From Candidatus Latescibacterota bacterium (lineage in GTDB: Bacteria > Latescibacterota > UBA2968 > UBA8231): 64,000 nt of DNA. Below, in pieces: positions 1 to 64,000 of this stretch. Under the pieces are notes generated by a model. The model worked only from the letters and a program-made list of their open reading frames with translations, made no database searches and was not told where the DNA came from. How positions within the stretch are numbered: the stretch's first letter is position 1; each line of letters begins with the position of its first letter. The position numbers were made by a program, and so were the translations under genes. The stretch is taken from the NCBI GenBank assembly GCA_965242865.1, contig CBDETK010000013.1, positions 3,040,001-3,104,000 of the forward strand, in the 5' to 3' direction.

Positions 1-372
1 CTACCGTAAGTTGCGGTTGGTTTCGGGTTGCCAAGCGCGGATGATCGCGGCCTCCAGCTCGCGAGTCTCCTCTTCACTCTCGGTGAATGTTACTGAGAAT
101 TTTACTAGATCGGGGAACATGCGGAGTTGGCGTCGGAGTTTGGGATTGGTCTCGTTTGCCAAGTGCTCCAGCAAGCGGCGGCGGACGCAAGTTGCGGACA
201 TGCCGATGTAGAGCCGTTCGGGGGCACTTTCTCCGGGCAGCCACAGGGCGTATAGGCCGCAACAGTCCTTTGGTAGCGTTTGCACCTCCTCTCGGTTGAA
301 TGGGCGCAAGTTGTTTTCTAGCTGATACTTCTTGGCGAACAAATTATTGGAACGGCAGATCACCTTGTGCAT
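1..372 (-). CDS. GIY-YIG nuclease family protein
   Basis: GLYALW...LYIGMS...VRRRLLEH...LEAAII..PETN matches the GIY-YIG motif order (GIY, YIG, R, E, N); overlaps the 3' end of the methyltransferase; start uncertain. Confidence 0.75.
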   Translation of the reverse strand: MHKVICRSNNLFAKKYQLENNLRPFNREEVQTLPKDCCGLYALWLPGESAPERLYIGMSATCVRRRLLEHLANETNPKLRRQLRMFPDLVKFSVTFTESEEETRELEAAIIRAWQPETNRNLR

Positions 373-3169
373 CTTCTTTCATCCTTGAGAGGGCAGAAAG
401 GACGTTTTGCCACTCGGTGACGAGGTTGTTGAAGACGACCGCGTTTTGTGCGTCGCCTTTGCGGTCGTAGTGGTTGTAGAGAATGCGCGCCAAGCGCTCG
501 ACGGATTCGACGTTGCCATTCATTTCCCGCGCCACCACACCCGCACCCTCGATCCCTCGGCCTTCCTCGTGGTTTAGGTGGTACGCCATGCGGAAGCATC
601 CTTCCCACGCGGTTCCATTGCCGAGGGTCAGTGGGCGGCTGTCGCCAAATTCATCGAGCGGCAACAGCTTTACCCGGCCCCCTTCGGCCGTGAGTAGGCC
701 GTCCAAATTTTGCAGTTTGCTGATGGCTACGTTTTTGGCGCGGGATAGCGTCTCGGCCTCGCCGTACTGGCCTTCTTCGTAATCGTGCTGTTTGAGCCAG
801 TCGAGGCAGAAGCGGCTCTCTGCATCCAAATCGCCTTCCTGTCGCTCGTCGTAATCGGCGATGGCTCGGTTAATGGCCGCTAGGGCCTCGCGCACTGGCA
901 CTGGCTCGCCGCTGATGGTCTCGACCCGTGCGTAGCGCGAGTAGATTTGCATTCCGGGGCCGATGGCGGCTTGTGCTAGATCGGTTGGGGCAATGTGTCT
1001 TTGTTGCGTGAGTTGGTCGAGGGCTTCGGGCAGTTCTTTCGCCAGCGCGTCAAAGAATTGGCGGCGCGTGGCAATGGGCGCATCCTTAGAGCGTGGACGG
1101 CAGACGAGGACGACGGACGAGGCGAGGGCGTTGGTATTCATCGCATTGGATCGGTTTCCCATCTCAGTTCGCATGGGCCAAGTGCCGATCATTTCAAAAC
1201 CAGCCGAGACAATGGCGGATAGCATGGTTTCCCAGCCGGTGGAGGCTCTGCCTGCGCGTTCCTCCTCCTGCTGTTTGTAGGCGTAGAAAATGGACGATGG
1301 GAACTCAGCCGAGCAGCGTTCCCGTATCAACCGCAACGTCTTACTTAGCTGTTGCTCAAATTGTTGGCTGTAATTTTCAAAACGGAATCGATTGGCAACC
1401 ATTTCTTCGCTTTTGGGGGTCAGTATGCCAGCAAACATATCGGGGTAGGCGTTGCGGAGTAGCGGGCGCAGCCAGACATAGAAAAAGTCGGATGAATCGG
1501 CGTAGTGGATGTTATCGTAGTAGGGGGGATCGGTGACGATGACGGGACCGTTTTGCGCGTGAATGGTGGTAGATGCGTCGGCTTGGTGTGCTTCTCCGTC
1601 GTTCGCATCGGCGGGAAGGCGGTCGACGGCTTTAGCTATCCACTCGATTTGGCCCGTCCAGTTCTGCGTTGAAGTCGAGAAGATATTCGCTTCGGCAAAA
1701 TCCCAAACCATCCCAATCCCTTGACGCGAGAAAACCCCTTCAACCTTTTCCCCGGAATTGTGCCAGTGGGTGAAACTGCAACCACTGTTTGCAGTCCTAC
1801 CAAGGGCAAGCGCAAGATACGTGCAGATCGCATCGGCGTATTCTCCTTCCACCTCATCCTGTTTGATTTGATTACGAACCTCTCCCAGCAAGTCGCTGAA
1901 TGTAGTCAGCGCGGTTAGCTGGCGTTCCGTGAAAAGCTGGTGCCACTGTGTAAACCCATAAATTTGTACACTAATGCTTCTTGCTTGTTCAGGCAGGCTG
2001 CCACTAGGCCGCCAAGCAGGGGTAGCTTTCTGTGCAACCTTGATATGCTCGTCCACCGGCGAAAGAAACAGTCGCTTGCGGCTCCCCTCGGCGACAATCG
2101 CCGTCATAACCTCCCCTATGTTGCCCGCTCGCCCTTGCTCGCGCACATAAGGCAACTTCACCACACTGCCGCAGCCGAGACAGGTCGCGCCGTTGCGGTT
2201 CACCGTGCCGCTTTCGGGAACGTCGGCGTTGTGGTTCTGTACCACAAAGGCGATGCTGTTTCTCTCGCGATCAATGACGGGCCTAGTCCAATGTTCGTTG
2301 CCTTTCTTCTTCGACAATTGAAACGTGGCCATCAGCGGCATGGCAATGCGACACGCCGGATTCGGACAGGGCACAGTCCGCGCCCACAGCCACGCGATTA
2401 CAGTAGCATTCGTTCCGTCGGACAATCTCACCTGCGGATACAAATGCCCGATCCGCTTGAACGCCTCCTCGCGCATCCAGCGACCATAGTAACGGATGTC
2501 GTCGGCCAACCCCGCCGCACCGCGCCACGGAACGCGCCGCTTCCTGCCCTTGCCCACGGTCATACCCATCCGATCCGCATCCGGGTTGACCGGAGGTTGG
2601 CCGCTGAATTTCGGCGGCAGTTCGATCAACGCCTTGTTAATGAGCACCGCCACCGGGTTGAGATCAGAGGCGACCGCTCGCAGCCCAAGTCGTTGCGCTT
2701 CGAGCGGTATGGAGCCGCCGCCCGCAAAGGGGTCGTAGATCGGACGGACCTTGTCGTTGAGATAGCGCAGCACTTCCGCCGGATCGGTGGGCGCAGTTTC
2801 GCCGCGGGTACGCGCCACCGAGCGAGCAATTTCGTATCGCGCTTCCGCCAAGCGTTCCCTACCTGCAGTCTTACTTTCGTCGGTGCTCTCCCACTTAACA
2901 AGCTCCCGGATGATGCCATGCAGCCGCTCGCGCTCGGCCCGTTGGGCCTCCTCCGTAGGAAACTCGTCAGAACAATCGGCCGGGTCGTCCACCATGCTAG
3001 CAAAAATGACGGCGCGACAAGCCGCCAGCGGACGCCGCGCCCACCACAAATGCAGCGTCGAAGGATGGCCGTGCCGAATGGATTTCTCGCGGGCGGACTC
3101 GTGGTTGATGACGTCAAGAGGCAAGTCCACCTCAATGAGCTTGCGACGATATGGGGTTTGAGCGGTCAT
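344..3169 (-). CDS. DUF1156-domain adenine-specific DNA methyltransferase with Zn ribbon
   Basis: HLWWARRPLAACRA (DUF1156), YDPFAGGGSIPLEA (SAM binding), TDPPYYDNI (catalytic DPPY), CPNPAC...CLGC. Confidence 0.9.
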   Translation of the reverse strand: MTAQTPYRRKLIEVDLPLDVINHESAREKSIRHGHPSTLHLWWARRPLAACRAVIFASMVDDPADCSDEFPTEEAQRAERERLHGIIRELVKWESTDESKTAGRERLAEARYEIARSVARTRGETAPTDPAEVLRYLNDKVRPIYDPFAGGGSIPLEAQRLGLRAVASDLNPVAVLINKALIELPPKFSGQPPVNPDADRMGMTVGKGRKRRVPWRGAAGLADDIRYYGRWMREEAFKRIGHLYPQVRLSDGTNATVIAWLWARTVPCPNPACRIAMPLMATFQLSKKKGNEHWTRPVIDRERNSIAFVVQNHNADVPESGTVNRNGATCLGCGSVVKLPYVREQGRAGNIGEVMTAIVAEGSRKRLFLSPVDEHIKVAQKATPAWRPSGSLPEQARSISVQIYGFTQWHQLFTERQLTALTTFSDLLGEVRNQIKQDEVEGEYADAICTYLALALGRTANSGCSFTHWHNSGEKVEGVFSRQGIGMVWDFAEANIFSTSTQNWTGQIEWIAKAVDRLPADANDGEAHQADASTTIHAQNGPVIVTDPPYYDNIHYADSSDFFYVWLRPLLRNAYPDMFAGILTPKSEEMVANRFRFENYSQQFEQQLSKTLRLIRERCSAEFPSSIFYAYKQQEEERAGRASTGWETMLSAIVSAGFEMIGTWPMRTEMGNRSNAMNTNALASSVVLVCRPRSKDAPIATRRQFFDALAKELPEALDQLTQQRHIAPTDLAQAAIGPGMQIYSRYARVETISGEPVPVREALAAINRAIADYDERQEGDLDAESRFCLDWLKQHDYEEGQYGEAETLSRAKNVAISKLQNLDGLLTAEGGRVKLLPLDEFGDSRPLTLGNGTAWEGCFRMAYHLNHEEGRGIEGAGVVAREMNGNVESVERLARILYNHYDRKGDAQNAVVFNNLVTEWQNVLSALSRMKEDAQGDLPFQ

Positions 3170-3200
3170 ATCAGCTTATTTTGCCGCTGGTCTAACTGAA

Positions 3201-4172
3201 TTAGTTCGGTTGGTTAGGGCTACCAAGATCCATCTGAGCCGTTTGTGGAGGGGGGGAAGGGACATGCTGCTTGATAAACGCCCGACCAGTATAGTTTTCA
3301 ACGATCTTTATCGCAGCAGTCCCGGTAAACGTATGAGTAGCTGCATGAAATACCGATAGACTGAGGTCTTGTAACATATTATCATCTTCAAGCGCAGTCA
3401 CCTTCAGTTGGTTCTCCAAGAGATCTTTTCGTGATATGTGCCGGCCATGGCTCTTGAAATTCTTGTGGTTGGCAAGCCATTTAGAGATTGACGATGCCTG
3501 CTTCGAGCGGTCGGGACAGTTTTTGAACATGTAGGTTTCCAGCCATGTCTTTACGAGTTCCTTAGACAACTTCAACGCTTCTTCACACTGCACCAAGAGA
3601 TCGGGACCGTATTGGTTCAACATTGGCAGCCAAGCCGATAGTTTTGCCGGATCAGAGCATTCTCGCTGGGCTCTGTCGAACTGATCTAAAACGGCCTGTG
3701 CTGGGACGAATCGTGCTCCTAGAGGAGTAGTGAGCGGAATCTGCGGGTCGGTTGGTCCAAGAAAAGAATGCTTGCCCAGCACAATCTCATCAGCGGCACA
3801 TGAAATCATAGTCGCCGCCGACATTGCAAGGTGAGGAACGATTACTCGGATATGAGAGAATCGAGACCTTAGATAAGAGACTATAGCCTCGGCCGCTTCA
3901 GGAGAGCCCCCAGGGCTATGTAGAATCAGGTCGAGGGCACCGCTTAGTCCCCACGTTACTTCCATGAGGGCGTGAACATCCTCGTCGCTGATCGAAATAG
4001 AAGCCGCCGGCACTTCCTTCTGAATCCATCCCGAGGCATACAGGATAACATTACGTCCAGTGTGCCGGTGGAGTTGCAGGAGATATTTTCTTCGAATGCC
4101 GTCAAAATCGGGGGCGGCATCCTGTCGGCTGGGCGCAGCAAGTTCAGCTAGAATTTCACTCCATATTGGCAT
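3201..4172 (-). CDS. SDH_sah / ClpP-fold serine protease
   Basis: LILHSPGG, AMSAATMI, LGPTDPQ and SHGRHI motifs; RBS AAGGAAGG upstream. Confidence 0.85.
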   Translation of the reverse strand: MPIWSEILAELAAPSRQDAAPDFDGIRRKYLLQLHRHTGRNVILYASGWIQKEVPAASISISDEDVHALMEVTWGLSGALDLILHSPGGSPEAAEAIVSYLRSRFSHIRVIVPHLAMSAATMISCAADEIVLGKHSFLGPTDPQIPLTTPLGARFVPAQAVLDQFDRAQRECSDPAKLSAWLPMLNQYGPDLLVQCEEALKLSKELVKTWLETYMFKNCPDRSKQASSISKWLANHKNFKSHGRHISRKDLLENQLKVTALEDDNMLQDLSLSVFHAATHTFTGTAAIKIVENYTGRAFIKQHVPSPPPQTAQMDLGSPNQPN

Positions 4173-4196
4173 GGATAGGCCCTTCCTTATACAGGC

Positions 4197-4406
4197 TTAC
4201 CGGGCGTTAGCATGGTCCGTCGTTATTACAACTTCCGGGTGTTTGGTTGCAAGACGGTACGGTTCGAGGCCCTTATCCGCCTTCTGGTAATTTTGGTAAA
4301 CCTGCATAACTTCCCGGACACCTGGACGGGCTAGTGCCTCCTTTAGCATAGCAGCATGTTCTTGCTCACGGTTGGAACCTTGAGGCTTTGCTGTGTGTTT
4401 AGCCAT
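4197..4406 (-). CDS. 69-aa hypothetical protein immediately upstream of the protease
   Basis: Strong RBS AAAGGAGA; ends 24 bp before the protease start. Confidence 0.7.
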   Translation of the reverse strand: MAKHTAKPQGSNREQEHAAMLKEALARPGVREVMQVYQNYQKADKGLEPYRLATKHPEVVITTDHANAR

Positions 4407-4451
4407 AGAGAATCTCCTTTTGAGTTGGGTCAGTATTCGCTATCTCGCTTC

Positions 4452-4571
4452 CTAAACGTTGGGCTCTGCCTTGTTTAGGTTCATTTCTTTAGCCCAGCGC
4501 AGATCGTGGCCGACTCCGCGCAGACGAGAGACGATGTGTCCCGATATATTTTCGTCGGCCAGTATCCTCAT
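4452..4571 (-). pseudogene. Truncated DUF5615 PIN-like toxin (N-terminal 39 aa)
   Basis: Manual translation MRILADENISGHIVSRLRGVGHDLRWAKEM...; its ATG overlaps the TGA of an upstream broken ORF (ATGA). Confidence 0.65.
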
Positions 4572-4686
4572 GGTCTTTCGCCGTTTTGCCAGATCATCTT
4601 GTATCGGCCACCTATTGCGGCGTCGAGTTCCTCCGAACTGATCTTACCCGCTCTATATATTGGGCCATGTCCATAGTTTCCTCTGT

Positions 4687-5271
4687 TTACTTGTACAATA
4701 CAGCACAGCATTTTTTGTATTTTTCCCCACTGCCGCAAATACACGGATCATTTCTGCCGATTTTCTCTAAGTCTTGTCTGTATTCTGCAAAGCCTTTTCC
4801 ACCATGTGAGTATTCGCCACATGGTGGTATTTTTCTGTATTTATCAAAATATGCTTGCCAAACAAAGTAGGGATAAACTTTATTAAGGACGAATTTTCGT
4901 AGCGTTATATTGGTATTGAAATCTATGCCCAAGCAACAGCTATTATTACTTGGGTAAATATGTAAATCTATGATTGGTTTTCCAATTTCCGCTGCTAGCT
5001 TTTCTATTCTTCCTCCAGTTTCAAATACTTTTGGCCATTCGCTTTGGGTATCATTGAGAAGGATTTTAATTTCGTAACAATCGCGTAGGCAGTCGCTACC
5101 AGATGAACAAGGGATGATTTCCCAAATATCCTCTCCTTTCTTTTTTGACTGTTTTTGATAGCGAGCACTAAAATTCAATTCACCCCTGATACAGTTCTCC
5201 TTCTCATCGTAATAAAGATTTGGGAAATATTTTTGAATCTCTGTGAATTCTTCTAGAGTATATTCAATCAT
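4687..5271 (-). CDS. Prokaryotic E2/UBC-like protein with C-terminal SEC-C motif (CBASS ancillary)
   Basis: WPKVFETGG...[12 protein letters not shown] (E2-like Cys motif) and [18 protein letters not shown]; likely start MIEY at 5271 overlaps the CD-NTase stop. Confidence 0.75.
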
Positions 5272-6217
5272 AACTATAAGGTTTGGTCGCACCAACTGCG
5301 GGTATCGAAGAAGTCGATTCATTCAGTTCACCAAAGTCGTCGCCGAATAGCTTTCGCCACTTATTAACACTCTCGTTGTGATCTTTTTCCTCAAATGCCT
5401 CATTGATCCTTGTGTTATAGGAATCAAACTTGTCTCGGAAATTAGCATATTTCTTTTGATCCCAATGCCTATTGAAATCCTCTTCGGGCAACACAGGATT
5501 TTTCACAGTTGGCATTGATTTATTGTCTCTCAGGAAGTCATTTATCCGATTGGAAAGAGTCTTCAATGTCGTCGGCAAATCGGAAAAGTCGCTAGAACCC
5601 TTATCGAGGGTACTAATTTGATTCCCCAAAAGGGTCGTCAGCAGTATAGATTTCACAGAAAAATTGTCTTTATGGTCACGTAAAAACTTGATAAGACTAG
5701 TTGTTTTTCTAAAATTATTATCCCCAACAACTTTGTTTTTATTTCTTAGCCAAGTTGTATATCCGTCGCCATCTGTCTTCTCATGTCGTTCTTCGTCTTT
5801 ATTACAAATGTAGCAAAATTCTCCATACTCAATACAAGGAACAACATCTAAGTGAAAATCACCAGCATAGTCAACAGTCACACATCGTGAATTTATCCTA
5901 ACTATGTCCTTATAGGTATTATTCTCTTTGAACACGTCATGTACTTTTTTTACATAATCGGTGAATGTATTCGGATCAAAGTCGTCGTCTTTGACAAAGA
6001 CTAGTATATCAGCATCGAACTCATCATTTTCTCGGACTGGCTTGATTATGGTCTGATGGGCATAAGAACCTTGTTGGCTATATTTTTTATAACCACTGAG
6101 TTTGGCCTTGAGCAGATCAGTGATTGTTTTTACTCGCCTATCTAGTGTACTTTCCCTAGACTGGTTCAGGTTGACATGATCGGCTAAGAAGTCGTTGAAA
6201 TACTGTTTGTGTTTCAT
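5264..6217 (-). CDS. SMODS-type cGAS/DncV-like nucleotidyltransferase (CBASS CD-NTase)
   Basis: [12 protein letters not shown]...[43 protein letters not shown]. Confidence 0.88.
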
Positions 6218-7143
6218 TTTTTGGCCTCCAAAGCTAGGAAATTTGAGATTTTTGTATTATCTCGGGTGAATTCGGATTTTGCTAACTCTATTAATGTAGG
6301 GATACATCGATAATCGTCAAGTTCACAGTAATCGATAGTAGGATTGACCCTAAAAATCATCTTTTGATTAATCAAGGACAAAACCTTCTGAGGGTATTCA
6401 GTCTGGCATGACATTAAAGAATTTATCAGTTTTGATTTTTTCCATCCATTTAGAAATCCCCATCTTCTAGCAGCCTGATAGACTTGTCTTGCCTGTCCAG
6501 CTCCCAAAGACAGAACCCTGATGCTATCTGGATTTACGCAAAATTTTCCTATTGCATCAGTATAACCTACTAGCGAAGGATTGTTCGCCCATATCCCCCC
6601 ATCGCAAACCAAAGTACCTTCTATATCTACCGGATCAAAATAGATCGGTGCTGAACAAGAAGCTAAGACGGCCTTATACAAAGGCACTTCTCCATCTCGT
6701 ACATAATCTTCTTTCAGTTGTCTTTTTAAGTAAGATGACTTAAAAAGATGGAGCTCTCCTATACTTATATTTGTAGCATTGATAATAAGAGGCTTTTCTA
6801 TTTCTCCTAATTTAATATCTCCCAATTTTTTGTTGAGAAACATAGAGAGAGATTTGGAATCATATTTAGATCTGAGAAGCCCAAAGAAATTAAATCTTTT
6901 TTGAAAAATTTCTGAAGCATTTTTTTGATAGTCATCTACGAGTTGAGACAAATCATATTTTACTGCGATAGCCGCAGCTACGATACTTCCAGTACTAGTA
7001 CCCACAATGAGATCGAAGACCTCATGTATATTTAACCTAGCCTCCATAAGTGACAACATTTTTGCGGCAAAGACCCCACGTACTCCACCGCCATCAATGC
7101 TTAAAACCCTAAACACCTTTTGAGGCAGGTTTTGATCGTCCAT
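6214..7143 (-). CDS. Patatin-like phospholipase, CBASS CapV-like effector
   Basis: DGGGVRG, GTSTG, DGGIWANNP; ATGA overlap with the CD-NTase. Confidence 0.88.
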   Translation of the reverse strand: MDDQNLPQKVFRVLSIDGGGVRGVFAAKMLSLMEARLNIHEVFDLIVGTSTGSIVAAAIAVKYDLSQLVDDYQKNASEIFQKRFNFFGLLRSKYDSKSLSMFLNKKLGDIKLGEIEKPLIINATNISIGELHLFKSSYLKRQLKEDYVRDGEVPLYKAVLASCSAPIYFDPVDIEGTLVCDGGIWANNPSLVGYTDAIGKFCVNPDSIRVLSLGAGQARQVYQAARRWGFLNGWKKSKLINSLMSCQTEYPQKVLSLINQKMIFRVNPTIDYCELDDYRCIPTLIELAKSEFTRDNTKISNFLALEAKK

Positions 7144-7154
7144 AGCTTACCTCT

Positions 7155-10100
7155 CTAGCTGTCTGTGCCGGAAGAGGTCAGGTCAATGCCAAGCTGTCCA
7201 CTGTTCTCCCGCACGGCCCGCGCCGTGCTCTCGGAGAAGCCATCGGCCTTGTCCGCCGCGATGGTAATGGTAACTGTTACCGCACCACCGCCATCGCGTA
7301 GGGTGCGGATAATCTCCTCGCGCAACTGGTTGACGTCGTCCAACGATACGTCGTTTGCGGTTGTCTTGCTGGCGACGATGCGCGTAGGGCCGTGCGGTGC
7401 AGGGAGCGGCGTCCCCGAATCGACGATTGTAGTAGGTTCAGCGGGGCCTGTGTCGTCGGTCGAGGATTCCAAGTCTTTTGGTGTCTCCTCACCTTCCGCG
7501 ACTACCAACTCCGCCATCTCGGGATTGACCAGCAACGTCGCGCTGCGCTCGCCCGCATTAGACGACGAGCTACTGATCGGCTCGCGGAAGCGCATCCCCT
7601 CGTACTGCTCCCCGTCGTAGGACTCGGCGTAGCCGAAAGCCCCGTCGGGCACCCCTTGTTCGATACAACGTTGCAGGACCGCTCTATTTCGCAGGCGGTG
7701 CATGTACACATAGCGGGTCATCATGTCCCACAAGCCATCTATGCTAATGTGGTCTTGGTGGTTGGGATTGTTCCATACGTACTGCTTCAACAGGGTGGCC
7801 AACGCCGAAGGGCTTATGTGTTCTACGAGGGCCTCGTCCCCGATGAACTTGGCGAAAGCATTGTCAATAATCTCGCCGTCCGTCGCACCAACCTGAGAGA
7901 CGGCCAAGCGATATTCAGCCTTCTGCGGATCGTCTTGAACCGGGGCGATGGCCCAGCGGTACGCCCCAATTAGAGCAGCCCGCACCTCGGATTCCGCTGT
8001 CCTGAGACTGCTCTGAGCCTGTTTGAGCCGGTCGCCCGAGAGGTTTTCAATGCGACGGTCGCCGTTGACGATGGAATGCCAAGCGAGGAACGTCTTAACC
8101 CGGTTGTTCAGATCGCGAATCTCGTCTTTTTTCGCGGCCAGAAAGAGCAGGGTATTCCTGCGGACCCGGAGGGCGTCGCCACAGTGTTGTAGCATTTGCT
8201 GCACCGCTGGCTCGGCGTGGTCTTTCTCGCTGGCGCGGCTCGGCAGCGACCTATCAGGGAGCAAAAGCACGAGGCGCACCGCATCGGCGTCGGGCACGGC
8301 CTTTGAATCGGCTGGGCAGACGATGACGTCTGAGCGGCGTCCAACCGCCTCTTGCAACTGCGCGACGATGTGGTCGTTAATGTCTCGGCCGCTCAGGGCC
8401 GCGGCGCGATCGGTGGCGACCTTGTTGAGGTTTTCCTCGGCGTGGAAGTAGTACCGCCCCTCGCTACTGTAAAGGTAGTAGAGATCGCTGCTGATTTGGC
8501 CGAGGGCATCGTTGTACACCGAGACTCCGTGTTTGGGCTGTACTACGCCGAGGCGAATCTGCCGAGCATCAATGCCTTTGACGGCCCCGCTGCCGGAACT
8601 GCCGAGGAAAATTGTGCGGGCTAGGCGTCGAGCGGCTCCGCCGACCTCGCCAAATCGCTGGGACGCCCGGTCTATGTTGTCGGTTCTGAAGTTGTTGCCA
8701 TCAACCTCGGACAGGACTGGCCCCCATTGGCTACCCAGCAGCCTGACAAACTCGTTGGCCAAGGCCGTATCGCTCAAGGTCAGATTCGCCGGCATGATCA
8801 GCGGGGAAGCATCGTTGTCTAAATACAGGCGGCTGACGCAGTTGGCCATCATCCGCAGGACGCCGCGCGTGCGCTGGAACTGGGTAATAGACGACCAATC
8901 CAAATAGAGGCGGTCGAAAATCTCTGGGTGAATGGGGTAGCAGGCTCGCAGCCGCTCGAGGTAGTGATGCTCGCTGACCTCGCGGGGGTACTCGTTGCGC
9001 GCCCGACTGTACATAGCGGCAAAGGCTTCGCAAGTGCGATCCCTAGCGGCCTCGTCCATGTCGTTTCCAAACAGTCTGCGGCGCACCACTTCAAACGCTT
9101 CGTTGGTCTCAAGCGGTTCCCACACGGCCTCAATGCGCCCCAAAAGGTGCTCTAGCCGGTTGAGGGCCTCCATACCGGCCTCGCTTCCCGCCTCAACGCT
9201 GCTTTCGGGCAGGGTTACGACGAGGGCCGCGTTGTTGTTCCTGCGGACGGCTTGGGTGAGGGCTTGGACGAAGGTTAAGATGTTGTCCTGTGCGTTCCCG
9301 GCATTGCGCGCGTATGCCACCAACTCGTCGATGAGGATGACGCACGGCCCGACGTGGGCGAATAGCTGGTCGAGCTGGGCACCGCCGGGCGCGGTCCCCT
9401 GTCGCGCCGCTTGGCCGACTAAATCGTAGGCGTCTTGACCGCCGAGTTGGTACGCCATCGCGCCCCACAGGGTGTTGAGCGGATCGCCGTTGGGGGTTTG
9501 GGCGGCATCGGTGGGCGAAAGGTACGTGCCGTCGAGCACGGCGACGCGGGCCTGAACGCCAAGAGTTGGGGCCAGCCCGGCCTCTTCTATAATGCCGCGG
9601 ATCTCGTTGTAGGGCTGCTCGGATTGTCCCTTGCCGCTCGGATTGGTCAGGGCGTCGGTGCTGTTTACTAGATGATAGAGCGCGATGAGGCTGTGCGTCT
9701 TGCCGCCGCCAAAGCCCGTTTTGGTCTGGATAACCGGATCGCCCCCGTTGCCACTGAGCCGCTGCAAGGTGTTCACTAACAGGGTGCGGATGCCCGGGGT
9801 GATGTACGTGTGGTTGAAGAAGCTGACTGGATTGCCGTATTGAGTGGCGTCGGCGCGCCCGTCGTGGACTTGTTGGAGATCGGCCGCAAACTCGGCCTCT
9901 TGGAAGGTGCCTAGGGCCACATCGGGATTGGGACGAATGACCGTCCGCCAAGGAGCGAGATCGCCGGTCGGACGGGATGCTGGCGGTGCGGGTTGGCGCT
10001 GGGTGGAGGTCTCGCGTTGGCTGGCCGGGCTGTCGAGTTGGTTCCGAATCGTTTCTACGGCCTGCTTCTGCTTGGGTGCATTGATTTTGCCGATCACATC

Positions 10101-10497
10101 GGCGATGAGAAACAGGTGGGTTCGGACGAACTCGGCCTCTAGGTCTTGGGGGCCGGGATGAGCCGCCTTGTCGCGGGCTTCCTTTATCAGCCATAGCGCG
10201 TTCTGGACCCCCCGCTCGTCGCCAAAGGGCTGTTGGAAGAGGCCGCTCCACTTTCTGCTGATGAGGTGGGGAAAGTCGCCAATGTCTATGGAGGCCGCTG
10301 CATCGCGCCCGTTCTTGCTCAGGTTGAGGCTGAACTGCTCGGCCTGTCTGTGATTTAGCCCCTCGCGGATCACCTCTTCAACCTGCTGGCCCCGCACCTT
10401 CTTTAGCGAGCGGACAATAAACGGGCGCATGGCGTCGCGGTAGATGTCTAGCCCCTTGTTGAGCGCGTCCCTGTTGGGGCGGTCTATCGTCGTATTC

Positions 10498-10508
<11 letters not shown>
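7155..10508 (-). CDS. Swt1-like HEPN domain + DUF499 AAA+ ATPase
   Basis: N-terminal Swt1-like region with RDKAAH (R-x4-H); EFAADL, Walker A GFGGGKTH, Walker [21 protein letters not shown]; non-ATG start overlapping the sufB end. Confidence 0.88.
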
Positions 10509-11961
<1,453 letters not shown>

Positions 11962-12041
11962 GTTGGCTCCTTGTATCTAGATGCGGTCTCAAGAACTTAG
12001 AAATCTGTACAAAAAAGTCAAGTTTCGGGGCGAGGTGGGTA

Positions 12042-12941
12042 CTAGCCCATTTTTTTGCGCTGCGCCAAGTACCGAGATAAGGCCACGTCAAAGGGGGTCG
12101 CCGTGTCGAGCAGGGCGTAGTCAATGCCGGCCTCGGCGCACCCGAGCCGATAGGTCTGGATTAGATCGTCCATCAGGGCGCGGTACTCGTGCTGGATGTG
12201 CCAAGGTTGGGTGGTGAGGGTTTGGGCCGGGTCTTCGAGGTCGTAGAAGCGGGTCTGATCGCGGAAGGCGAGGTCGCGCTCGCGGGGGTCGAGCAAGTGG
12301 AAGACGATCACTTCGTGCCGCAGGTGGCGGAAGTGGCGCAACCCTTCGAGGACTTGGTCGGGCGCGTCGAGTAGGTCGGAGAGCACGATGACGAGGCCGC
12401 GGCGGCGAATGCGCTCGGCGAGGTCGTGGAAGGCCGGGGCCATGGTCGTCTCGCTGTGCGGACTCGCTTGGTCAATGGCCTTGAGGAGGACTTGCAGGTG
12501 GCTTTGCACCGAGCGCGGCGGCACGTACACCTCGGTTTGGTGGTGGTAGAGCAACAGGCCGACCGCATCGCGTTGCTTGAGCATGAGATAGGCCAACGCG
12601 CCGGCCAAAGAGGCTGCGTAGCGAAACTTGCTCAGGGGCGCACCGGCCGCAAAGTCCATGGAGCCGGAGACGTCGAGCAGCAGGTAGGCTTTGAGATTGG
12701 TCTCCTCCTCGTACTGTTTGACGTACAGGCGGTCGGACTTGGCATACGCCTTCCAATCAAGGTCGCGCAGCGGGTCGCCCGGCAGGTACGGACGGTGCTC
12801 GGAGAATTCGACCGAGAAGCCGTGGTACGGGCTGCGGTGTAGGCCGGTGATAAAGCCTTCCACCACGAGGCGCGCAATCAGGTCGAGGCGCGAGAGGCGC
12901 GAGATGGTTTCCGGGTGGAGGTAGGAGGCCGCTTCGCTCAC
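12042..12941 (-). CDS. DUF58 (vWA-like) protein
   Basis: GLHRSPYHGFSVEFSEHRPYLPGD, DWKAYAK, LLDVSGSM; downstream of MoxR. Confidence 0.92.
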   Translation of the reverse strand: MSEAASYLHPETISRLSRLDLIARLVVEGFITGLHRSPYHGFSVEFSEHRPYLPGDPLRDLDWKAYAKSDRLYVKQYEEETNLKAYLLLDVSGSMDFAAGAPLSKFRYAASLAGALAYLMLKQRDAVGLLLYHHQTEVYVPPRSVQSHLQVLLKAIDQASPHSETTMAPAFHDLAERIRRRGLVIVLSDLLDAPDQVLEGLRHFRHLRHEVIVFHLLDPRERDLAFRDQTRFYDLEDPAQTLTTQPWHIQHEYRALMDDLIQTYRLGCAEAGIDYALLDTATPFDVALSRYLAQRKKMG

Positions 12942-12942
12942 G

Positions 12943-13932
<990 letters not shown>

Positions 13933-13965
13933 GTACTTCCTTTCGGGACAATGGACGGTTGAATT

Positions 13966-14043
13966 GGCAGAAGATATGGGCGGAGGTGCCGCTTGGCCAG
14001 TTTGCAAGCTGGCGATCTTCGCAGAGGACGCACCTGTTTGACA
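13966..14043. repeat. moxR upstream segment, copy 1 (second copy at 18211-18282)
   Basis: ggcagaagatatgggcggag...tcttcgcagaggacgcacctgtttgaca recurs with a few changes and one indel. Confidence 0.85.
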
Positions 14044-14055
14044 TGGATTCACAAT

Positions 14056-14290
14056 TCTAAGATTCGCAACCGTTGAACCTGATTGAGCAGTAGGGCAGCG
14101 GCATCCCCCGCATGTTTCGCGAGGCGGAAGGGCTGGGGCTACCGGAGTTACAGATTGCGGAACGGTCTTAGATACCGGCCTCGTTGAAAGGACGCAGCCC
14201 GAGTCGCCGAGGAGTCCCAAGCAGAAGTATCGCCTAACCGCAAGGGGGAAGAAGGTGCTTTTCGAGGGCGATCCAGCGGGAGTTGGATGA
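14056..14290 (+). pseudogene. Collapsed remnant of a HATPase_c_4 (RecG-C-like) / Fic-type C-terminal wHTH regulator
   Basis: Fragments in three frames: SKIRNR / LNLIEQ*GSGIPRMFREAEGLGLPE / LDTGLVERTQPESPRSPKQKYRLTARG. Confidence 0.65.
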
Positions 14291-14442
14291 CAGGGTGCTT
14301 TGCGTGGTCTGGGCTGTTTTGTGCCGATGAGCCGAGCAATCGCTACGATACGGCGCAAATAGTAGCTGGTTCCTATCGCCTGTTCCAGATCGCCAGCCCA
14401 TCGCCTCAACGCCATGCAAGCCGGGCAGGTGATCCTCCATGA

Positions 14443-16185
14443 CTACCGAATCTCCAGCGCGATGGTCGATGGCGTCGTCAATCCCATGTAGATGAGGTCT
14501 GTGACGCCTGAGCCATCGAGGTTGGCATACTGAATCTTTCGCGTACTATAGTCAGCCCAGTACATCTTTTTTTCGCCCGCCATATCCGGCGGCCCCAGCG
14601 CGATGCCAAACGGATCAATCAATCCCCTGTTGGAGACGAGGGTTTCGACGTTTCTGCCATCGAGGTCGGCCCGCTGAATTTTTATTGAGTTCAGGACCGA
14701 ACTATTGCCCCGGTCCGTCCAGTACATCTTTCTGCTCCACAGATCCAGCGCGATGCGCCCTGGCCTAAACAACTCATTTGGTCGAAACATAGTACGGAGT
14801 GTTGAGCCTTCCGTAACGCCCTCTAAGGTGACGAGGATTTCGTCGTTTCTGCCATCGAGGTCGGCCCGATGAATGTTATTCCAACCCTGGTCTGTGAAGT
14901 ACATCTTTCCGCCCTCCACATCCAGCGCGATGCCCGATGGATCCGCCAATCTCATGGTGCCGAGGGTTTCCATGTTGTCGCCACTTAGGTCGGCCCGCCG
15001 TATCCTATTTCCGCCCGTTTCCGCCCAGTACATCTTTTTGTTTTCGCTCTCCAGATCCAGCGCGATGCCCGATGGCCAATCCAAGCCCGTTTTGATAAGG
15101 GTGTCGACGTTTGCGTTTTCGCCATCTAGATCGACCCGATGAATTTTATTCCCCGTTAGGTCCGTCCAGTACACCTTTCTGTTCGCCAGATCCAGCGCGA
15201 TGCCCGATGGATTCGATCCCGGGATGAAGGCGAGGGTGTCGACGTTATCCGGGTCGGCAGGGTCGGCACGATGAATCCTACCCGTGCCATAGTCCGTCCA
15301 GTATAGGGCGATCAGTTCGCGGATTGGTTCCTGCGGTCCCGTCGGTTCTGGTTCTTCTGGATAGACTTGGACGGTTTCGACGCGGGGGTATTTCTCTATT
15401 ACCGCTACGACGCGGAGGCCGCTTGCCATTGAGGCGGCGAGTTGCTGGTTCGCGGCGTGCTGGCTGAGGGCGTTTTCCATCACGCCCAGCCATTGCAAGT
15501 TCGTCAGGCTGGCCAAGGGACTGACATCCGCAATCTCGTTGTCTCCTAGCTGGAGCCATTGCAGGTTCGTTAAGCGAGCTAACGGCTGCACGTCGGTAAT
15601 CGCGTTGCCCCACATATCCAGTTTGCGCAAGCGGATCAGGCTGGCCAGCGGGCTCGCATCCGCCACCTTGTTACCCCACAACGACAACGTTTGAAGGTTG
15701 ATCAAACTGGCCAACGGCTGCACGTCGGTAATCGCGTTGCCCCGTAGATACAGCGTTGTCAGTGCTGTTGCGTGTTCGAGGCCGGCCACGCTCTCAATGT
15801 TTTTATAGCTCGCGTCGAGTTCGGTCAGGGCGGCCAAGTCCGCCGGGGTCAGGGTCCCTTGCGGGCGATCCAGTGCCTCCCGCACCGCCCGCTCCAAATT
15901 GGCGTCGGCGAACTCCACGGTGGCCGCTTGGGTGCTGTCAGCATCAGCTTCGGTCTGGGTGCTATCGGCGTCAGCGTCGGTCTGGGTGGTGTCGGGGCTT
16001 TCGGGGGCGGGCAGCCCGTCGGTAGCGGTGTAGGCGTCGTCGCCCAAGAACTCGCACAAGGAACAAGTGGCTTTGCCGACCGGCCGAGAAGCCACCGGCG
16101 CGGAGTCCGAGCAGCCCGTCCAAGCAGCGACGATGCCCAAAAGGACGAACGCAAACAGGGTTTTGAGAGATTTCAACGAAAGCAT
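14443..16185 (-). CDS. Lipoprotein with internalin-like LRRs and LDL-receptor class B (YWTD) beta-propeller
   Basis: Lipobox WTGC; FADANLERAVREAL cap; 22-aa LxxLxLxGNxIxDVxPLAxL repeats; six KMYW(T/A)D-like repeats. Confidence 0.9.
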   Translation of the reverse strand: MLSLKSLKTLFAFVLLGIVAAWTGCSDSAPVASRPVGKATCSLCEFLGDDAYTATDGLPAPESPDTTQTDADADSTQTEADADSTQAATVEFADANLERAVREALDRPQGTLTPADLAALTELDASYKNIESVAGLEHATALTTLYLRGNAITDVQPLASLINLQTLSLWGNKVADASPLASLIRLRKLDMWGNAITDVQPLARLTNLQWLQLGDNEIADVSPLASLTNLQWLGVMENALSQHAANQQLAASMASGLRVVAVIEKYPRVETVQVYPEEPEPTGPQEPIRELIALYWTDYGTGRIHRADPADPDNVDTLAFIPGSNPSGIALDLANRKVYWTDLTGNKIHRVDLDGENANVDTLIKTGLDWPSGIALDLESENKKMYWAETGGNRIRRADLSGDNMETLGTMRLADPSGIALDVEGGKMYFTDQGWNNIHRADLDGRNDEILVTLEGVTEGSTLRTMFRPNELFRPGRIALDLWSRKMYWTDRGNSSVLNSIKIQRADLDGRNVETLVSNRGLIDPFGIALGPPDMAGEKKMYWADYSTRKIQYANLDGSGVTDLIYMGLTTPSTIALEIR

Positions 16186-16546
16186 TTTTTGCTCCTTTGT
16201 ATGGTTGGGGAAGAAATGGTATGCAGGTTGGAAGAGGGGCAGGACGCCCCGAAAGAGGCGGAGCTAGCCCTAGGGCTAACGTGGAGTGCTCAGGACGCGC
16301 CCCTTGCTGTGGGTGCGCCTTTGCTAGTGTTCTCGCGGTGTCTGGGTCGAAGAGATTCCGCTCTCGGTCCTTGGCAGACGGGTTGCGGGGGTGGTGCAGG
16401 AAACGTGGATCAGCACAAAGGCCGCACGGCAGCGTGAGCTTTGGATCGTGCGGCCAGACCGACGCGCCGCCCAACAGCCGCGCACGAGCCGTCGGCCTAT
16501 GTAGAGAAGTAGAGAGTTTAGTGCTTGGTGCTAGAGAAGAATTTTC

Positions 16547-16566
16547 GGGGGGGGGGGGGGGGGGGG
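16547..16566. repeat. G20 homopolymer
   Basis: 20 consecutive G. Confidence 0.85.
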
Positions 16567-16720
16567 TAAGTTGTTGTTTTTCAAGGACTTACGACGCATT
16601 AAATCCGACGATGAATCCAAGCACCCAACAGGGTTTTGCCCCACAGCAAGGCCCCTGCCTGATATGAAATGCTTAACCATCGTCTCGTTCATCTGCCAAC
16701 CCCAAGTGGGCCGCTGTAAC

Positions 16721-16781
16721 GGGCAGGCACGGGGGCCTGCCCCAACGGGATTCTAACGGGCAGGCACGGGGGGCCGCCCCT
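16721..16781. repeat. Two tandem GTAG-type REP-like palindromes
   Basis: gggcaggcacgggggcctgccccaac and gggcaggcacggggggccgcccct; the reverse complement resembles GTAGGGGCAGGCCCCCGTGCCTGCCC. Confidence 0.7.
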
Positions 16782-16853
16782 GATTGTAGGTTCTTTGCCG
16801 TCGGGCCGTAATTAAAAGCCTAAACGCAGAAGCCGCAACCTGCGTACTTCTAC

Positions 16854-16965
16854 GGCATGTTCAAGCGCCAGCGGGATCGCCTTAAACGATTGTTCGGCAA
16901 TCTCGTCCCCGGCAAATAAGAACTCTTTAAGGTCGTCTATGGGCACAGGCCGATAGATTTCATCG
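16854..16965. repeat. 112-bp duplicate of the hicB 3' end (other copy at 18346-18457)
   Basis: Manual alignment gives 3 mismatches in 112 bp. Confidence 0.92.
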
Positions 16966-18099
16966 GGCACCCAAAACCGCTGGCACCTCCGGCAGCGGCA
17001 GTGCCGTAATGCGCTCGTCGAGCCGATAGCGCGCTTTGCCCGGATACACCACCCACAAGTGTTCTAAGTCGAGTTCAGTGCTGGCACTCCGCATGGATCG
17101 GGTCAAGCGGGGCGCGTCCGCAAACTTGCACTCCACCGCCCAGTTGCGGCCGCTTTTCTGCCAGAACAAGTCGACCTCGGCCCCGGTGTGGGTGCGCCAG
17201 AAATACAACTCCTCGTCGCGCTTTTCCAAGGCCCGACACGCACACTCTAGGGCAAAGCCCTCCCACGAAGCCCCTAGGCGGTTGTGCCCCATGAGCTGCT
17301 CCATGCTATCAATCGCCAGCAGCGCGTGGAACAGCCCCGAGTCCCGCAGATAAATTTTGGGCCTTTTCACCAGCCGCTTGCTGGTGTTGGAGTGCCAAGG
17401 CTGTAGGATGCGCACCATGAACGTACCGGCGAGAATATCTATGTACCGCCGCACCGTCACATCCGCGATGCCGAAATTGCGGGCGAATTCGGCGTAGTTC
17501 ACGACTTGGGCGTGGTAGTGGCACAGCATGGTCCAGAACCGCCGCAAGGTGGGGGCGGGGATGTTGATGCCCAGTTGGGGAACATCGCGCTCTAGAAAAG
17601 TGCTAATGTAGTGCTCGCGCCACCTAGAGCTAGCGGCCTCGGAAGGGGCGGTGTAGGAGCTGGGAAAACCGCCGCGCCACCACAGCCGCTTCCAGTCGGA
17701 CCGCTCGATATCGTCGAGCCGCAATCCGCCCAAGTGGTAATAGGCGATGCGGCCCGCTAGGGATTCGCTGCTCTGGCGTATCAAGTCCCAAGAGGCACTC
17801 CCTAGGACGAGGTATTTCTGGCCGGGCTGGGTATCGACTAGATACCGCAGTATGGGGAACAGGTCTGGCACCCGCTGGATCTCGTCGATGGCGACCAGCC
17901 CGGACAAATCCTCTAGAGCTAACTGCGGCTGCTCCAGTCGGGCTAGATCCCGTGGATTTTCCAAATCGAAGTAGTGCTCCGTGGGGAATTGTCGCGCTAG
18001 CGTTGTTTTGCCGCACTGGCGCACGCCGAGGATAGCCGTGACCGAGAAAAGACCAATGAGTTGTTCAAGACGCTGAATATCTTTCGGACGCGGGATCAC
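16960..18099 (-). CDS. AAA_14 + DUF4143 ATP-binding protein
   Basis: GVRQCGKT, IDEIQ, LGSAS, ESLAGR, GGFP, KRPKIYLRDSG, EVD...VECK. Confidence 0.9.
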   Translation of the reverse strand: MIPRPKDIQRLEQLIGLFSVTAILGVRQCGKTTLARQFPTEHYFDLENPRDLARLEQPQLALEDLSGLVAIDEIQRVPDLFPILRYLVDTQPGQKYLVLGSASWDLIRQSSESLAGRIAYYHLGGLRLDDIERSDWKRLWWRGGFPSSYTAPSEAASSRWREHYISTFLERDVPQLGINIPAPTLRRFWTMLCHYHAQVVNYAEFARNFGIADVTVRRYIDILAGTFMVRILQPWHSNTSKRLVKRPKIYLRDSGLFHALLAIDSMEQLMGHNRLGASWEGFALECACRALEKRDEELYFWRTHTGAEVDLFWQKSGRNWAVECKFADAPRLTRSMRSASTELDLEHLWVVYPGKARYRLDERITALPLPEVPAVLGAR

Positions 18100-18118
18100 G
18101 AGGCCCTCCTCTGCGGCA

Positions 18119-18163
18119 TTATCCCTGAAATATCAACACCAATATATGAAATTTCAGGGATAA
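18119..18163. promoter_or_regulatory. Perfect 13-bp inverted repeat upstream of the DUF4143 ATPase
   Basis: TTATCCCTGAAAT-N19-ATTTCAGGGATAA. Confidence 0.6.
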
Positions 18164-18342
18164 ATACTCAGGTCTTGCGTTTCTTTTTTTAGTCGCTGGG
18201 AAGAGCACTCGGCAAAAGATATGGGCGGAGATGCCGCAGTTTGCAAGCGGGTAATCTTCGCAGAGGACGCACCTGTTTGACAGCGGAAAGTTGGATGCCG
18301 ATCTGCTCCAATATCCAAGCCACATCCCTGTTGGATAGGTTC

Positions 18343-18621
18343 TTAGGCATGTTCGAGTGCCAGCGGGATCGCCTTAAACGATTGTTCGGCAATCTCGTCC
18401 CCGGCAAACAAGAACTCTTTAAGGTCGTCTATGGGCACAGGCCGATAGATTTCATCGCGGCGATTCTCAGCAATCATGTACTCTAGATAGGCTTCGGCCG
18501 CGTCTCTCAAGCCGTCCAGTGCTTCTTTTTTGTTTTTACCGCAAGAAGCAATATCCAGTTCGACGCACAGCGAAGCGTACTGACTGCCTTCTTTTTTGAT
18601 TAAACAAGTAAGTGGTTTCAT
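18343..18621 (-). CDS. HicB-family antitoxin-like protein
   Basis: YASLCVELDIASCGKNKKEALDGLRDAAEAYL; RBS GGAGGAGG. Confidence 0.8.
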   Translation of the reverse strand: MKPLTCLIKKEGSQYASLCVELDIASCGKNKKEALDGLRDAAEAYLEYMIAENRRDEIYRPVPIDDLKEFLFAGDEIAEQSFKAIPLALEHA

Positions 18622-18637
18622 GGCAGACCTCCTCCAG

Positions 18638-18736
18638 TTAGAAAAAGTTGTTCAAGAACTGATGGAACTGTGTGCTTACACTACAAACAAGCAGATCGCG
18701 ATAGAACGGCATTTCCCGTAGGAAAAACGGTTTCAC
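18638..18736 (-). pseudogene. Internal fragment of a PemK/MazF-like toxin
   Basis: Manual translation KPFFLREMPFYRDLLVCSVSTQFHQ resembles the RPxxxLRxMPxxxDxLVCGxSTQ core. Confidence 0.55.
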
Positions 18737-18745
18737 CGCTACTAC

Positions 18746-20005
18746 TCAGGTCTTGCGCTCCTTTTTCTTGGCCGCCGGGAAGAGCACATTGTTTAAGATC
18801 AGCCGGTAGCCGGGCGAATTGGGATGCAGGGTGAGGTTGGTCGGCGGGTCATAGACGTGGTGCCGGTGGTCCTCCGGGTCGTGGCCGGCATAAAAGGTAA
18901 ACGTGCCCTTGCCGACGCGGCCGTGGATGTACTTGACGCTATCGGTGCCGTCTTCTTGGCCGAGGAGGATGACCGAGTCCTTGATCAGGGACTGGCGGAA
19001 GGCCGTGGTCTGGCCGAGAAAGCCATCGACGATGTTGGTGTGGCACTGAGTGAGCATCGTAGGCACAGGGTCGTATTTGGCCGAGAACTCAAACAACGTG
19101 AAATACTCGGCCTCGGCCGTGCGGATCCGGCGCATGTCGGCGGGCGTGGTGTCGATGTTTGAAAATTCGTACACCAGCGGGTTGGTTTCGAGGACAAAGT
19201 TTTCAAAGGCCACAGTGCGGCTGAAGTCGAGCTGGGCTTGGGCGTTGGGGTCGGCCGCGTCGCCATCGAAGACTGCGTGGCATATATCCACGGCGAGCGC
19301 GGCGAGGGCAATGTCAAAGGTGTCGGTGGCCGAGCACATCGCGAAGAGAAAACCTCCGGCCGCCATGTACTCGTAGATCTTGACCACCACGGCCTTCTTT
19401 TGCTCGGAGACCTTGGCATAGCCGAGGCGGCGCGCCATCTGCTCGTACGCGGCCTGCTGCTGGCGATACCAAGGCTGATTGCTGTAGGAGCCATAGAACT
19501 TGCCGTACTGGCCGGTGAAGTCCTCGTGGTGCAGGTGTAGCCAATCGTAGTCGTCGAGCGCGCCTTGGAGCACTTCGTCGTCCCAGATTTTTTCGTAGTC
19601 GATTTGGGCGTATTCCAGCGAAAGCGTCACTGCGTCGTCCCAAGGCTGTTTGTTGGGCGGCGTGTACACGGCGATCTTCGGCACCTTTTCCAAGCGCACG
19701 ACCTCCATGTTGGACGCATCGATCTCCGCGTAGATCTGGGCGACTTGGGCCTCGGAGATGCGCTCGGTGCTGACGCCGCGCAGAATGGCTTCGCTGGCGA
19801 TGAGGTCGCGTGCTTCCACGAGGAACGCGCCCCCTCGATAGTTGAGCAACCACTCGACCGGAATGCCGCGCTCCAAGGTCCAGAAAGCAAGCCCGTAGGC
19901 CCGGAGGTGGTCGCGCTGGGAGGAATCCATGGGCACGAGGAGCTGCTCGGCGCGGGCCGGAAAAACGGCGAGGGTGCAAAGGGCTAGGGCAAAGAGAATG
20001 GGCAT
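18746..20005 (-). CDS. Conserved secreted FCB-group protein (family often labelled asparagine synthetase B, function unproven)
   Basis: Signal peptide; WLLNYRGG, PWDDAV, HLHHEDFTGQYGKF, PGYRLILNNVLFPAAKKK. Confidence 0.75.
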   Translation of the reverse strand: MPILFALALCTLAVFPARAEQLLVPMDSSQRDHLRAYGLAFWTLERGIPVEWLLNYRGGAFLVEARDLIASEAILRGVSTERISEAQVAQIYAEIDASNMEVVRLEKVPKIAVYTPPNKQPWDDAVTLSLEYAQIDYEKIWDDEVLQGALDDYDWLHLHHEDFTGQYGKFYGSYSNQPWYRQQQAAYEQMARRLGYAKVSEQKKAVVVKIYEYMAAGGFLFAMCSATDTFDIALAALAVDICHAVFDGDAADPNAQAQLDFSRTVAFENFVLETNPLVYEFSNIDTTPADMRRIRTAEAEYFTLFEFSAKYDPVPTMLTQCHTNIVDGFLGQTTAFRQSLIKDSVILLGQEDGTDSVKYIHGRVGKGTFTFYAGHDPEDHRHHVYDPPTNLTLHPNSPGYRLILNNVLFPAAKKKERKT

Positions 20006-20007
20006 GG

Positions 20008-20808
20008 TCAGCCTCCTTCGCGCAAGAGTCGGAGCCGCTCAATGTGCAGGCGCACCTGTGGAGCGAGGGCGTCGAGCGGGTGTTGGAGGAGCGCGGTCTC
20101 ACAAGCCTTGAGGGCCTGCTCAATCGCGCCTTGGCGCTCGTAGAGCGCGGCGAGCCCGAGCTGGGCGGCCACGATGTGTTCGCCTTGGGGAAAGTGGGCG
20201 ATTTGACGCTGGTACAGGGCTAGGGCCTCGTCGAGCCGACCTTGCTCGGCGCGCAATTCAGCGCGGGCGAGCAAGCTCCACTCGGCCAGGCCTGGGGCGG
20301 CGCGGTCTTCAAGGGCCGCCCAGTGTGCGTCCGCCTCCTCGCTCAGCCCCTGCCGTTCTAAAAGCTGGGCGCGGCTGAGATCGGCGAGGCCATCGGATGT
20401 TGCGTATTCCTCGCTGGTGGCCAGCAGGGCGAGGGCGTCATTGGCAAGGGCATGGCCCGGGTCGGCCGCGGCCAGCGCGGCCAAGGCGGCACCCGCCGCG
20501 GCAAAATCGCCGCGGAAGTAGAGCAGCTCGGCGCGGTGATAGCGGGCCGCGTACGCAGCCGGACCGCCGCGTTGTTCCACATCCGCCCAAAAGCGATCGG
20601 CGCAGTCTAGGTCGCCCAAGCGCAGGCTGCACTCGGCGAGCAGCATCAGGGCGTCCTCGGCCTGCGGGGCTTCAACCACCGCTTGCAGGGCCGTACAAAC
20701 ACCTGGGGCGTCGGCGTGGCGTTCTAGCAACAGGCGCGCTTGGAGGTCAGCGGTCGCGTGGGCCGCGCTCCACAGGCCGAGGACGCCGATGAGGACGGGT
20801 ATGTTCAT
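20008..20808 (-). CDS. Tetratricopeptide-repeat protein
   Basis: Ala/Leu-rich TPR helices (ARYHRAELLYFRGDF, LGLAALYERQG); alternative in-frame start at 20961. Confidence 0.75.
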   Translation of the reverse strand: MNIPVLIGVLGLWSAAHATADLQARLLLERHADAPGVCTALQAVVEAPQAEDALMLLAECSLRLGDLDCADRFWADVEQRGGPAAYAARYHRAELLYFRGDFAAAGAALAALAAADPGHALANDALALLATSEEYATSDGLADLSRAQLLERQGLSEEADAHWAALEDRAAPGLAEWSLLARAELRAEQGRLDEALALYQRQIAHFPQGEHIVAAQLGLAALYERQGAIEQALKACETALLQHPLDALAPQVRLHIERLRLLREGG

Positions 20809-20970
20809 GGGGCGTCGCGGATTGCGAGGAGGGCGATCGTCATTCCCGCAAAAGCGGGAATCCAGCTCTGTACGGGACGGCCTCCGTGCCGTCCCTCCCG
20901 TCATTTGTATGTTGTCGATTCCTCCCTCGCAAGCGGGAATCCAGACAGCGGGTATGTTCATGGGGCGTCG
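20797..20970. repeat. REP cluster flanked by a direct repeat of about 22 bp
   Basis: cgggtatgttcatggggcgtcg occurs twice, 153 bp apart, enclosing gtcattcccgcaaaagcgggaatccag, gggacggcctccgtgccgtccc and a degenerate gcgggaatccag. Confidence 0.8.
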
Positions 20971-23900
20971 TGCGGTTGTAGGTCTTGGTAGATTTGGTCG
21001 TAGTAGCGCCGGAGCACGGCTCGGTACTCCTCGGGATAGGGACCGGCGAGGGCTTCGCGCAACGCGTCGCGCCACAGGTCGGGCGGCTGCCCGCGATCGG
21101 TGGGCAGGGTGGTTGGGCCGGCGTAGGGCGGGGTGGTGCCGGCGATGCTGCGCCGCTTTTCTTCAAAGCCGCGGCTGTGGATGGAGCGGCTGGCATCGAG
21201 CATGCGCTGATAAAGGCGCTCCTGATTTTGCCGCGTGCGCTGGGTGAGCCGCCCCCGCTGCAAATCGGCCAGTACGTCCTCCATTTCCTTCTGGATGGTT
21301 CGCACCCGCTGTTGCGCCCCTCGGTGCCCGCGCAGCGAGCGGGCGATCTCCCCGAGGGCCTGCATGAGACCCTGCTGTTGGGTGCTGAGACGGGCAATTT
21401 GCTGCTGGAGTGCAGGGCCTGACATCTGGCCGAGGGCCTGCTCGGATGCTTGGTTGAGCTGGCTCTGCTGCTCGGAGAGGCCGAGCAACTGCTGCATGGC
21501 CTCGGCAAAGGCCGAAGGGGTCTGGGCTTTGGCGAGGTTGTCGAGGCTCTCGCGCAGAAGTAGAACGGTCTCGTTGAGATAGCGCATGGCCTTTTGCTGG
21601 GGATTGCGCGCCCCCTGCGCGTCGCGCTGGCCGAGGCGTTGGGCTGCGTCGTGCATCTGGCGCAGGGCATAGCCGATGGTCGCGCTCAAGTCCGGGGCCA
21701 AGGCCAAGGTGCGTCGGCCCACGGCCGCGACGCGCTCCACGACCTGACTGGTGCCTTGCAGGAGCGCGAATTGCTCTTGCGCGCTGGCCTCGGCAAGCAG
21801 GCGCTCTTGGCGTTGGGATAGCTCGGCGAGGTCGCGCAGGGCGCGGCGCAGGGCGCGGCTGAGCTGGTCCTTTTCTGCGGCGAGGTACTCGTCTTGAAGC
21901 TGCTGCAAGTCCTCGGCCAGCGAGTCGAGGTCGGCGGCCAAAGCCTGCCCGGTCTGCTGGGCCGCGTCTGGGGATTGGGCGCGTAGCTGGCGCACCATCT
22001 GGCGCATCCGCTCGGCGAGGGCCGCGCGCTCGATGTGCTCGGCGCGGCGCGCTAGCTGCTCGGCAAACGCGGGCTTTTGCTCGGTTGTAGCGGCACTCAG
22101 CTGCTGGAGCTGCTCGGCGAGCCGCTCGGTGTCGCGCTGCAAACTGCCTTCCTGTAGCTGCTGGCGCAGGCCGCTCTGGCCGGCCGCGAGCTCGCGGTTG
22201 ATCTGGCTCTGGCGGCGGGCGAGCTCGGCGGCTTGCTCGACAATGGCGCGCAGCTGCTGCTCGGTCCGCACCTGTTCGAGGAGGGCAATGGTGCGGTCGA
22301 GCCGCTGCTGGAAGGCTTGCTGGTCTTGGCTAAAGCGCTTGAGGGCGTCGGCGAGGGCTTGGGGGTCTGGATCGCTGGCGGCTTTTTGCAGGTCGGCGAG
22401 GGCCTGCTGCATTTCGGGGGTGGCGATGTCGCCCATGAGCTCGCGGATGTGGTCGAGCTTGTCGAGCAGTTGCTCGGCAGCCGTGCCCTCGGCCTGCATG
22501 GAATCAATGGTTTTCTCCAATTCGGCCGCCAGCTCCTCCACGGCGCGGGCGCGCTCGGCCTCGGCTTCGAGCGTCGCTTCGAGCTCCTTCTTTTGTTCCC
22601 AGCTCAGCTCCTCGCTTTTGAGCAACTCGCGGCGCACCCGCTCGATGTACTCCTGATGGGCCTGTCCACCAGCCGCCAGTTCCGCCAAGGAGGATAGCTG
22701 TTCGCCTTGGGCTTGGTCGGCCTCTGAGTAGAGTTCGTACAGGGAGGGAAAGCGCAGCACGTACTGGCGGCTCTGCCCTTTTTGCGGGCCGGATACTTGG
22801 TTGTTGTCGAGGGCCTCTAGGTGGTACAAGATGCGGTCTTCGGGCAAGAGGGTGGCGGCTGACAGGTTCCAGACGTGGCTGACGCGCACCTCGCGCTGGG
22901 GATTGATGGGCAGGGTTTGGCGCTGTTCGGGGCCGTCGTTGACTCGATAGACTAAGGCTACTTCCTCGACGGAAAAGTCGTCGCTGGCCTCGGCTTTGAG
23001 CAGCACCTTGAGGGACTCGGGTAGGTCGCTGTCGTGGCCGGGTTCGACGAGGGCGACGGCCGGCTTTTGGTCTTGGCGCACTTGGATGGCGTAGCGGATG
23101 GGGTCGCGGTTGGTCGCCCCTTGGCGATCGACGAGGGCGATGTGGTACGCCCCCGCACGCTCGATTTGGCAGGCGACGCGGGCGACCGCGCCGTCGAGTT
23201 GGGCCGAGAGGGTGTCGTCGTCGAGGACCAAGGAAGCCTTCGAGAGGGCCTTGTTGGCCGCGATTTCCAAGGCGACGCGGGTGCCGAGCAGGCCCTGTAT
23301 GTCGCCGCCGTCCTCTTCGATGCGGTCGGGCAGCCGGCTGTACGCAGGATACTGGTAGTGTAGGCGCATGTGCTGGACCGCCGGTGGATCGATGACGCGC
23401 ACCTCGTATTCGGGCGAGCGGTCGTCGCCGACCGCAATGGCGTAGCGGAAGGGCCGCTGCACTCGGGGAAAGGTGTACGCGACCGAGTCCGCGCGGTCGA
23501 CCACCAGTTCTTCGCTCTGGTAGGGTGCTGCTGGGCTCGCACGGCGCACGATGTGTGCGCGGCGCGGCTTGTGGCCAGCAAAATGCACGTGCAGGGTGGC
23601 GTCTTCGCCCTTGACGACTTCGAGGTCGCCGGGGTCAACGGTGATCCGGGTGCGCGGGGGCCGCTCGTACGCGGTGAGGGGATGGGCGCAACGCTGGGCG
23701 GCCGCGGCGAGGCTATCGCCCCCCAACGCACCGCACAGGAGCGCGACGCCACTTATCCCGCCGAGCAGGCGCAGGTGGGCGTAGAGCGGCCGATAGTCGA
23801 GGATTTGCGCTGGCTTGGCGGCGCGCAACAGCGCCGTGGCTCGTTCCCGCGCGGCCGCAAGCAGGGCCGGCGAGTGCAGGGCGGGGTCGGCATCGGATAG

Positions 23901-24218
23901 CTCTAGCGCGCTAATTAGCCGCTGCTGGAGCGGGGGGCAGCGCCTTTCGACGAAGAGGGCAAAGCGGTGCCACGAGAGGACAACGGGCAAGCGCCGCTTG
24001 AGGGCAACCGCCAGCACCCCCCCGGTACTCAACAAGGCCAACAGGCCCACGCCCACGCGCCAAGGCGGCGACAGAAAGAACAGGGCTTCGAGCAACACCC
24101 ACAGCAGGCCGAGGCCCAACCCGACCGCGAGGGCGAGAGCGACCCCAGAACCGAGGGCGAGGGCGAGGGCGCGGCGGCGGAGGGGGGCGAGCAGGGCGGT
24201 GACGTGCGTTGCTCCCAT
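20958..24218 (-). CDS. DUF4175-family membrane protein with long coiled coil
   Basis: Two N-terminal TM helices, Ig-like middle (YPAYS, ASDDFSV, EALDN), Gln-rich coiled coil; RBS AAAGGAA before MGATH. Confidence 0.8.
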   Translation of the reverse strand: MGATHVTALLAPLRRRALALALGSGVALALAVGLGLGLLWVLLEALFFLSPPWRVGVGLLALLSTGGVLAVALKRRLPVVLSWHRFALFVERRCPPLQQRLISALELSDADPALHSPALLAAARERATALLRAAKPAQILDYRPLYAHLRLLGGISGVALLCGALGGDSLAAAAQRCAHPLTAYERPPRTRITVDPGDLEVVKGEDATLHVHFAGHKPRRAHIVRRASPAAPYQSEELVVDRADSVAYTFPRVQRPFRYAIAVGDDRSPEYEVRVIDPPAVQHMRLHYQYPAYSRLPDRIEEDGGDIQGLLGTRVALEIAANKALSKASLVLDDDTLSAQLDGAVARVACQIERAGAYHIALVDRQGATNRDPIRYAIQVRQDQKPAVALVEPGHDSDLPESLKVLLKAEASDDFSVEEVALVYRVNDGPEQRQTLPINPQREVRVSHVWNLSAATLLPEDRILYHLEALDNNQVSGPQKGQSRQYVLRFPSLYELYSEADQAQGEQLSSLAELAAGGQAHQEYIERVRRELLKSEELSWEQKKELEATLEAEAERARAVEELAAELEKTIDSMQAEGTAAEQLLDKLDHIRELMGDIATPEMQQALADLQKAASDPDPQALADALKRFSQDQQAFQQRLDRTIALLEQVRTEQQLRAIVEQAAELARRQSQINRELAAGQSGLRQQLQEGSLQRDTERLAEQLQQLSAATTEQKPAFAEQLARRAEHIERAALAERMRQMVRQLRAQSPDAAQQTGQALAADLDSLAEDLQQLQDEYLAAEKDQLSRALRRALRDLAELSQRQERLLAEASAQEQFALLQGTSQVVERVAAVGRRTLALAPDLSATIGYALRQMHDAAQRLGQRDAQGARNPQQKAMRYLNETVLLLRESLDNLAKAQTPSAFAEAMQQLLGLSEQQSQLNQASEQALGQMSGPALQQQIARLSTQQQGLMQALGEIARSLRGHRGAQQRVRTIQKEMEDVLADLQRGRLTQRTRQNQERLYQRMLDASRSIHSRGFEEKRRSIAGTTPPYAGPTTLPTDRGQPPDLWRDALREALAGPYPEEYRAVLRRYYDQIYQDLQPHDAP

Positions 24219-24287
24219 ATCGGTTCCTTTCTTTGAGGCTGCTCGGTAGAATTTCCAAGACCGCCCTAGGCAAGTCAACAGCCGCCG

Positions 24288-26237
24288 CTACCAGATCATC
24301 ACTGCGTTGCCGCTCTCGCCGGCCCAGTAGTCAATGGCGTACCAGAGGCCGGCCGTGACGAACTGGCCGAGAATCAGCCCCATGAAGAAGGGCCGGGTCT
24401 TTAAGTAGAGCACCGGGCCGCCGTAGCGGAGGACGAGGCCCTTGCAGAGCCAAGCGAGGAAGACGCTGAAAAACATGGTGCCGAAAACCGCGCTGATGGG
24501 AAACCCCAACGGATGGAAGGGCCACCAAAACAGGTGTTGCCGCGCCGCGAGCAAAAGCCCCATGACCCCGGCGCCGAAGGCGGTGTAGAGCCAGTTTTGC
24601 CAGTGCGGCCCATCGAGGGCTTGCAGGCGGGCGGCCGCATTGTCAAAGGGATAGCGCGCCGCGCTGCCAAAGAAGAACGGATCGGTATTGATCCCACCGT
24701 AGCGGTAGCCCAAGTCGAGGATGGCCCAGATCGAGCTGCCGAGGGCGACGAAAATGGCGAGGAGCATGGCCCAGAAGATGAGGCGACGCCCCTTTTTTAT
24801 GGTCTCTTCGGCCAGCTTGAGGCCGTTGGCGCAGGAGGCCATGACAAAGGTGAGGATGTCGCTGGCCCATACATACGTAAAGGCGAGGGCGGTGACGCCG
24901 GACGCGCCAATGGTGCGGGTGCCGAGGCCGGCCGCGACAAAGTCCGAGGCGATCATGGGCGCGAAGATAAAGGCCAACCCCCCTTCGGCCACTACGCGGG
25001 TGATGCCGATGAAGAGCACAAAGGCGAAGAACAGATAGATGGGAGTGACCCAAGCCGGCAGGCCCGATTGCCACAGCCAGACGCCCATAAAGGCGAGGCT
25101 ACTAGCCAACATCAATAAAGCGGCCCGGTAGGAGAGAATTTCTTTGGAGTCGTCGATGTCCGGCGCGGCAAAAATGGCCTTGCGCGCCACGTCGCGCAGG
25201 TGGCGGCGGGCGGTCCACAGGCCGAAGAGCACCAGGGCGATGACCGCGCCAAACCCTTGGTGGACGATGATGGAGCCGGTGTACGTGCTGTACGCGCCGA
25301 GCACCGGGTCGATTTTCTGTACCCCGAAGATGTTGAAAATGCCCTGTTGAACGGTGTTGAGCAGGTAGAAGAAGCACAAGCCAAAGGCGATGTCGCGGTT
25401 GACGAAGTAGGAAAAACCGAGCATCTGAAAGCTCAGGCGGAGCGGGATGTGGATGCTGTCGCGGAAGAGCGGAATCGAGTGATCGAGGCTGATGCGGGGG
25501 AAGTACGGAAAGTAGTGATGCAGCCCGTTGGCACTCTGGACGATGGCGGGGATGGCAAAGCCGACCCACAGCAGCGGGTTTTTGAAAAAGGCGTTGAGCA
25601 CCCCCGGGCGGGCGTCGTCGTCTTGGAGCATGGCAATCGGCAGCTGGACCAGCGGAAACACCAAGCGCTCGTTTTCGATCCACTGCTTGCGCAGCACCAC
25701 CATCAGGGAAATCATCGCCAAGTAGAGGGCCAGCACAAAGGGCAGCCAAAACGCCAGCGGCGGCAGCCACAATTCCCAAGGGATGCCCGTGCCTTGGGGC
25801 GCCCCTTCGTAGAAGTTTTTGATTTGGTCGAAATCGCGATGGGGGATGAGCCAGTCTGGGATGAGCGGATGGAGCAGCTCGGCCCAGTTGTTTTCGGGCG
25901 TGGCATAGTAGATGACGCTGGTAATATCGGGCAACAGGAAGGCGGTAAGCCCCCACTCGGGGATGGCGGTGGCGACGATCCACATGATGTAAATCAGGGC
26001 CAGCTCGGCCCGGCTCAGCATCCAAGCGCGACGCACCAGGCCCAGCAGGGTGTTGACGACAAAGACTAGGGCGAAGAAGAGGATGATGGCCGCGGGCGTG
26101 TTGAAGTACGAGGCGATCCGGGAGCCGTGCAGCACCATGTTGCAATACGGAACGCCGGCGCCAATGGCCCAAGCCCCGGCCGCGCCGACGAGGAGGGCGC
26201 GGAGGCCGAGCCGCTGGGAAGTGGGGGATGGCGGCAT
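24288..26237 (-). CDS. DUF6785/DUF6784 multi-pass membrane protein
   Basis: LRKQWIENERLVFPL, WWPFHPLG, LRYGG..Y...PFFMGLILG; many TM segments. Confidence 0.8.
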   Translation of the reverse strand: MPPSPTSQRLGLRALLVGAAGAWAIGAGVPYCNMVLHGSRIASYFNTPAAIILFFALVFVVNTLLGLVRRAWMLSRAELALIYIMWIVATAIPEWGLTAFLLPDITSVIYYATPENNWAELLHPLIPDWLIPHRDFDQIKNFYEGAPQGTGIPWELWLPPLAFWLPFVLALYLAMISLMVVLRKQWIENERLVFPLVQLPIAMLQDDDARPGVLNAFFKNPLLWVGFAIPAIVQSANGLHHYFPYFPRISLDHSIPLFRDSIHIPLRLSFQMLGFSYFVNRDIAFGLCFFYLLNTVQQGIFNIFGVQKIDPVLGAYSTYTGSIIVHQGFGAVIALVLFGLWTARRHLRDVARKAIFAAPDIDDSKEILSYRAALLMLASSLAFMGVWLWQSGLPAWVTPIYLFFAFVLFIGITRVVAEGGLAFIFAPMIASDFVAAGLGTRTIGASGVTALAFTYVWASDILTFVMASCANGLKLAEETIKKGRRLIFWAMLLAIFVALGSSIWAILDLGYRYGGINTDPFFFGSAARYPFDNAAARLQALDGPHWQNWLYTAFGAGVMGLLLAARQHLFWWPFHPLGFPISAVFGTMFFSVFLAWLCKGLVLRYGGPVLYLKTRPFFMGLILGQFVTAGLWYAIDYWAGESGNAVMIW

Positions 26238-26346
26238 ATAGCAGCCCTAAATGACTTGAAAGCACGGAATGTTCATCGGTACTGTCTTTTTGCCTAGGAG
26301 AAGTCATTCCCGCGAAAGCGGGAATCCAGTCTTAAAAAGGGTGCTG
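26237..26346. mobile_element. MITE-like element, degenerate copy (inverted relative to 47176-47289)
   Basis: TATAGCAGCCCTAAATGAC end plus internal GTCATTCCCGCGAAAGCGGGAATCCAG hairpin. Confidence 0.7.
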
Positions 26347-29300
26347 TCAGTACGCCACCCCGATTAGGCGCGTCTCGCTGGTGTGGGACGCAGAAGCCGC
26401 ATCGACCTCGGCCGCTATCTTGCAAAGGTACGTCCCCGGCGGCACGAGGTGCCCGTCGTCGCCGCGGCCATCCCACGTGAAGACCTGTTCCCCAAAGCCC
26501 TGCCGACGCCCGCTCCACACGGGATGGCCGGCCAAGTCAAAGACGCGCACCCAGATGGTGCGCTCGGCGTTGAGGTTGCCGAGCGCGAAGCGGATGTGGG
26601 CGCGGTCGTTGGTGCCGTCGCCATTGGGGGTAAACGGGTTGGGCGCGATGGCAACGCCCTGCACGACCCGGTTGGACAAGGGCACGGAGATGCTCAGGGC
26701 GGTGCCGGGCGTCAGAAGCGTGGCGTCGCCCGGATCGACCTGCTGGTAGGTGTCGGGAAAGGCCGAATCGCGGATGGCGGCATCTACGGTGGTGCCGTTG
26801 AGCAGCACCGAGGCGCGGAAGCGCACCCGCACCAACTCGCCGACGGCCGCGATGGACCCGCGCTGGCGCCGAGGCAGGGCGTTGTACGCGGCTTGGTTCA
26901 AGGGATTCCCCTGGCGGTCAAACGGAAATTCGCCGCCCTTGCCGATCAGCCGGCGAAAGTAGCGAATCTCGCCTTGCAGCGAATCGGCCAAGCTCCGATA
27001 GGCGAATTCCTCTACGGCTTCGATGTCGCGGCCCCCCCGAGCAAAGTAGAGGATGTCGCCCTGCTCCTCGACCGGCAGGCCGAGATAGGTTAGCTCGTTG
27101 AGGACGCGACCGTCGCCGTCAACGGGCACCTGTTCGCCCTCTTCGGTCACGACTCGGTAATAGGTGCGGGTGTCGTCGTCGGCCGCCTGCAAGGCCACCT
27201 TTTCGGGCAGGAGCAACCGCAGGGGGGTGCCTGGGGCCGCCGGGAAGATCTGTAGGGAATCGCCCGTGGCCGCGTCGATGAGCACGTCCGCGCTCGCGCC
27301 CGCAGCGGAAAAGAGGCGGCGGGGTTGGTCGCGGGCCAAATCCTCCTCCCGGCCGAGTGCCACATCGGCGATGGTGAGTGCCTCTATGGGGGCGGCGTCG
27401 AGCAAGATTTCGTCAAAGCGCCGGCTGGGCGGCCCCCCGGGCTGGTGCTCTACAAAGGTCGGTTTGAGATAGAGCGCGAACTCGCGCACGGTGCGCGGTT
27501 CGACCGTATTGGGCCAGATCTCAGCCACCGTCCGGTGGGCTACCGGGGGCAGAAATTCCACGGCAATAGAGCGCAGGCTGGCCGCGGCGGCGGGCGAAGT
27601 GGAAAGCAGCCGCGCTTGGAGTTGCAAGAAGCGGCGCGGGCTGGGGGAGGTCACGAACTGGCCCGAGCGGGTGTAGCGCTGGCTCCAGCTGGTCCAGCCG
27701 CCGCCGGGTTGCAGCCGATTCACCACCGGCCCCTTAAAGCTGGTCGGCAGGTTTGCGTAATCGGTTTCGGTTTTGCGGTCGCCGCCGTTGCCGTAGTACT
27801 CGACGATCTCCACGAGGCGGTCGCCGGTGCGCGTACGGATCTGGACATCGACCTGTGCTGAGTCCGGTAGGTCGGCTTCCCATTCAATGCGGCCGAGAAT
27901 GACCGAGCCGGGCAGCTCGATCATCGGCGAGGTGAGCGTGACCTCCGAGGGGTAGCCCTCGCCGAACAACTGCACCTCACGGATGCGGTCGCCGGTGTTG
28001 TACCCGCCGGCGCGGCCCGCTTGGCTGGTGTATATCTGGCTGGTGAGGTAGCGCACCGGCTCTAGTTGTTCAAACTCGCTCTCCACAGTGCCGCCGGTTT
28101 GGCGGTGCATCTCGCGCCACTTTAGGCTGCCGTTGGAATCCCGGGTGCCGTCGGAGATGCGGACGACCATTTCATCGACGCCGCTGATGTCGCCGACCAT
28201 GCGGAAGTAGTTGAGCCAGAAGCGCGCCCCCAAGTCAACAGTCATAATGCCGCGGTCTTCAAAGCGCGGGTCGGGCGACCAGACGAATTGGAGGAAGTTG
28301 CTCTCGTAGCGACCATCGAACCCGGGCAGGCCGCCGAAGGTGCCGGTCAGCTCGACGCTGCCGCCGCCGTTGATGACGTCGAGGGCGATGTTGTCGCCTT
28401 GGGTGAACACCTCTATGGCTGCGAGGCGGGGCCGCTCGCGCCGGTAGTGGATGAGGCGACCGCGCCGCTGGGGATCGACGTCCTCGTATATGCTGCGGGC
28501 CACCTTGGTCTCCGTGCCGGCCGCGTTGACGATGTGGTAGTCAATGCCGCCTTGCTCGTCGAGCGGCAGGGCCGCGAACTCGGCTTCGGGCACGACCGCG
28601 AACTTGTCCAGCTTGCTGTCCGTAACCGCGATGCGGAGGATGTGGAGCTGCTGGTACGCGCCTTCGTCGTCCGGGTCGAGGTTGAACTCCACCGAGGTTT
28701 GGTGTTCGACCGGGGCAATGGTGCGGTCTATGAGCGATAAATCCGCCCCCCGCGCGTCCGAGGATGTTCCGAGCAAGCGCACTTGGCGGAAAGGCTCGCC
28801 CGCGCTGGGGTCGAGGAAGCGCAGCACCACCTTGGCGACCGGCACTAGCCGGCCCAAGTCGATATCGACCGTCCAATTTTCGAGCGAGTGGCTGTGGTAT
28901 TCCACGCGGCGATCCCCCAAGGCGGCCGCGGTGTATGCGGCCTCATCGGCCCGCCGCTCTACGCCATCGTCGCCTTTGACGATAAAGTAAATCGGCCCCT
29001 TGACCGCCGGCGCGAGGTCGTCGTACTCGGCGCGGGAGACCAAGGTGCTGGGCTCCCAGTAGGTCGTCGGGTCCCCGTCGAGAATGGCCGTGGCCGTTTC
29101 GATGCGGGTGCCGGCGTGGCGGATGCCGCCGTGATAGTAATACCAGATAACCGGATCGCCGACCTCGATGTTTTTCTTTTTGTTGGCCTTTAGATAGACG
29201 ATCGGCACCCCGGCCACCGTGGCCTTGGCCGGGCGGATGTTGAGGGGTATGGGGCGGTCGGCGCGGTTTAATTCCTTAACCAGCTTGTCGTACGCACTCT

Positions 29301-29556
29301 GATTGCCGATCAAGGTCTGAAAGCGGTCGAGGTCGCGGATGGCGTCGGTCGCTTGGCCGATGCGGCGCGGCGTGAGGGTGTGGGTTTGGCGATCGATGTA
29401 GATGGCGTGTTTGGGCCGCGTCCAGTGTTCCCATTGCGCGGCGCGGTTGATGGTCACGCCAGCGGCGGTTAGCTCAAAACCTTCCTGTGCTTCGGCTGGG
29501 TGCAAGAAAAGGAGCAACGGCAGGCTCCAGCGTAGGGGGGTGCGTTGGCTGATCAT
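26347..29556 (-). CDS. Large secreted protein with C-terminal FlgD-Ig domain
   Basis: Signal peptide; DGDPTTYW, IDLG motifs; C-terminal PNPFTPNGDG...WDGR...VPPGTY; start reassigned to MISQR. Confidence 0.78.
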   Translation of the reverse strand: MISQRTPLRWSLPLLLFLHPAEAQEGFELTAAGVTINRAAQWEHWTRPKHAIYIDRQTHTLTPRRIGQATDAIRDLDRFQTLIGNQSAYDKLVKELNRADRPIPLNIRPAKATVAGVPIVYLKANKKKNIEVGDPVIWYYYHGGIRHAGTRIETATAILDGDPTTYWEPSTLVSRAEYDDLAPAVKGPIYFIVKGDDGVERRADEAAYTAAALGDRRVEYHSHSLENWTVDIDLGRLVPVAKVVLRFLDPSAGEPFRQVRLLGTSSDARGADLSLIDRTIAPVEHQTSVEFNLDPDDEGAYQQLHILRIAVTDSKLDKFAVVPEAEFAALPLDEQGGIDYHIVNAAGTETKVARSIYEDVDPQRRGRLIHYRRERPRLAAIEVFTQGDNIALDVINGGGSVELTGTFGGLPGFDGRYESNFLQFVWSPDPRFEDRGIMTVDLGARFWLNYFRMVGDISGVDEMVVRISDGTRDSNGSLKWREMHRQTGGTVESEFEQLEPVRYLTSQIYTSQAGRAGGYNTGDRIREVQLFGEGYPSEVTLTSPMIELPGSVILGRIEWEADLPDSAQVDVQIRTRTGDRLVEIVEYYGNGGDRKTETDYANLPTSFKGPVVNRLQPGGGWTSWSQRYTRSGQFVTSPSPRRFLQLQARLLSTSPAAAASLRSIAVEFLPPVAHRTVAEIWPNTVEPRTVREFALYLKPTFVEHQPGGPPSRRFDEILLDAAPIEALTIADVALGREEDLARDQPRRLFSAAGASADVLIDAATGDSLQIFPAAPGTPLRLLLPEKVALQAADDDTRTYYRVVTEEGEQVPVDGDGRVLNELTYLGLPVEEQGDILYFARGGRDIEAVEEFAYRSLADSLQGEIRYFRRLIGKGGEFPFDRQGNPLNQAAYNALPRRQRGSIAAVGELVRVRFRASVLLNGTTVDAAIRDSAFPDTYQQVDPGDATLLTPGTALSISVPLSNRVVQGVAIAPNPFTPNGDGTNDRAHIRFALGNLNAERTIWVRVFDLAGHPVWSGRRQGFGEQVFTWDGRGDDGHLVPPGTYLCKIAAEVDAASASHTSETRLIGVAY

Positions 29557-29573
29557 GAATTTGCTCCAAGGGT

Positions 29574-31325
29574 TCACTCGCGCGGTAGCGGTACTAGGCT
29601 GGCTAGCAGCGAATCGGGCAGAGCGGCCGCGAGTTGCTCGGGGGAGATGTCGATTTCGTCGCGGTATGTTGCTCGCAACGACGCAATCCATTGGTCAAAG
29701 CGCGCTCGTTCGGCCTGCTGCACGAGGGCCGCTCGCGCCCGTTGTCGCGCCTGCGGTGCCGGCTCGGGCTGGGCCGGCTCGCGGCGGACCACCGCGAATA
29801 AGGCAAATCCCTCGCGGGTTTGCACCGGGCCGGTTAGGACGCCGACCTCGGCGGCTTGCAGGGCGCGCCAGAGCTGGGGGTACGGGACGCTGTTGTAGCG
29901 GTGCATGCAGACGAGGCCATCGGCGCGCCGCGGGCGCAACGGGAAGCCGCGCGCTTTGGCTAGGGCGGCCAAATCCTCTTGGCCGGTCAAGGAGTCTTTG
30001 AGTTGCTGCGCCGCTGGCCGGCTGGGCGCGATCAACTCGTCAAAGCAGATAGACTCCGGGATGGTGAATCGCGCGGGATGCGCGGCGATATAGCACTCGA
30101 CATCGGCTGGGGCGACGGCGACCGAGTCGCTTACGTGGCGTTGGTACGCGGCTTTGAGCAGCCATTCTTCGTCGGCTTTGGCCAGATGCGCGGCCGCCTC
30201 TTGCTCTTGGTGGTAGCCGGCCTTTTCGGCCGCCGTGGCCAACGCGAGCTCCGGCAAGATGGCGCGGCGCGCAAAGGCCGCAACGGTCGCGCTGTCTTGC
30301 CGCGCTTCGGGCCGCGTCACCTGATGCTTGTGCAGCATTTCGCGGTATTCTTCGGTGGAAACCTGACCGCCCTCGTAGGTGAACAAGGGCGCATTCGCTT
30401 GCGTTGGCAGGGCGGCGAGGCCCGACGCAGTCATGGCCCAGCCCAATTCATAGGCGAGGAGCTCGACCTGCTGCCGCTCGACTTCCCGCCTTTTGGCTTT
30501 GGCCAGCTCGCGGGCGAGCAAGTCCCGATAGCTATCGACCTCTACTTGGCGCTCCTCCACAAAGCGCACCAAGTGAAAGCGCCGGCCCAAGGGCAACGGC
30601 TCGGATACGACGCCGGTCGGCTGGTGATCAAAGACGACTTCTGGCACTCCGAGGCGGCTGGCCATGGAGCGATTGACAAAGCCGATGCGCCCGCGCTGGG
30701 CCGCGGCGCGGGGGTCGAGCGTGTGTTGGGCCGAGAGCTCGGCAAAGGAAGCCCCGGCTGCGAGTTGGTGCGCGATTGCTTGGGCTTCGGCCTTGGTTTG
30801 GACCAAAATGGCCGTCATAAGGCGCTCGCGTCCAAGGCCCTGCTCGGCAAAAAAGCGGTCAATGTCCGCGTCCGCAACGCGCGTTTCGGGGTGCAGGTCG
30901 CGCTTTCGGTAGAGGTTCGCCAGATAGGCGCGCCGCTGGAGCAGCCGCGCAACCCGCACGGCCGGCTCGCGGTCCAGGCCCATTTCGCGGGCTTGGCGCA
31001 GCATGAGTTGGCGGTCGATCAAGGTCTGCAAGTAGGATTGTCGCGCCGCTTGCCCCTGTTGGGTCGGGCGCAGCCCAGGCAGCACGTTCGCGGCAAATTG
31101 GCGCAACTGCACGGCCGTGATGGGCACATCGCCGACCCGCGCTACCGGCGGTGCGTCTGGCCGACTGCATGCAAGCGATAAAATTAGGGCCGCCACGCTT
31201 ACGCTTAGGATCGTCCAGCGGGTTTTGTTTGTGTGAGGCTGGAAGATCAACGTCGCCGCGCACGCGAGCACCTCTCCTAGTGCCGTTTCGATTTCTCGAC
31301 CTAATGAGGTACGTTCCGTTGTCAC
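29574..31325 (-). CDS. PpiC/PrsA-type peptidyl-prolyl isomerase lipoprotein (two rotamase domains)
   Basis: Lipobox SLAC; GASFAELSAQHTLD...GRIGF; VSEP; second domain GPVQTREGF; N-terminus looks foreign. Confidence 0.75.
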   Translation of the reverse strand: MTTERTSLGREIETALGEVLACAATLIFQPHTNKTRWTILSVSVAALILSLACSRPDAPPVARVGDVPITAVQLRQFAANVLPGLRPTQQGQAARQSYLQTLIDRQLMLRQAREMGLDREPAVRVARLLQRRAYLANLYRKRDLHPETRVADADIDRFFAEQGLGRERLMTAILVQTKAEAQAIAHQLAAGASFAELSAQHTLDPRAAAQRGRIGFVNRSMASRLGVPEVVFDHQPTGVVSEPLPLGRRFHLVRFVEERQVEVDSYRDLLARELAKAKRREVERQQVELLAYELGWAMTASGLAALPTQANAPLFTYEGGQVSTEEYREMLHKHQVTRPEARQDSATVAAFARRAILPELALATAAEKAGYHQEQEAAAHLAKADEEWLLKAAYQRHVSDSVAVAPADVECYIAAHPARFTIPESICFDELIAPSRPAAQQLKDSLTGQEDLAALAKARGFPLRPRRADGLVCMHRYNSVPYPQLWRALQAAEVGVLTGPVQTREGFALFAVVRREPAQPEPAPQARQRARAALVQQAERARFDQWIASLRATYRDEIDISPEQLAAALPDSLLASLVPLPRE

Positions 31326-31370
31326 TCGGATTTCTCCTCTTCCTTGATCTCTGCCACCAATTCTCTCGCG

Positions 31371-32375
31371 TCAGATCTTCACCGTCCGCTGCCCCTTCCC
31401 CGCCCGCAACACCGCCGTCGCCACCGCCAAGGCGGCGATTCCGTCGTCCCCGGTCACCAGCGGCTGTTCGCCCTTGGCAAAGCACCGGACGACGTGTTTG
31501 GCTTGTTCGGCGAACATGTCCTTGAGCGGATAGGTGTACACCCGCTCGCGGCCCTCGCCCGTCTTGAGCGTAAAGGCCCCGCTTTTTTGCGGGTTGAAGC
31601 GCGCCGGGGGCCGCTGGGCGGTCATGCCGAATTGCAGGGTGCCGGCCGGGCCAATCACGTCGTTGAGGCTCGCCACGGGAGCACCAGCGGCCACGCCCCA
31701 CGACCAAATCAGGGCGTGTTGATCGCCGCGGGCGAAGTTGAGGATGACGCTGGCGGTGTCAGCGCCGACGCTGGTGGGATCGAATTGCAGGGAAGAGGCT
31801 TGGACCGACGCGACCGGGCCGAAAATCTGCAAGGCGAAATCGTAGTTGTGTACAGCGCCGTCCATTAGCGGACCGCCGCCTTTGTTCTCATCGCGGAACC
31901 ACGGCCGGGCCGGGCGGCCCCCCGCAGCAAAGCGCCACACGACCGGCTCGCCAACAGCACCGGATTGGACGATTTCCTTGAGCTTGCCCCACTGCGCGTC
32001 GAAGCGGCGCACAAAGCCAATGGTCAGCCGCACATCGGCTTGGCGGCAAGCATTCGCCATGCGCCGCGCATCGGCTACCTTCAGCGCCATGGGCTTCTCG
32101 CAGAAGACGTGCTTGCCGGCTTTGGCCGCGGCGACGACCGGCGCGGGGTGCTCAAAGGTGGGGGTGCAGACCCACACCGCGTCGATAGCGGCTAGGTCGA
32201 GCAGGTCGCGAAAGTCCGCGAAATGGTGGTCGGCGCCGAAGTCGCGGGCGAACGCTGCGGCCGCGTCGGCCACGACATCCGCAGCCGCGAGAATGCGTGC
32301 GCCCCGGATTTGGGATAAGCATTTGGCGTGATGGCGGGCAATGCCGCCGCAACCGATAAAACCGATGTTCAGCAT
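31371..32375 (-). CDS. Gfo/Idh/MocA oxidoreductase
   Basis: IGCGGIA, HVFCEKP, GGGPLMDGAVH. Confidence 0.92.
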   Translation of the reverse strand: MLNIGFIGCGGIARHHAKCLSQIRGARILAAADVVADAAAAFARDFGADHHFADFRDLLDLAAIDAVWVCTPTFEHPAPVVAAAKAGKHVFCEKPMALKVADARRMANACRQADVRLTIGFVRRFDAQWGKLKEIVQSGAVGEPVVWRFAAGGRPARPWFRDENKGGGPLMDGAVHNYDFALQIFGPVASVQASSLQFDPTSVGADTASVILNFARGDQHALIWSWGVAAGAPVASLNDVIGPAGTLQFGMTAQRPPARFNPQKSGAFTLKTGEGRERVYTYPLKDMFAEQAKHVVRCFAKGEQPLVTGDDGIAALAVATAVLRAGKGQRTVKI

Positions 32376-32522
32376 GATCTTCTCCTATTGGCACGTAGGG
32401 GGTTGCGAGGACAAAAGTAATGGCGTCTAGCGCGGCGTTTGTCAAGGGCCGGTCCACAAATTCAAAAGAAGCAACTCCTTGTCAAACAAAATGTTACAAC
32501 GCCTAGAAGCACTTGACTTACC

Positions 32523-32551
32523 TTGACTTTTCCCTAGCCCAAGCATAGCTT
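32523..32551 (+). promoter_or_regulatory. Sigma70-like promoter
   Basis: TTGACT-N17-TAGCTT. Confidence 0.5.
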
Positions 32552-32591
32552 TTTCCATCACTTTTCTCTGTGGAAAGGCAAGCAAAAGGTC

Positions 32592-34334
32592 GTGCAGACC
32601 TCATTTCCCATACAAGTCGCGCTGGCGTCGTTGCTCTTGGCTGCTCCCGCGCTCCGCGCCCAACCGCTCATGGCGCCCAGCGAGCTGCGCCGCGGCATGA
32701 GCGGCTTTGGGCTGACGACCTTCCAAGGCACTGAGATCGACACCTTCCAAGTCGAAATTTTGGGGGTGCTAAAAGGGGCTTTAGGGCCGCGCATGGACAT
32801 GATCCTCGCTCGGCTCTCGGGCGGCCCGTTGGAGCACACCGGGCTGATAAGGGGCATGAGCGGCAGCCCGGTGTACATCGACGGGCGGCTCATCGGCGCC
32901 ATCGCTTACGGCTGGTACTTTTCCAAGGACCCCATCGGCGGGATCACCCCCATCGCCGATATGCTCGAAGTCGCCACGCGCCAACATCCCACGCCAAACC
33001 AGTACGGAAAAGCCTTAGACCTAGACGAAGAGACCACCCGCCTGCTCGGCGGCGAAGGCGTCAGCACCCTAGCGCCGCTGGGGCTCCCCATAGCTCTTGC
33101 CGGCTTCAGTCCGCGGGGGCGGCACGTGTTGCGCGACGCGCTCGACGCGCCGGGCATCCAGCTTTTGGACAGCCCGGCCGGGCAGGTGCTGCCCGACCGA
33201 GAAGCGTCCGTCGCGCCGGGGGCCTCGCTGGCCGTGCAGCTAATCCGCGGCGATTACAGCGCCGCGGCCATCGGCACCCTTACCTGGGTCGGCGACGGAC
33301 GCTTCGTCGGCTTTGGGCATCCGATGTTTTTTCTTGGGGCCACCAACCTGCCCGCCGCCGGCGCTTACATCCACCAAGTCATCCCCGTTCAGACCGCCTC
33401 CTTCAAGCTGGGGACGCCGACCAGCGCAATGGGGGCGGTGCGCCAAGACCGCTTGGCCGCGATCGCCGGGACGCTGGGCCAAGTGCCGGACATGCTGCCC
33501 GTGCGAGTGGCCCTGCGGTCGGCGGCTGGCGATCGCGCCTTCCGCTGCGAGGTGCTGCGCCACCCCGAGCTGAGCGCGTCCTTTGTTCGCTCGGTTTTGT
33601 TCAACGCGCTCGAAACAACCGAAAAGCTCTTTGGCGACGCGACGCTGCGGATGCGTACCCACATCGCCCTGACCGATGGTCGCACGGTGGAGCGCGAGCA
33701 GATGTACAGCAGCGGCATCGCGCTGCTCACCGCCGCGATAGACGCCGTGCAGCCGGTTGAGGTGCTGCTCAACAATCCCTTTGCCGGGCTGACGTTAGAT
33801 TCGCTGCACTTTGAGTTGGAAATCGGCGAAACCCTAGCGCAAGCCCGCATCACCGGCCTGCGGCTGTCGCCGCCCGATCCCAAGGTTGGGCAGCGGGTTT
33901 TGCTGCAAGCGACGTTGCAACCGCATCGCGCCGAGCCGGTTACAGAGCATCTAGCGTTGGACTTGCCCGCGCATCTCGAACCCGGCTCCTTCGTCGTGCG
34001 CGTCGGCAGCGGCGTGGCGAGCACCGGTTGGGACGCGGCGCGGCGGCCCGATGCGTTGGTGCCGCGCAATGCCGCCGACTTGCTCGCATTGCTAGAGCGC
34101 ACCGGGGCCGCGGACGAACTAGTCGTCGAAGTTTTTCGCGCTGGGGCGGGCTTTACGGTGGACGGGCGCGAGTTGCCCGGTTTGCCGCCCTCGGCGTTGG
34201 CCGTGCTGAGCGCGGACCGCTCGGCCGGGCATCTAGGACCGGTGCAAGGCGAGGTCGTCCTCCGCCGCACTTTAACCACTGCGTACGTCCTCTTAGGCGA
34301 GCAAAGTCTCGACATGACCTTGAGAAAGCCCTGA
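32592..34334 (+). CDS. SpoIVB peptidase S55-domain protein
   Basis: GMSGSPVYIDGRLIGA, GFGHP. Confidence 0.88.
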   Translation: MQTSFPIQVALASLLLAAPALRAQPLMAPSELRRGMSGFGLTTFQGTEIDTFQVEILGVLKGALGPRMDMILARLSGGPLEHTGLIRGMSGSPVYIDGRLIGAIAYGWYFSKDPIGGITPIADMLEVATRQHPTPNQYGKALDLDEETTRLLGGEGVSTLAPLGLPIALAGFSPRGRHVLRDALDAPGIQLLDSPAGQVLPDREASVAPGASLAVQLIRGDYSAAAIGTLTWVGDGRFVGFGHPMFFLGATNLPAAGAYIHQVIPVQTASFKLGTPTSAMGAVRQDRLAAIAGTLGQVPDMLPVRVALRSAAGDRAFRCEVLRHPELSASFVRSVLFNALETTEKLFGDATLRMRTHIALTDGRTVEREQMYSSGIALLTAAIDAVQPVEVLLNNPFAGLTLDSLHFELEIGETLAQARITGLRLSPPDPKVGQRVLLQATLQPHRAEPVTEHLALDLPAHLEPGSFVVRVGSGVASTGWDAARRPDALVPRNAADLLALLERTGAADELVVEVFRAGAGFTVDGRELPGLPPSALAVLSADRSAGHLGPVQGEVVLRRTLTTAYVLLGEQSLDMTLRKP

Positions 34335-34338
34335 TCGA

Positions 34339-36369
34339 ATGATGCGTACTACGACCCGAGCCCTGCTTTTGTTTTTCTTGCTGCTGTCGGCGGCCAGCGC
34401 GGCCGACGCCGGGCGCACCAAGGCTTGGCAGCAGCATGCGTACGACGACTTTGCCCAAGGCGAGAGCGAAGGCATCTCCATTGCCGCAGACGGCGCACTG
34501 GAGCTAGCACCCGCGCTCGTCGAGCTAGCGGCCTTAGACGCCGAGCGCGTCTGGTCCGTGACGCCCAATCCCAAGGGGGGGCTTTACGTGGGCACTGGCG
34601 ATTCGGGCCGGCTCTTTGTCGTTGATGACGAGGGGCAAGCCGAGTTGCTGTTCGATTCGCCCGAACTCGTCCTCCACGCCCTGCTCGTCGGAGCCGATGG
34701 TCGGCTCTACGCAGGCTCGGCCCCCGATGGCCTAATCTACGCGCTCGACGGCGAGGGGCCGGCGGAAACCCTGCTCCAGACCGGCAGCCACTACGTGTGG
34801 GACTTCGCCCTAATGGACGGCCAGCTCTACGCGGCCACGGGCGAGCCCGGCCGAGTGCTCAAAGTTGCCAACGATGGGTCGCACGAGGTCTTTTTTGACC
34901 CTGAAGACCGCCACGTTATGACGCTGCTCGTCCACCAGGGGCGCCTGTACGCCGGCACGGCCGGCAAGGGCCGCATCTACGAGCTCGACCGCGAGGGCCG
35001 CGGGCGGCTGCTCTTTGAAAGCGAGCAAGATGAAATTCACAACCTCGTGGCAGGTGCCAATGGGAAGGTTTTTGCCAGCGCGATTCCCGCGCAGGGCAAC
35101 GGCGAAAGCTCCCACGAGGTCCCAGCAGCCGTGTACCGAGTCGGCGCGGAGGGGGCGGTCTATCCGATCTGGGAGGATGCCGAAACCCAGTTCGTCAACC
35201 TCGTGGCAGCCGGCGAACACCTGCTGCTCAGCACCTCCAGCCCGGCGCGGCTTTTGCGCCTCAGCGCCGATGGCGGCCGGGCGTTGGTCGCGCAATTCGA
35301 GAGCTTTGTCCCCAGCCGCCTCTGGTTCGGGCCAAGGGGCGCGCTTTATATGGGCGGGGCGCAAAATGCCGTCGTCTCTGTTCTGCCCGGGGCCGGCCGC
35401 CGCCACGGGCACTTTGAATCCGCGGTTGAAGATTTTGCCATCCACACACGGTGGGGGGTGCTCGAATGGCGCGGCACCCAACCGGCAGACACCCGCATAA
35501 CCGTGCAGACGCGCACCGGCAACAGCGAGGTGCCGGGCCAGACTTGGAGCGCGTGGTCTGAGCCGCTGACTGAGAGCGGCCAAACCATCACCAGCCCCCC
35601 CGCTCGCTTTATCCAATACCGGGTCGAGCTGGAATCCACCCACGACGAGGCCACGCCCCGGCTCCGCTCAATCGAAATCCGCGGCGTCCAAGTCAACCTC
35701 AAGCCGCGCATTACCGAGCTGCAAATTTTTCCCTTCCGGCCCCAACAATCCGGCAACGGCGGCCAACCCCAAGGCGTCCCTCAAGCGGGCCAAGGGCGGC
35801 GCAACAATCGTCCCCCTCACGCCAAGAGCCTGCGCCTAGTGCGCTGGCAAGCGCAAGACCCCAACGAGGACGGGCTGGTGTACGATCTCTATCTCAAGGG
35901 CGAGGGGCAACGCACGTGGAAGTTGGTCGAAGAAAACATCGCGCAAACCTCGATTGTCTGGGACACCGAAGCCATGCCCGAAGGCCAGACCCAGCTCAAG
36001 CTGGTGGCCTCGGACCGCTTGGACAACTCAGCGGCCGAACGCCTGCGCGACGAGCGAGAAAGCGCGCCCTTTGCCATTGACAACAGCCCGCCAACCGTTG
36101 AACTCAACGCCCAGCTCAAGGCCGAGGGCGCAGTCGTCGAAGTGGCGATTCGCGACCGCATCTCAGCGGTGCAAAAAGCCTATTACACCATTGATTACGG
36201 CGAACAACAGCACCCCATCGCGCCGCTGGACGGCGTCTTTGACAGCCGCGGCGAACAGGCGCGCTTTGCCGTTGAAGGGCTGGCGTCGGGCGAGCACGTC
36301 ATTGTCGTGCAGGCCATCGACGCCCTCGACAACATCGGCGTGCGGCAAATCGTCGTCCAAATTGAGTGA
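34339..36369 (+). CDS. Secreted beta-propeller protein with C-terminal Ig/Fn3-like domains
   Basis: Repeated LY(A/V)G(T/S)...G.(I/L)Y blades; TRTGN...WSAWS. Confidence 0.7.
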   Translation: MMRTTTRALLLFFLLLSAASAADAGRTKAWQQHAYDDFAQGESEGISIAADGALELAPALVELAALDAERVWSVTPNPKGGLYVGTGDSGRLFVVDDEGQAELLFDSPELVLHALLVGADGRLYAGSAPDGLIYALDGEGPAETLLQTGSHYVWDFALMDGQLYAATGEPGRVLKVANDGSHEVFFDPEDRHVMTLLVHQGRLYAGTAGKGRIYELDREGRGRLLFESEQDEIHNLVAGANGKVFASAIPAQGNGESSHEVPAAVYRVGAEGAVYPIWEDAETQFVNLVAAGEHLLLSTSSPARLLRLSADGGRALVAQFESFVPSRLWFGPRGALYMGGAQNAVVSVLPGAGRRHGHFESAVEDFAIHTRWGVLEWRGTQPADTRITVQTRTGNSEVPGQTWSAWSEPLTESGQTITSPPARFIQYRVELESTHDEATPRLRSIEIRGVQVNLKPRITELQIFPFRPQQSGNGGQPQGVPQAGQGRRNNRPPHAKSLRLVRWQAQDPNEDGLVYDLYLKGEGQRTWKLVEENIAQTSIVWDTEAMPEGQTQLKLVASDRLDNSAAERLRDERESAPFAIDNSPPTVELNAQLKAEGAVVEVAIRDRISAVQKAYYTIDYGEQQHPIAPLDGVFDSRGEQARFAVEGLASGEHVIVVQAIDALDNIGVRQIVVQIE

Positions 36370-37463
36370 ACGCGCCCGCGCAATACATGCGCCGCGCCCT
36401 GCGGTTGGCGCAGCGAGGGCGCGGTAAGGTTAGCCCCAATCCCATGGTCGGCGCGGTGGTGGTGCGCGAGGACTGCATCGTCGGCGAAGGGGCGCACTTG
36501 CAGGTCGGCGGCGCCCATGCCGAGGTCCACGCCCTGCGCGGAGCCGGGGCCGAAGCGCGAGGGGCCGATCTCTATGTTACACTGGAACCCTGCTCCTTCC
36601 ACGGCCGCACCCCCCCCTGCACCGAAGCCGTGCTGCGCGCTGGCATTAAAAGGCTCTACTGCGCCATGGAAGACCCGGACGAGCGCGTGTCCGGGCGGGG
36701 GCTTGCCGCGCTGCGGGAAAAGGGCGTTGCCATTGAGGTCGGGCTTGGCGCCGAAGAGGCGCAGCGCCTCAACGCCGCGTACATCAAACACCGCACCCAA
36801 AACCTGCCCTGGGTCGCGCTCAAGCTGGCGCAGACCCTCGACGGGCGCATTGCGGCGCGCAGCGGCGATGCGCGTTGGATCACGGGGCCCCGAGCGCGGC
36901 GTCACGTCCATCGCTGGCGGTCTTGGGTCGATGCCGTAGTCGTGGGCGCGGGCACCGTGCAAGCCGACGATCCCCTCCTGACGGTGCGCCACGTGTCCGG
37001 GCGCGATCCGCGGCCCATCGTCATCGACGGCCGCTTGCGTACGTCACCCGAAGCGCGCGTCTATCAGCGGCCTGGGGCCGTACTCGTCACCGCCCAAGAC
37101 GCGCCCGCCGACAAGCGCCGAGCCTACGCGGCCCAAGGAGCCGAGGTTTGGCTTTTTCCGGCGGCGGCCGGGCGCATTGACCTGCGCCAACCTTTCGGGC
37201 GCATGGCGTGCGAGGGCATGACCAGCGTCCTCCTCGAAGGCGGGGGCCAGTTGGCCGCGGCCGCACTCAGCGACCGCGTCGTCGACCAAGTCCTGCTTTA
37301 CCTCGCACCGCGACTGATGGGCGCGGGCGTGGCTGCCATTGGCGACTTGGGGATTGAACGCGCGGCCGAGGCCATTCAACTGGCGTCCAGCCGCACCCAG
37401 CGACTCGGCCCCGACCTGCTCTACACGGCTGAGGTCCGATACCCTTGTTCACCGGACTCATAG
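36366..37463 (+). CDS. ribD: Riboflavin biosynthesis deaminase/reductase
   Basis: PNPMVGAV, HAEV, TLEPC...PPC, EGGG. Confidence 0.96.
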   Translation: MNAPAQYMRRALRLAQRGRGKVSPNPMVGAVVVREDCIVGEGAHLQVGGAHAEVHALRGAGAEARGADLYVTLEPCSFHGRTPPCTEAVLRAGIKRLYCAMEDPDERVSGRGLAALREKGVAIEVGLGAEEAQRLNAAYIKHRTQNLPWVALKLAQTLDGRIAARSGDARWITGPRARRHVHRWRSWVDAVVVGAGTVQADDPLLTVRHVSGRDPRPIVIDGRLRTSPEARVYQRPGAVLVTAQDAPADKRRAYAAQGAEVWLFPAAAGRIDLRQPFGRMACEGMTSVLLEGGGQLAAAALSDRVVDQVLLYLAPRLMGAGVAAIGDLGIERAAEAIQLASSRTQRLGPDLLYTAEVRYPCSPDS

Positions 37464-38074
37464 AAGAACTCGGAAGGGTGCGCGGCCGCGTGCGCCGCGG
37501 CAGGTTCCAGCGGTTGGAGATCGAGGCCGAGCGCGTTCTCCCCGGCTTGCAGGTGGGGGACAGCGTCAATATCGACGGGGTTTGCCAGACGGTCGTGGCC
37601 ATCGCAGCGAGCGGCTTTGCGGTCGAGACGGTCCCCGAAACGATCGCCCGCACGACCTTGGGGCTCCTCGGCATCGGGCAAGCCGTCAACCTAGAGCGCG
37701 CCCTCCGCGCCGACCAGCGGCTCGCTGGACACCTCGTCTTGGGGCACGTCGATGGCATAGCCCGCATTCGCCGGTGCATTGAGCGCGATGGCGAGCATCG
37801 CTTGGAGATCGAGCCGCCGCCCGCGCTCGCTTGCTACATCGCTGCCAAAGGCTCGGTGGCCCTCGACGGCATCAGCCTGACGGTGGCCGAGGTCCGCGGC
37901 CATGCCTTTACGGTCGCGGTCATACCGCATACATTTGACAATACTACGCTTAGCCACCGGCGCACCGGTGATTCCGTCAACCTCGAAGTGGATGTGATCG
38001 CCCGCTATGTCGAGCGTTTGCTCGGCAGGAACCCCCCGCTCAGCTTTGAGAACTTGCGCGATATGGGATACTGA
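37445..38074 (+). CDS. ribE: Riboflavin synthase alpha chain
   Basis: MFTGLIEE, VNLERAL, GHVDG. Confidence 0.96.
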   Translation: MFTGLIEELGRVRGRVRRGRFQRLEIEAERVLPGLQVGDSVNIDGVCQTVVAIAASGFAVETVPETIARTTLGLLGIGQAVNLERALRADQRLAGHLVLGHVDGIARIRRCIERDGEHRLEIEPPPALACYIAAKGSVALDGISLTVAEVRGHAFTVAVIPHTFDNTTLSHRRTGDSVNLEVDVIARYVERLLGRNPPLSFENLRDMGY

Positions 38075-38077
38075 GCA

Positions 38078-39325
38078 ATGCTCGATTTTAACACCATTGA
38101 AGAAGTGGTCGAGGACCTGCAAGACGGCCGCATGGCCGTGCTCGTCGACGAGTGCGAGGCCGTGGGCGAGGGCGTGCTGGTAATGCTCGCCGAGCGAGCC
38201 ACGGCCGCCTCTGTCAACTTCATGACGCGCTGCGCTAGCAGCCCGCCCGTAGTCGCCGCCGCTAGAAAGCACCTCAAAGCCCTCGAACTACACCTACAGG
38301 TCTCCAAGGCCCACGAGCCTAGGGACGCCTCGATCATGGTCTCGGTCAGTGCCCGCGCCATTGAGGGCACCGGCGTTTCAGCGCAGGACCGCGCCGCGAC
38401 CATCCGCAAACTAGCCGACCCCAACAGCGTACCCGAAGACTTCGTCCAGCCCGGGCACGTCACGCCGCTCCAAGCCCAACCGGGCGGCGTGTTGCGCCGC
38501 GCCGGGCACACCGAGGCCGCGGTTGATCTGGCGCAGATGGCCGATTGCCAGCCCGTGGCCTTAATCGCCGCCATCCTCGACGAAGCAGGGGCACTGGCCG
38601 ACGCATCCTACTTGCTCGGCTTCGCCCGCGACCACGGCTGCAAAATTACGACCATCCACGACCTGATTGCCCATCGCCGACGCACCGAGAAACTGATTCA
38701 CCTAGAGGCTCAGTCGCCCATGCCGACCCGCTACGGCGAATTCACGGCTTACGCGTACCGCAGCTTAGTTGACGACAACCCGTACCTTGCTTTAGTGCAT
38801 GGCGAGGTCGCCGATGGTCGCGACACGTTGGTCCGCATGCACTCGGGGTGTCTGACGGGCGACGCGCTCGGCTCGCTGCTGTGCGACTGCGGCGAACAGC
38901 TAGCGCAATCCATGCAGCTCATTGCCGCGGAGGGACGCGGCGTTATCGTCTATATTCAGCACCACGAAGGGCGCGGCATCGGCATTTTGCACAAGCTCAA
39001 GGCTTATGAGCTGCAACAGCAGCAAGGGCTCGACACCATTGAGGCCAACCACGCCCTCGGCCACCCCATGGACTCGCGCGACTACGGCATCGGCGCCCAA
39101 GTGCTCTACGATCTAGGGTTGCGCCGAGTGCGCTTTTTGACCAACAATCCCAAGAAGCGGGTCGGCTTGGAGGCCTACGGCCTAACCGTCGTGGAGCAAG
39201 TGCCGATTGAGGCCGCGCCCAACCCGCACAATATCCGCTACCTAACAACCAAGCGCGACAAGATGGGCCACGCCCTCTTGCTCAAGTGCGCCGCCGAGGA
39301 CCAAAGCAATGCCAAAAGTGCATGA
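38078..39325 (+). CDS. ribBA: RibBA-type fusion: degenerate DHBP synthase + GTP cyclohydrolase II
   Basis: RAGHTEA; [24 protein letters not shown]. Confidence 0.9.
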
Positions 39326-39776
39326 AGGACAGCTCGACGCTCGGGGCCGCAAGTTCGGCATTGCGGTCAGCCGCTTCAACGACTTGGTGACCACCCGGCT
39401 CCTCGACGGCGCGTTGGACTGCATCCAGCGGCACGGTGGCGACGGCAATCACATTGAGATCGCCTGGGTGCCCGGGGCCTTTGAGTTGCCCATTGCCGCC
39501 AAAAAGCTAGCGCACTCGGGGCGCTTTCACGTCGTCCTCTGTCTGGGGGCCATCGTCCGCAGCGATACGCCCCACTTCGACTACGTGGCGAGCGAAGCGG
39601 CCAAGGGCATCGCTCGCGTCGGCCTCGACAGCGGCATTCCAGTGATCTTTGGCGTCATCACGGCCGACACAGTAGAGCAGGCCGTGCAGCGCGCCGGCGT
39701 CAAGGCCGGCAATCGCGGCTGGGACGCCGCCCTCAATGCGGTTGAGATGGCCAGCTTAATGGCCGAGTTGGGATGA
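39309..39776 (+). CDS. ribH: 6,7-dimethyl-8-ribityllumazine synthase
   Basis: [19 protein letters not shown]. Confidence 0.97.
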
Positions 39777-40240
39777 GCGGCGAAGACGATTTTTTTGGCG
39801 ATGGGACTTCGGCCGACGAGGCGCCGCCCAACAACCGCCACGGCGCTCGCCAAGTGGCCTTGCAGGCGCTGTACTGGGAGCAGAGTGCCCAGACCGATTC
39901 ACTCGACGCCCTAGCCGAGCTGTGCGGGCGCTTTGGCTTGACGCAGGAGGTGCAATCCTTTGCGGCCAAACTCTTGCAGTGCGCGACCGAACATGCGGCC
40001 GAATTGGACGCGCTGGCCGCGGCCCGGGTCCAGCACTGGCACTGGGAGCGCGTCGCCCGCATCGATCGCCTGATCCTGCGCTTGGCCTTGGCCGAAATGC
40101 TCTTCATCGAGGAAATTCCCGTCCGGGTCTCCATTTTTGAAGCGGTCGAACTCGCCAAGTCGTACAGCACCGACAAGTCTTACGCCTTCGTCAATGGCGT
40201 CCTCGACGGCGTCGTGCGCCAGAAGGGACTCAGCGTCTGA
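39773..40240 (+). CDS. nusB: Transcription antitermination factor NusB
   Basis: [25 protein letters not shown]. Confidence 0.94.
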
Positions 40241-40284
40241 ACGTCAGTCCGCCCACACTGGGCCTAGTTTTATGAGGATTTAGC

Positions 40285-43545
<3,261 letters not shown>

Positions 43546-43559
43546 GCGGTTGAAGCGAC

Positions 43560-45026
43560 ATGGCCTTTTGGGAAGTACTCTGTCTGGTGGTGTACAGCGC
43601 GATCATCGCCGTTCTCGGGGTGTACGGCTTCCACCGCTACCAGCTACTGCGCCTGTTCTATCGGCATCACCCAACCCCGATTCCCGCGCCCAGCCGCTTT
43701 GCCGAGTTGCCCTTTGTCACGGTCCAGTTGCCGCTCTACAACGAATATCACGTCATTGACCGCTTGCTAGAGGCCGTGGGCCGGATCGACTACCCACGCG
43801 ACCGCTTGCAAATCCAGATTCTCGACGATTCGCAGGACGAAACCCGCGACAAGGCCCGGGCTTGGGCCGCCCGGCTGATGGCCCAAGCGCTAGAGGTCGA
43901 GTACCTGGGCCGAGTCCAGCGGCACGGCTTTAAGGCCGGGGCCCTGGCCGCTGGGCTGGCGTGCGCCCGGGGCGAATTTGTGTTGGTCCTCGACGCCGAT
44001 TTCGTGCCGCCGCCCGACATCTTACAACGGGCTATTCACTACTTTACCGACGATTCCATCGGCCTAGTCCAGATGCGGTGGGGGCATCTCAACCGCTCCT
44101 ACTCGCTCCTAACGCGCATCCAATCGATCTTTCTCGACGGGCACTTCGTCGTCGAGCACACCGCCCGCAACCGCTCGGGCCGCTTCTTCAACTTCAATGG
44201 CACCGCCGGGATCTGGCGCAAAAAGGCCATTTACGACGCCGGCGGCTGGCAGCACGACACCCTCACGGAAGACCTCGATTTGAGCTACCGCGCCCAGCTA
44301 GCGGGCTGGCAGTTTCGCTACCTGCCCGAAATTGAAGTGCCCGGCGAGATTCCCGTTGAGATCAACGCCTTTAAGTCGCAACAGCACCGCTGGACCAAGG
44401 GCGCGGTACAGGTGGCCAAGAAGGTGCTGCCGCAGATTTGGCACTCTGCGCTCCCGGCCAAGATCAAGGTCGAGGCCACCTTTCACCTGACGGCCAACCT
44501 CTGCTACATCATGATGTTCTTGATGGCCCTGTTGACCCTGCCGGTGCTCTCCATTCGCTCGCAACTGGGCTGGGAGCGGCTCTTTATCATCGATTTGCCG
44601 CTGTTTTCCTTTGCCACCATGGCCATTTCCGGCTTCTACATTACCTCCCAGCGCGTGCTCTACCCGGACTGGCGACGGCAGATCAAGTACCTGCCCATGC
44701 TGATGGCTATTGGCATGAGCCTTTGCATCAACAACACCCGGGCGGTGATCGAGGGGCTCGTCGGCTACCAAACCGATTTCCTGCGGACCCCCAAATACGG
44801 GCTTACCGGACGCCGAGGCCAAGGCCAGCCGCGCAAGTACCTAAGCCGCTGGCCCCTGCTGTCTTTGGGCGAGCTGGGCATGGCGTTCTACCTCGTCGTC
44901 GCCGTCTATCACGCCTACGCGACCGGCCTGTACTTGGGGATGCCCTTCCTGTTGCTCTTCCACGCCGGCTTTCTCTACACCGGGTTGCTCTCCAGCAGCC
45001 AGCACTGGTTCCACCGAGGGGGCTAA
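43560..45026 (+). CDS. GT2 glycosyltransferase (cellulose synthase-like)
   Basis: QLPLYNE, GFKAGAL, DADF, TEDLD, QQHRW. Confidence 0.92.
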
Positions 45027-45030
45027 ATGC

Positions 45031-45066
45031 AAAAAGCCCCCGGGCCACGCGGCCTGGGGGCTTTGT
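45031..45066. terminator. Probable bidirectional intrinsic terminator
   Basis: aaaaagcccccgggcc-acgc-ggcctgggggctttgtt between convergent genes. Confidence 0.75.
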
Positions 45067-45089
45067 TCTCGCTGATTGCGACAGTGCGG

Positions 45090-45572
45090 TCAGTTAGAGG
45101 GCCACACGAGGGGATAGGGATCGGTGAGCCGCCGCTGCAACCACAAGATATCGACGGCTTTGTAGTGCCGTTTGGTCAGCTTCTCGATGTGGCGCACCCC
45201 AATATCCACGTTGCTCTTTTCGCGCCGCAGCTCGCGGCCTTTGTCCCCGGACAGTGGAATTGATTCCGCTACATTTGTGACGTAGAGGTTGTGGGCCAAG
45301 CGCAATTCTTTGTAGTCCAGATTGTCCGGCACGAGCCCTTTCAACTCGGTGACATAGTCGTTGATGAGCTGGCGCGCTTTGGCCAAGTCCTGCTCAGAAA
45401 TCTCGGAGAGCGGTTTTCTCAAATGCTCAATGGTCTCGACAACCTGCTTGTTTTTGCCGTCTAGCTTCTGCATCTGCTCAACGTAATCAAGCAGGATCTG
45501 TCTCTCCGCCTCCTCGCCACCGCAGGCGACCAGACCCACTGCCAACGCCAACACAGCCAGTTTCTTCGACAT
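45090..45572 (-). CDS. Hypothetical helical lipoprotein
   Basis: MSKKLAVLALAVGLVAC; RBS GGGAGG. Confidence 0.75.
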   Translation of the reverse strand: MSKKLAVLALAVGLVACGGEEAERQILLDYVEQMQKLDGKNKQVVETIEHLRKPLSEISEQDLAKARQLINDYVTELKGLVPDNLDYKELRLAHNLYVTNVAESIPLSGDKGRELRREKSNVDIGVRHIEKLTKRHYKAVDILWLQRRLTDPYPLVWPSN

Positions 45573-45665
45573 ATAGACCTCCCTGTAGGGTGAGATTCTC
45601 TGTTTCGTCGGCCTCAAAATACGCCTCAGAGAGGCGAAAATCAAGCACTCTCTACGCCGGACCTA

Positions 45666-45694
45666 TTGACGGAGTTCGGGTGCGCTCATAATAT
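45666..45694 (+). promoter_or_regulatory. Sigma70-like promoter of purC
   Basis: TTGACG-N17-TAATAT. Confidence 0.6.
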
Positions 45695-45737
45695 CAATTT
45701 TTCGCATCCCACGATCTCACCTGAGGGCATCTATTCC

Positions 45738-46706
45738 ATGGTAACTCGCGAACAAATCCAAGCCCAGCTCGACAACTGCCTGCTGGAGGCCAAATTCCCC
45801 CAATGGGAGTCGCACTACAAGCGCGGGAAGGTGCGCGATATGTACCTCCTCGAAAACCATCGCGTCCTGATCACGACGGATCGCCAGAGCGCGTTTGACC
45901 ATGTGCTCGGCACCATTCCCCTCAAGGGCCAAGTGCTCAACCGCCTTGCCCAGTTCTGGTTTGAGCAGACCCAAGACATCGCCCCCAATCAAATCATCGC
46001 GGTGCCCGACGCCAACGTCACCGTCGCCCGCGAGCTAGACATCTTGCCCGTTGAGGTGGTGGTGCGCAAGTATCTAACGGGCAGTTCGGACACCGCCATC
46101 TGGACCCACTACAACAGAGGCGTCCGCCACTATTGCGGCCACGCGCTGCCCGATGGCATGGTCAAAAACCAGCCCTTCAACGAAGCGATTATCACGCCGA
46201 CGACCAAGGACGACGTCCACGACGAATTGATTTCGCGCGACGAGATCATCGCCCAAGGCTTGGTGCCCGCAGACTCTTGGGCCCAAGTCGAGGAGATCGC
46301 CTTCGCGCTCTTTGCGCGCGGCGAGGAGCTAGCGGCCCAGCAGGGGCTAATCCTCGTGGATACCAAGTACGAGATGGGGCTAGACGCGGACGGGCGCATC
46401 ACGCTCGCCGACGAGATCCACACGCCCGACTCGTCGCGCTTCTGGATCAGAGATACCTACGCAGAACGCCACGCATGCGGCGAAGAGCCCGAAAGCCTCG
46501 ACAAGGAGTTTTTGCGCCTTTGGCTGCGCGACAAGGGCATCTCCGACGACAATATCCCCGCCCTCGACGACGACATCCGCATCCAAGTGGCCGAGCGTTA
46601 CATCGACCTTTTCCAACGGGTTACAGGCACGAGCTTCAAAGCCGAGCTCGGCGCAAAGCCGGTCTTGCAGCGCATTGAGGAGCGGATTTCGGAGTACCTC
46701 CGCTAA
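45738..46706 (+). CDS. purC: SAICAR synthase
   Basis: GKVRDMY, TDRQSAFD, DTKYE, DEIHTPDSSRFW. Confidence 0.95.
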   Translation: MVTREQIQAQLDNCLLEAKFPQWESHYKRGKVRDMYLLENHRVLITTDRQSAFDHVLGTIPLKGQVLNRLAQFWFEQTQDIAPNQIIAVPDANVTVARELDILPVEVVVRKYLTGSSDTAIWTHYNRGVRHYCGHALPDGMVKNQPFNEAIITPTTKDDVHDELISRDEIIAQGLVPADSWAQVEEIAFALFARGEELAAQQGLILVDTKYEMGLDADGRITLADEIHTPDSSRFWIRDTYAERHACGEEPESLDKEFLRLWLRDKGISDDNIPALDDDIRIQVAERYIDLFQRVTGTSFKAELGAKPVLQRIEERISEYLR

Positions 46707-46716
46707 TTAGAGCGCT

Positions 46717-46902
46717 ATGGTCAAAAACTTGCTCCGCGCCTTTTTGGTCTTTCGCTTGGAGTTTCACCAGCCCACCCTCCACGTCGAGGCCATGTTGAGC
46801 TATTGGCGGCGAACCCCCATCGTCCAGTACGTGATTGAAGACGACGGCGCCGAGCGCAGCCTCGCGCTTGAGCACCGGCTCGACGAGATTTATCCCTTCT
46901 AA
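46717..46902 (+). CDS. Small hypothetical protein
   Basis: ATG 10 bp after purC; TAATG coupling to the next gene. Confidence 0.5.
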   Translation: MVKNLLRAFLVFRLEFHQPTLHVEAMLSYWRRTPIVQYVIEDDGAERSLALEHRLDEIYPF

Positions 46903-47180
46903 TGCTGCATCGCCAGCTCAGAAACGCCTTGGAGGAAATTTTCGGCGTGTCCTTTGTCGCCGAGGCACTCGCCAACGCGCCCATTGCCCACGTCGTCCTG
47001 TACGAGCGGCGCGAGGATTTCAAAAAGGCCGTCCGCGGCTTCCAGCGGATCAATTTCCGCGACGAACACACCGCGTATGCCGAGGACCTGGAGCGCGAGT
47101 TGAGCATCGCCCTCATCTGCGCCCTCCTCGACAACGACACGCGCGCGCTGGTTTCCGAACTCGGTCTCAACTATCTATAG
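46902..47180 (+). CDS. Hypothetical protein
   Basis: Host-like codon usage; translationally coupled. Confidence 0.65.
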   Translation: MLHRQLRNALEEIFGVSFVAEALANAPIAHVVLYERREDFKKAVRGFQRINFRDEHTAYAEDLERELSIALICALLDNDTRALVSELGLNYL

Positions 47181-47289
47181 CAATCCTACATCATTCAAGA
47201 CTGGATTCCCGCTTTCGCGGGAATGACGCCTCTATACAAAACAGGGCCGATGAACATTCCATGCTTTCAAGTCATTTAGGGTAGCTATA
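47176..47289. mobile_element. 114-bp MITE-like element with TATAG terminal inverted repeats
   Basis: TATAGCAATCCTACAT ... ATTTAGGGTAGCTATA; internal CTGGATTCCCGCTTTCGCGGGAATGAC hairpin. Confidence 0.78.
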
Positions 47290-48758
47290 TGAGCAAGCTG
47301 CTCGCCTTTGACCTAGGGGCCGAGAGCGGCCGCGCCATCGTCGGGCATTTCGACGGCGAGCACCTAGTGCTAGAAGATCTGCACCGCTTTGCAAACGGTC
47401 CCGTTCGCGTGTTCGACCGGCTCTACTGGGATCCGTTGCGCCTCTTCGCCGAGATGAAGCAGGCCCTCGGCCTCTTTGCCCGCACCCATGGCCAAGACCT
47501 CGACGCGCTGGGCGTCGATACTTGGGGCGTCGATTTTGCCCTCCTCGGCCCCGACGACGCGCTCTTGGACAATCCGCGCAACTACCGCGACCCGCGCACC
47601 GACGGCATGTTGGCGGAAGCCTTCGCCCGGGTGCCGCGCGAGGAAATTTTTGCCCGCACCGGCGTACAGTTTTTGCCGCTCAACACCTTGTACCAACTGC
47701 TTTCGTTGCGCGACTCGCCCGTGCTAAAATGGGCGCAGACCTTCCTGATGATGGCCGACCTTTTCAATTTTTACTTTACCGGCACTAAGACTTGCGAGTT
47801 TTCCAACGCCACGACCACCCAGTTCTACGACCCGCGCCGAGGTCGGTGGTCGGTCGAGCTCCTGGAAGGGCTGGGGCTGCCGACCCATTTCCTGCCCCAG
47901 ATCGTCCAACCCGGAACCCGCCTAGGCTCGCTCCTGCCTTCTATTGCCGCTGAAACAGGGCTTCGTTCGGTCCCGGTTATCGCTCCAGCTACTCACGATA
48001 CGGGCGCGGCCGTGGCGGCCGTGCCCGCCCAAGGCCGCGACTACGCCTATATCAGCTCGGGCACTTGGTCGCTGATGGGCGTCGAGCTCGACCAGCCGCT
48101 CATCAGCGAGCAGGCATTCCAGTACAACTTCACCAACGAAGGCGGCTTCGGGCCGACCTACCGCTTCCTCAAAAACATCATGGGGCTGTGGCTGATACAG
48201 GAATGCCGGCGCACGTGGCAGCGCGAGGGACGCCCCTTTTCGTACGACGCGCTGACGGCCATGGCCCAAAGCACCCCCCCCTTTACCGCTTTCGTCGATC
48301 CAGACGCCGAGTGCTTTCTCGCGCCGGGCGATATGCCGGCCCGAATCCGCGCCTATTGCCAAGAGACGGGCCAAACCATTCCCGCCGACGAAGGGCACGT
48401 CGTGCGCGTGGCCCTCGAAAGCCTGGCGTTTAAGTACCGCTACGTCCTCGACGCGCTAGAGGCCATTCTAGGCCGCCGCCTCGAATGCATCCACATCGTC
48501 GGCGGCGGGATCCAAAATCGCCTGCTCTGCCAATTCACCGCCTCGGCGACCGGCCGGCCGGTCGTGGCCGGGCCGCTCGAAGCGACGGCCATCGGCAATG
48601 TAATGCTCCAGCTCATTGGCCTCGGCCAACTCGCCTCGCTGGCCGAAATCCGCCAAGTGGTGCGGCACTCCTTCGCGCCCGTTGAGTACGAGCCGGAACG
48701 AGCCGCCGCTTGGGACGCGGCCTACGACCGCTTCCGCTCGCTGCTCCCCCCGGCCTGA
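47289..48758 (+). CDS. rhaB: Rhamnulokinase-family FGGY sugar kinase
   Basis: DLGAESGR, DTWGVD, HDTG, SSGTWSL, FTNEGG. Confidence 0.88.
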   Translation: MSKLLAFDLGAESGRAIVGHFDGEHLVLEDLHRFANGPVRVFDRLYWDPLRLFAEMKQALGLFARTHGQDLDALGVDTWGVDFALLGPDDALLDNPRNYRDPRTDGMLAEAFARVPREEIFARTGVQFLPLNTLYQLLSLRDSPVLKWAQTFLMMADLFNFYFTGTKTCEFSNATTTQFYDPRRGRWSVELLEGLGLPTHFLPQIVQPGTRLGSLLPSIAAETGLRSVPVIAPATHDTGAAVAAVPAQGRDYAYISSGTWSLMGVELDQPLISEQAFQYNFTNEGGFGPTYRFLKNIMGLWLIQECRRTWQREGRPFSYDALTAMAQSTPPFTAFVDPDAECFLAPGDMPARIRAYCQETGQTIPADEGHVVRVALESLAFKYRYVLDALEAILGRRLECIHIVGGGIQNRLLCQFTASATGRPVVAGPLEATAIGNVMLQLIGLGQLASLAEIRQVVRHSFAPVEYEPERAAAWDAAYDRFRSLLPPA

Positions 48759-48861
48759 TCCGGGCCGGAACCGCGCCCTTCCTCCGTCGTCTTACTTGCA
48801 CAGGCGCGCTAGAGCGCACTGTGGCACCGTTGCTCATCACTTTTCGCTGGCGTGGGCTACT

Positions 48862-49710
48862 ATGGGAAAGAGCAGCCTCGATTCGCTGGGTCTGACCGAG
48901 TCCTACTGGCGCGACATTCAGCACTTTCAGCCGCTGAGCCGCCAACGGGAGATCGAGTTGGTACACCGAGCACACACGGGCGACGAGCGCGCCATGCACC
49001 AGATTGTCGAAGCCAATTTGCGCTTTGTCGTCCGCATTGCGCGGGGCTACCACGGGCGTGGGCTTTCCTTTATGGAGCTGATTTCCGAGGGCAACCTCGG
49101 GTTGCTCGAAGCGGTCCAGCGGTTTGACGAGACGCGCGGCTTTAAGTTCATCACCTATGCGGTGTGGTGGATTCGCCAAGCGATTCTCCGGGCCTTAGCC
49201 GAACACGGCAAAATTGCCCGCCCGCCCCTGAGCCGGGTCAATGACCTGCAAAAGGTCGAGCGCTGGCGGGGTATCCTCGCGCAAAAACTAGGGCGCGACC
49301 CCATCCCAGAAGAAATCGCCACCAGCGCCGGATTATCGCTGGAGCGGACGCACAATGCCCTGTACATGGCCCAACCCGATGTCTCTATGGACGCGCCGAC
49401 CGCGCTCGACGAGCGGGAGTCGCTACTGGCCTCTTTTGCGGCTGGTACGCCCGATCCGGCCGATAGCTACGAGCGCGCCGCGCTTTCCCACACCTTGCAT
49501 GCCTGCCTCGACCTGCTCGACCGGCGCGAGCGCGTCGTCGTCCGCGCGTACTTCGGCCTCGACGACCAAGAGCCGCAGACGCTCGAACAAATCGGCGGCC
49601 AATTGGGCCTCACCCGCGAGCGGGTGCGCCAGCTCAGAGACGAAGCCCTCGACAAAATGCGAACCCACGCTGGCGATTTACTACTCGAGCTTTCCAACGC
49701 GCTTGCCTAG
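48862..49710 (+). CDS. Sigma-70 factor, RpoD/SigA-like lacking region 1.1
   Basis: NLRFVV, EGNLGL, FITYAVWWIRQ, TRERVRQ. Confidence 0.92.
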   Translation: MGKSSLDSLGLTESYWRDIQHFQPLSRQREIELVHRAHTGDERAMHQIVEANLRFVVRIARGYHGRGLSFMELISEGNLGLLEAVQRFDETRGFKFITYAVWWIRQAILRALAEHGKIARPPLSRVNDLQKVERWRGILAQKLGRDPIPEEIATSAGLSLERTHNALYMAQPDVSMDAPTALDERESLLASFAAGTPDPADSYERAALSHTLHACLDLLDRRERVVVRAYFGLDDQEPQTLEQIGGQLGLTRERVRQLRDEALDKMRTHAGDLLLELSNALA

Positions 49711-49811
49711 CAAGACGCGCCCTTGCTGCGGCCAAAGGGCTTGATAGGGCGCGGCAAAAGGCTTTCTTTCATTAAACAGGACTTTGAATAGCCTTTTCAC
49801 CCAATAAAGCC

Positions 49812-50639
49812 ATGTCTTACAACTTAGCTGATCTCCATACGCATTCCCTGTGCTCCGACGGGTTGCGGACGCCGACTGAAGCCGTCGAAGAGGCTTGCGA
49901 AGCGGGCTTGCAAGCGATGAGCTTGACCGATCACGACACGGTCCAGGGCGTCCCTGAGGCCACGGCGGCCGGCGAGCGGATGGCTATGGAGGTGGTGCCC
50001 GGCACCGAGTTGAGTGCCCACATCCGCGACCGCGAAGTACACATTCTCGCCTACTGCATCGACTACCAAGACGACCAGCTCGGCGCGACGCTCGCCCAGT
50101 CTTTTCAAGCCCGCTACCAGCGGGGAATCGCCATCATCAAAGCACTCAACGCAATGGGGCTGGCCGTCAGCCTCGACGATGTGCTCTTCCAAGCCCAAGG
50201 CAGCCCGCTCGGGCGGCCGCACATCGCCGCGGCCATGGTCGAAAACGGCCTAGTCGCCGACAAGGACGAAGCCTTTAGCCGCTACATCGGCGATCGCGGG
50301 CCGGCTTTTAGGCCCAAACCCTACACCGCGGCCAAAGATCTCATCACCCTCATCCACCGCACCGGGGGAGTGGCCGTGCTCGCCCACCCCAGCATCCGTC
50401 TCCTCGAGTCCATCATTGAGCAGTTGGTCGCCTACGGGCTCGACGGCATCGAGGTCTTCCACCCAGCCCACCAGCCGGCGCAAATGGAATACTACGATCA
50501 ACTCGCCGACCGCTACGGCCTGATCAAGTCGGGCGGGTCCGACAGCCACGGCGGCGACCAAGGCACCCGCATCGGCGAGTACGGAGTCGGGTACGAAGTA
50601 ATCGAGGCCATGCGCGAGCGGGCCGCCACTTATGCTTGA
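49812..50639 (+). CDS. PHP-domain phosphoesterase (TrpH/YciV-like)
   Basis: DLHTHS..SDG, TDHD, GRPH, LAHP, GGSDSH. Confidence 0.92.
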   Translation: MSYNLADLHTHSLCSDGLRTPTEAVEEACEAGLQAMSLTDHDTVQGVPEATAAGERMAMEVVPGTELSAHIRDREVHILAYCIDYQDDQLGATLAQSFQARYQRGIAIIKALNAMGLAVSLDDVLFQAQGSPLGRPHIAAAMVENGLVADKDEAFSRYIGDRGPAFRPKPYTAAKDLITLIHRTGGVAVLAHPSIRLLESIIEQLVAYGLDGIEVFHPAHQPAQMEYYDQLADRYGLIKSGGSDSHGGDQGTRIGEYGVGYEVIEAMRERAATYA

Positions 50640-52324
50640 GCCGCAGTAAAAACGCTCGCTTGATGACCTCTTTCTTTTTTCGGCCGGCCCTCCTCTGCTC
50701 CTTTGCGTTGCTCGTCCTCGCGCTGCATCTATCGCCCGGCCACGCGCTCCGGCCCCAGCGGTTCCACCAAGCATCCGAGCCTATCCGCGGGCTATTCGGC
50801 ACCTCAATCGGCGACGTCGTTTGGAGTGGGCGTTATCTATGGGTCGGCACTGAAAGTGGAGTGGCGCGGCTCGATCCCGCGCAAAGCAACGGCCTCAACA
50901 CTACGGACTGGGCCACCTTTACCGAGCTCAACGGCCTCGGCCGCGGTGCGATCAGTGCCCTCGCCGCGGTCGGCGATACCGTGTGGGTAGCCACCTTGGT
51001 CGACTCGGTCATCGCTGGGCAGGGCGCGAGGCAAGCGGGCACGGGGTTGAGCTTTTCCCACGATGGCGGTCGCTCCTGGCGACACCTTCCCAACGAGTTC
51101 ATTTTCGACCCCTCCAAGCCCGGTTTTGAGCGCACTCCCGGCACGACCATCCTCAATGCTTGTTTTGACATCTCCATCACTGGGGACGCCGTGTACGCCG
51201 CCTTCTTCGCCGGCTCGACCGTGCGCTCGCTCGACCAAGGCCGCACTTGGGAACCCTTCTTGCCCGGCGGCGCCGACGAGATCGTCTTTTTCGCCAGAGA
51301 AACGGCCGCCGACAGCCTGCGAAATGTGGCCGATAGCCTCGCCAGCGACAACGCCGATCCGAGCAGAATCGCCTCGCTGCGAACAACCGCCGACAGCTTG
51401 GCCAGCCAAGAGTTCCTGCACCGCACTTTTGCGGTTATGGCTTACGGGGATACGGTGTGGGTCGGCACTTCGGGTGGAATCGCCTTCACCTTTGATGGGG
51501 GCCAACATTGGCAAAACGCCAAAGTGCGCCTCAGCGAAGAGGGCCTTCCCCTCCCGAGCCAGCCAGCCGGCAACTGGGTCGTCGCCCTCGATCGCCAAAT
51601 CCTACCGGACGGCACCACTGCCATCTGGGCGGGAACCAGTACCACAGCGCCCGGCCAAACCCAAGCCATCAGCGTCAGCCGCGACCTCGGCCAGACTTGG
51701 ATGCACACCGGGCCGACTTTTGCTTGGGATGTTGCTTTTACTGCCAATTTTGTTTGGGCTGCCACCGACCAAGGGCTGCTGGCCAGCCCGGACCCAACCC
51801 TGACGACCGACTCAGAGCGCGTCTGGGACCCAATAGAAGTCGTCGATGGCCAGCCCCTAACCGGCACCTTCGTCGGGATTGCCGGGGTGGGCGATGTGCT
51901 TTGGGTGGGAGCCGAGCAGGGCCTGGGACGCTCTGCGGACGAGGGGGCCACTTGGCGCGTCATCCGCGACCTAATTCGCACCCGCACCGTGGACGGAGGG
52001 ACCTTCGTCGGCGCGGGCGGCGTGGCCGACAGCACTGCCCTCGCGTATGCAGCCCCCAATCCTTTCGCACCTTCGCGCGAAGCGGCGACCATCGTCTTTA
52101 GCCTGTCGCGGGACGCCACGGTCTCGGTCGCGATCTACGACTTTGCCAGCGGCCTCGTCCGCACCCTCGCGGCCAACGCGCCCTTTGCGGGTGGCGTTGA
52201 TCACCGCGTCCTTTGGGATGGCCGCGACCAAGGCGGCCAACCAGTAGCCAATGGCACGTACTTTTACCGCATTGCCCTAACCACCGGCCAACAGACCTTT
52301 GGCCGAGTAGTGGTGCTCGATTGA
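50636..52324 (+). CDS. Secreted BNR/Asp-box propeller protein with FlgD-Ig C-terminus
   Basis: Repeated SxDxGxTW; APNPF...WDGRD...ANGTYFY. Confidence 0.8.
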   Translation: MSRSKNARLMTSFFFRPALLCSFALLVLALHLSPGHALRPQRFHQASEPIRGLFGTSIGDVVWSGRYLWVGTESGVARLDPAQSNGLNTTDWATFTELNGLGRGAISALAAVGDTVWVATLVDSVIAGQGARQAGTGLSFSHDGGRSWRHLPNEFIFDPSKPGFERTPGTTILNACFDISITGDAVYAAFFAGSTVRSLDQGRTWEPFLPGGADEIVFFARETAADSLRNVADSLASDNADPSRIASLRTTADSLASQEFLHRTFAVMAYGDTVWVGTSGGIAFTFDGGQHWQNAKVRLSEEGLPLPSQPAGNWVVALDRQILPDGTTAIWAGTSTTAPGQTQAISVSRDLGQTWMHTGPTFAWDVAFTANFVWAATDQGLLASPDPTLTTDSERVWDPIEVVDGQPLTGTFVGIAGVGDVLWVGAEQGLGRSADEGATWRVIRDLIRTRTVDGGTFVGAGGVADSTALAYAAPNPFAPSREAATIVFSLSRDATVSVAIYDFASGLVRTLAANAPFAGGVDHRVLWDGRDQGGQPVANGTYFYRIALTTGQQTFGRVVVLD

Positions 52325-53235
52325 AAACGCTCTTCGCGCTATTGCTCGCGGCCTCGGCCGCGCACGGGGCCGATTTTGCCGCGGCCTTTCTCAGAACGGG
52401 GCTGGGGGCCCGCGGCCTAGGGCTGGGGGCCTTTGTCGCCGCGGCCGACGATGCGTCGTCTCCCTACTGGAATCCGGCCGGCCTCGCCCGCCTGCGCGGC
52501 AAGACCCTCCAGACCTCCATGCAGTCGCGCTCGCTCGGGCGGCAGCAAGGCAGTGCCGCTGTCGCGCTCAATGTGCGCGGCGACATGGGCTTTGGCTTTG
52601 CTTGGTCTCATGCCGCAGTCGGCGGGATCAAGGGCCGCACGGCTAGCGGTCAGTACACTGGGCCAATCGAGGATCGAGCCAACGCTTTTATCTTGGGAAT
52701 CGGGCGCGCCTTTGGGCCGCGCCTCGCGGTTGGTTTGGCCGTTAAAATCCTCAGACAGGGCATCCGCATTCCCGCCGCTCCCCAAGCCACGGCCAACGGC
52801 ACAGGCTTTGACTTGGGGGTGCAGTTTCGCGTGGCCGAGCATACTTGGCTCGGCGCGAGCGCAGCCAATTTTGGCACTGGACTCACTTGGAAGGTGCGCC
52901 GCGCCGACCAGCGGTCGAATACCACGGAGAATGCCCTGCCGCGCATCCTCGTCTTGGGCGCCTCCCAGCGGCTGTTGGAGGTCCTGCTGTTGGCCGCCGA
53001 GCTGCGCGCCGATGGAGAGCAGAGCGTCAACCTCGGGGCCGAGTGGCAGCTCAGTGCGTTGCTCGCAATGCGCGGCGGCCTCCACCGCCTCGGGGCCGAA
53101 GACGGGGGCCAGCTCTCGGTTGGGCTGACCTTGCACCCCATGCACCGCGAGACCTTGCAATTCCAATACGCGTACTTAACCGATCCCCTCGGCGCTGGGG
53201 GCCGCACGACCGTGGGGCTAGTGCTGGCGTTCTGA
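52321..53235 (+). CDS. PorV/PorQ-like outer-membrane barrel
   Basis: GARGLGLG...DDASSPYWNPAGL; terminal Phe. Confidence 0.75.
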   Translation: MKTLFALLLAASAAHGADFAAAFLRTGLGARGLGLGAFVAAADDASSPYWNPAGLARLRGKTLQTSMQSRSLGRQQGSAAVALNVRGDMGFGFAWSHAAVGGIKGRTASGQYTGPIEDRANAFILGIGRAFGPRLAVGLAVKILRQGIRIPAAPQATANGTGFDLGVQFRVAEHTWLGASAANFGTGLTWKVRRADQRSNTTENALPRILVLGASQRLLEVLLLAAELRADGEQSVNLGAEWQLSALLAMRGGLHRLGAEDGGQLSVGLTLHPMHRETLQFQYAYLTDPLGAGGRTTVGLVLAF

Positions 53236-53239
53236 CCGA

Positions 53240-54097
53240 GTGATGGCTCTCTTATTGGTCGCGCTCTTAACGCTGCCCACGGCTCTGGCCGCGGCCGGGC
53301 TGCCCTCGCTACGCCAAGGGGGCGGGGCGTCAGCCGCGGCCTTGGCCGGCGCGGCGACAGCCTTGCTCAGTGCCCAATCCCTCAACCCGGCGGCCCGGCA
53401 ATCGCGTGGGCGCAGCGTCGCCTTTAACCACCAAGTCTCGATCCAGAACATCCGCCACAACCAGCTACACCTGACGCAGGCTCGCGGCCCCAGTACATGG
53501 GGGCTTTCCGCCCAACTATTGCACGACGGCGACCTAGAGCGGCGCACCGGCCCCTCGACCGAGCCGCTGGGGCGCTTTGGCGTGCATGAGGGAGCGGTTG
53601 GCCTGAGCTATGCCCGCAAGCTGGAGCGGACGCGCCTCGGCGTGCAGTTAAAATTCATCCGCCAGTCCATTTCCACGCAAAACGCCAGCGGTGTGGCCGC
53701 TGATTTTGGGCTGGTGTTTGATGTCGCGGCCCGCTTGCGCTTGGGGGCCACTGTGCGGAACTTGGGCCGCATGAACCGCCTCGACCGCCGGGAGACCGAC
53801 CTGCCCTTAGAAGCTCGCGTCGGCGTCGCTTGGGTCGGCCGGGCCGACATGCGCGTGGCGGTTGAAGCGCAAAAGGCCCGCGGCGACGACCTCACCCTGC
53901 ATCTGGGCGGCGAGTACCGGGCCGGCGAGCGCTTGCGCCTGCGTGCGGGCTATCAGAACACTGAAAACCGCGGCCTCGCGGCCGGGCTGGGCCTCGTGGG
54001 CAAGCACTGGGTCATCGACTACGCTTATGTGCCTTTTGGCGCGGGCTGGGGCGACGCGCACTGGGTCAGCCTCCAGCTAGAAAGGGCAACCCCTTGA
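53240..54097 (+). CDS. PorV/PorQ-like outer-membrane barrel
   Basis: LNPA, DFG, LP, GGEY, RAGY, IDYAY. Confidence 0.7.
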   Translation: MMALLLVALLTLPTALAAAGLPSLRQGGGASAAALAGAATALLSAQSLNPAARQSRGRSVAFNHQVSIQNIRHNQLHLTQARGPSTWGLSAQLLHDGDLERRTGPSTEPLGRFGVHEGAVGLSYARKLERTRLGVQLKFIRQSISTQNASGVAADFGLVFDVAARLRLGATVRNLGRMNRLDRRETDLPLEARVGVAWVGRADMRVAVEAQKARGDDLTLHLGGEYRAGERLRLRAGYQNTENRGLAAGLGLVGKHWVIDYAYVPFGAGWGDAHWVSLQLERATP

Positions 54098-55038
54098 ACT
54101 TCTGGCGCAAAACAAGGTCGCCCGCGGTGCCGCCCTCTCCGACCCAACGTCCCAATTCCTCGCGCTTGTGGGTCCACCTGCTGCTGTTTTTCTCGACCGT
54201 TGCTTCGACTGCGACGGCCGGCGCCATGCAGCAAGGGGTTGACCCGCTGAGCAGCCTCGCGGCGTGGGTCCACCTCGTCGAGGGCATCCCGTTTGCCGCG
54301 ACCTTGATCTTCATTCTCGCGGTCCACGAATTTGGCCACTACTTTGCCGCGCGTCGCTGGGGCGTCAGGGCCTCGCTGCCGTACTTTCTCCCCCTGCCTT
54401 ACGTTTCCTTCCTCGGCACTTTGGGCGCGGTCATCAAAATTCGCTCTCCCATCCCCAACAAGCGCGCCCTCCTCGACATTGGCGCGGCTGGCCCGCTGGC
54501 GGGCTTTGTCGTCGCGCTCGCGGCCTGCTTTGTCGGGCTGTCGCGCTCGGCCGTGGTTTCGGCCGATTCCTTTCACTCCGCCCCCATCGAATTGGGGGCG
54601 CCCTTGCTCTTTTCCGGCATCGCCGCGCTCGTCTTGCCCGCCATTGGGCCGGACCAGCTAGTCCTTTTAGACCCGGTGGCTTTTGCCGGTTGGGTTGGGC
54701 TGTTTATTACGGCCTTCAATCTCTTTCCGATCGGCCAACTCGACGGGGGCCACATCGCGTACGCTCTCTTTGGCCCCCGGCACCGGCAGATCGCCCGCAC
54801 GGCGTACGTCGCGTTGCTGGCCTTGGGCGTTTACGGGATCCTGTCGCTGCTGTGGGAATGGCCCCAAGGATGGCCGGGGTGGCTCGCGCTGGCCTTTTTT
54901 CTCGCGATCTTTGGCAGGGATCACCCGGCTCCCTACGACCCCTTCGTCGCGCTGAACCGCAGCCGGCACGTTGTCGGCTACCTCTGCCTGCTGGTCTTTG
55001 TCGTCTGTTTCGCGCCCGTGCCTTTTGTCGCCCACTGA
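54094..55038 (+). CDS. Site-2 protease (M50)
   Basis: HEFGH, AGP, NLFPIGQLDGGH. Confidence 0.92.
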   Translation: MNFWRKTRSPAVPPSPTQRPNSSRLWVHLLLFFSTVASTATAGAMQQGVDPLSSLAAWVHLVEGIPFAATLIFILAVHEFGHYFAARRWGVRASLPYFLPLPYVSFLGTLGAVIKIRSPIPNKRALLDIGAAGPLAGFVVALAACFVGLSRSAVVSADSFHSAPIELGAPLLFSGIAALVLPAIGPDQLVLLDPVAFAGWVGLFITAFNLFPIGQLDGGHIAYALFGPRHRQIARTAYVALLALGVYGILSLLWEWPQGWPGWLALAFFLAIFGRDHPAPYDPFVALNRSRHVVGYLCLLVFVVCFAPVPFVAH

Positions 55039-55040
55039 GC

Positions 55041-55799
55041 ATGCTCTCGTCCCGATCCCTTCTGCTTGCGGTGCTGTTGGCAGGCTGCGCCATCGGGGAC
55101 AGCGAACAAGTGGATTGTCGCTGTGTGCCCGACGCGACGAGCGTCCAGCTTTTTCCCCACTGCGCGGACGTCACCGTCGAGGAGGCGCGCCCGGACCCTA
55201 AGACCCCGCTATCGACCCAAATTCCCGATTGCCCCAGCGGCCCCCAACTCTTCCTGCGCGAGCGCACGCGCCCCGAAGCGGTGCTGGCCAATCTCGCTTC
55301 TATCTTTCAAGCCCAACCCGAGTTCCGCAGCCCCCAACAGTACATGGATCAGTTCACCGACGATTTTGTCTTCGTCCCCGACCCCGAGGACGTGCAGCTA
55401 TACCCAGAGATCTACGACGCCGACCGCGACACCCTCTGGGCAGCGGCCGAGGAGCACAACTTCGCCCGCCTCATTCTCTCGCCGGAGCGGATCCATAGCG
55501 CGCGCTTTGTGCGCTGGTTCAACTCGTCCGCGGACGAGCGCATCCTCTCCGACGACGAGCTGCGCCAGACCTTTATCTTTCCCTACGAAGCCGAGTTCGT
55601 CGAGCGAGTCAGCGCGACCGAGTCAGACGCCGCGGAAACGACGTTTAACACCATCGGCATTAAGGGGGTTGCGGAAATCGACTTGGTGACGCTAACGGCG
55701 GAAAATCCCGTGTGGTCCATCGCGGCTTGGCGCGACCAGCGCGCCCGAGCTTCGGCCAAGTTCTCTTGGGGGGAGCTGCGGGCGATCTTCTCGCAGTGA
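55041..55799 (+). CDS. Hypothetical lipoprotein (possibly NTF2-like)
   Basis: Lipobox LAGC; TRPEAVLANL...Y...DDFVF. Confidence 0.7.
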   Translation: MLSSRSLLLAVLLAGCAIGDSEQVDCRCVPDATSVQLFPHCADVTVEEARPDPKTPLSTQIPDCPSGPQLFLRERTRPEAVLANLASIFQAQPEFRSPQQYMDQFTDDFVFVPDPEDVQLYPEIYDADRDTLWAAAEEHNFARLILSPERIHSARFVRWFNSSADERILSDDELRQTFIFPYEAEFVERVSATESDAAETTFNTIGIKGVAEIDLVTLTAENPVWSIAAWRDQRARASAKFSWGELRAIFSQ

Positions 55800-55890
55800 A
55801 CGCTCGGCGCGTTCCTAATTCTCTTGTACTGCTCGAATAATGTATATTTCAAGGAGCACAACGAACCCCGTAACGAAATGGAGTACGACC

Positions 55891-56556
55891 GTGAAATCAC
55901 TTGCCCTCCTGAGCTTTTGCGGCCTCCTCGCCTTGAGTGCCTGCAGCAACCCCTTTGGAGCTAAACAGCAAAAACGCGACGACATAGAGCCGGGGCGCCC
56001 CCCCGCCCCCGCGGCCACAACGCCCGAGCAGCTCATGGACAACCTCGACCGCGCCATGGAAACTCGCGACAAGGAGCTCTACGAGAGCTTGCTCGACCAA
56101 GACTTCTTGTTTACCGAGAAAAATTGTCTCCTCGAAGTGGCGTACTTCAACAACTTGGAGGAAGAACTGGCAATCATGGGCGGCAGCCGCGATGGGTCCC
56201 GGCCGGGTATTTTCGACATCTATCGCAATTTTAGTTACGACTTTGAGCAGATTCGCCGCGTTCAAGAACTTGGGGCCGAATACCCGGAAGCCTTTGACGG
56301 CGATCCCGACGGCCACCCAGACGAAGACTGGGAGGTCTTCTACGGCCGGGTGCAGATGACCTTGGTCGACGATAATGGCGATGGCTTCCGCGTGGATCAG
56401 AACATGACCTACAAGCTCCGCCTCGACCCAGAAAAGAACCTGTGGAAGATCGTCCGCTGGGAGAACGATGCCTTGACCGGCTCCTGCGGCGAGGCCGGCA
56501 AGCCCTTGGCAACCGCCTTTAGCTGGGCGGCACTAAAGCAGCAAGTCGCGCCCTGA
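55891..56556 (+). CDS. Hypothetical lipoprotein (possibly NTF2-like)
   Basis: Lipobox LSAC; TTPEQLMDNL...Y...QDFLF...WKIVRWE. Confidence 0.7.
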   Translation: MKSLALLSFCGLLALSACSNPFGAKQQKRDDIEPGRPPAPAATTPEQLMDNLDRAMETRDKELYESLLDQDFLFTEKNCLLEVAYFNNLEEELAIMGGSRDGSRPGIFDIYRNFSYDFEQIRRVQELGAEYPEAFDGDPDGHPDEDWEVFYGRVQMTLVDDNGDGFRVDQNMTYKLRLDPEKNLWKIVRWENDALTGSCGEAGKPLATAFSWAALKQQVAP

Positions 56557-56560
56557 GCCG

Positions 56561-57673
56561 ATGGGCAAACGCTTGGCCAAGCGCCAGCGCCATCCCGGCT
56601 GGCACTTGGCCTTGGGGGGTTTGTTGCTGACCAGCACCATCGCCTTTTTGCTCTATACGCCCGCGCCGGAACCAGCCAGCGACTTACCCATCATCGCGCC
56701 AGCCCCCGCGCCCGCACCCGCCCCAGCAGCCGACGCCAGCCAGCTAGCCGACGCGCTCTACGCTGGCATCGACAGCACCTTGGCCGATTTGGGCCTCTGG
56801 CCGGCGCTCTATTCCAAGAGCCGCGACCGCATTGAGGTCGGCGTCCCCGCCGACTTGCCCCTAGCCGAGGTGAACTTGCGGATCGCGCACTTTGTCCAGC
56901 GGCTCGGCGGCCAAGTCCTCAGTGCCCGCGAGCGGCAAGGGCGCGTCGAAATCCGCTGCGGCTTGGGCGAGGTGCAGACGACCCTCTTTAGCCTCGCTGC
57001 GGTAGCCGAGAGCCGCCGCACCGGCAACATTGCCATTGTCATTGACGACTTTGCCGACGGCCAGATCGCCGCGCACTTCTGCGCCATACCGCAGACCCTG
57101 ACCTTTTCGCTCTTGCCCGGCCCCGGCCCCGCCCACGCCCTCGCCGACCGGGTACACACCAACGGCCACGAGGTGTTAGTCCACCTGCCGATGGAACCCC
57201 GAGGGGGGGCATTTCCCGGGGTGAACGCCATTTTCGTGGACCTCAACGACGCGGAAATCCGCCGCCGAGTGCGCCGCGCCTTGCAGCGCGTACCCCACGC
57301 CCGGGGAGCCAACAACCACATGGGATCCAAGGCCACGGCCGACGAGCGAGTGATGCGCTTGGTGCTCTCCGAGCTAAAGGACCGCAACCTGCTCTTCCTC
57401 GACAGCCGCACCACGGCCTCGTCCGTCGCCTATCAACTAGCGGTAGATATGGATATTAGAGCCGTTAATCGCGACCTCTTTATCGACGAGGTCGCCGACG
57501 CCCAAACCATTCGGGCTAAGCTCTGGGAACTCGCCGCGCTCGCGGCTCAGTCGGGCCAAGCCATCGGCGTGGGGCACAACCGCCGAGAAACGCTCGTCGC
57601 TCTGTTGGCTGCGCTGCCCCAGCTAGAGCGCCGCGGCTTTCGCTTCGTCCCCGTCTCCCGGCTGCTGCCATGA
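56561..57673 (+). CDS. Divergent polysaccharide deacetylase (YibQ-like)
   Basis: IVIDD, HLPMEP, NNHMGS, FLDSRT. Confidence 0.9.
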   Translation: MGKRLAKRQRHPGWHLALGGLLLTSTIAFLLYTPAPEPASDLPIIAPAPAPAPAPAADASQLADALYAGIDSTLADLGLWPALYSKSRDRIEVGVPADLPLAEVNLRIAHFVQRLGGQVLSARERQGRVEIRCGLGEVQTTLFSLAAVAESRRTGNIAIVIDDFADGQIAAHFCAIPQTLTFSLLPGPGPAHALADRVHTNGHEVLVHLPMEPRGGAFPGVNAIFVDLNDAEIRRRVRRALQRVPHARGANNHMGSKATADERVMRLVLSELKDRNLLFLDSRTTASSVAYQLAVDMDIRAVNRDLFIDEVADAQTIRAKLWELAALAAQSGQAIGVGHNRRETLVALLAALPQLERRGFRFVPVSRLLP

Positions 57674-58815
57674 GCCCCGCGCCCTTCCACTTTGAGCTCG
57701 TCGCCCAAGACGCTGCAACCGGAGCGCGGGCGGGCGTCCTCCACACGCCCCACGGCGCCGTCCACACGCCGGTCTTTATGCCCGTCGGCACCCAAGCCAC
57801 AGTCAAGACCCTCGACCAACAGGACCTAATCGCCGCCCAAGCGCAGATCATCCTCGGCAACGCCTACCACCTCTACCTGCGCCCCGGTCACCAACTCATC
57901 GACCGGCTGGGAGGACTCCACTCCTTTATGAGCTGGCCCAAGCCGATCCTCACCGACAGCGGCGGCTTCCAAGTCTTCAGCCTCAGCGACCGCAACGAGG
58001 TCACCGCCGATGGCGTGCGCTTCCAATCGCACTTGGACGGCTCTCACCACTTCTTCACCCCTGAGAAGGTCATGGAAATTGAGCATGGGCTCGGCGCCGA
58101 CATTATCATGGCTTTCGACGAATGCACGCCGTATCCCTGTGAGCGCACCTACGCGCAAGAGTCCATGCAGCGGACCGTGCGCTGGGCCGAGCGCTGCCTG
58201 AGCCGCCACCGAGAATTGGCGGCCGAGCGCGTCCACCGCCCCCCCCAAGCACTCTTTGGCATTGTCCAAGGCAGCGTCTATCCCGATTTGCGCCGCGAGT
58301 GCGCCCAAGCACTCGTGCAACTCAACCTGCCCGGCTATGCCATTGGCGGCCTAGCCGTAGGCGAGCCGCACGAGGACCTGTTCGCGGTTGTGCGCCAGAC
58401 TACCCCCCACCTGCCCACGGAAAAACCGCGCTACCTGATGGGCGTGGGCCTGCCGCACGACTTGGTCGAGGCCGTTGCGGCCGGCGTCGATATGTTTGAC
58501 TGCGTGGTCCCCACCCGCAATGCGCGCAATGGCACGGCCTTTACCCGCCGGGGCCGCCTGCGCCTCAAAAACGCCAGCCACGCCCAAGACCCCCAACCGC
58601 TCGCCGCGGATTGCGCTTGCGCCACGTGCCGTCACTACAGCCGGGCGTACTTGCGCCATCTCTTCCAGACCAACGAAGTGCTCGGCCCGCGCCTAGCCAC
58701 CTTCCACAACGTCTTTTTCTTTCAGCAGCTAATGAGCGAGATGCGCGACGCGATTCTCCGCGGGCACTTTGCGGCCTATCAGGCGGAATTTCTCGCCGGC
58801 TACCAAAGCCGCTAA
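57670..58815 (+). CDS. tgt: tRNA-guanine transglycosylase
   Basis: FMPVGT, TDSGGFQVFSL, GIVQG, DMFDCV, CxCxxC. Confidence 0.97.
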   Translation: MSPAPFHFELVAQDAATGARAGVLHTPHGAVHTPVFMPVGTQATVKTLDQQDLIAAQAQIILGNAYHLYLRPGHQLIDRLGGLHSFMSWPKPILTDSGGFQVFSLSDRNEVTADGVRFQSHLDGSHHFFTPEKVMEIEHGLGADIIMAFDECTPYPCERTYAQESMQRTVRWAERCLSRHRELAAERVHRPPQALFGIVQGSVYPDLRRECAQALVQLNLPGYAIGGLAVGEPHEDLFAVVRQTTPHLPTEKPRYLMGVGLPHDLVEAVAAGVDMFDCVVPTRNARNGTAFTRRGRLRLKNASHAQDPQPLAADCACATCRHYSRAYLRHLFQTNEVLGPRLATFHNVFFFQQLMSEMRDAILRGHFAAYQAEFLAGYQSR

Positions 58816-58825
58816 GCGGACCGGC

Positions 58826-59389
58826 TCAGGCCGCTCGATCGCAGGGGGCGCATACTAGGGCGAATCGCCGCGCTCCGCCCATGTCGAGTTCGGTCGCAAA
58901 ATCCCGCTTGACTGGCACTTGCCGCGCTCCGCAGAAATCGCACTTGCCGCGCTCGGCATATTCGGGAATTGCCGCGCTCTCAAACTCGATCTGTTTGCGC
59001 TTGGCGCGCCCTTGGGAAAACAGCCGGGCAAAATTGAGCACTTGCTTGTCGGTCTCGCGCTCTAAGGTCCGCTCTATGATCGCGTCGAGCGCGGGGTCGT
59101 CGGGCTTACCGCCGTCTTCGAGCGTGTGCCAAGCGGCGCGGCGCACCCGCGCATCTTGGTCTTCGAGCATCCGATAGAGCGCCTTCCAGACCGCGCCGAT
59201 GCTCTGACGCACATGGCAGGGGCACAAAAAGGACGCGGCCTGCAGGCGATCGGCTGGGTCGGCGCTGCGCGACATCTGCAACAGCTCTTGAATCTCTTCG
59301 CGCCCCACGCGCAGCTCGCCTCGGCGGAACGCCGCCCGCTGATGCTTGTTTAGGCCCTTGGGCCGCGCCTTGGGTCGTTTTCTGCTCAT
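58826..59389 (-). CDS. HEAT-repeat protein with CPCH and C-terminal CxxC...CxxC
   Basis: LEDQDARVRRAA; CDFC...CAPC; RBS GAGGAGG. Confidence 0.7.
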   Translation of the reverse strand: MSRKRPKARPKGLNKHQRAAFRRGELRVGREEIQELLQMSRSADPADRLQAASFLCPCHVRQSIGAVWKALYRMLEDQDARVRRAAWHTLEDGGKPDDPALDAIIERTLERETDKQVLNFARLFSQGRAKRKQIEFESAAIPEYAERGKCDFCGARQVPVKRDFATELDMGGARRFALVCAPCDRAA

Positions 59390-59444
59390 GTCCAATCCTC
59401 CTCAGTTCCATCTTAATGACGCCCCTGCTGCAATGTCAACGGGT

Positions 59445-59473
59445 TTGACAAAGGCGTTCCCGCCTCGTACTCT
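59445..59473 (+). promoter_or_regulatory. Sigma70 promoter of yajC-fmt
   Basis: TTGACA-N17-TACTCT. Confidence 0.65.
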
Positions 59474-59572
59474 GAACGCCTTACCCTCGATCCCGGACGC
59501 AACGGGAACACCAAAAAAGGCGGCCTCAAAGCAAGGGTCGCGTACTTAGATTCTACGGAAAGGAATTGCTCC

Positions 59573-59920
59573 GTGTTCGATTTCATCGCCACTGCCTACG
59601 CTATGGGCGGCGCACCCGCCGAAGGCGGCGAACAGCCCAACGCCATCGTCCAGTTCCTCCCCTTTGTGCTGATGTTCTTGGTTCTCTACCTCTTGATATT
59701 GAGGCCGCAGATGAAAAAACAGCGGAACCAACAGCGGATGATCGACGAACTCGAAAAAAACGATAAAATCGTCACCAGCGGCGGAATTCACGGCACCATT
59801 CTCAACATCAAAGACGATATCCTCGTGGTCAAAATCGCCGACAACGTCAAGATCGAGATCTCGCGAGCGGCCGTTTCGCGCGTAAAAAACAAAGAAGACG
59901 CCGGCGGCAAGGGGAAGTAG
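59573..59920 (+). CDS. yajC: Preprotein translocase subunit YajC
   Basis: YLLILRPQ, VTSGGIHG. Confidence 0.95.
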   Translation: MFDFIATAYAMGGAPAEGGEQPNAIVQFLPFVLMFLVLYLLILRPQMKKQRNQQRMIDELEKNDKIVTSGGIHGTILNIKDDILVVKIADNVKIEISRAAVSRVKNKEDAGGKGK

Positions 59921-60837
59921 TGCGGCTCGTGTTTATGGGAACCCCTCGCTTTGCGGTTCCCTCCTTAACAGCCCTCGCCCAGAGCCGCCACCAGATCAGC
60001 GCCGTAGTCGCGAATCCCGACCGACCCCAAGGGCGAGGGCGTCGGCTTGCCAGCCCGCCGGTCAAAGAACAAGCACTAAAGCTCGGATTGGAAGTCCTGC
60101 AACCGGCCTCGGTCAAAGACCCCGCGCTAGCCGCAGCACTGGCCGCCCGAGCGCCCGACCTCTTGGTCGTCGTCGCCTTTTCAATCCTGCCCCGTCGCCT
60201 ACTCGCCATTCCTCGCCTCGGCTCAATCAATCTGCACCCCTCGCTCTTGCCAGCGTATCGCGGCGCGGCCCCCATTATCTGGGCGGTCGCCAACGGCGAG
60301 CAGGAGACCGGCATCACCACGTTCCAACTCAGCCCGCGCATGGACGCGGGGCATATCTTGCTCCAGCGCCGCTTTGCCATCGGCTGCGATGAGACAGCCG
60401 GTGAGCTGGAGGCCCGCTTGGGCGTGGCGGGTGCTCAGATGGTCGTGGAGACCGTGGATGGGCTAGCAGACGGCCGCCTCACCGGACGGCCCCAAAGCGC
60501 GGAGGGCGTCAGCTATGCCCCCAAGCTGACCAAAGAGGACAGCCGGATCGACTGGCGCCAACCAGCCGAGCGGGTCCGCAACCTCGTCCGCAGCATGAAT
60601 CCCGCGCCCGGGGCCTATACCCACTGGCAGGGCAAAACGCTCAAAGTACACCGGACTCAACGCGCTGCGGGCGGCGGTGCGCCCGGCACCGTACTCTGCG
60701 CCGATGGCCGCCGAGGTTTAACCGTGGCCTGCGGCGAGGGTGCCCTCCAACTAACCCAAGTACAACCGGCGGGCCGAGCCGCCATGGAAGGGACGGCCTT
60801 TGTACGGGGCTACCCGATTGTGGCTCGGCTGGGCTAG
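59920..60837 (+). CDS. fmt: Methionyl-tRNA formyltransferase
   Basis: FMGTP, NLHPSLLPAYRGAAPI, MDAG. Confidence 0.96.
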   Translation: MRLVFMGTPRFAVPSLTALAQSRHQISAVVANPDRPQGRGRRLASPPVKEQALKLGLEVLQPASVKDPALAAALAARAPDLLVVVAFSILPRRLLAIPRLGSINLHPSLLPAYRGAAPIIWAVANGEQETGITTFQLSPRMDAGHILLQRRFAIGCDETAGELEARLGVAGAQMVVETVDGLADGRLTGRPQSAEGVSYAPKLTKEDSRIDWRQPAERVRNLVRSMNPAPGAYTHWQGKTLKVHRTQRAAGGGAPGTVLCADGRRGLTVACGEGALQLTQVQPAGRAAMEGTAFVRGYPIVARLG

Positions 60838-61258
60838 CCTGCTCCTCGTCCTGTTCGCCGGGCGACCGGCCGCCGCGACCGAGGCCGCGACCGATTCGAC
60901 TCGCACCGACGCGCAGCCTTCGGCGCAAGGCGCGCTCCTGCGCTCGGCCGTGTTGCCCGGCTGGGGACAGTTTTACAACGACCGCCCGGTCAAGGGGCTG
61001 TTTTTCGGTGCGGCTAGCGCGACCGCCCTCGCCGCGGTGGTGGTCGAACAGCACCGCATCCGCCCCTCGCGTACGCCCGAGCAACACCAAGCCCACATCA
61101 GCCGCCGCAACAGCCGCCTGCTCTATTTCGCGCTCTCGGTCGCCTTGGCCGCGACCGACGCCTATGTCGATGCCCACCTCGCAAACTTTGGGGCCGAGGT
61201 GCAAGTGGAGCTGCGACACCGCGCCGCGTGGCTCAGCCTGAAAGCAGCCGTGCCGTAG
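60800..61258 (+). CDS. DUF5683-like membrane protein
   Basis: SAVLPGWGQFYN, DAYVDAHL; start uncertain. Confidence 0.75.
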   Translation: MYGATRLWLGWASLLLVLFAGRPAAATEAATDSTRTDAQPSAQGALLRSAVLPGWGQFYNDRPVKGLFFGAASATALAAVVVEQHRIRPSRTPEQHQAHISRRNSRLLYFALSVALAATDAYVDAHLANFGAEVQVELRHRAAWLSLKAAVP

Positions 61259-61318
61259 GTGGCTGGCCTCCACTCCTTGACGATGTAGAGGCAGATTGCT
61301 TATCTTCTTTGCTCTTGT

Positions 61319-61394
61319 GGGGCTGTAGCTCAGTTGGGAGAGCGCCTGAATGGCATTCAGGAGGTCAGGGGTTCGATTCCCCTCAGCTCCACCA
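61319..61394 (+). tRNA. tRNA-Ala(GGC)
   Basis: GGGGCTGTAGCTCAG...CCTGA-ATGGCAT-TCAGG...GGTTCGATTCCC...CTCCACCA; 76 nt; upstream TTGACG-N18-TATCTT. Confidence 0.97.
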
Positions 61395-61526
61395 TGATAA
61401 GCGGTCAGGTAGCAAAGGGTTTACGACATGCCGTCGCAGACCCTTTTTTTCGGATTGCCCTACTGCGGACATGCCCGGCCTCGGCTGTTTTCGCTGAAAC
61501 TTCTCTAATAGCACCTTAAAAACGGA

Positions 61527-64000
61527 ATGGATTCGGCCCATTCACTCGATCCCATCGTTCGCCTAACCGCGCAGACGCATAGCTTCAAAGAGGTCTCGGC
61601 CCGGCTTGCGAATGGCGAGCAACCCATCCTGTTCCACGGGTTGCCCACAACCCTCGCCGCGTTTCTCGCCAGTCACCTTCGCACGGCCTTTGAACGCCCG
61701 GTCCTCATCGTCGCGGCCGACGAAGACCGCGCCGAGCAGTGGCGCGACGACCTCCAAGTCATTGCGGGCGAGCAGATGGTCTATTACTTCCCCGCTTGGG
61801 ACACTGGCATCTACGACCGGCAGTCCCCGGACCTCGAAATCACCAGCTTGCGCGTGGCCGTGGCCGACCGGCTCATGCGCGGCGGACCGGCCCTTGTCGT
61901 CGCCCCGGCCTCGGCTCTGCTCGAGCCGCTCATTCCGCCCCATGCCCTCGAATTGGGCACTGAGCTCCTCAAGGTAGGGGAGGAACGCGATCTCGACGCC
62001 CTCTGCTCGCACTGGGTCGCCTGTGGCTTTGATCGCGTCGCGGCCATCGACGGCATCGGTCAGTTCAGCCTGCGCGGCGGCATCCTCGACATATACCCTT
62101 TCGGGGTTGAGCACCCCTACCGCTGCGAGTTCTTCGGCGATGAAATCGAATCCATCCGCCACTTTGACGTCAGCACTCAGCGCTCGCTGAGCACCTGCGA
62201 AGAGGCTTGGGTGCTGCCGGCGTGCGAGGTGCTGCTCGATTCCCCGTTTTACGAAGACTATCTCCAGCGGATTGAGGCCGCGGGCGCGGCCAAAGCCCTC
62301 GCTCCGCTAAAAGACCAGTTGGAGTTCGGCGAGTCGCTCGACGGCATTGAGTGCTACATCTCCGTACTTTACGGCCGCGACGCCGGGCTTTTCGAATACC
62401 TCAAAGAGCCGGTGCTCTTTTTGGAGGAACGCGAGGACCTCGCCGCGGCCCTCGACAAGGCCCTAGCAAAGCCGCGCCAAGAATACGAACGGGCGCGGTC
62501 AAAAGAAGCGCGGCTGCCTCCGTCAGCACTCCTGCGCGACCGGGATTGGCTCCTCGCGCAGCTCGACAACCACCCCCGGCTCGAGCCAGCCCCCTTGGGC
62601 CAGCTCGCCGACGCCATCCGCTTTGAAGCCACCAAGCCGCGCATCTTTGCCGGCGAGCGCGCCCTCCTCCAGCGGGAAATGGACCGACTCGCCACTGAGT
62701 CCTACGCCATCCACATCCGCTGCGAGACCCAAGGACAGGCGAGCCGCTTGCGAGAAATTTTCGCCGATTGCCACGAGATCCACTTAGGGCTTGGCTCGCT
62801 ACATCAGGGGTTCGTCTTTCCGCAAGCCCAGCTAGCCCTGCTCAACGACCACGAAATCTTCAGCCGCCAGAAGCGCCGCTACCGCTACCGTCGGTTCCGC
62901 TCGGCCAAGTCCATCGCCAACTACGGCGCCTTGCAGCGCGGCGATTTCGTCGTTCACATCGACCACGGCATTGGCCGCTACTCGGGCATCCGCCGCCTGC
63001 GAATCAGCGGACGCGAGCACGATTGCCTCGTGGTGGCCTATCAGGACCAAGACCGCGTCTTTGTCCCGGTCGAACAGCTCGACCGCTTGCGCAAGTACTC
63101 CAGCGCCGACGGCGAGATACCCCTGCTCAACAAGCTGGGCAGTGCTGCGTGGGAAAAACTCAAGGAGCGCACGCGCAAAGAGATCTTCAAAATGGCCAGC
63201 GAGCTGGTGCATCTCTACGCCGAGCGCAAGGCAAGGCCCGGCTTTGTGTTCTCGGCCGATGGTGCGCTGCACCGCGAGTTGGAGGCGGCCTTTCCCTTCC
63301 AAGAGACGCCCGACCAGTTGCGCACCATGGAAGAGGTCAAAAAGGACATGGAAACGCCGCACCCGATGGATCGCTTAGTCTGCGGCGACGTGGGCTATGG
63401 CAAGACCGAAATCGCCGTGCGCGCGGCCTTCAAGGCCGTCTGCGACCACAAGCAGACGGCCGTGCTGGTGCCCACCACCATTCTCGCCGAGCAGCACCAC
63501 CAGACCTTTTCGGAGCGCATGGGGCACACCCCGGCGCGCGTCGAGGTGCTCAGCCGCTTCCGCTCGCCCAAGGAGCAGCAGCAGATCCTCCGCGACGTCA
63601 AAAACGGCCAAGTCGATGTGCTCATCGGCACCCACCGCATCCTCTCCAAGGACATTCGCTTCCGCGACTTAGGGCTGCTGGTCGTCGATGAGGAGCAGCG
63701 CTTTGGGGTCCGCCACAAGGAACGGCTCAAGCAACTAAAGCGACTCGTCGATGTGCTGACCCTGACGGCGACCCCAATTCCGCGCACCTTGCACATGTCG
63801 ATGATGGGCGCTCGGGACATGTCGGTGATCAACACCCCGCCGCAGGACCGCCTGCCCATTCACACCGAGATACTCGCTTTTGACGAGGCCCGCATTGCCG
63901 AGGCCATCCACCGCGAGGTCGAGCGCGGCGGTCAAGTCTATTTCGTCCACAACCGAGTGCAGTCGATTCAGCGGCTCGCGGAATATCTGCAAGACCTCCT
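61527..64000 (+). CDS. mfd: Transcription-repair coupling factor (runs off the window; absent from the ORF track)
   Basis: Manual translation: RGGILDIYP, VHIDHGIGRY, ETPDQ, CGDVGYGKTE, DEEQRFGV, TATPIPRT. Confidence 0.96.
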   Translation, partial: MDSAHSLDPIVRLTAQTHSFKEVSARLANGEQPILFHGLPTTLAAFLASHLRTAFERPVLIVAADEDRAEQWRDDLQVIAGEQMVYYFPAWDTGIYDRQSPDLEITSLRVAVADRLMRGGPALVVAPASALLEPLIPPHALELGTELLKVGEERDLDALCSHWVACGFDRVAAIDGIGQFSLRGGILDIYPFGVEHPYRCEFFGDEIESIRHFDVSTQRSLSTCEEAWVLPACEVLLDSPFYEDYLQRIEAAGAAKALAPLKDQLEFGESLDGIECYISVLYGRDAGLFEYLKEPVLFLEEREDLAAALDKALAKPRQEYERARSKEARLPPSALLRDRDWLLAQLDNHPRLEPAPLGQLADAIRFEATKPRIFAGERALLQREMDRLATESYAIHIRCETQGQASRLREIFADCHEIHLGLGSLHQGFVFPQAQLALLNDHEIFSRQKRRYRYRRFRSAKSIANYGALQRGDFVVHIDHGIGRYSGIRRLRISGREHDCLVVAYQDQDRVFVPVEQLDRLRKYSSADGEIPLLNKLGSAAWEKLKERTRKEIFKMASELVHLYAERKARPGFVFSADGALHRELEAAFPFQETPDQLRTMEEVKKDMETPHPMDRLVCGDVGYGKTEIAVRAAFKAVCDHKQTAVLVPTTILAEQHHQTFSERMGHTPARVEVLSRFRSPKEQQQILRDVKNGQVDVLIGTHRILSKDIRFRDLGLLVVDEEQRFGVRHKERLKQLKRLVDVLTLTATPIPRTLHMSMMGARDMSVINTPPQDRLPIHTEILAFDEARIAEAIHREVERGGQVYFVHNRVQSIQRLAEYLQDL

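Follow-up and report, generated by a model that had tools for sequence, protein, structure and literature searches.

A DUF499 ATPase, a DUF1156 methylase and a small GIY-YIG protein form a fixed core with a variable cargo slot and no linked helicase

The locus lies at the left end of the window, that is, the whole 64,000-nucleotide stretch of DNA that was analysed. The open reading frames named in a first-pass annotation, with their order and spacing, were confirmed at the claimed positions, and all of them are on the minus strand. From the upstream edge leftwards the features are as follows.

10498..11961, minus strand: sufB, host gene at the upstream edge of the island (Pfam SufBD)
7155..10508, minus strand: HmaC, core gene 1, N-terminal Swt1-like HEPN domain fused to a DUF499 ATPase
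6214..7143, minus strand: patatin, CapV-like CBASS effector, cargo 1; GTSTG and DGG motifs intact; GC 37%
5264..6217, minus strand: CD-NTase (SMODS), cargo 1; 317 aa; GC 38%
4687..5271, minus strand: single-domain E2 with a C-terminal SEC-C zinc motif, cargo 1; 194 aa; GC 36%
4452..4657, minus strand: remnant of a DUF433-DUF5615 (PIN) pair, with 29 codons from the end of the DUF433 gene and 39 from the start of the PIN gene
4197..4406, minus strand: 69-aa protein, cargo 2, of no known family (no Pfam, PADLOC or NCBIfam match)
3201..4172, minus strand: SDH-type ClpP-fold serine protease, cargo 2; SPGG at 86-89, MSAAT with Ser118; GC 51%
344..3169, minus strand: HmaB, core gene 2, DUF1156 amino-methyltransferase; FAGGG at 148, DPPY at 547
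1..372, minus strand: GIY-YIG candidate nuclease, core gene 3, small and stand-alone, in place of the missing helicase-nuclease

The tight packing reported earlier was read in the sequence, with a gap of 11 nt between ATPase and patatin and an ATGA overlap of patatin and CD-NTase; the CD-NTase/E2 overlap is 8 nt. The E2 likely starts at 5271, where an ATG overlaps the CD-NTase stop, while its longest open reading frame begins at 5322. A 58-aa open reading frame at 4568-4744 has no family in Pfam or PADLOC, and the DUF433-gene remnant is confined to the last 29 codons. sufC is found 17.8 kb downstream of sufB, past the left end of the window, and the suf operon is split by a 17.8-kb island which carries the locus. 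The GC content of the core genes is 58-61%, against 36-38% for the CBASS genes. No assembly break was found, and the junctions are backed by an independent assembly. One contig of run X1, which may be the source sample, spans 1274-9711 with 0 differences; run X4 belongs to another study, and its contig spans 3677-9704 with 51 differences and without gaps.

To which system do the two large genes belong? The earlier assignment to a DUF499/DUF1156 BREX-related system holds; more exactly, the system is Hma (Type-1 BREX-related), and the pair is its HmaC and HmaB. HmaC matches Pfam HEPN_Swt1 with 29 bits and DUF499 with 91 bits, and HmaB matches Pfam DUF1156 with 103 bits. The PADLOC HmaC and HmaB models give 828 and 1005 bits, compared with 141 and 86 bits for the DUF499 and DUF1156_MTase models. 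The motifs of HmaC are intact (HEPN Rx4H at 112-117, Walker A at 265-271, Walker B at 391-395). In FastTree trees, HmaC and HmaB of the three-gene loci (trios) cluster apart from a helicase-linked sister clade; the HmaC tree was midpoint-rooted without outgroup, and the root support of 0.3 and 1.0 on its two sides describes one long branch.

The third gene had been named as a candidate nuclease, and this is upheld by fold, invariant residues and linkage to the core. Its Pfam GIY-YIG score is 24.6 bits, above cut-off. The structure model (pLDDT 86) has the UvrC GIY-YIG domain as its top fold match (Z 10.6, rmsd 1.9 over 86 residues), and EndoII, Eco29kI and I-TevI trail it by no more than 1.2 Z. 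Residues Y41, Y55, G57, R66, H70, E107 and N119 are invariant in 48/48 alignment rows, and we take the conserved Tyr, Arg, His, Glu and Asn to be the catalytic set of the nuclease superfamily. The predicted fold and this putative catalytic set place the protein in the GIY-YIG superfamily. That its best matches by sequence (NCBIfam Cho and UvrC, far under cut-off) and by fold are repair enzymes was counted against the reading favoured below. No GIY-YIG match was obtained in the plasmid collection, and searching metagenomes with the GIY alignment turned up two loci, both trios. There exist 354 more distant GIY-YIG representatives; four distant genome hits that were inspected (L121, L122, L265, L266) are without hmaB.

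Where, then, is the helicase? It had been expected past the left edge, but there is none in the 17.8-kb island, nor in related loci. A helicase profile gave 0 matches in window positions 1-25000, in 40 kb to the left, in 51 related loci and in 40 further regions, while as a control it matched 8/8 sister-clade loci, two of them outside its building set. The order hmaC, hmaB, GIY-YIG occurs in 45 of the 51 loci found via the ATPase and in 32 of the 40 regions fetched around nuclease matches, and the three-gene core is found in three phyla. These genomes are related sponge-type MAGs, some recurring across searches, and the counts do not stand for independent events. Two of 38 strong nuclease-first regions (L229, L264) have both hmaB and hmaC of the clade out of view. 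HEPN-HmaC, HmaB and GIY-YIG, in this order, are a fixed core without linked helicase. Purifying selection acts on each of the three genes, with dN/dS of 0.10-0.20 in four pairwise comparisons (0.15-0.20 for hmaC, 0.10-0.16 for GIY-YIG), and the alignments keep the catalytic residues of all three proteins.

One part of HmaB evolves differently. At residues 361-520 dS is 0.94-1.68, against 0.23-0.82 in the flanks, and dS of the GIY-YIG gene (0.23-0.76) follows the flanks rather than this block. Judged by position and variability, the block is probably a target-recognition region exchanged between relatives. Since this block is swapped and the nuclease is not, cleavage specificity would likely reside in HmaB instead of GIY-YIG.

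The interval between ATPase and methylase had been described as a cargo slot, and comparison with relatives bears this out. It exceeds 300 nt in 29 of 45 related loci and is empty in the other 16; its contents are not fixed but differ from locus to locus, and include HEC-09 and PDC-M24 matches and OLD-type ATPases. Such a slot in Hma is already published, for 62.7% of 1,485 systems and about 66.5%, in the main texts of Payne 2024 (10.1101/2024.01.29.577857) and Liu 2024 (PMC11232893), and nested cargo is ordinary for Hma.

Cargo 1 is a CBASS cassette. The patatin is supported by Pfam Patatin (102 bits), the PADLOC phospholipase effector (264 bits) and NCBIfam CBASS_lipase (205 bits, cut-off 200), the CD-NTase by Pfam SMODS (119 bits) and the PADLOC cyclase model (403 bits), its PDB matches being weak (best E 1.8e-10). 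The E2 scores 89 bits in PADLOC and 37 bits for Pfam SEC-C, and has the His...Cys-Leu-Gly motif. An effector, a CD-NTase and a single E2, with no E1 or JAB, is the composition of CBASS type II short. The CD-NTase ends in KPYSYD without terminal glycine; in all 11 copies of the cassette the CD-NTase ends in KPY(A/S)x and lacks a conserved glycine at its end, where a small Ala or Ser might serve. The order patatin, CD-NTase, E2-SEC-C is repeated in 10 other places, none directly behind hmaC, and 0/45 related trio loci have CBASS in the slot.

Cargo 2 is a pair of the 69-aa protein and the SDH protease. The protease has 65 bits for Pfam SDH_protease, stays under cut-off for NCBIfam Clp_like_SDH, and has an ESM Atlas value of 0.98 to SDH clusters; no solved relative was found by sequence. 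A 69-aa homologue stands upstream of all six other SDH matches of at least 73% identity, and the pair also occupies the slot of three related loci (L043, L044, L051). A complex prediction for the two proteins, made without alignments, scored 0.01 and speaks neither for nor against an interaction. By its embedding the pair is a defence candidate. Literature listings on SDH proteases in defence, on DUF6884 and on CBASS with SEC-C contained nothing about these modules.

Beneath both lies an older layer. The PIN scrap at 4452-4571 (39 aa) matches Pfam DUF5615 with 25.5 bits, and the stretch 4484-4654 shares 95% identity with the DUF433/DUF5615 junction of another locus (L035). CBASS and the 69-aa/SDH pair overlie this older cargo pair, and the locus records three successive cargo layers. 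In a strain about 98% identical, from run X6, the contig omits 4655-7182, passing from hmaC straight to the DUF433 remnant; this strain lacks CBASS, a loss at strain level.

What might the core do? We give a somewhat better than even chance to the joint reading that it is a three-gene, RM-like anti-phage system derived from Hma/Type-1 BR without the Snf2 helicase. HmaB would methylate a host DNA motif read through its exchangeable recognition block, HmaC as a DUF499 ORC/CDC6-type ATPase would provide the scaffold, and their complex would bring a sequence-nonspecific GIY-YIG nuclease to unmethylated sites. There the nuclease may nick or cut invading DNA, replacing the helicase-fused nuclease, and the HEPN RNase of HmaC could act in abortive infection as a last resort. 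Between hmaC and hmaB there would be a tolerant sink, transcribed together with the core, in which self-contained defence cassettes come and go, with CBASS and the 69-aa/SDH pair as recent, independent passengers that may have overwritten the DUF433-DUF5615 pair. Published BR subtypes already vary in nuclease (REase, HKD, PglZ; main text of PMC12839542). Defence in Halomonas requires the HmaA nuclease, and 15-19% of hmaA loci have no hmaB or hmaC. Phage grown on HmaB-overexpressing Halomonas cells behaved no differently, so that HmaB can be called only a candidate RM-type self mark.

Could the core kill the cell instead? In an abortive-infection scheme the HEPN RNase would be the main weapon, HmaB and GIY-YIG would sense or guard, and the infected cell would die with DNA unrestricted. 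A lone GIY-YIG domain without translocase may nick only, as UvrC and I-TevI domains indicate, and Rx4H is retained by 49 of the 50 HmaC rows from the trio clade; HEPN-DUF499 has also been proposed as a suicide effector (PMC12839542, main text). However, the same motif is found in 7/8 HmaC rows of the helicase-bearing sister clade, so HEPN is not a helicase replacement, and the HmaB block exchange is the signature expected of restriction specificity. We consider this scheme rather unlikely. A different idea couples the embedded CBASS and protease to the core as guards that fire when phage inhibits methylase or ATPase. Co-oriented tight packing would fit it, as would the recurrence of the 69-aa/SDH pair in the slot, and PrrC for EcoprrI is a precedent named in the main text of Payne 2024 (10.1101/2024.01.29.577857), where the back-up idea for embedded defences is already in print. 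Nothing links CBASS to a guarding of the methylase, and the idea appears improbable against the absence of CBASS from the slot of all 45 related trio loci, the 10 cassette copies elsewhere, the near-identical strain without CBASS, the 16 empty slots and the GC difference between CBASS and core.

Is the trio perhaps dependent on HmaA from another locus, or a remnant? An HmaA match above 480 bits exists somewhere in the present genome (G000) and in 24/47 other trio-bearing genomes. The nearest HmaA-like gene in G000 is 229 kb from the locus and encodes the helicase of another DUF499 system, itself complete, so help in trans is possible there. The trio is broken at L040, L076, L078 and L080, and the GTG start used by relatives' hmaC is lost in the present gene. 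Yet an in-frame GTG or TTG within the end of sufB offers an alternative start, the TTG having GGAGG six bases upstream, and the junction is free of gaps in three runs. Moreover, 8 of the 47 genomes, of completeness not given, have no match to the PADLOC HmaA model at E<=1e-20 with all candidates scored, and 11 more have weak and partial matches only; strong HmaA matches whose surroundings were fetched adjoin their own hmaB and hmaC. With purifying selection and a third gene fixed in three phyla, dependence or decay is quite improbable. Finally, the matches to Cho and UvrC could point to a role in DNA repair or epigenetics rather than defence, with a nicking enzyme acting on methylated or damaged DNA. 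We hold this to be highly improbable, as the trio is patchy (18/168 genomes of the phylum) and at variable sites, its slots hold defence cargo, and EndoII, Eco29kI and I-TevI are close to UvrC in fold score.

The system is of use for two questions: whether cleavage can be guided by BREX-like ATPase-methylase complexes when no translocase is present, and whether swapping the methylase block reprogrammes specificity. In the one experimental Hma study defence lay in HmaA alone and HmaB was without effect. In the natural form seen here HmaA has been dropped and a small, separable nuclease stands beside HmaB and HmaC, which makes the role of the pair directly testable, as any defence must come from these three proteins.

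How does the locus compare with known systems? Like E2-CBASS (Xiao 2026, PMC12948482), cargo 1 has an effector, a CD-NTase and a single-domain E2 without E1 or JAB. The CD-NTases of E2-CBASS are mostly of clade G and are conjugated through a conserved C-terminal glycine, which sits on an additional motif at that end; the present CD-NTase has no such conserved glycine and 317 aa compared with 407 for SmCdnG, and its E2 carries a SEC-C zinc motif. With Eco29kI, T4 EndoII, I-TevI and UvrC/Cho the GIY-YIG protein shares the predicted fold (Z 9.4-10.6) and the catalytic residue set, but it consists of the catalytic domain only, lacks a recognition domain and is linked to an ATPase-methylase pair.

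Compared with Hma (Payne 2021, PMC8565338; Liu 2024, PMC11232893), the HmaB and HmaC scores and the embedded co-oriented cargo are alike, whereas there is no HmaA at the locus, the order is hmaC, hmaB, GIY-YIG, and a 120-aa third gene is conserved. The defences between hma genes in the "guilt-by-embedding" study (Payne 2024, 10.1101/2024.01.29.577857) resemble the HEC-09 and PDC-M24 matches of the relatives, while the present host system is without helicase; CBASS and SDH have 0 mentions in its main text, and its supplement may list them. With Type-1 DUF499-centred BR (PMC12839542) the locus shares the HEPN-fused DUF499 ATPase and the DUF1156 N6-type methyltransferase. Type-2 BR is a DUF3780 gene with an HKD-helicase and Type-3 BR is PglZ with iSTAND; neither DUF3780, HKD-helicase, PglZ nor iSTAND has a Pfam or PADLOC match in 9 window and 8 island proteins. 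The main text of PMC12839542 defines every BR subtype by a Swi2/Snf2 helicase, of which the present locus has none, and its auxiliary nucleases are PD-(D/E)XK, HEPN, HNH, TOPRIM, HKD, PIN and Schlafen, "GIY" occurring 0 times. The helicase-less Hma form is undescribed in the main texts searched, whose supplements may list GIY-YIG neighbours, and a form with a small GIY-YIG in the helicase place is apparently undescribed in the literature. The chances seem evenly balanced that this is a fourth DUF499 BREX-related subtype, a minimal restriction machine free of helicase, in which an ORC/CDC6-type ATPase and a block-swapping methylase would direct a GIY-YIG domain of 120 residues against foreign DNA. 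Such a subtype would be common among sponge symbionts from three or more phyla, and would lie here in a suf-operon defence hotspot with a small-protein/SDH-protease module. The cargo slot and the methylation-linked system are known, and what is new is apparently the helicase-less form with GIY-YIG.

The first-pass annotation had described nine ORFs in the locus, and all nine were recovered where it had placed them, all on the minus strand and with the spacing it had claimed. The window corresponds to G000:C13:3040001-3104000, G000 being its genome and C13 the contig. PADLOC and Pfam searches agree with its assignment of CBASS (cyclase, effector and E2) and of an ATPase/methylase pair (HmaC and HmaB). 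The main features are as follows.

7155-10508, minus strand: DUF499 ATPase, HEPN-HmaC (Pfam HEPN_Swt1 and DUF499; PADLOC HmaC, 828 bits)
within 4687-7143, minus strand: patatin (Pfam Patatin; PADLOC phospholipase effector, 264 bits)
within 4687-7143, minus strand: CD-NTase (Pfam SMODS; PADLOC CBASS cyclase, 403 bits)
within 4687-7143, minus strand: E2 with SEC-C (Pfam SEC-C; PADLOC E2, 89 bits)
4452-4571, minus strand: PIN scrap, the 39-aa start of DUF5615
within 3201-4406, minus strand: ClpP-fold protease (Pfam SDH_protease)
344-3169, minus strand: DUF1156 methylase, HmaB (Pfam DUF1156; PADLOC HmaB, 1005 bits)
1-372, minus strand: GIY-YIG nuclease (Pfam GIY-YIG)
10498-11961: sufB, the upstream edge of the island
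left of position 1: DUF6884, ORFs of 178, 360 and 306 aa, BrxD-like ATPase, TGT-family gene
further left: AAA_21 ABC ATPase, 160-aa ORF, then sufC, sufD and sufS

No PADLOC model matched the protease, the 69-aa protein or the GIY-YIG nuclease of this locus. An assembly break inside the locus is ruled out, because gap-free contigs cross it in two of the 4 sequencing runs compared (out of 19): that of run X1 spans 1274-9711 with 0 differences to the window, and that of run X4, from another study, spans 3677-9704 with 51 differences. Where the habitat of the runs is named, it is a sponge metagenome. The gene at 14443-16185 encodes what we take to be a protein of leucine-rich and YWTD-like repeats whose N-terminus resembles a signal; it is of the eukaryote-like repeat type that is frequent in sponge symbionts.

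Is there a helicase at the locus? It had been suggested to lie beyond the left edge, and none was found there among the genes up to sufC. A profile built from 7 HmaA-like helicases had no match in window 1-25000, in the 40 kb left of the window, or in the 51 loci retrieved with the window ATPase. The same profile matched 8/8 loci of the sister clade, 2 of these outside the profile, whose HmaC is 33-37% identical to that of the window. The sole full SNF2+NOV_C helicase of the genome, at C13:3279327-3282602, is 229 kb away, beside a DUF1156 methylase and a DUF499 ATPase of its own that are about 28-30% identical to those of the window. The system it belongs to, locus L013 (G000:C13:3265081-3282602), is a complete DUF499 system, its core genes interleaved with HATPase, C5 methylase and ABC ATPase genes. 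PADLOC HmaA was also searched genome-wide at E<=1e-20, with at most 11 candidates scored per genome and 4 of the 51 loci left out. Among the 47 trio-bearing genomes it gave nothing in 8, of unstated completeness, a weak partial match in 11, a partial match of 250-275 bits in 4 and a strong match in 24. A further DUF1156/DUF499 pair of the genome, L096 (G000:C13:5466539-5477182), has no helicase match in 35 kb; its methylase is frameshifted, and the pair encloses a distant SDH protease and ABC ATPases. SDH proteases are recurrent cargo of DUF499 systems.

The 51 loci belong to Latescibacterota, Chloroflexota and Poribacteria, apart from a single spirochaete fragment, and 45 have the order hmaC > hmaB > GIY-YIG, counting L040, an internal deletion. 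The 6 exceptions comprise 3 at contig edges, 2 with a truncated hmaC and no hmaB, and L051, where GIY-YIG is 13 kb farther along, after a second hmaB. Does the linkage hold when the search starts from the nuclease? A 35-row GIY-YIG alignment matched 18/168 genomes of the window genome's own phylum, 11/401 in the phylum of genome G062 and 59/151 in that of genome G056. In the own phylum hmaB is within 1.5 kb of 14/15 strong matches (window included), the remaining one being at a contig end. In the other two phyla, 20-kb regions were taken around 4/11 and 36/66 matches, respectively; these 40 nuclease-centred regions hold the full trio in 32, nuclease plus hmaB or an hmaB piece in 4, an unrelated DUF499 system 8 kb off in 1, and the nuclease alone in 3, two of them distant matches, while the helicase profile matches 0/40. 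The genomes are related and some are shared between searches, so the locus counts are not independent events. In FastTree trees one long branch divides 50 trio-clade HmaC rows from 8 helicase-linked rows, and 41 HmaB rows form a group (support 0.81) with L013 as outgroup. The helicase-less GIY-YIG core is real and widespread in the lineages sampled. Two trio loci, L082 and L227, have an extra, different hmaB copy ahead of GIY-YIG, which may confer two specificities on one system.

The core looks functional. Walker A is identical in 50/50 trio-clade HmaC rows and HEPN Rx4H is present in 49/50; DPPY is kept in 41/41 HmaB rows, and G39, Y41, Y55, G57, C62, R66, H70, N76, E107 and N119 in 48/48 GIY-YIG rows. 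Cys62 (window about 187-189, minus strand) is invariant within C-[VLI]-R-x-R-L in all 48 members. The predicted nuclease model (pLDDT 86) best matches the UvrC domain (Z 10.6), with I-TevI, T4 EndoII and Eco29kI at Z 9.4-9.5; the protein is a bare catalytic domain. The GIY-YIG protein holds its place as the candidate nuclease. Comparison with four close relatives gives dN/dS values of 0.15-0.20 (hmaC), 0.12-0.16 (hmaB) and 0.10-0.16 (nuclease). A block exchange between two methylase motifs is indicated at HmaB residues 361-520, since dS there is 0.94-1.68 vs 0.23-0.82 in the flanks, and the nuclease dS tracks the flanks, not the block; the target-recognition insert is located between these motifs in PMC12839542. 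The methylase would then read specificity and the nuclease would be a generic blade. With moderate confidence, we consider it most likely that the core works as a methylase-directed restriction system. The relatives' GTG start of hmaC is lost in the window copy, which abuts the sufB end head-on (10490-10510), a junction without gap in three runs; therefore hmaC probably starts at an in-frame GTG/TTG lying inside the sufB end, with GGAGG upstream.

The ATPase-methylase interval had been proposed to be variable, and this is borne out: it exceeds 300 nt in 29/45 trio loci, up to 5.3 kb (3,985 nt in the window), and its content differs across relatives. The hmaB-GIY gap exceeds 300 nt in 9/45. Among the cargo, for which 79 ORFs chosen out of 604 unlabelled were scanned, are DUF433/DUF5615, SieB, ABC ATPase pairs, NYN (HEC-09), DUF6978/DUF1828 (PDC-M24), DUF2335, Panacea, HicB, Fic and PIN genes. 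Window positions 4484-4654 share 95% identity with the junction between DUF433 and DUF5615 in the related locus L035: CBASS has taken the place of the front of this pair, and the 69-aa/SDH module that of its back. In the run X6 strain, about 98% identical, hmaC is joined straight to the DUF433 remnant and 4655-7182 is skipped, as seen in a single contig with 41 letters on its shorter side. A 69-aa homologue is upstream of 6/6 other SDH matches of at least 73% identity, 3 of which adjoin hmaB, and a different small ORF ends at the protease start in 16/23 distant matches (raw count); a stand-alone 69-aa/SDH module is plausible.

The CBASS genes have 36-38% GC vs 58-61% in the core, and CBASS occupies the slot in 0/45 related trio loci. 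A CD-NTase search of 168 genomes gave 12 other matches, 10 of which keep patatin > CD-NTase > E2-SEC-C, with hmaC directly upstream in 0/10. All 11 cassettes end their CD-NTase in KPY(A/S)x, with no terminal glycine; a conserved one is reported in PMC12948482. One guess from this ending is conjugation via the Ala/Ser. The genome also has another patatin > CD-NTase > E2 cassette, at 34-48% identity and with an interrupted E2 frame (L099, G000:C13:2838840-2841477), and a third CD-NTase/patatin locus (L100, G000:C13:4165284-4167900).

The island, 17,786 nt long (window 10498 to L001:12712, L001 being the region containing the DNA left of the window), splits the suf operon for Fe-S assembly, because sufB flanks it on the right and sufC, sufD and sufS on the left. 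No integrase was seen among the scanned island genes. Among 24 sampled genomes of the same genus, hmaC is within about 1.1 kb of the sufB end in 5, and 1 has no sufB match; the sufB-sufC junction of the remaining 18 is empty (24-60 nt) in 6 and holds inserts of 0.9-5.5 kb in 12. With inserts in 17/23 genomes with a sufB match, the junction is a hotspot for defence cargo within part of the genus. Two loci, L172 and L178, have an apparent hmaC 3'-end scrap immediately after sufB. Directly past GIY-YIG are six co-oriented genes, DUF6884 to the TGT-family protein (L001:14746-19981; G000:C13:3034746-3039981), a block also found behind GIY-YIG in L035, L037 and L102. It is possibly a 7-deazaguanine DNA-modification defence module, its DpdA matches being weak. 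The AAA_21 ABC ATPase (PD-T4-4/PARIS-like matches) and its 160-aa partner at L001:12751-14870 recur as hmaC-hmaB cargo in 7/45 loci and as sole sufB-sufC filler in 4 genomes.

How does the locus compare with known systems? The nesting claimed for it is real, but nesting of cargo in Hma-type loci is already known. Hma is defined as helicase, methylase and ATPase (Payne 2021, PMC8565338); embedded genes are given for 62.7% of 1,485 Hma systems, with back-up roles discussed (Payne 2024, 10.1101/2024.01.29.577857), CBASS and SDH being absent as terms from its main text; and insertions are put at about 66.5%, with the HmaA nuclease required for defence and HmaB without effect on T4 (Liu 2024, PMC11232893). 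The one paper found on DUF499 together with GIY-YIG mentions GIY-YIG for EVE fusions only, and 'GIY' is absent from the main text of PMC12839542. No description of the helicase-less GIY-YIG core was found in the texts searched on DUF499 or Hma/DUF1156/BREX-related systems with GIY-YIG. According to PMC12839542, the helicase belongs to all three BREX-related (BR) subtypes. Hma/Type-1 BR as defined thus requires a helicase in the locus, whereas the core in the window has none, and so it falls outside that definition.

Follow-up and report, generated by a model that had tools for sequence, protein, structure and literature searches.

A small-protein gene and a ClpP-fold protease gene form a candidate defense cassette carried within an Hma locus

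In a 64,000-nucleotide stretch of the genome of a Candidatus Latescibacterota bacterium (hereafter the window; contig CBDETK010000013.1, positions 3,040,001 to 3,104,000), a gene for a 69-residue protein and a gene for a ClpP-fold serine protease lie side by side between the HmaC and HmaB genes of an Hma defense locus. We favor, with somewhat more confidence than doubt, the view that this pair is an autonomous, horizontally moving two-gene cassette that resides in Hma as embedded cargo, that it most likely serves in defense against phages or mobile elements, and that the small protein regulates the protease. The support for this view comes from the conservation of the pair as a unit, the recurrence of related copies in defense loci, and the sequence and predicted structure of the two proteins.

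Table 1. Position of the pair, its presumed catalytic residues and the neighboring defense genes, in coordinates of the window
Feature	Positions	Strand	Basis
HmaB DNA adenine methylase (DUF1156)	344-3169	minus	PADLOC PDLC00660, E 5.8e-303; Pfam DUF1156
ClpP-fold SDH-type serine protease, 323 aa	3201-4172	minus	ORF, PF01972 and fold
His242 codon (KSHGRH), presumed catalytic His	3447-3449	minus	Invariant; role presumed
Asp142 codon (GPTDPQ), presumed catalytic Asp	3747-3749	minus	Invariant; role presumed from the family's eponymous Ser-Asp-His order
Ser118 codon (AMSAA), presumed nucleophile	3819-3821	minus	Invariant
Gly88-Gly89 codons (HSPGG), putative oxyanion-hole turn	3906-3911	minus	Invariant; role presumed
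Ribosome-binding site AAGGAAGGG of protease gene	4180-4188	minus	Within the 24-nt gap, 7 nt 5' of ATG, read from sequence
Small partner gene, 69 aa	4197-4406	minus	ORF list
Ribosome-binding site AAGGAG of small ORF	4414-4419	minus	7 nt 5' of ATG, read from sequence
CBASS, three genes, separate cargo	4687-7143	minus	PADLOC; GC 0.34-0.40
CBASS E2-like protein with SEC-C motif	4687-5322	minus	PADLOC E2, 6e-26
CBASS cyclase	5264-6217	minus	PADLOC Cyclase, 3.9e-121
CBASS patatin effector	6214-7143	minus	PADLOC Effector, 5.3e-79
HmaC ATPase (DUF499), N-terminal HEPN_Swt1 domain	7155-10508	minus	PADLOC PDLC00662, E 2.4e-249; Pfam

The two genes and their products

The small ORF, which contains the core MLKEALARPGVREVMQVYQNYQKAD quoted in an initial annotation of this DNA, lies upstream of the protease gene and is separated from it by 24 nt (4173-4196). 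That annotation described a small ORF with a strong ribosome-binding site 24 bp 5' of the protease and placed the pair between a CBASS and a methylase; both statements agree with the coordinates, the pair occupying 3201-4406 and the methylase being hmaB, which begins 31 nt past the protease stop (Table 1). Both ORFs run on the minus strand, a detail absent from the initial annotation. The pair was also said to be less GC-rich than the host genes, and its GC content is indeed about 0.47-0.53 (approximately 0.51), compared with about 0.58-0.63 (approximately 0.60) in the Hma flanks and 0.34-0.40 in the CBASS. Repeats bracketing the cassette or the CBASS were not found, and an Rfam scan of positions 1-12000 returned no family at threshold. 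Scans of 3000-5000 yielded no promoter-like site on the minus strand and a sole minus-strand terminator-like site, inside hmaB; in both scans the counts were at or below the shuffled expectation and hence uninformative.

The protease matches Pfam PF01972 (SDH_protease, formerly SDH_sah) with 65.3 bits against a cut-off of 31.3 (E 5.9e-18), although this match is limited to residues 79-146, corresponding to profile positions 93-160 of 286. A full-length match is obtained with phrog_11747, a family of unknown function (E 2.7e-88, 296.9 bits), and the score against the equivalog NCBIfam NF047768 (Clp_like_SDH) is 73.7 bits, compared with a curated cut-off of 250. By these profile scores the protease belongs to a divergent SDH subfamily, for which phrog_11747 is the better descriptor. 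Its AF2 model (pLDDT 90.7) adopts a ClpP/crotonase fold with a helical C-terminal part after the protease core, and matches ClpP (Z 12-13.5, 164-179 aligned residues), SppA (Z 11.8) and 1510-N (Z 10.7), together with giant-virus models in BFVD labeled 'serine dehydrogenase proteinase' (E 1e-9 to 1e-8, TM 0.5-0.63).

Ser118, Asp142 and His242 follow one another in this order along the chain and constitute a putative catalytic triad. All three are invariant in the 51 aligned proteases of alignment A2, which includes paralogues at 29-31% identity and is the basis of the invariance calls given here for the protease. A Gly-Gly turn of the HSPGG type, which the protease also has, is typical of the oxyanion hole of ClpP, SppA and other ClpP/crotonase-fold enzymes. 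The protease was initially described as soluble with intact motifs, which is consistent with the presence of AMSAA and with a sequence lacking a signal peptide or hydrophobic N-terminus, as in a cytoplasmic protein. Membrane segments are absent by sequence from both proteins, and the small protein too lacks a signal peptide. No AAA+ partner is encoded with the protease.

As judged by sequence comparison, the small ORF is a real gene and not a chance ORF, because its product has 43 homologous protein clusters (E <= 0.01) and its substitutions follow a coding-type pattern: differences from 15 homologues on codon positions 1/2/3 number 245/222/544, counted over rows that are related and non-independent. 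Residues L21, A24, L25, M34 and V36 are invariant in alignment A1 of the small protein, and its AF2 model (pLDDT 77.9) predicts three helices, at residues 12-25, 30-46 and 48-54. The C-terminus that follows this helical core is predicted to be flexible and is conserved and Ser/Thr-rich (..VVITTDHANAR). The small partner diverges at a higher rate than the protease, with the helical core and the Ser/Thr-rich tail being kept. It has no match in Pfam, PADLOC, NCBIfam or PHROGs, and no usable match in the ESM Atlas. Fusions of the small protein to the protease were not seen, which is weak evidence, the search for longer proteins having returned a single 130-aa protein.

AlphaFold-multimer had been suggested as a check of the pairing. 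Complex prediction gave the two proteins a score of 0.41 (runs 0.41, 0.40 and 0.47), compared with 0.00 for the best of three controls; this weakly supports a physical pairing, and no interface was returned. Of 157 solved complexes, 116 attain the mark used for such scores, as do 2 of 215 mismatched pairs; with a score of 0.60 or below, it is attained by only 18 of the 157 solved complexes and by both mismatches. In the complex the partner had a pLDDT of 55-60, and at least 70% of contacts were shared between runs.

Conservation of the pair and its genomic contexts

Comparison of related loci bears out the proposal that the two genes form a module. Among 24 genome loci that were found by the protease alone, and in which the small protein was then scored with the A1 profile, 22 have a profile match directly upstream of the protease on the same strand. 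The two others still have a small upstream ORF, with a query-like tail (VITTSNHVG) in L025 and a less clearly similar tail in L024. The protease ORF is split in two of the 24 copies (L023 and L027). A small upstream ORF is likewise present at 38-47% protease identity (L031-L033, Gordonia phage BeeGee and a Klebsiella prophage region), distant copies keep it with its Ser/Thr-rich C-terminal tail, and it is the only widely recurring neighbor family across 104 loci in 62 protease lineages. In phage contigs it precedes 60 of 73 proteases and also 108 of 190 control ORFs; small upstream ORFs are common there anyway, so adjacency alone is weak evidence in that setting. The tails of the small ORFs upstream of viral copies have a Ser/Thr fraction of 0.239, compared with 0.122 in control small ORFs (Mann-Whitney p 1e-8, kinship of the sequences being ignored).

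DNA homology between copies of the cassette extends from 15-35 nt 5' of the small ORF's ATG to the protease stop. The minimal unit runs from the ribosome-binding site of the small ORF to the protease stop and has no conserved promoter of its own. The cassette is patchily distributed: among 24 other genomes of the genus no close copy occurs, and the best match there is 38% identical. A distant DNA search of E. coli genomes with the Klebsiella copy of the pair gave no match. Relatives are encoded by 281 of 297 candidate viral contig stretches in IMG/VR, and accessory sites harbor copies in a Mu-like phage, in a Mu-like prophage (L022) and in a lambdoid region.

Both genes flanking this part of the window match HmaB and HmaC at E < 1e-240, whereas neither protein of the pair matches an Hma component; PADLOC-DB v2.0.0, including its HEC and PDC models, holds no family for either protein at E <= 0.01. 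On these profile matches we classify the pair as Hma cargo and not as an Hma component. HmaA is absent from the 15 kb beyond hmaB, and the best HmaA-like match in the genome is approximately 235 kb away. The genome has a second Hma-like locus, which contains another SDH protease, 35% identical, directly after its HmaB-like gene. Besides the copy in the window, four of the 24 related loci are embedded in Hma (L004, L007, L015 and L019). At L007, HmaB is 47% identical to that of the window and the protease 73%, indicating separate embedding events.

Further copies are located within or next to type IIG/DrmMI (L020, L005), type I RM with SoFic (L025), a mad6/PglW-like kinase (L011) and PD-Lambda-2 (L012). 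When up to three ORFs on each side are considered, 15 of the 24 loci have at least one PADLOC match, 11 of them very strong, as a raw, uncontrolled count; the remaining nine have no PADLOC neighbor, and some flanks of related loci are housekeeping genes. With the Hma embedding here and at four related loci, these contexts fit the initial assignment of the pair to defense contexts. Payne et al. (bioRxiv 10.1101/2024.01.29.577857) showed that Hma-embedded genes frequently are defense systems, with seven of nine tested candidates active and mobility-associated genes making up only 3.1% of those embedded.

Relation to known systems

The initial annotation knew of no named system with this pair, which is probably incorrect: DefenseFinder v2.0.0 includes a system labeled FS_HP_SDH_sah (label in PMC13532340). 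Going by its name, that system would share the two-gene design of our pair, with a small hypothetical protein encoded next to a ClpP-fold protease of the SDH_sah (PF01972) type. Carriage by mobile elements is common to both, whereas the copy described here is chromosomal and lies inside the Hma operon of an environmental bacterium. We take FS_HP_SDH_sah to be the hypothetical protein and SDH_sah protease system of Fillol-Salom et al., who reportedly described, in Cell in 2022, such a two-gene anti-phage system from phage-inducible chromosomal islands, or phage satellites. A pair of this design has hence probably been catalogued already and is not new. The small partner diverges fast, so the catalogue profile may miss divergent copies. 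Literature searches on SDH_sah/PF01972 proteases, ClpP-like anti-phage proteases and PICI proteases found nothing relevant, and within the literature searched the label FS_HP_SDH_sah appears in the main text of a single paper.

Payne et al. described candidates (HEC-01 to HEC-09 and PDC) that are likewise nested between hma genes and also found outside Hma, and their role in defense was predicted as it is for our pair, by 'guilt by embedding'; neither of our proteins, however, has a match among the PADLOC v2.0.0 models. The preprint uses neither 'ClpP' nor 'peptidase' in its main text, and 'protease' a single time.

Several protease families provide points of comparison. ClpP shares the fold, and its nucleophilic Ser occupies the equivalent strand-helix turn, but identity is 11-17% and the score for Pfam CLP_protease, 17.6 bits, stays under the cut-off of 20.2. 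The order of the catalytic residues is Ser-His-Asp in ClpP and Ser-Asp-His here, and our protease differs further in its extra helical C-terminal part and in having no adjacent AAA+ unfoldase. SppA and the NfeD-type 1510-N are, like our protease, ClpP-fold self-compartmentalizing serine proteases. Both use a Ser-Lys dyad and are membrane-associated, whereas the protease of the pair has no membrane segment and has invariant His and Asp residues; it reaches 18 bits against NCBIfam SppA_dom, for which the cut-off is 155. By its title, the SppA structure entry shows the enzyme's own C-termini in the active sites, and the title of the 1510-N entry names specificity for a stomatin homologue; these are precedents for a tail-in-groove or a dedicated-substrate relation.

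Kinship with the ClpP-related head maturation (prohead) proteases of phages is detectable (NCBIfam Clp_rel_HeadMat, E 2e-10; PHROG head-maturation families, 1e-8 to 1e-4), but the score against NCBIfam NF045542 is 40.9 bits compared with a threshold of 120, no portal or capsid genes lie beside the phage copies of the pair, and the window contains no head genes. The layout of type II toxin-antitoxin systems is also matched, with a small gene upstream of a larger enzyme, the 24-nt gap, linkage in 22 of 24 loci and a patchy distribution.

Proposed function and alternative explanations

We infer that the small protein regulates the protease. It would bind the protease and keep it latent, with the tail serving as latch, pseudo-substrate or first substrate; phage infection would remove or consume the latch, and the freed protease would cut phage or host proteins so that phage production stops. 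Head or scaffold proteins are plausible targets because the protease is akin to prohead proteases. We can be more specific only tentatively, in a form that is unlikely to be correct in every part: the helical core would dock on a chaperone-independent ClpP-fold protease and the hydrophobic-Ser/Thr-Ser/Thr tail would fill the active-site groove, until infection strips or consumes this latch and the protease destroys phage head/scaffold or host proteins. The pair would, in addition, be a promoterless plug-in with a preference for methylation-based systems (Hma at least twice, MADS-like, type I and type IIG), co-transcribed with them and acting as a second layer when restriction fails.

A competing account, to which we assign a minor but real share of the probability, is that the pair benefits mobile elements, either as a phage or satellite protease directed against host defense or competitor proteins or as a toxin-antitoxin addiction module that stabilizes its carrier DNA, and that its presence in Hma reflects hitch-hiking. 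Members of the family are frequent in viral contigs (281 stretches) and match phrog_11747, copies sit at accessory sites of temperate phages, and transposase or integrase fragments occur near L010, L012 and L027; the order of small gene, short gap and larger enzyme is that of type II toxin-antitoxin systems, and abundance in phages would equally fit a phage-serving function. Accessory genes on prophages are often defense genes too, so the phage context does not discriminate. What argues against this account is repeated co-directional embedding in host defense operons, namely in Hma at least twice independently and in a type IIG/DISARM-like locus, with a paralogue in the second Hma locus; this is the defense-cargo pattern reported by Payne et al. 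A functional accessory of Hma-type (DUF1156 methylase/DUF499 ATPase) or other methylation-based systems, which might for example process or regulate their proteins, is a less probable role still. The protease gene abuts hmaB here, with a 31-nt gap, as well as in L004 and L019, and the distant SDH paralogue stands directly 3' of the second HmaB-like gene in the same genome, but no Hma genes were among the ORFs scanned at 20 of 24 genome loci and at the viral loci. Moreover, the pair is better conserved than its Hma flanks (73% versus 47% at L007), and its position varies, being between HmaA and HmaB in L007 and three other genes away from HmaB in L015.

We consider it very improbable that the product of the small ORF is a precursor peptide, processed by the protease to yield a signal or toxin in a RiPP-like or pro-toxin logic. 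A conserved C-terminal tail beside a dedicated protease, and the fold match to 1510-N with its titled specificity for a stomatin homologue, would suit such a role, but no modification enzyme, exporter, immunity gene or any third conserved gene accompanies the pair, and signal peptides and membrane segments are absent from both sequences. A tie to the adjacent CBASS, raised at the outset, is the least credible of these explanations and is largely refuted by the comparative data. The pair comes right after the E2-like gene, in the same orientation. The CBASS encodes no JAB protease beside its E2-like protein, and the pair could in principle stand in for the Cap3-type deconjugating protease that such an E2-only system is missing. 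However, neither protein has a PADLOC match as a Cap2/Cap3-type accessory, the pair and the CBASS form separate GC blocks (about 0.51 versus 0.37-0.39), homology between cassette copies stops before the CBASS, L004 and L019 have the Hma-pair arrangement without a CBASS, and a cyclase is near only one of the 24 loci (L013), where it is on the opposite strand.

The comparative data offer handles for bench work in the invariant Ser118/Asp142/His242 set, the fast-evolving partner with its conserved Ser/Thr tail and the minimal cassette boundary. The locus clearly illustrates how cargo is loaded serially into Hma, with the pair and an unrelated CBASS both placed between hmaC and hmaB; the second Hma-like locus of the same genome carries a different SDH protease. 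With 4714 protein clusters at E <= 1e-5 and 281 viral stretches, the protease family is abundant, yet it has no PADLOC v2 model. If a latch does operate as we suggest, the pair would be a proteolytic zymogen-like switch, which to our knowledge is so far undescribed in anti-phage immunity. It would also be among the few anti-phage modules in which a ClpP-fold protease effector works without an unfoldase.

The two genes and the limits of the cassette

Between the adenine methylase HmaB and a CBASS operon, the window encodes a 69-aa protein and, after it, a ClpP-fold protease, co-directional with hmaC, CBASS and hmaB; 31 nt separate the end of this cassette from hmaB. The initial annotation had described a small ORF with a ribosome-binding site 24 bp ahead of the protease, in this same position, and had judged both genes lower in GC than those of the host. 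Coordinates, gap, ribosome-binding site, family match and GC all agree, so each point of that observation which can be checked is correct; the strand, which it did not give, is minus. Three GC blocks can be distinguished, with the Hma genes at approximately 0.60, the pair at approximately 0.51 and the CBASS genes, lying between hmaC and the pair, at 0.34-0.40.

Features of the window and of related loci: L004, L023 and L027, found by protease search; L117, a second Hma-like locus of the source genome (G000:C13:5464001-5484000); L034, Gordonia phage BeeGee
Locus	Feature	Position	Strand	Basis or remark
Window	GIY-YIG protein, 123 aa	1-372	-	after hmaB
Window	HmaB, DUF1156 adenine methylase	344-3169	-	PADLOC, E 5.8e-303
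Window	Protease ORF, 323 aa	3201-4172	-	ORF reading; 24 nt after small ORF
Window	Ribosome-binding site AAGGAAGGG, protease	4180-4188	-	purine-rich, 7 nt before ATG; read from sequence
Window	Small ORF, 69 aa	4197-4406	-	ORF reading
Window	Ribosome-binding site AAGGAG, small ORF	4414-4419	-	purine-rich, 7 nt before ATG; read from sequence
Window	CBASS: patatin effector, cyclase, E2-like protein with C-terminal SEC-C motif	4687-7143	-	PADLOC
Window	HmaC, DUF499 ATPase	7155-10508	-	PADLOC, E 2.4e-249
Window	HEPN_Swt1 domain, HmaC N-terminus	residues 18-125	-	Pfam, E 1.1e-6; precedes DUF499 ATPase
Window	Housekeeping-looking ORF, far side of hmaC	10498-11961		appearance only
L004	301-aa gene, GC 0.42	6621-7526	+	
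L023	Broken protease frame	8001-8980		
L027	Broken protease frame	8001-8785		
L034	58-aa ORF	3825-4001	+	unannotated; between genes 30 and 31
L117	HmaC	1855-4599		
L117	SDH protease paralogue, 297 aa	9281-10174	-	directly after hmaB
L117	HmaB, split into two ORFs	12028-13200 and 10289-12166		

Alignment of the window with eleven other copies (L029 and L030 duplicate the related loci L004 and L019) shows DNA similarity setting in abruptly 15-35 nt before the small-ORF ATG and stopping at the protease stop codon wherever contexts differ. The cassette therefore consists of the two ORFs and their ribosome-binding sites, and in these aligned copies it carries no conserved promoter.

A ClpP-fold protease and a fast-evolving partner

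The protease matches Pfam PF01972 SDH_protease, formerly named SDH_sah, over residues 79-146 only (E 5.9e-18; 65.3 bits, cut-off 31.3), and the phage family phrog_11747, of unknown function, across its entire length (E 2.7e-88); it stays well short of the equivalog cut-off of NCBIfam Clp_like_SDH (73.7 vs 250 bits). Among 51 aligned sequences, including two paralogues from the source genome at 29-31% identity, the invariant residues comprise Gly88-Gly89 (HSPGG), Ser118 (AMSAA), Ser136, Gly139-Pro140-x-Asp142 (GPTDPQ), Trp210-Leu211, His242 and Glu262. Ser118, Asp142 and His242, the presumed catalytic residues, follow the Ser-Asp-His order behind the family name. The AlphaFold2 model, a confident one (pLDDT 90.7), has a ClpP fold and matches ClpP chains (Z 12-13.5), SppA (Z 11.8), whose entry title describes C-termini bound in its active sites, and the stomatin-specific protease 1510-N (Z 10.7); the closest viral models are giant-virus "serine dehydrogenase proteinases." The sequence has no signal peptide or membrane segment, and no AAA+ partner lies within the two-gene cassette. 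The protein is an intact ClpP-fold Ser-Asp-His protease lacking an unfoldase partner. At L023 and L027, the protease frame is broken into two overlapping ORFs by a frameshift or an assembly error, so these copies may be decaying.

No family in Pfam, PADLOC, NCBIfam or PHROGs matches the small protein, which has 43 homologous clusters at E <= 0.01. In the alignment of its homologues (A1), both a core, REQEHAAMLKEALARPGVREVMQVY, and the tail, V-T-T-T-D-H-A-N, are conserved. Relative to 15 mutually related small-ORF homologues, codon positions 1, 2 and 3 carry 245, 222 and 544 differences, which at the sequence level reads as the pattern of a coding sequence. In the AlphaFold2 model (pLDDT 77.9), helices span residues 12-25, 30-46 and 48-54, the N-terminus is disordered and the tail (55-69) is unstructured. 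The protein changes faster than the protease, with 49% vs 76% identity at L005 and 30% vs 61% at L020. The partner is fast-evolving and helical, with a conserved Ser/Thr tail.

Complex prediction for the two proteins returned "weak support," with a score of 0.41 (runs 0.41, 0.40 and 0.47), whereas none of three controls scored above 0.00. Of 157 solved complexes, 116 reach the mark, as do 2 of 215 mismatched pairs; scores past it yet no higher than 0.60 belong to only 18 of the solved complexes and to both of these mismatched pairs. The partner was modeled at pLDDT 55-60, agreement between runs extended to 70% of contacts or more, and the output gave no interface. These models make binding of the small protein to the protease plausible; the placing of the tail within the complex is one that we infer.

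Linkage across genomes and viruses

With only the protease as query, 185,579 species genomes yielded 24 loci, which are spread over many phyla and have proteases 50-83% identical to that of the window. In 22 of them, the A1 profile detects the small protein immediately upstream in the same orientation, bearing out the two-gene module initially proposed. L024 and L025, where it does not, are the furthest removed of the 24, and both have a small upstream ORF; that of L025 ends in VITTSNHVG, resembling VVITTDHANAR of the query, and the L024 tail is less clearly alike. More distant copies (L031-L033, 38-47% identity) likewise have a small upstream ORF, as do a Shewanella Mu-like phage and a Klebsiella lambdoid prophage region (57% identity), where the core LLDAALSNPGVADVM recurs in the annotated 67-aa ORF. 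In BeeGee, the protease homologue is gene 31, whose start is overlapped by one base by the stop of a 58-aa ORF; this ORF is probably the small partner, missed in the phage annotation.

In IMG/VR, 281 of 297 candidate stretches encode relatives. Among the best 80, upstream sequence was usable in 74, and in 66 of these a same-strand small ORF ends right before the protease. Such adjacency in phage DNA is not far above background (60/73 proteases vs 108/190 control ORFs). The tails are more distinctive: in the small ORFs beside viral proteases their Ser/Thr content is double that in control small ORFs (0.239 vs 0.122, Mann-Whitney p 1e-8), and 12 of 36 of them carry a hydrophobic-[ST][ST] motif vs 10 of 88 controls, kinship being ignored in both comparisons. 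The search for fused forms found no small protein-protease fusion, and no third gene recurs across 104 loci representing 62 protease lineages; there, a Fic/SoFic gene and an integrase rank next in frequency behind the small ORF, each being a neighbor in four lineages. The pair is a tightly linked, horizontally mobile two-gene unit. Besides integrases, the Fic/SoFic-like gene is the only other recurrent neighbor; it adjoins the cassette, mostly on the opposite strand, at L006, L025 and five viral loci (seven loci, four protease lineages).

Host loci, alternatives and proposed mechanism

At each of the 24 loci, the scan took in as many as three ORFs per side, each 90 aa or longer, and covered 126 of 132 ORFs, all but six outer ones. 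In uncontrolled raw counts, at least one PADLOC match (E <= 1e-5) lies near 15 loci and is very strong in 11. The pair nests repeatedly in defense operons and in prophage accessory sites, and is embedded in Hma at four loci: between HmaC and HmaB, as in the window, at L004 and L019; as HmaA, pair, 82-aa ORF, HmaB at L007; and as HmaC, pair, ABC ATPase, two ORFs, DUF1156 methylase at L015. Identity between window and L004 (HmaB 75%, HmaC 68%, protease 83%) suggests an arrangement of common descent with a variable slot beside HmaC. At L007, HmaB is only 47% identical and the protease 73%, suggesting that the pair was embedded there separately. In the slot that CBASS occupies in the window, L004, which is syntenic with it, has a 301-aa gene, another unknown piece of Hma cargo, with no Pfam or PADLOC match. 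At L117, the SDH protease is 35% identical, and further cargo comprises a 75-aa ORF, a DUF433 protein and several ABC-ATPase cassettes (NsnB/HEC-03B-like, HEC-01A-like). In this protease subfamily a small ORF follows the protease rather than preceding it. The 15 kb beyond hmaB in the window contain further defense-like genes but no HmaA helicase, and the best HmaA-like match in the genome is approximately 235 kb away. The stretch (L028) includes a PD-T4-4_A-like ABC ATPase, a mad3-like ORF and an SspA/DndA-like cysteine desulfurase.

These embeddings would fit a functional accessory of Hma-type systems, a role we consider improbable. Elsewhere, the pair lies between a type IIG/DrmMI-like methylase and an AbiL-like pair with an SNF2 helicase (L020), adjoins a type IIG enzyme (L005), follows a type I restriction subunit and adjoins SoFic (L025), precedes a mad6/PglW-like kinase (L011) or adjoins PD-Lambda-2 (L012). 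The initial annotation also allowed a tie to the adjacent CBASS. This did not hold up: GC blocks differ, homology between copies ends before CBASS, and a cyclase is nearby at one of 24 loci, making a CBASS accessory barely credible. The operon itself (4687-7143) has no E1 or JAB gene, and 59 nt are shared between its E2 and cyclase ORFs.

The pair might instead serve its mobile element, through counter-defense or addiction, which is unlikely, though less so than the other alternatives. As for mobile-element and taxonomic settings, L022 is a Mu-like prophage with the pair after GemA and Mor, a site identical to that in the Shewanella phage; transposase or integrase remnants lie near L010, L012 and L027; close copies occur in none of 24 other genomes of the source genus (best 38% identical) and, among 40 relatives, only in two genomes of another family. 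Maturation of the small protein as a peptide by the protease is very improbable. According to the main text of Payne et al. (bioRxiv 10.1101/2024.01.29.577857), 62.7% of 1,485 surveyed Hma systems contain embedded genes, and seven of nine embedded candidates tested protected against phage; there, "ClpP" and "peptidase" are absent and "protease" appears once. The pair matches none of their HEC and PDC models, which PADLOC v2 includes.

A two-gene protease module is a reasonable defense candidate, as initially proposed; the pair very probably belongs to a kind already catalogued, so the claim of novelty falls. The catalogued system, FS_HP_SDH_sah, is a label that appears in the main text of one paper of the searched library. 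It reportedly comes from work by Fillol-Salom and colleagues (Cell, 2022) and is said to be a hypothetical protein plus an SDH_sah protein, two genes on phage-inducible chromosomal islands that protect against phage. We propose that the small protein would bind the protease, keeping it latent or setting its specificity, and that the tail may act as pseudo-substrate or first substrate. Infection would lift this hold, and proteolysis of phage or host proteins would halt the phage. Gene order and the short gap resemble type II toxin-antitoxin pairs; by analogy, phage head or scaffold proteins are a plausible target because the protease is akin to prohead proteases. Contributed here are the exact cassette boundaries, the invariant protease residues, a conserved tail on an otherwise fast-changing partner, and the repeated nesting in methylation-based systems, Hma among them, with one genome having a different SDH protease in each of two Hma-like loci. 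The mechanism of the pair is directly testable.
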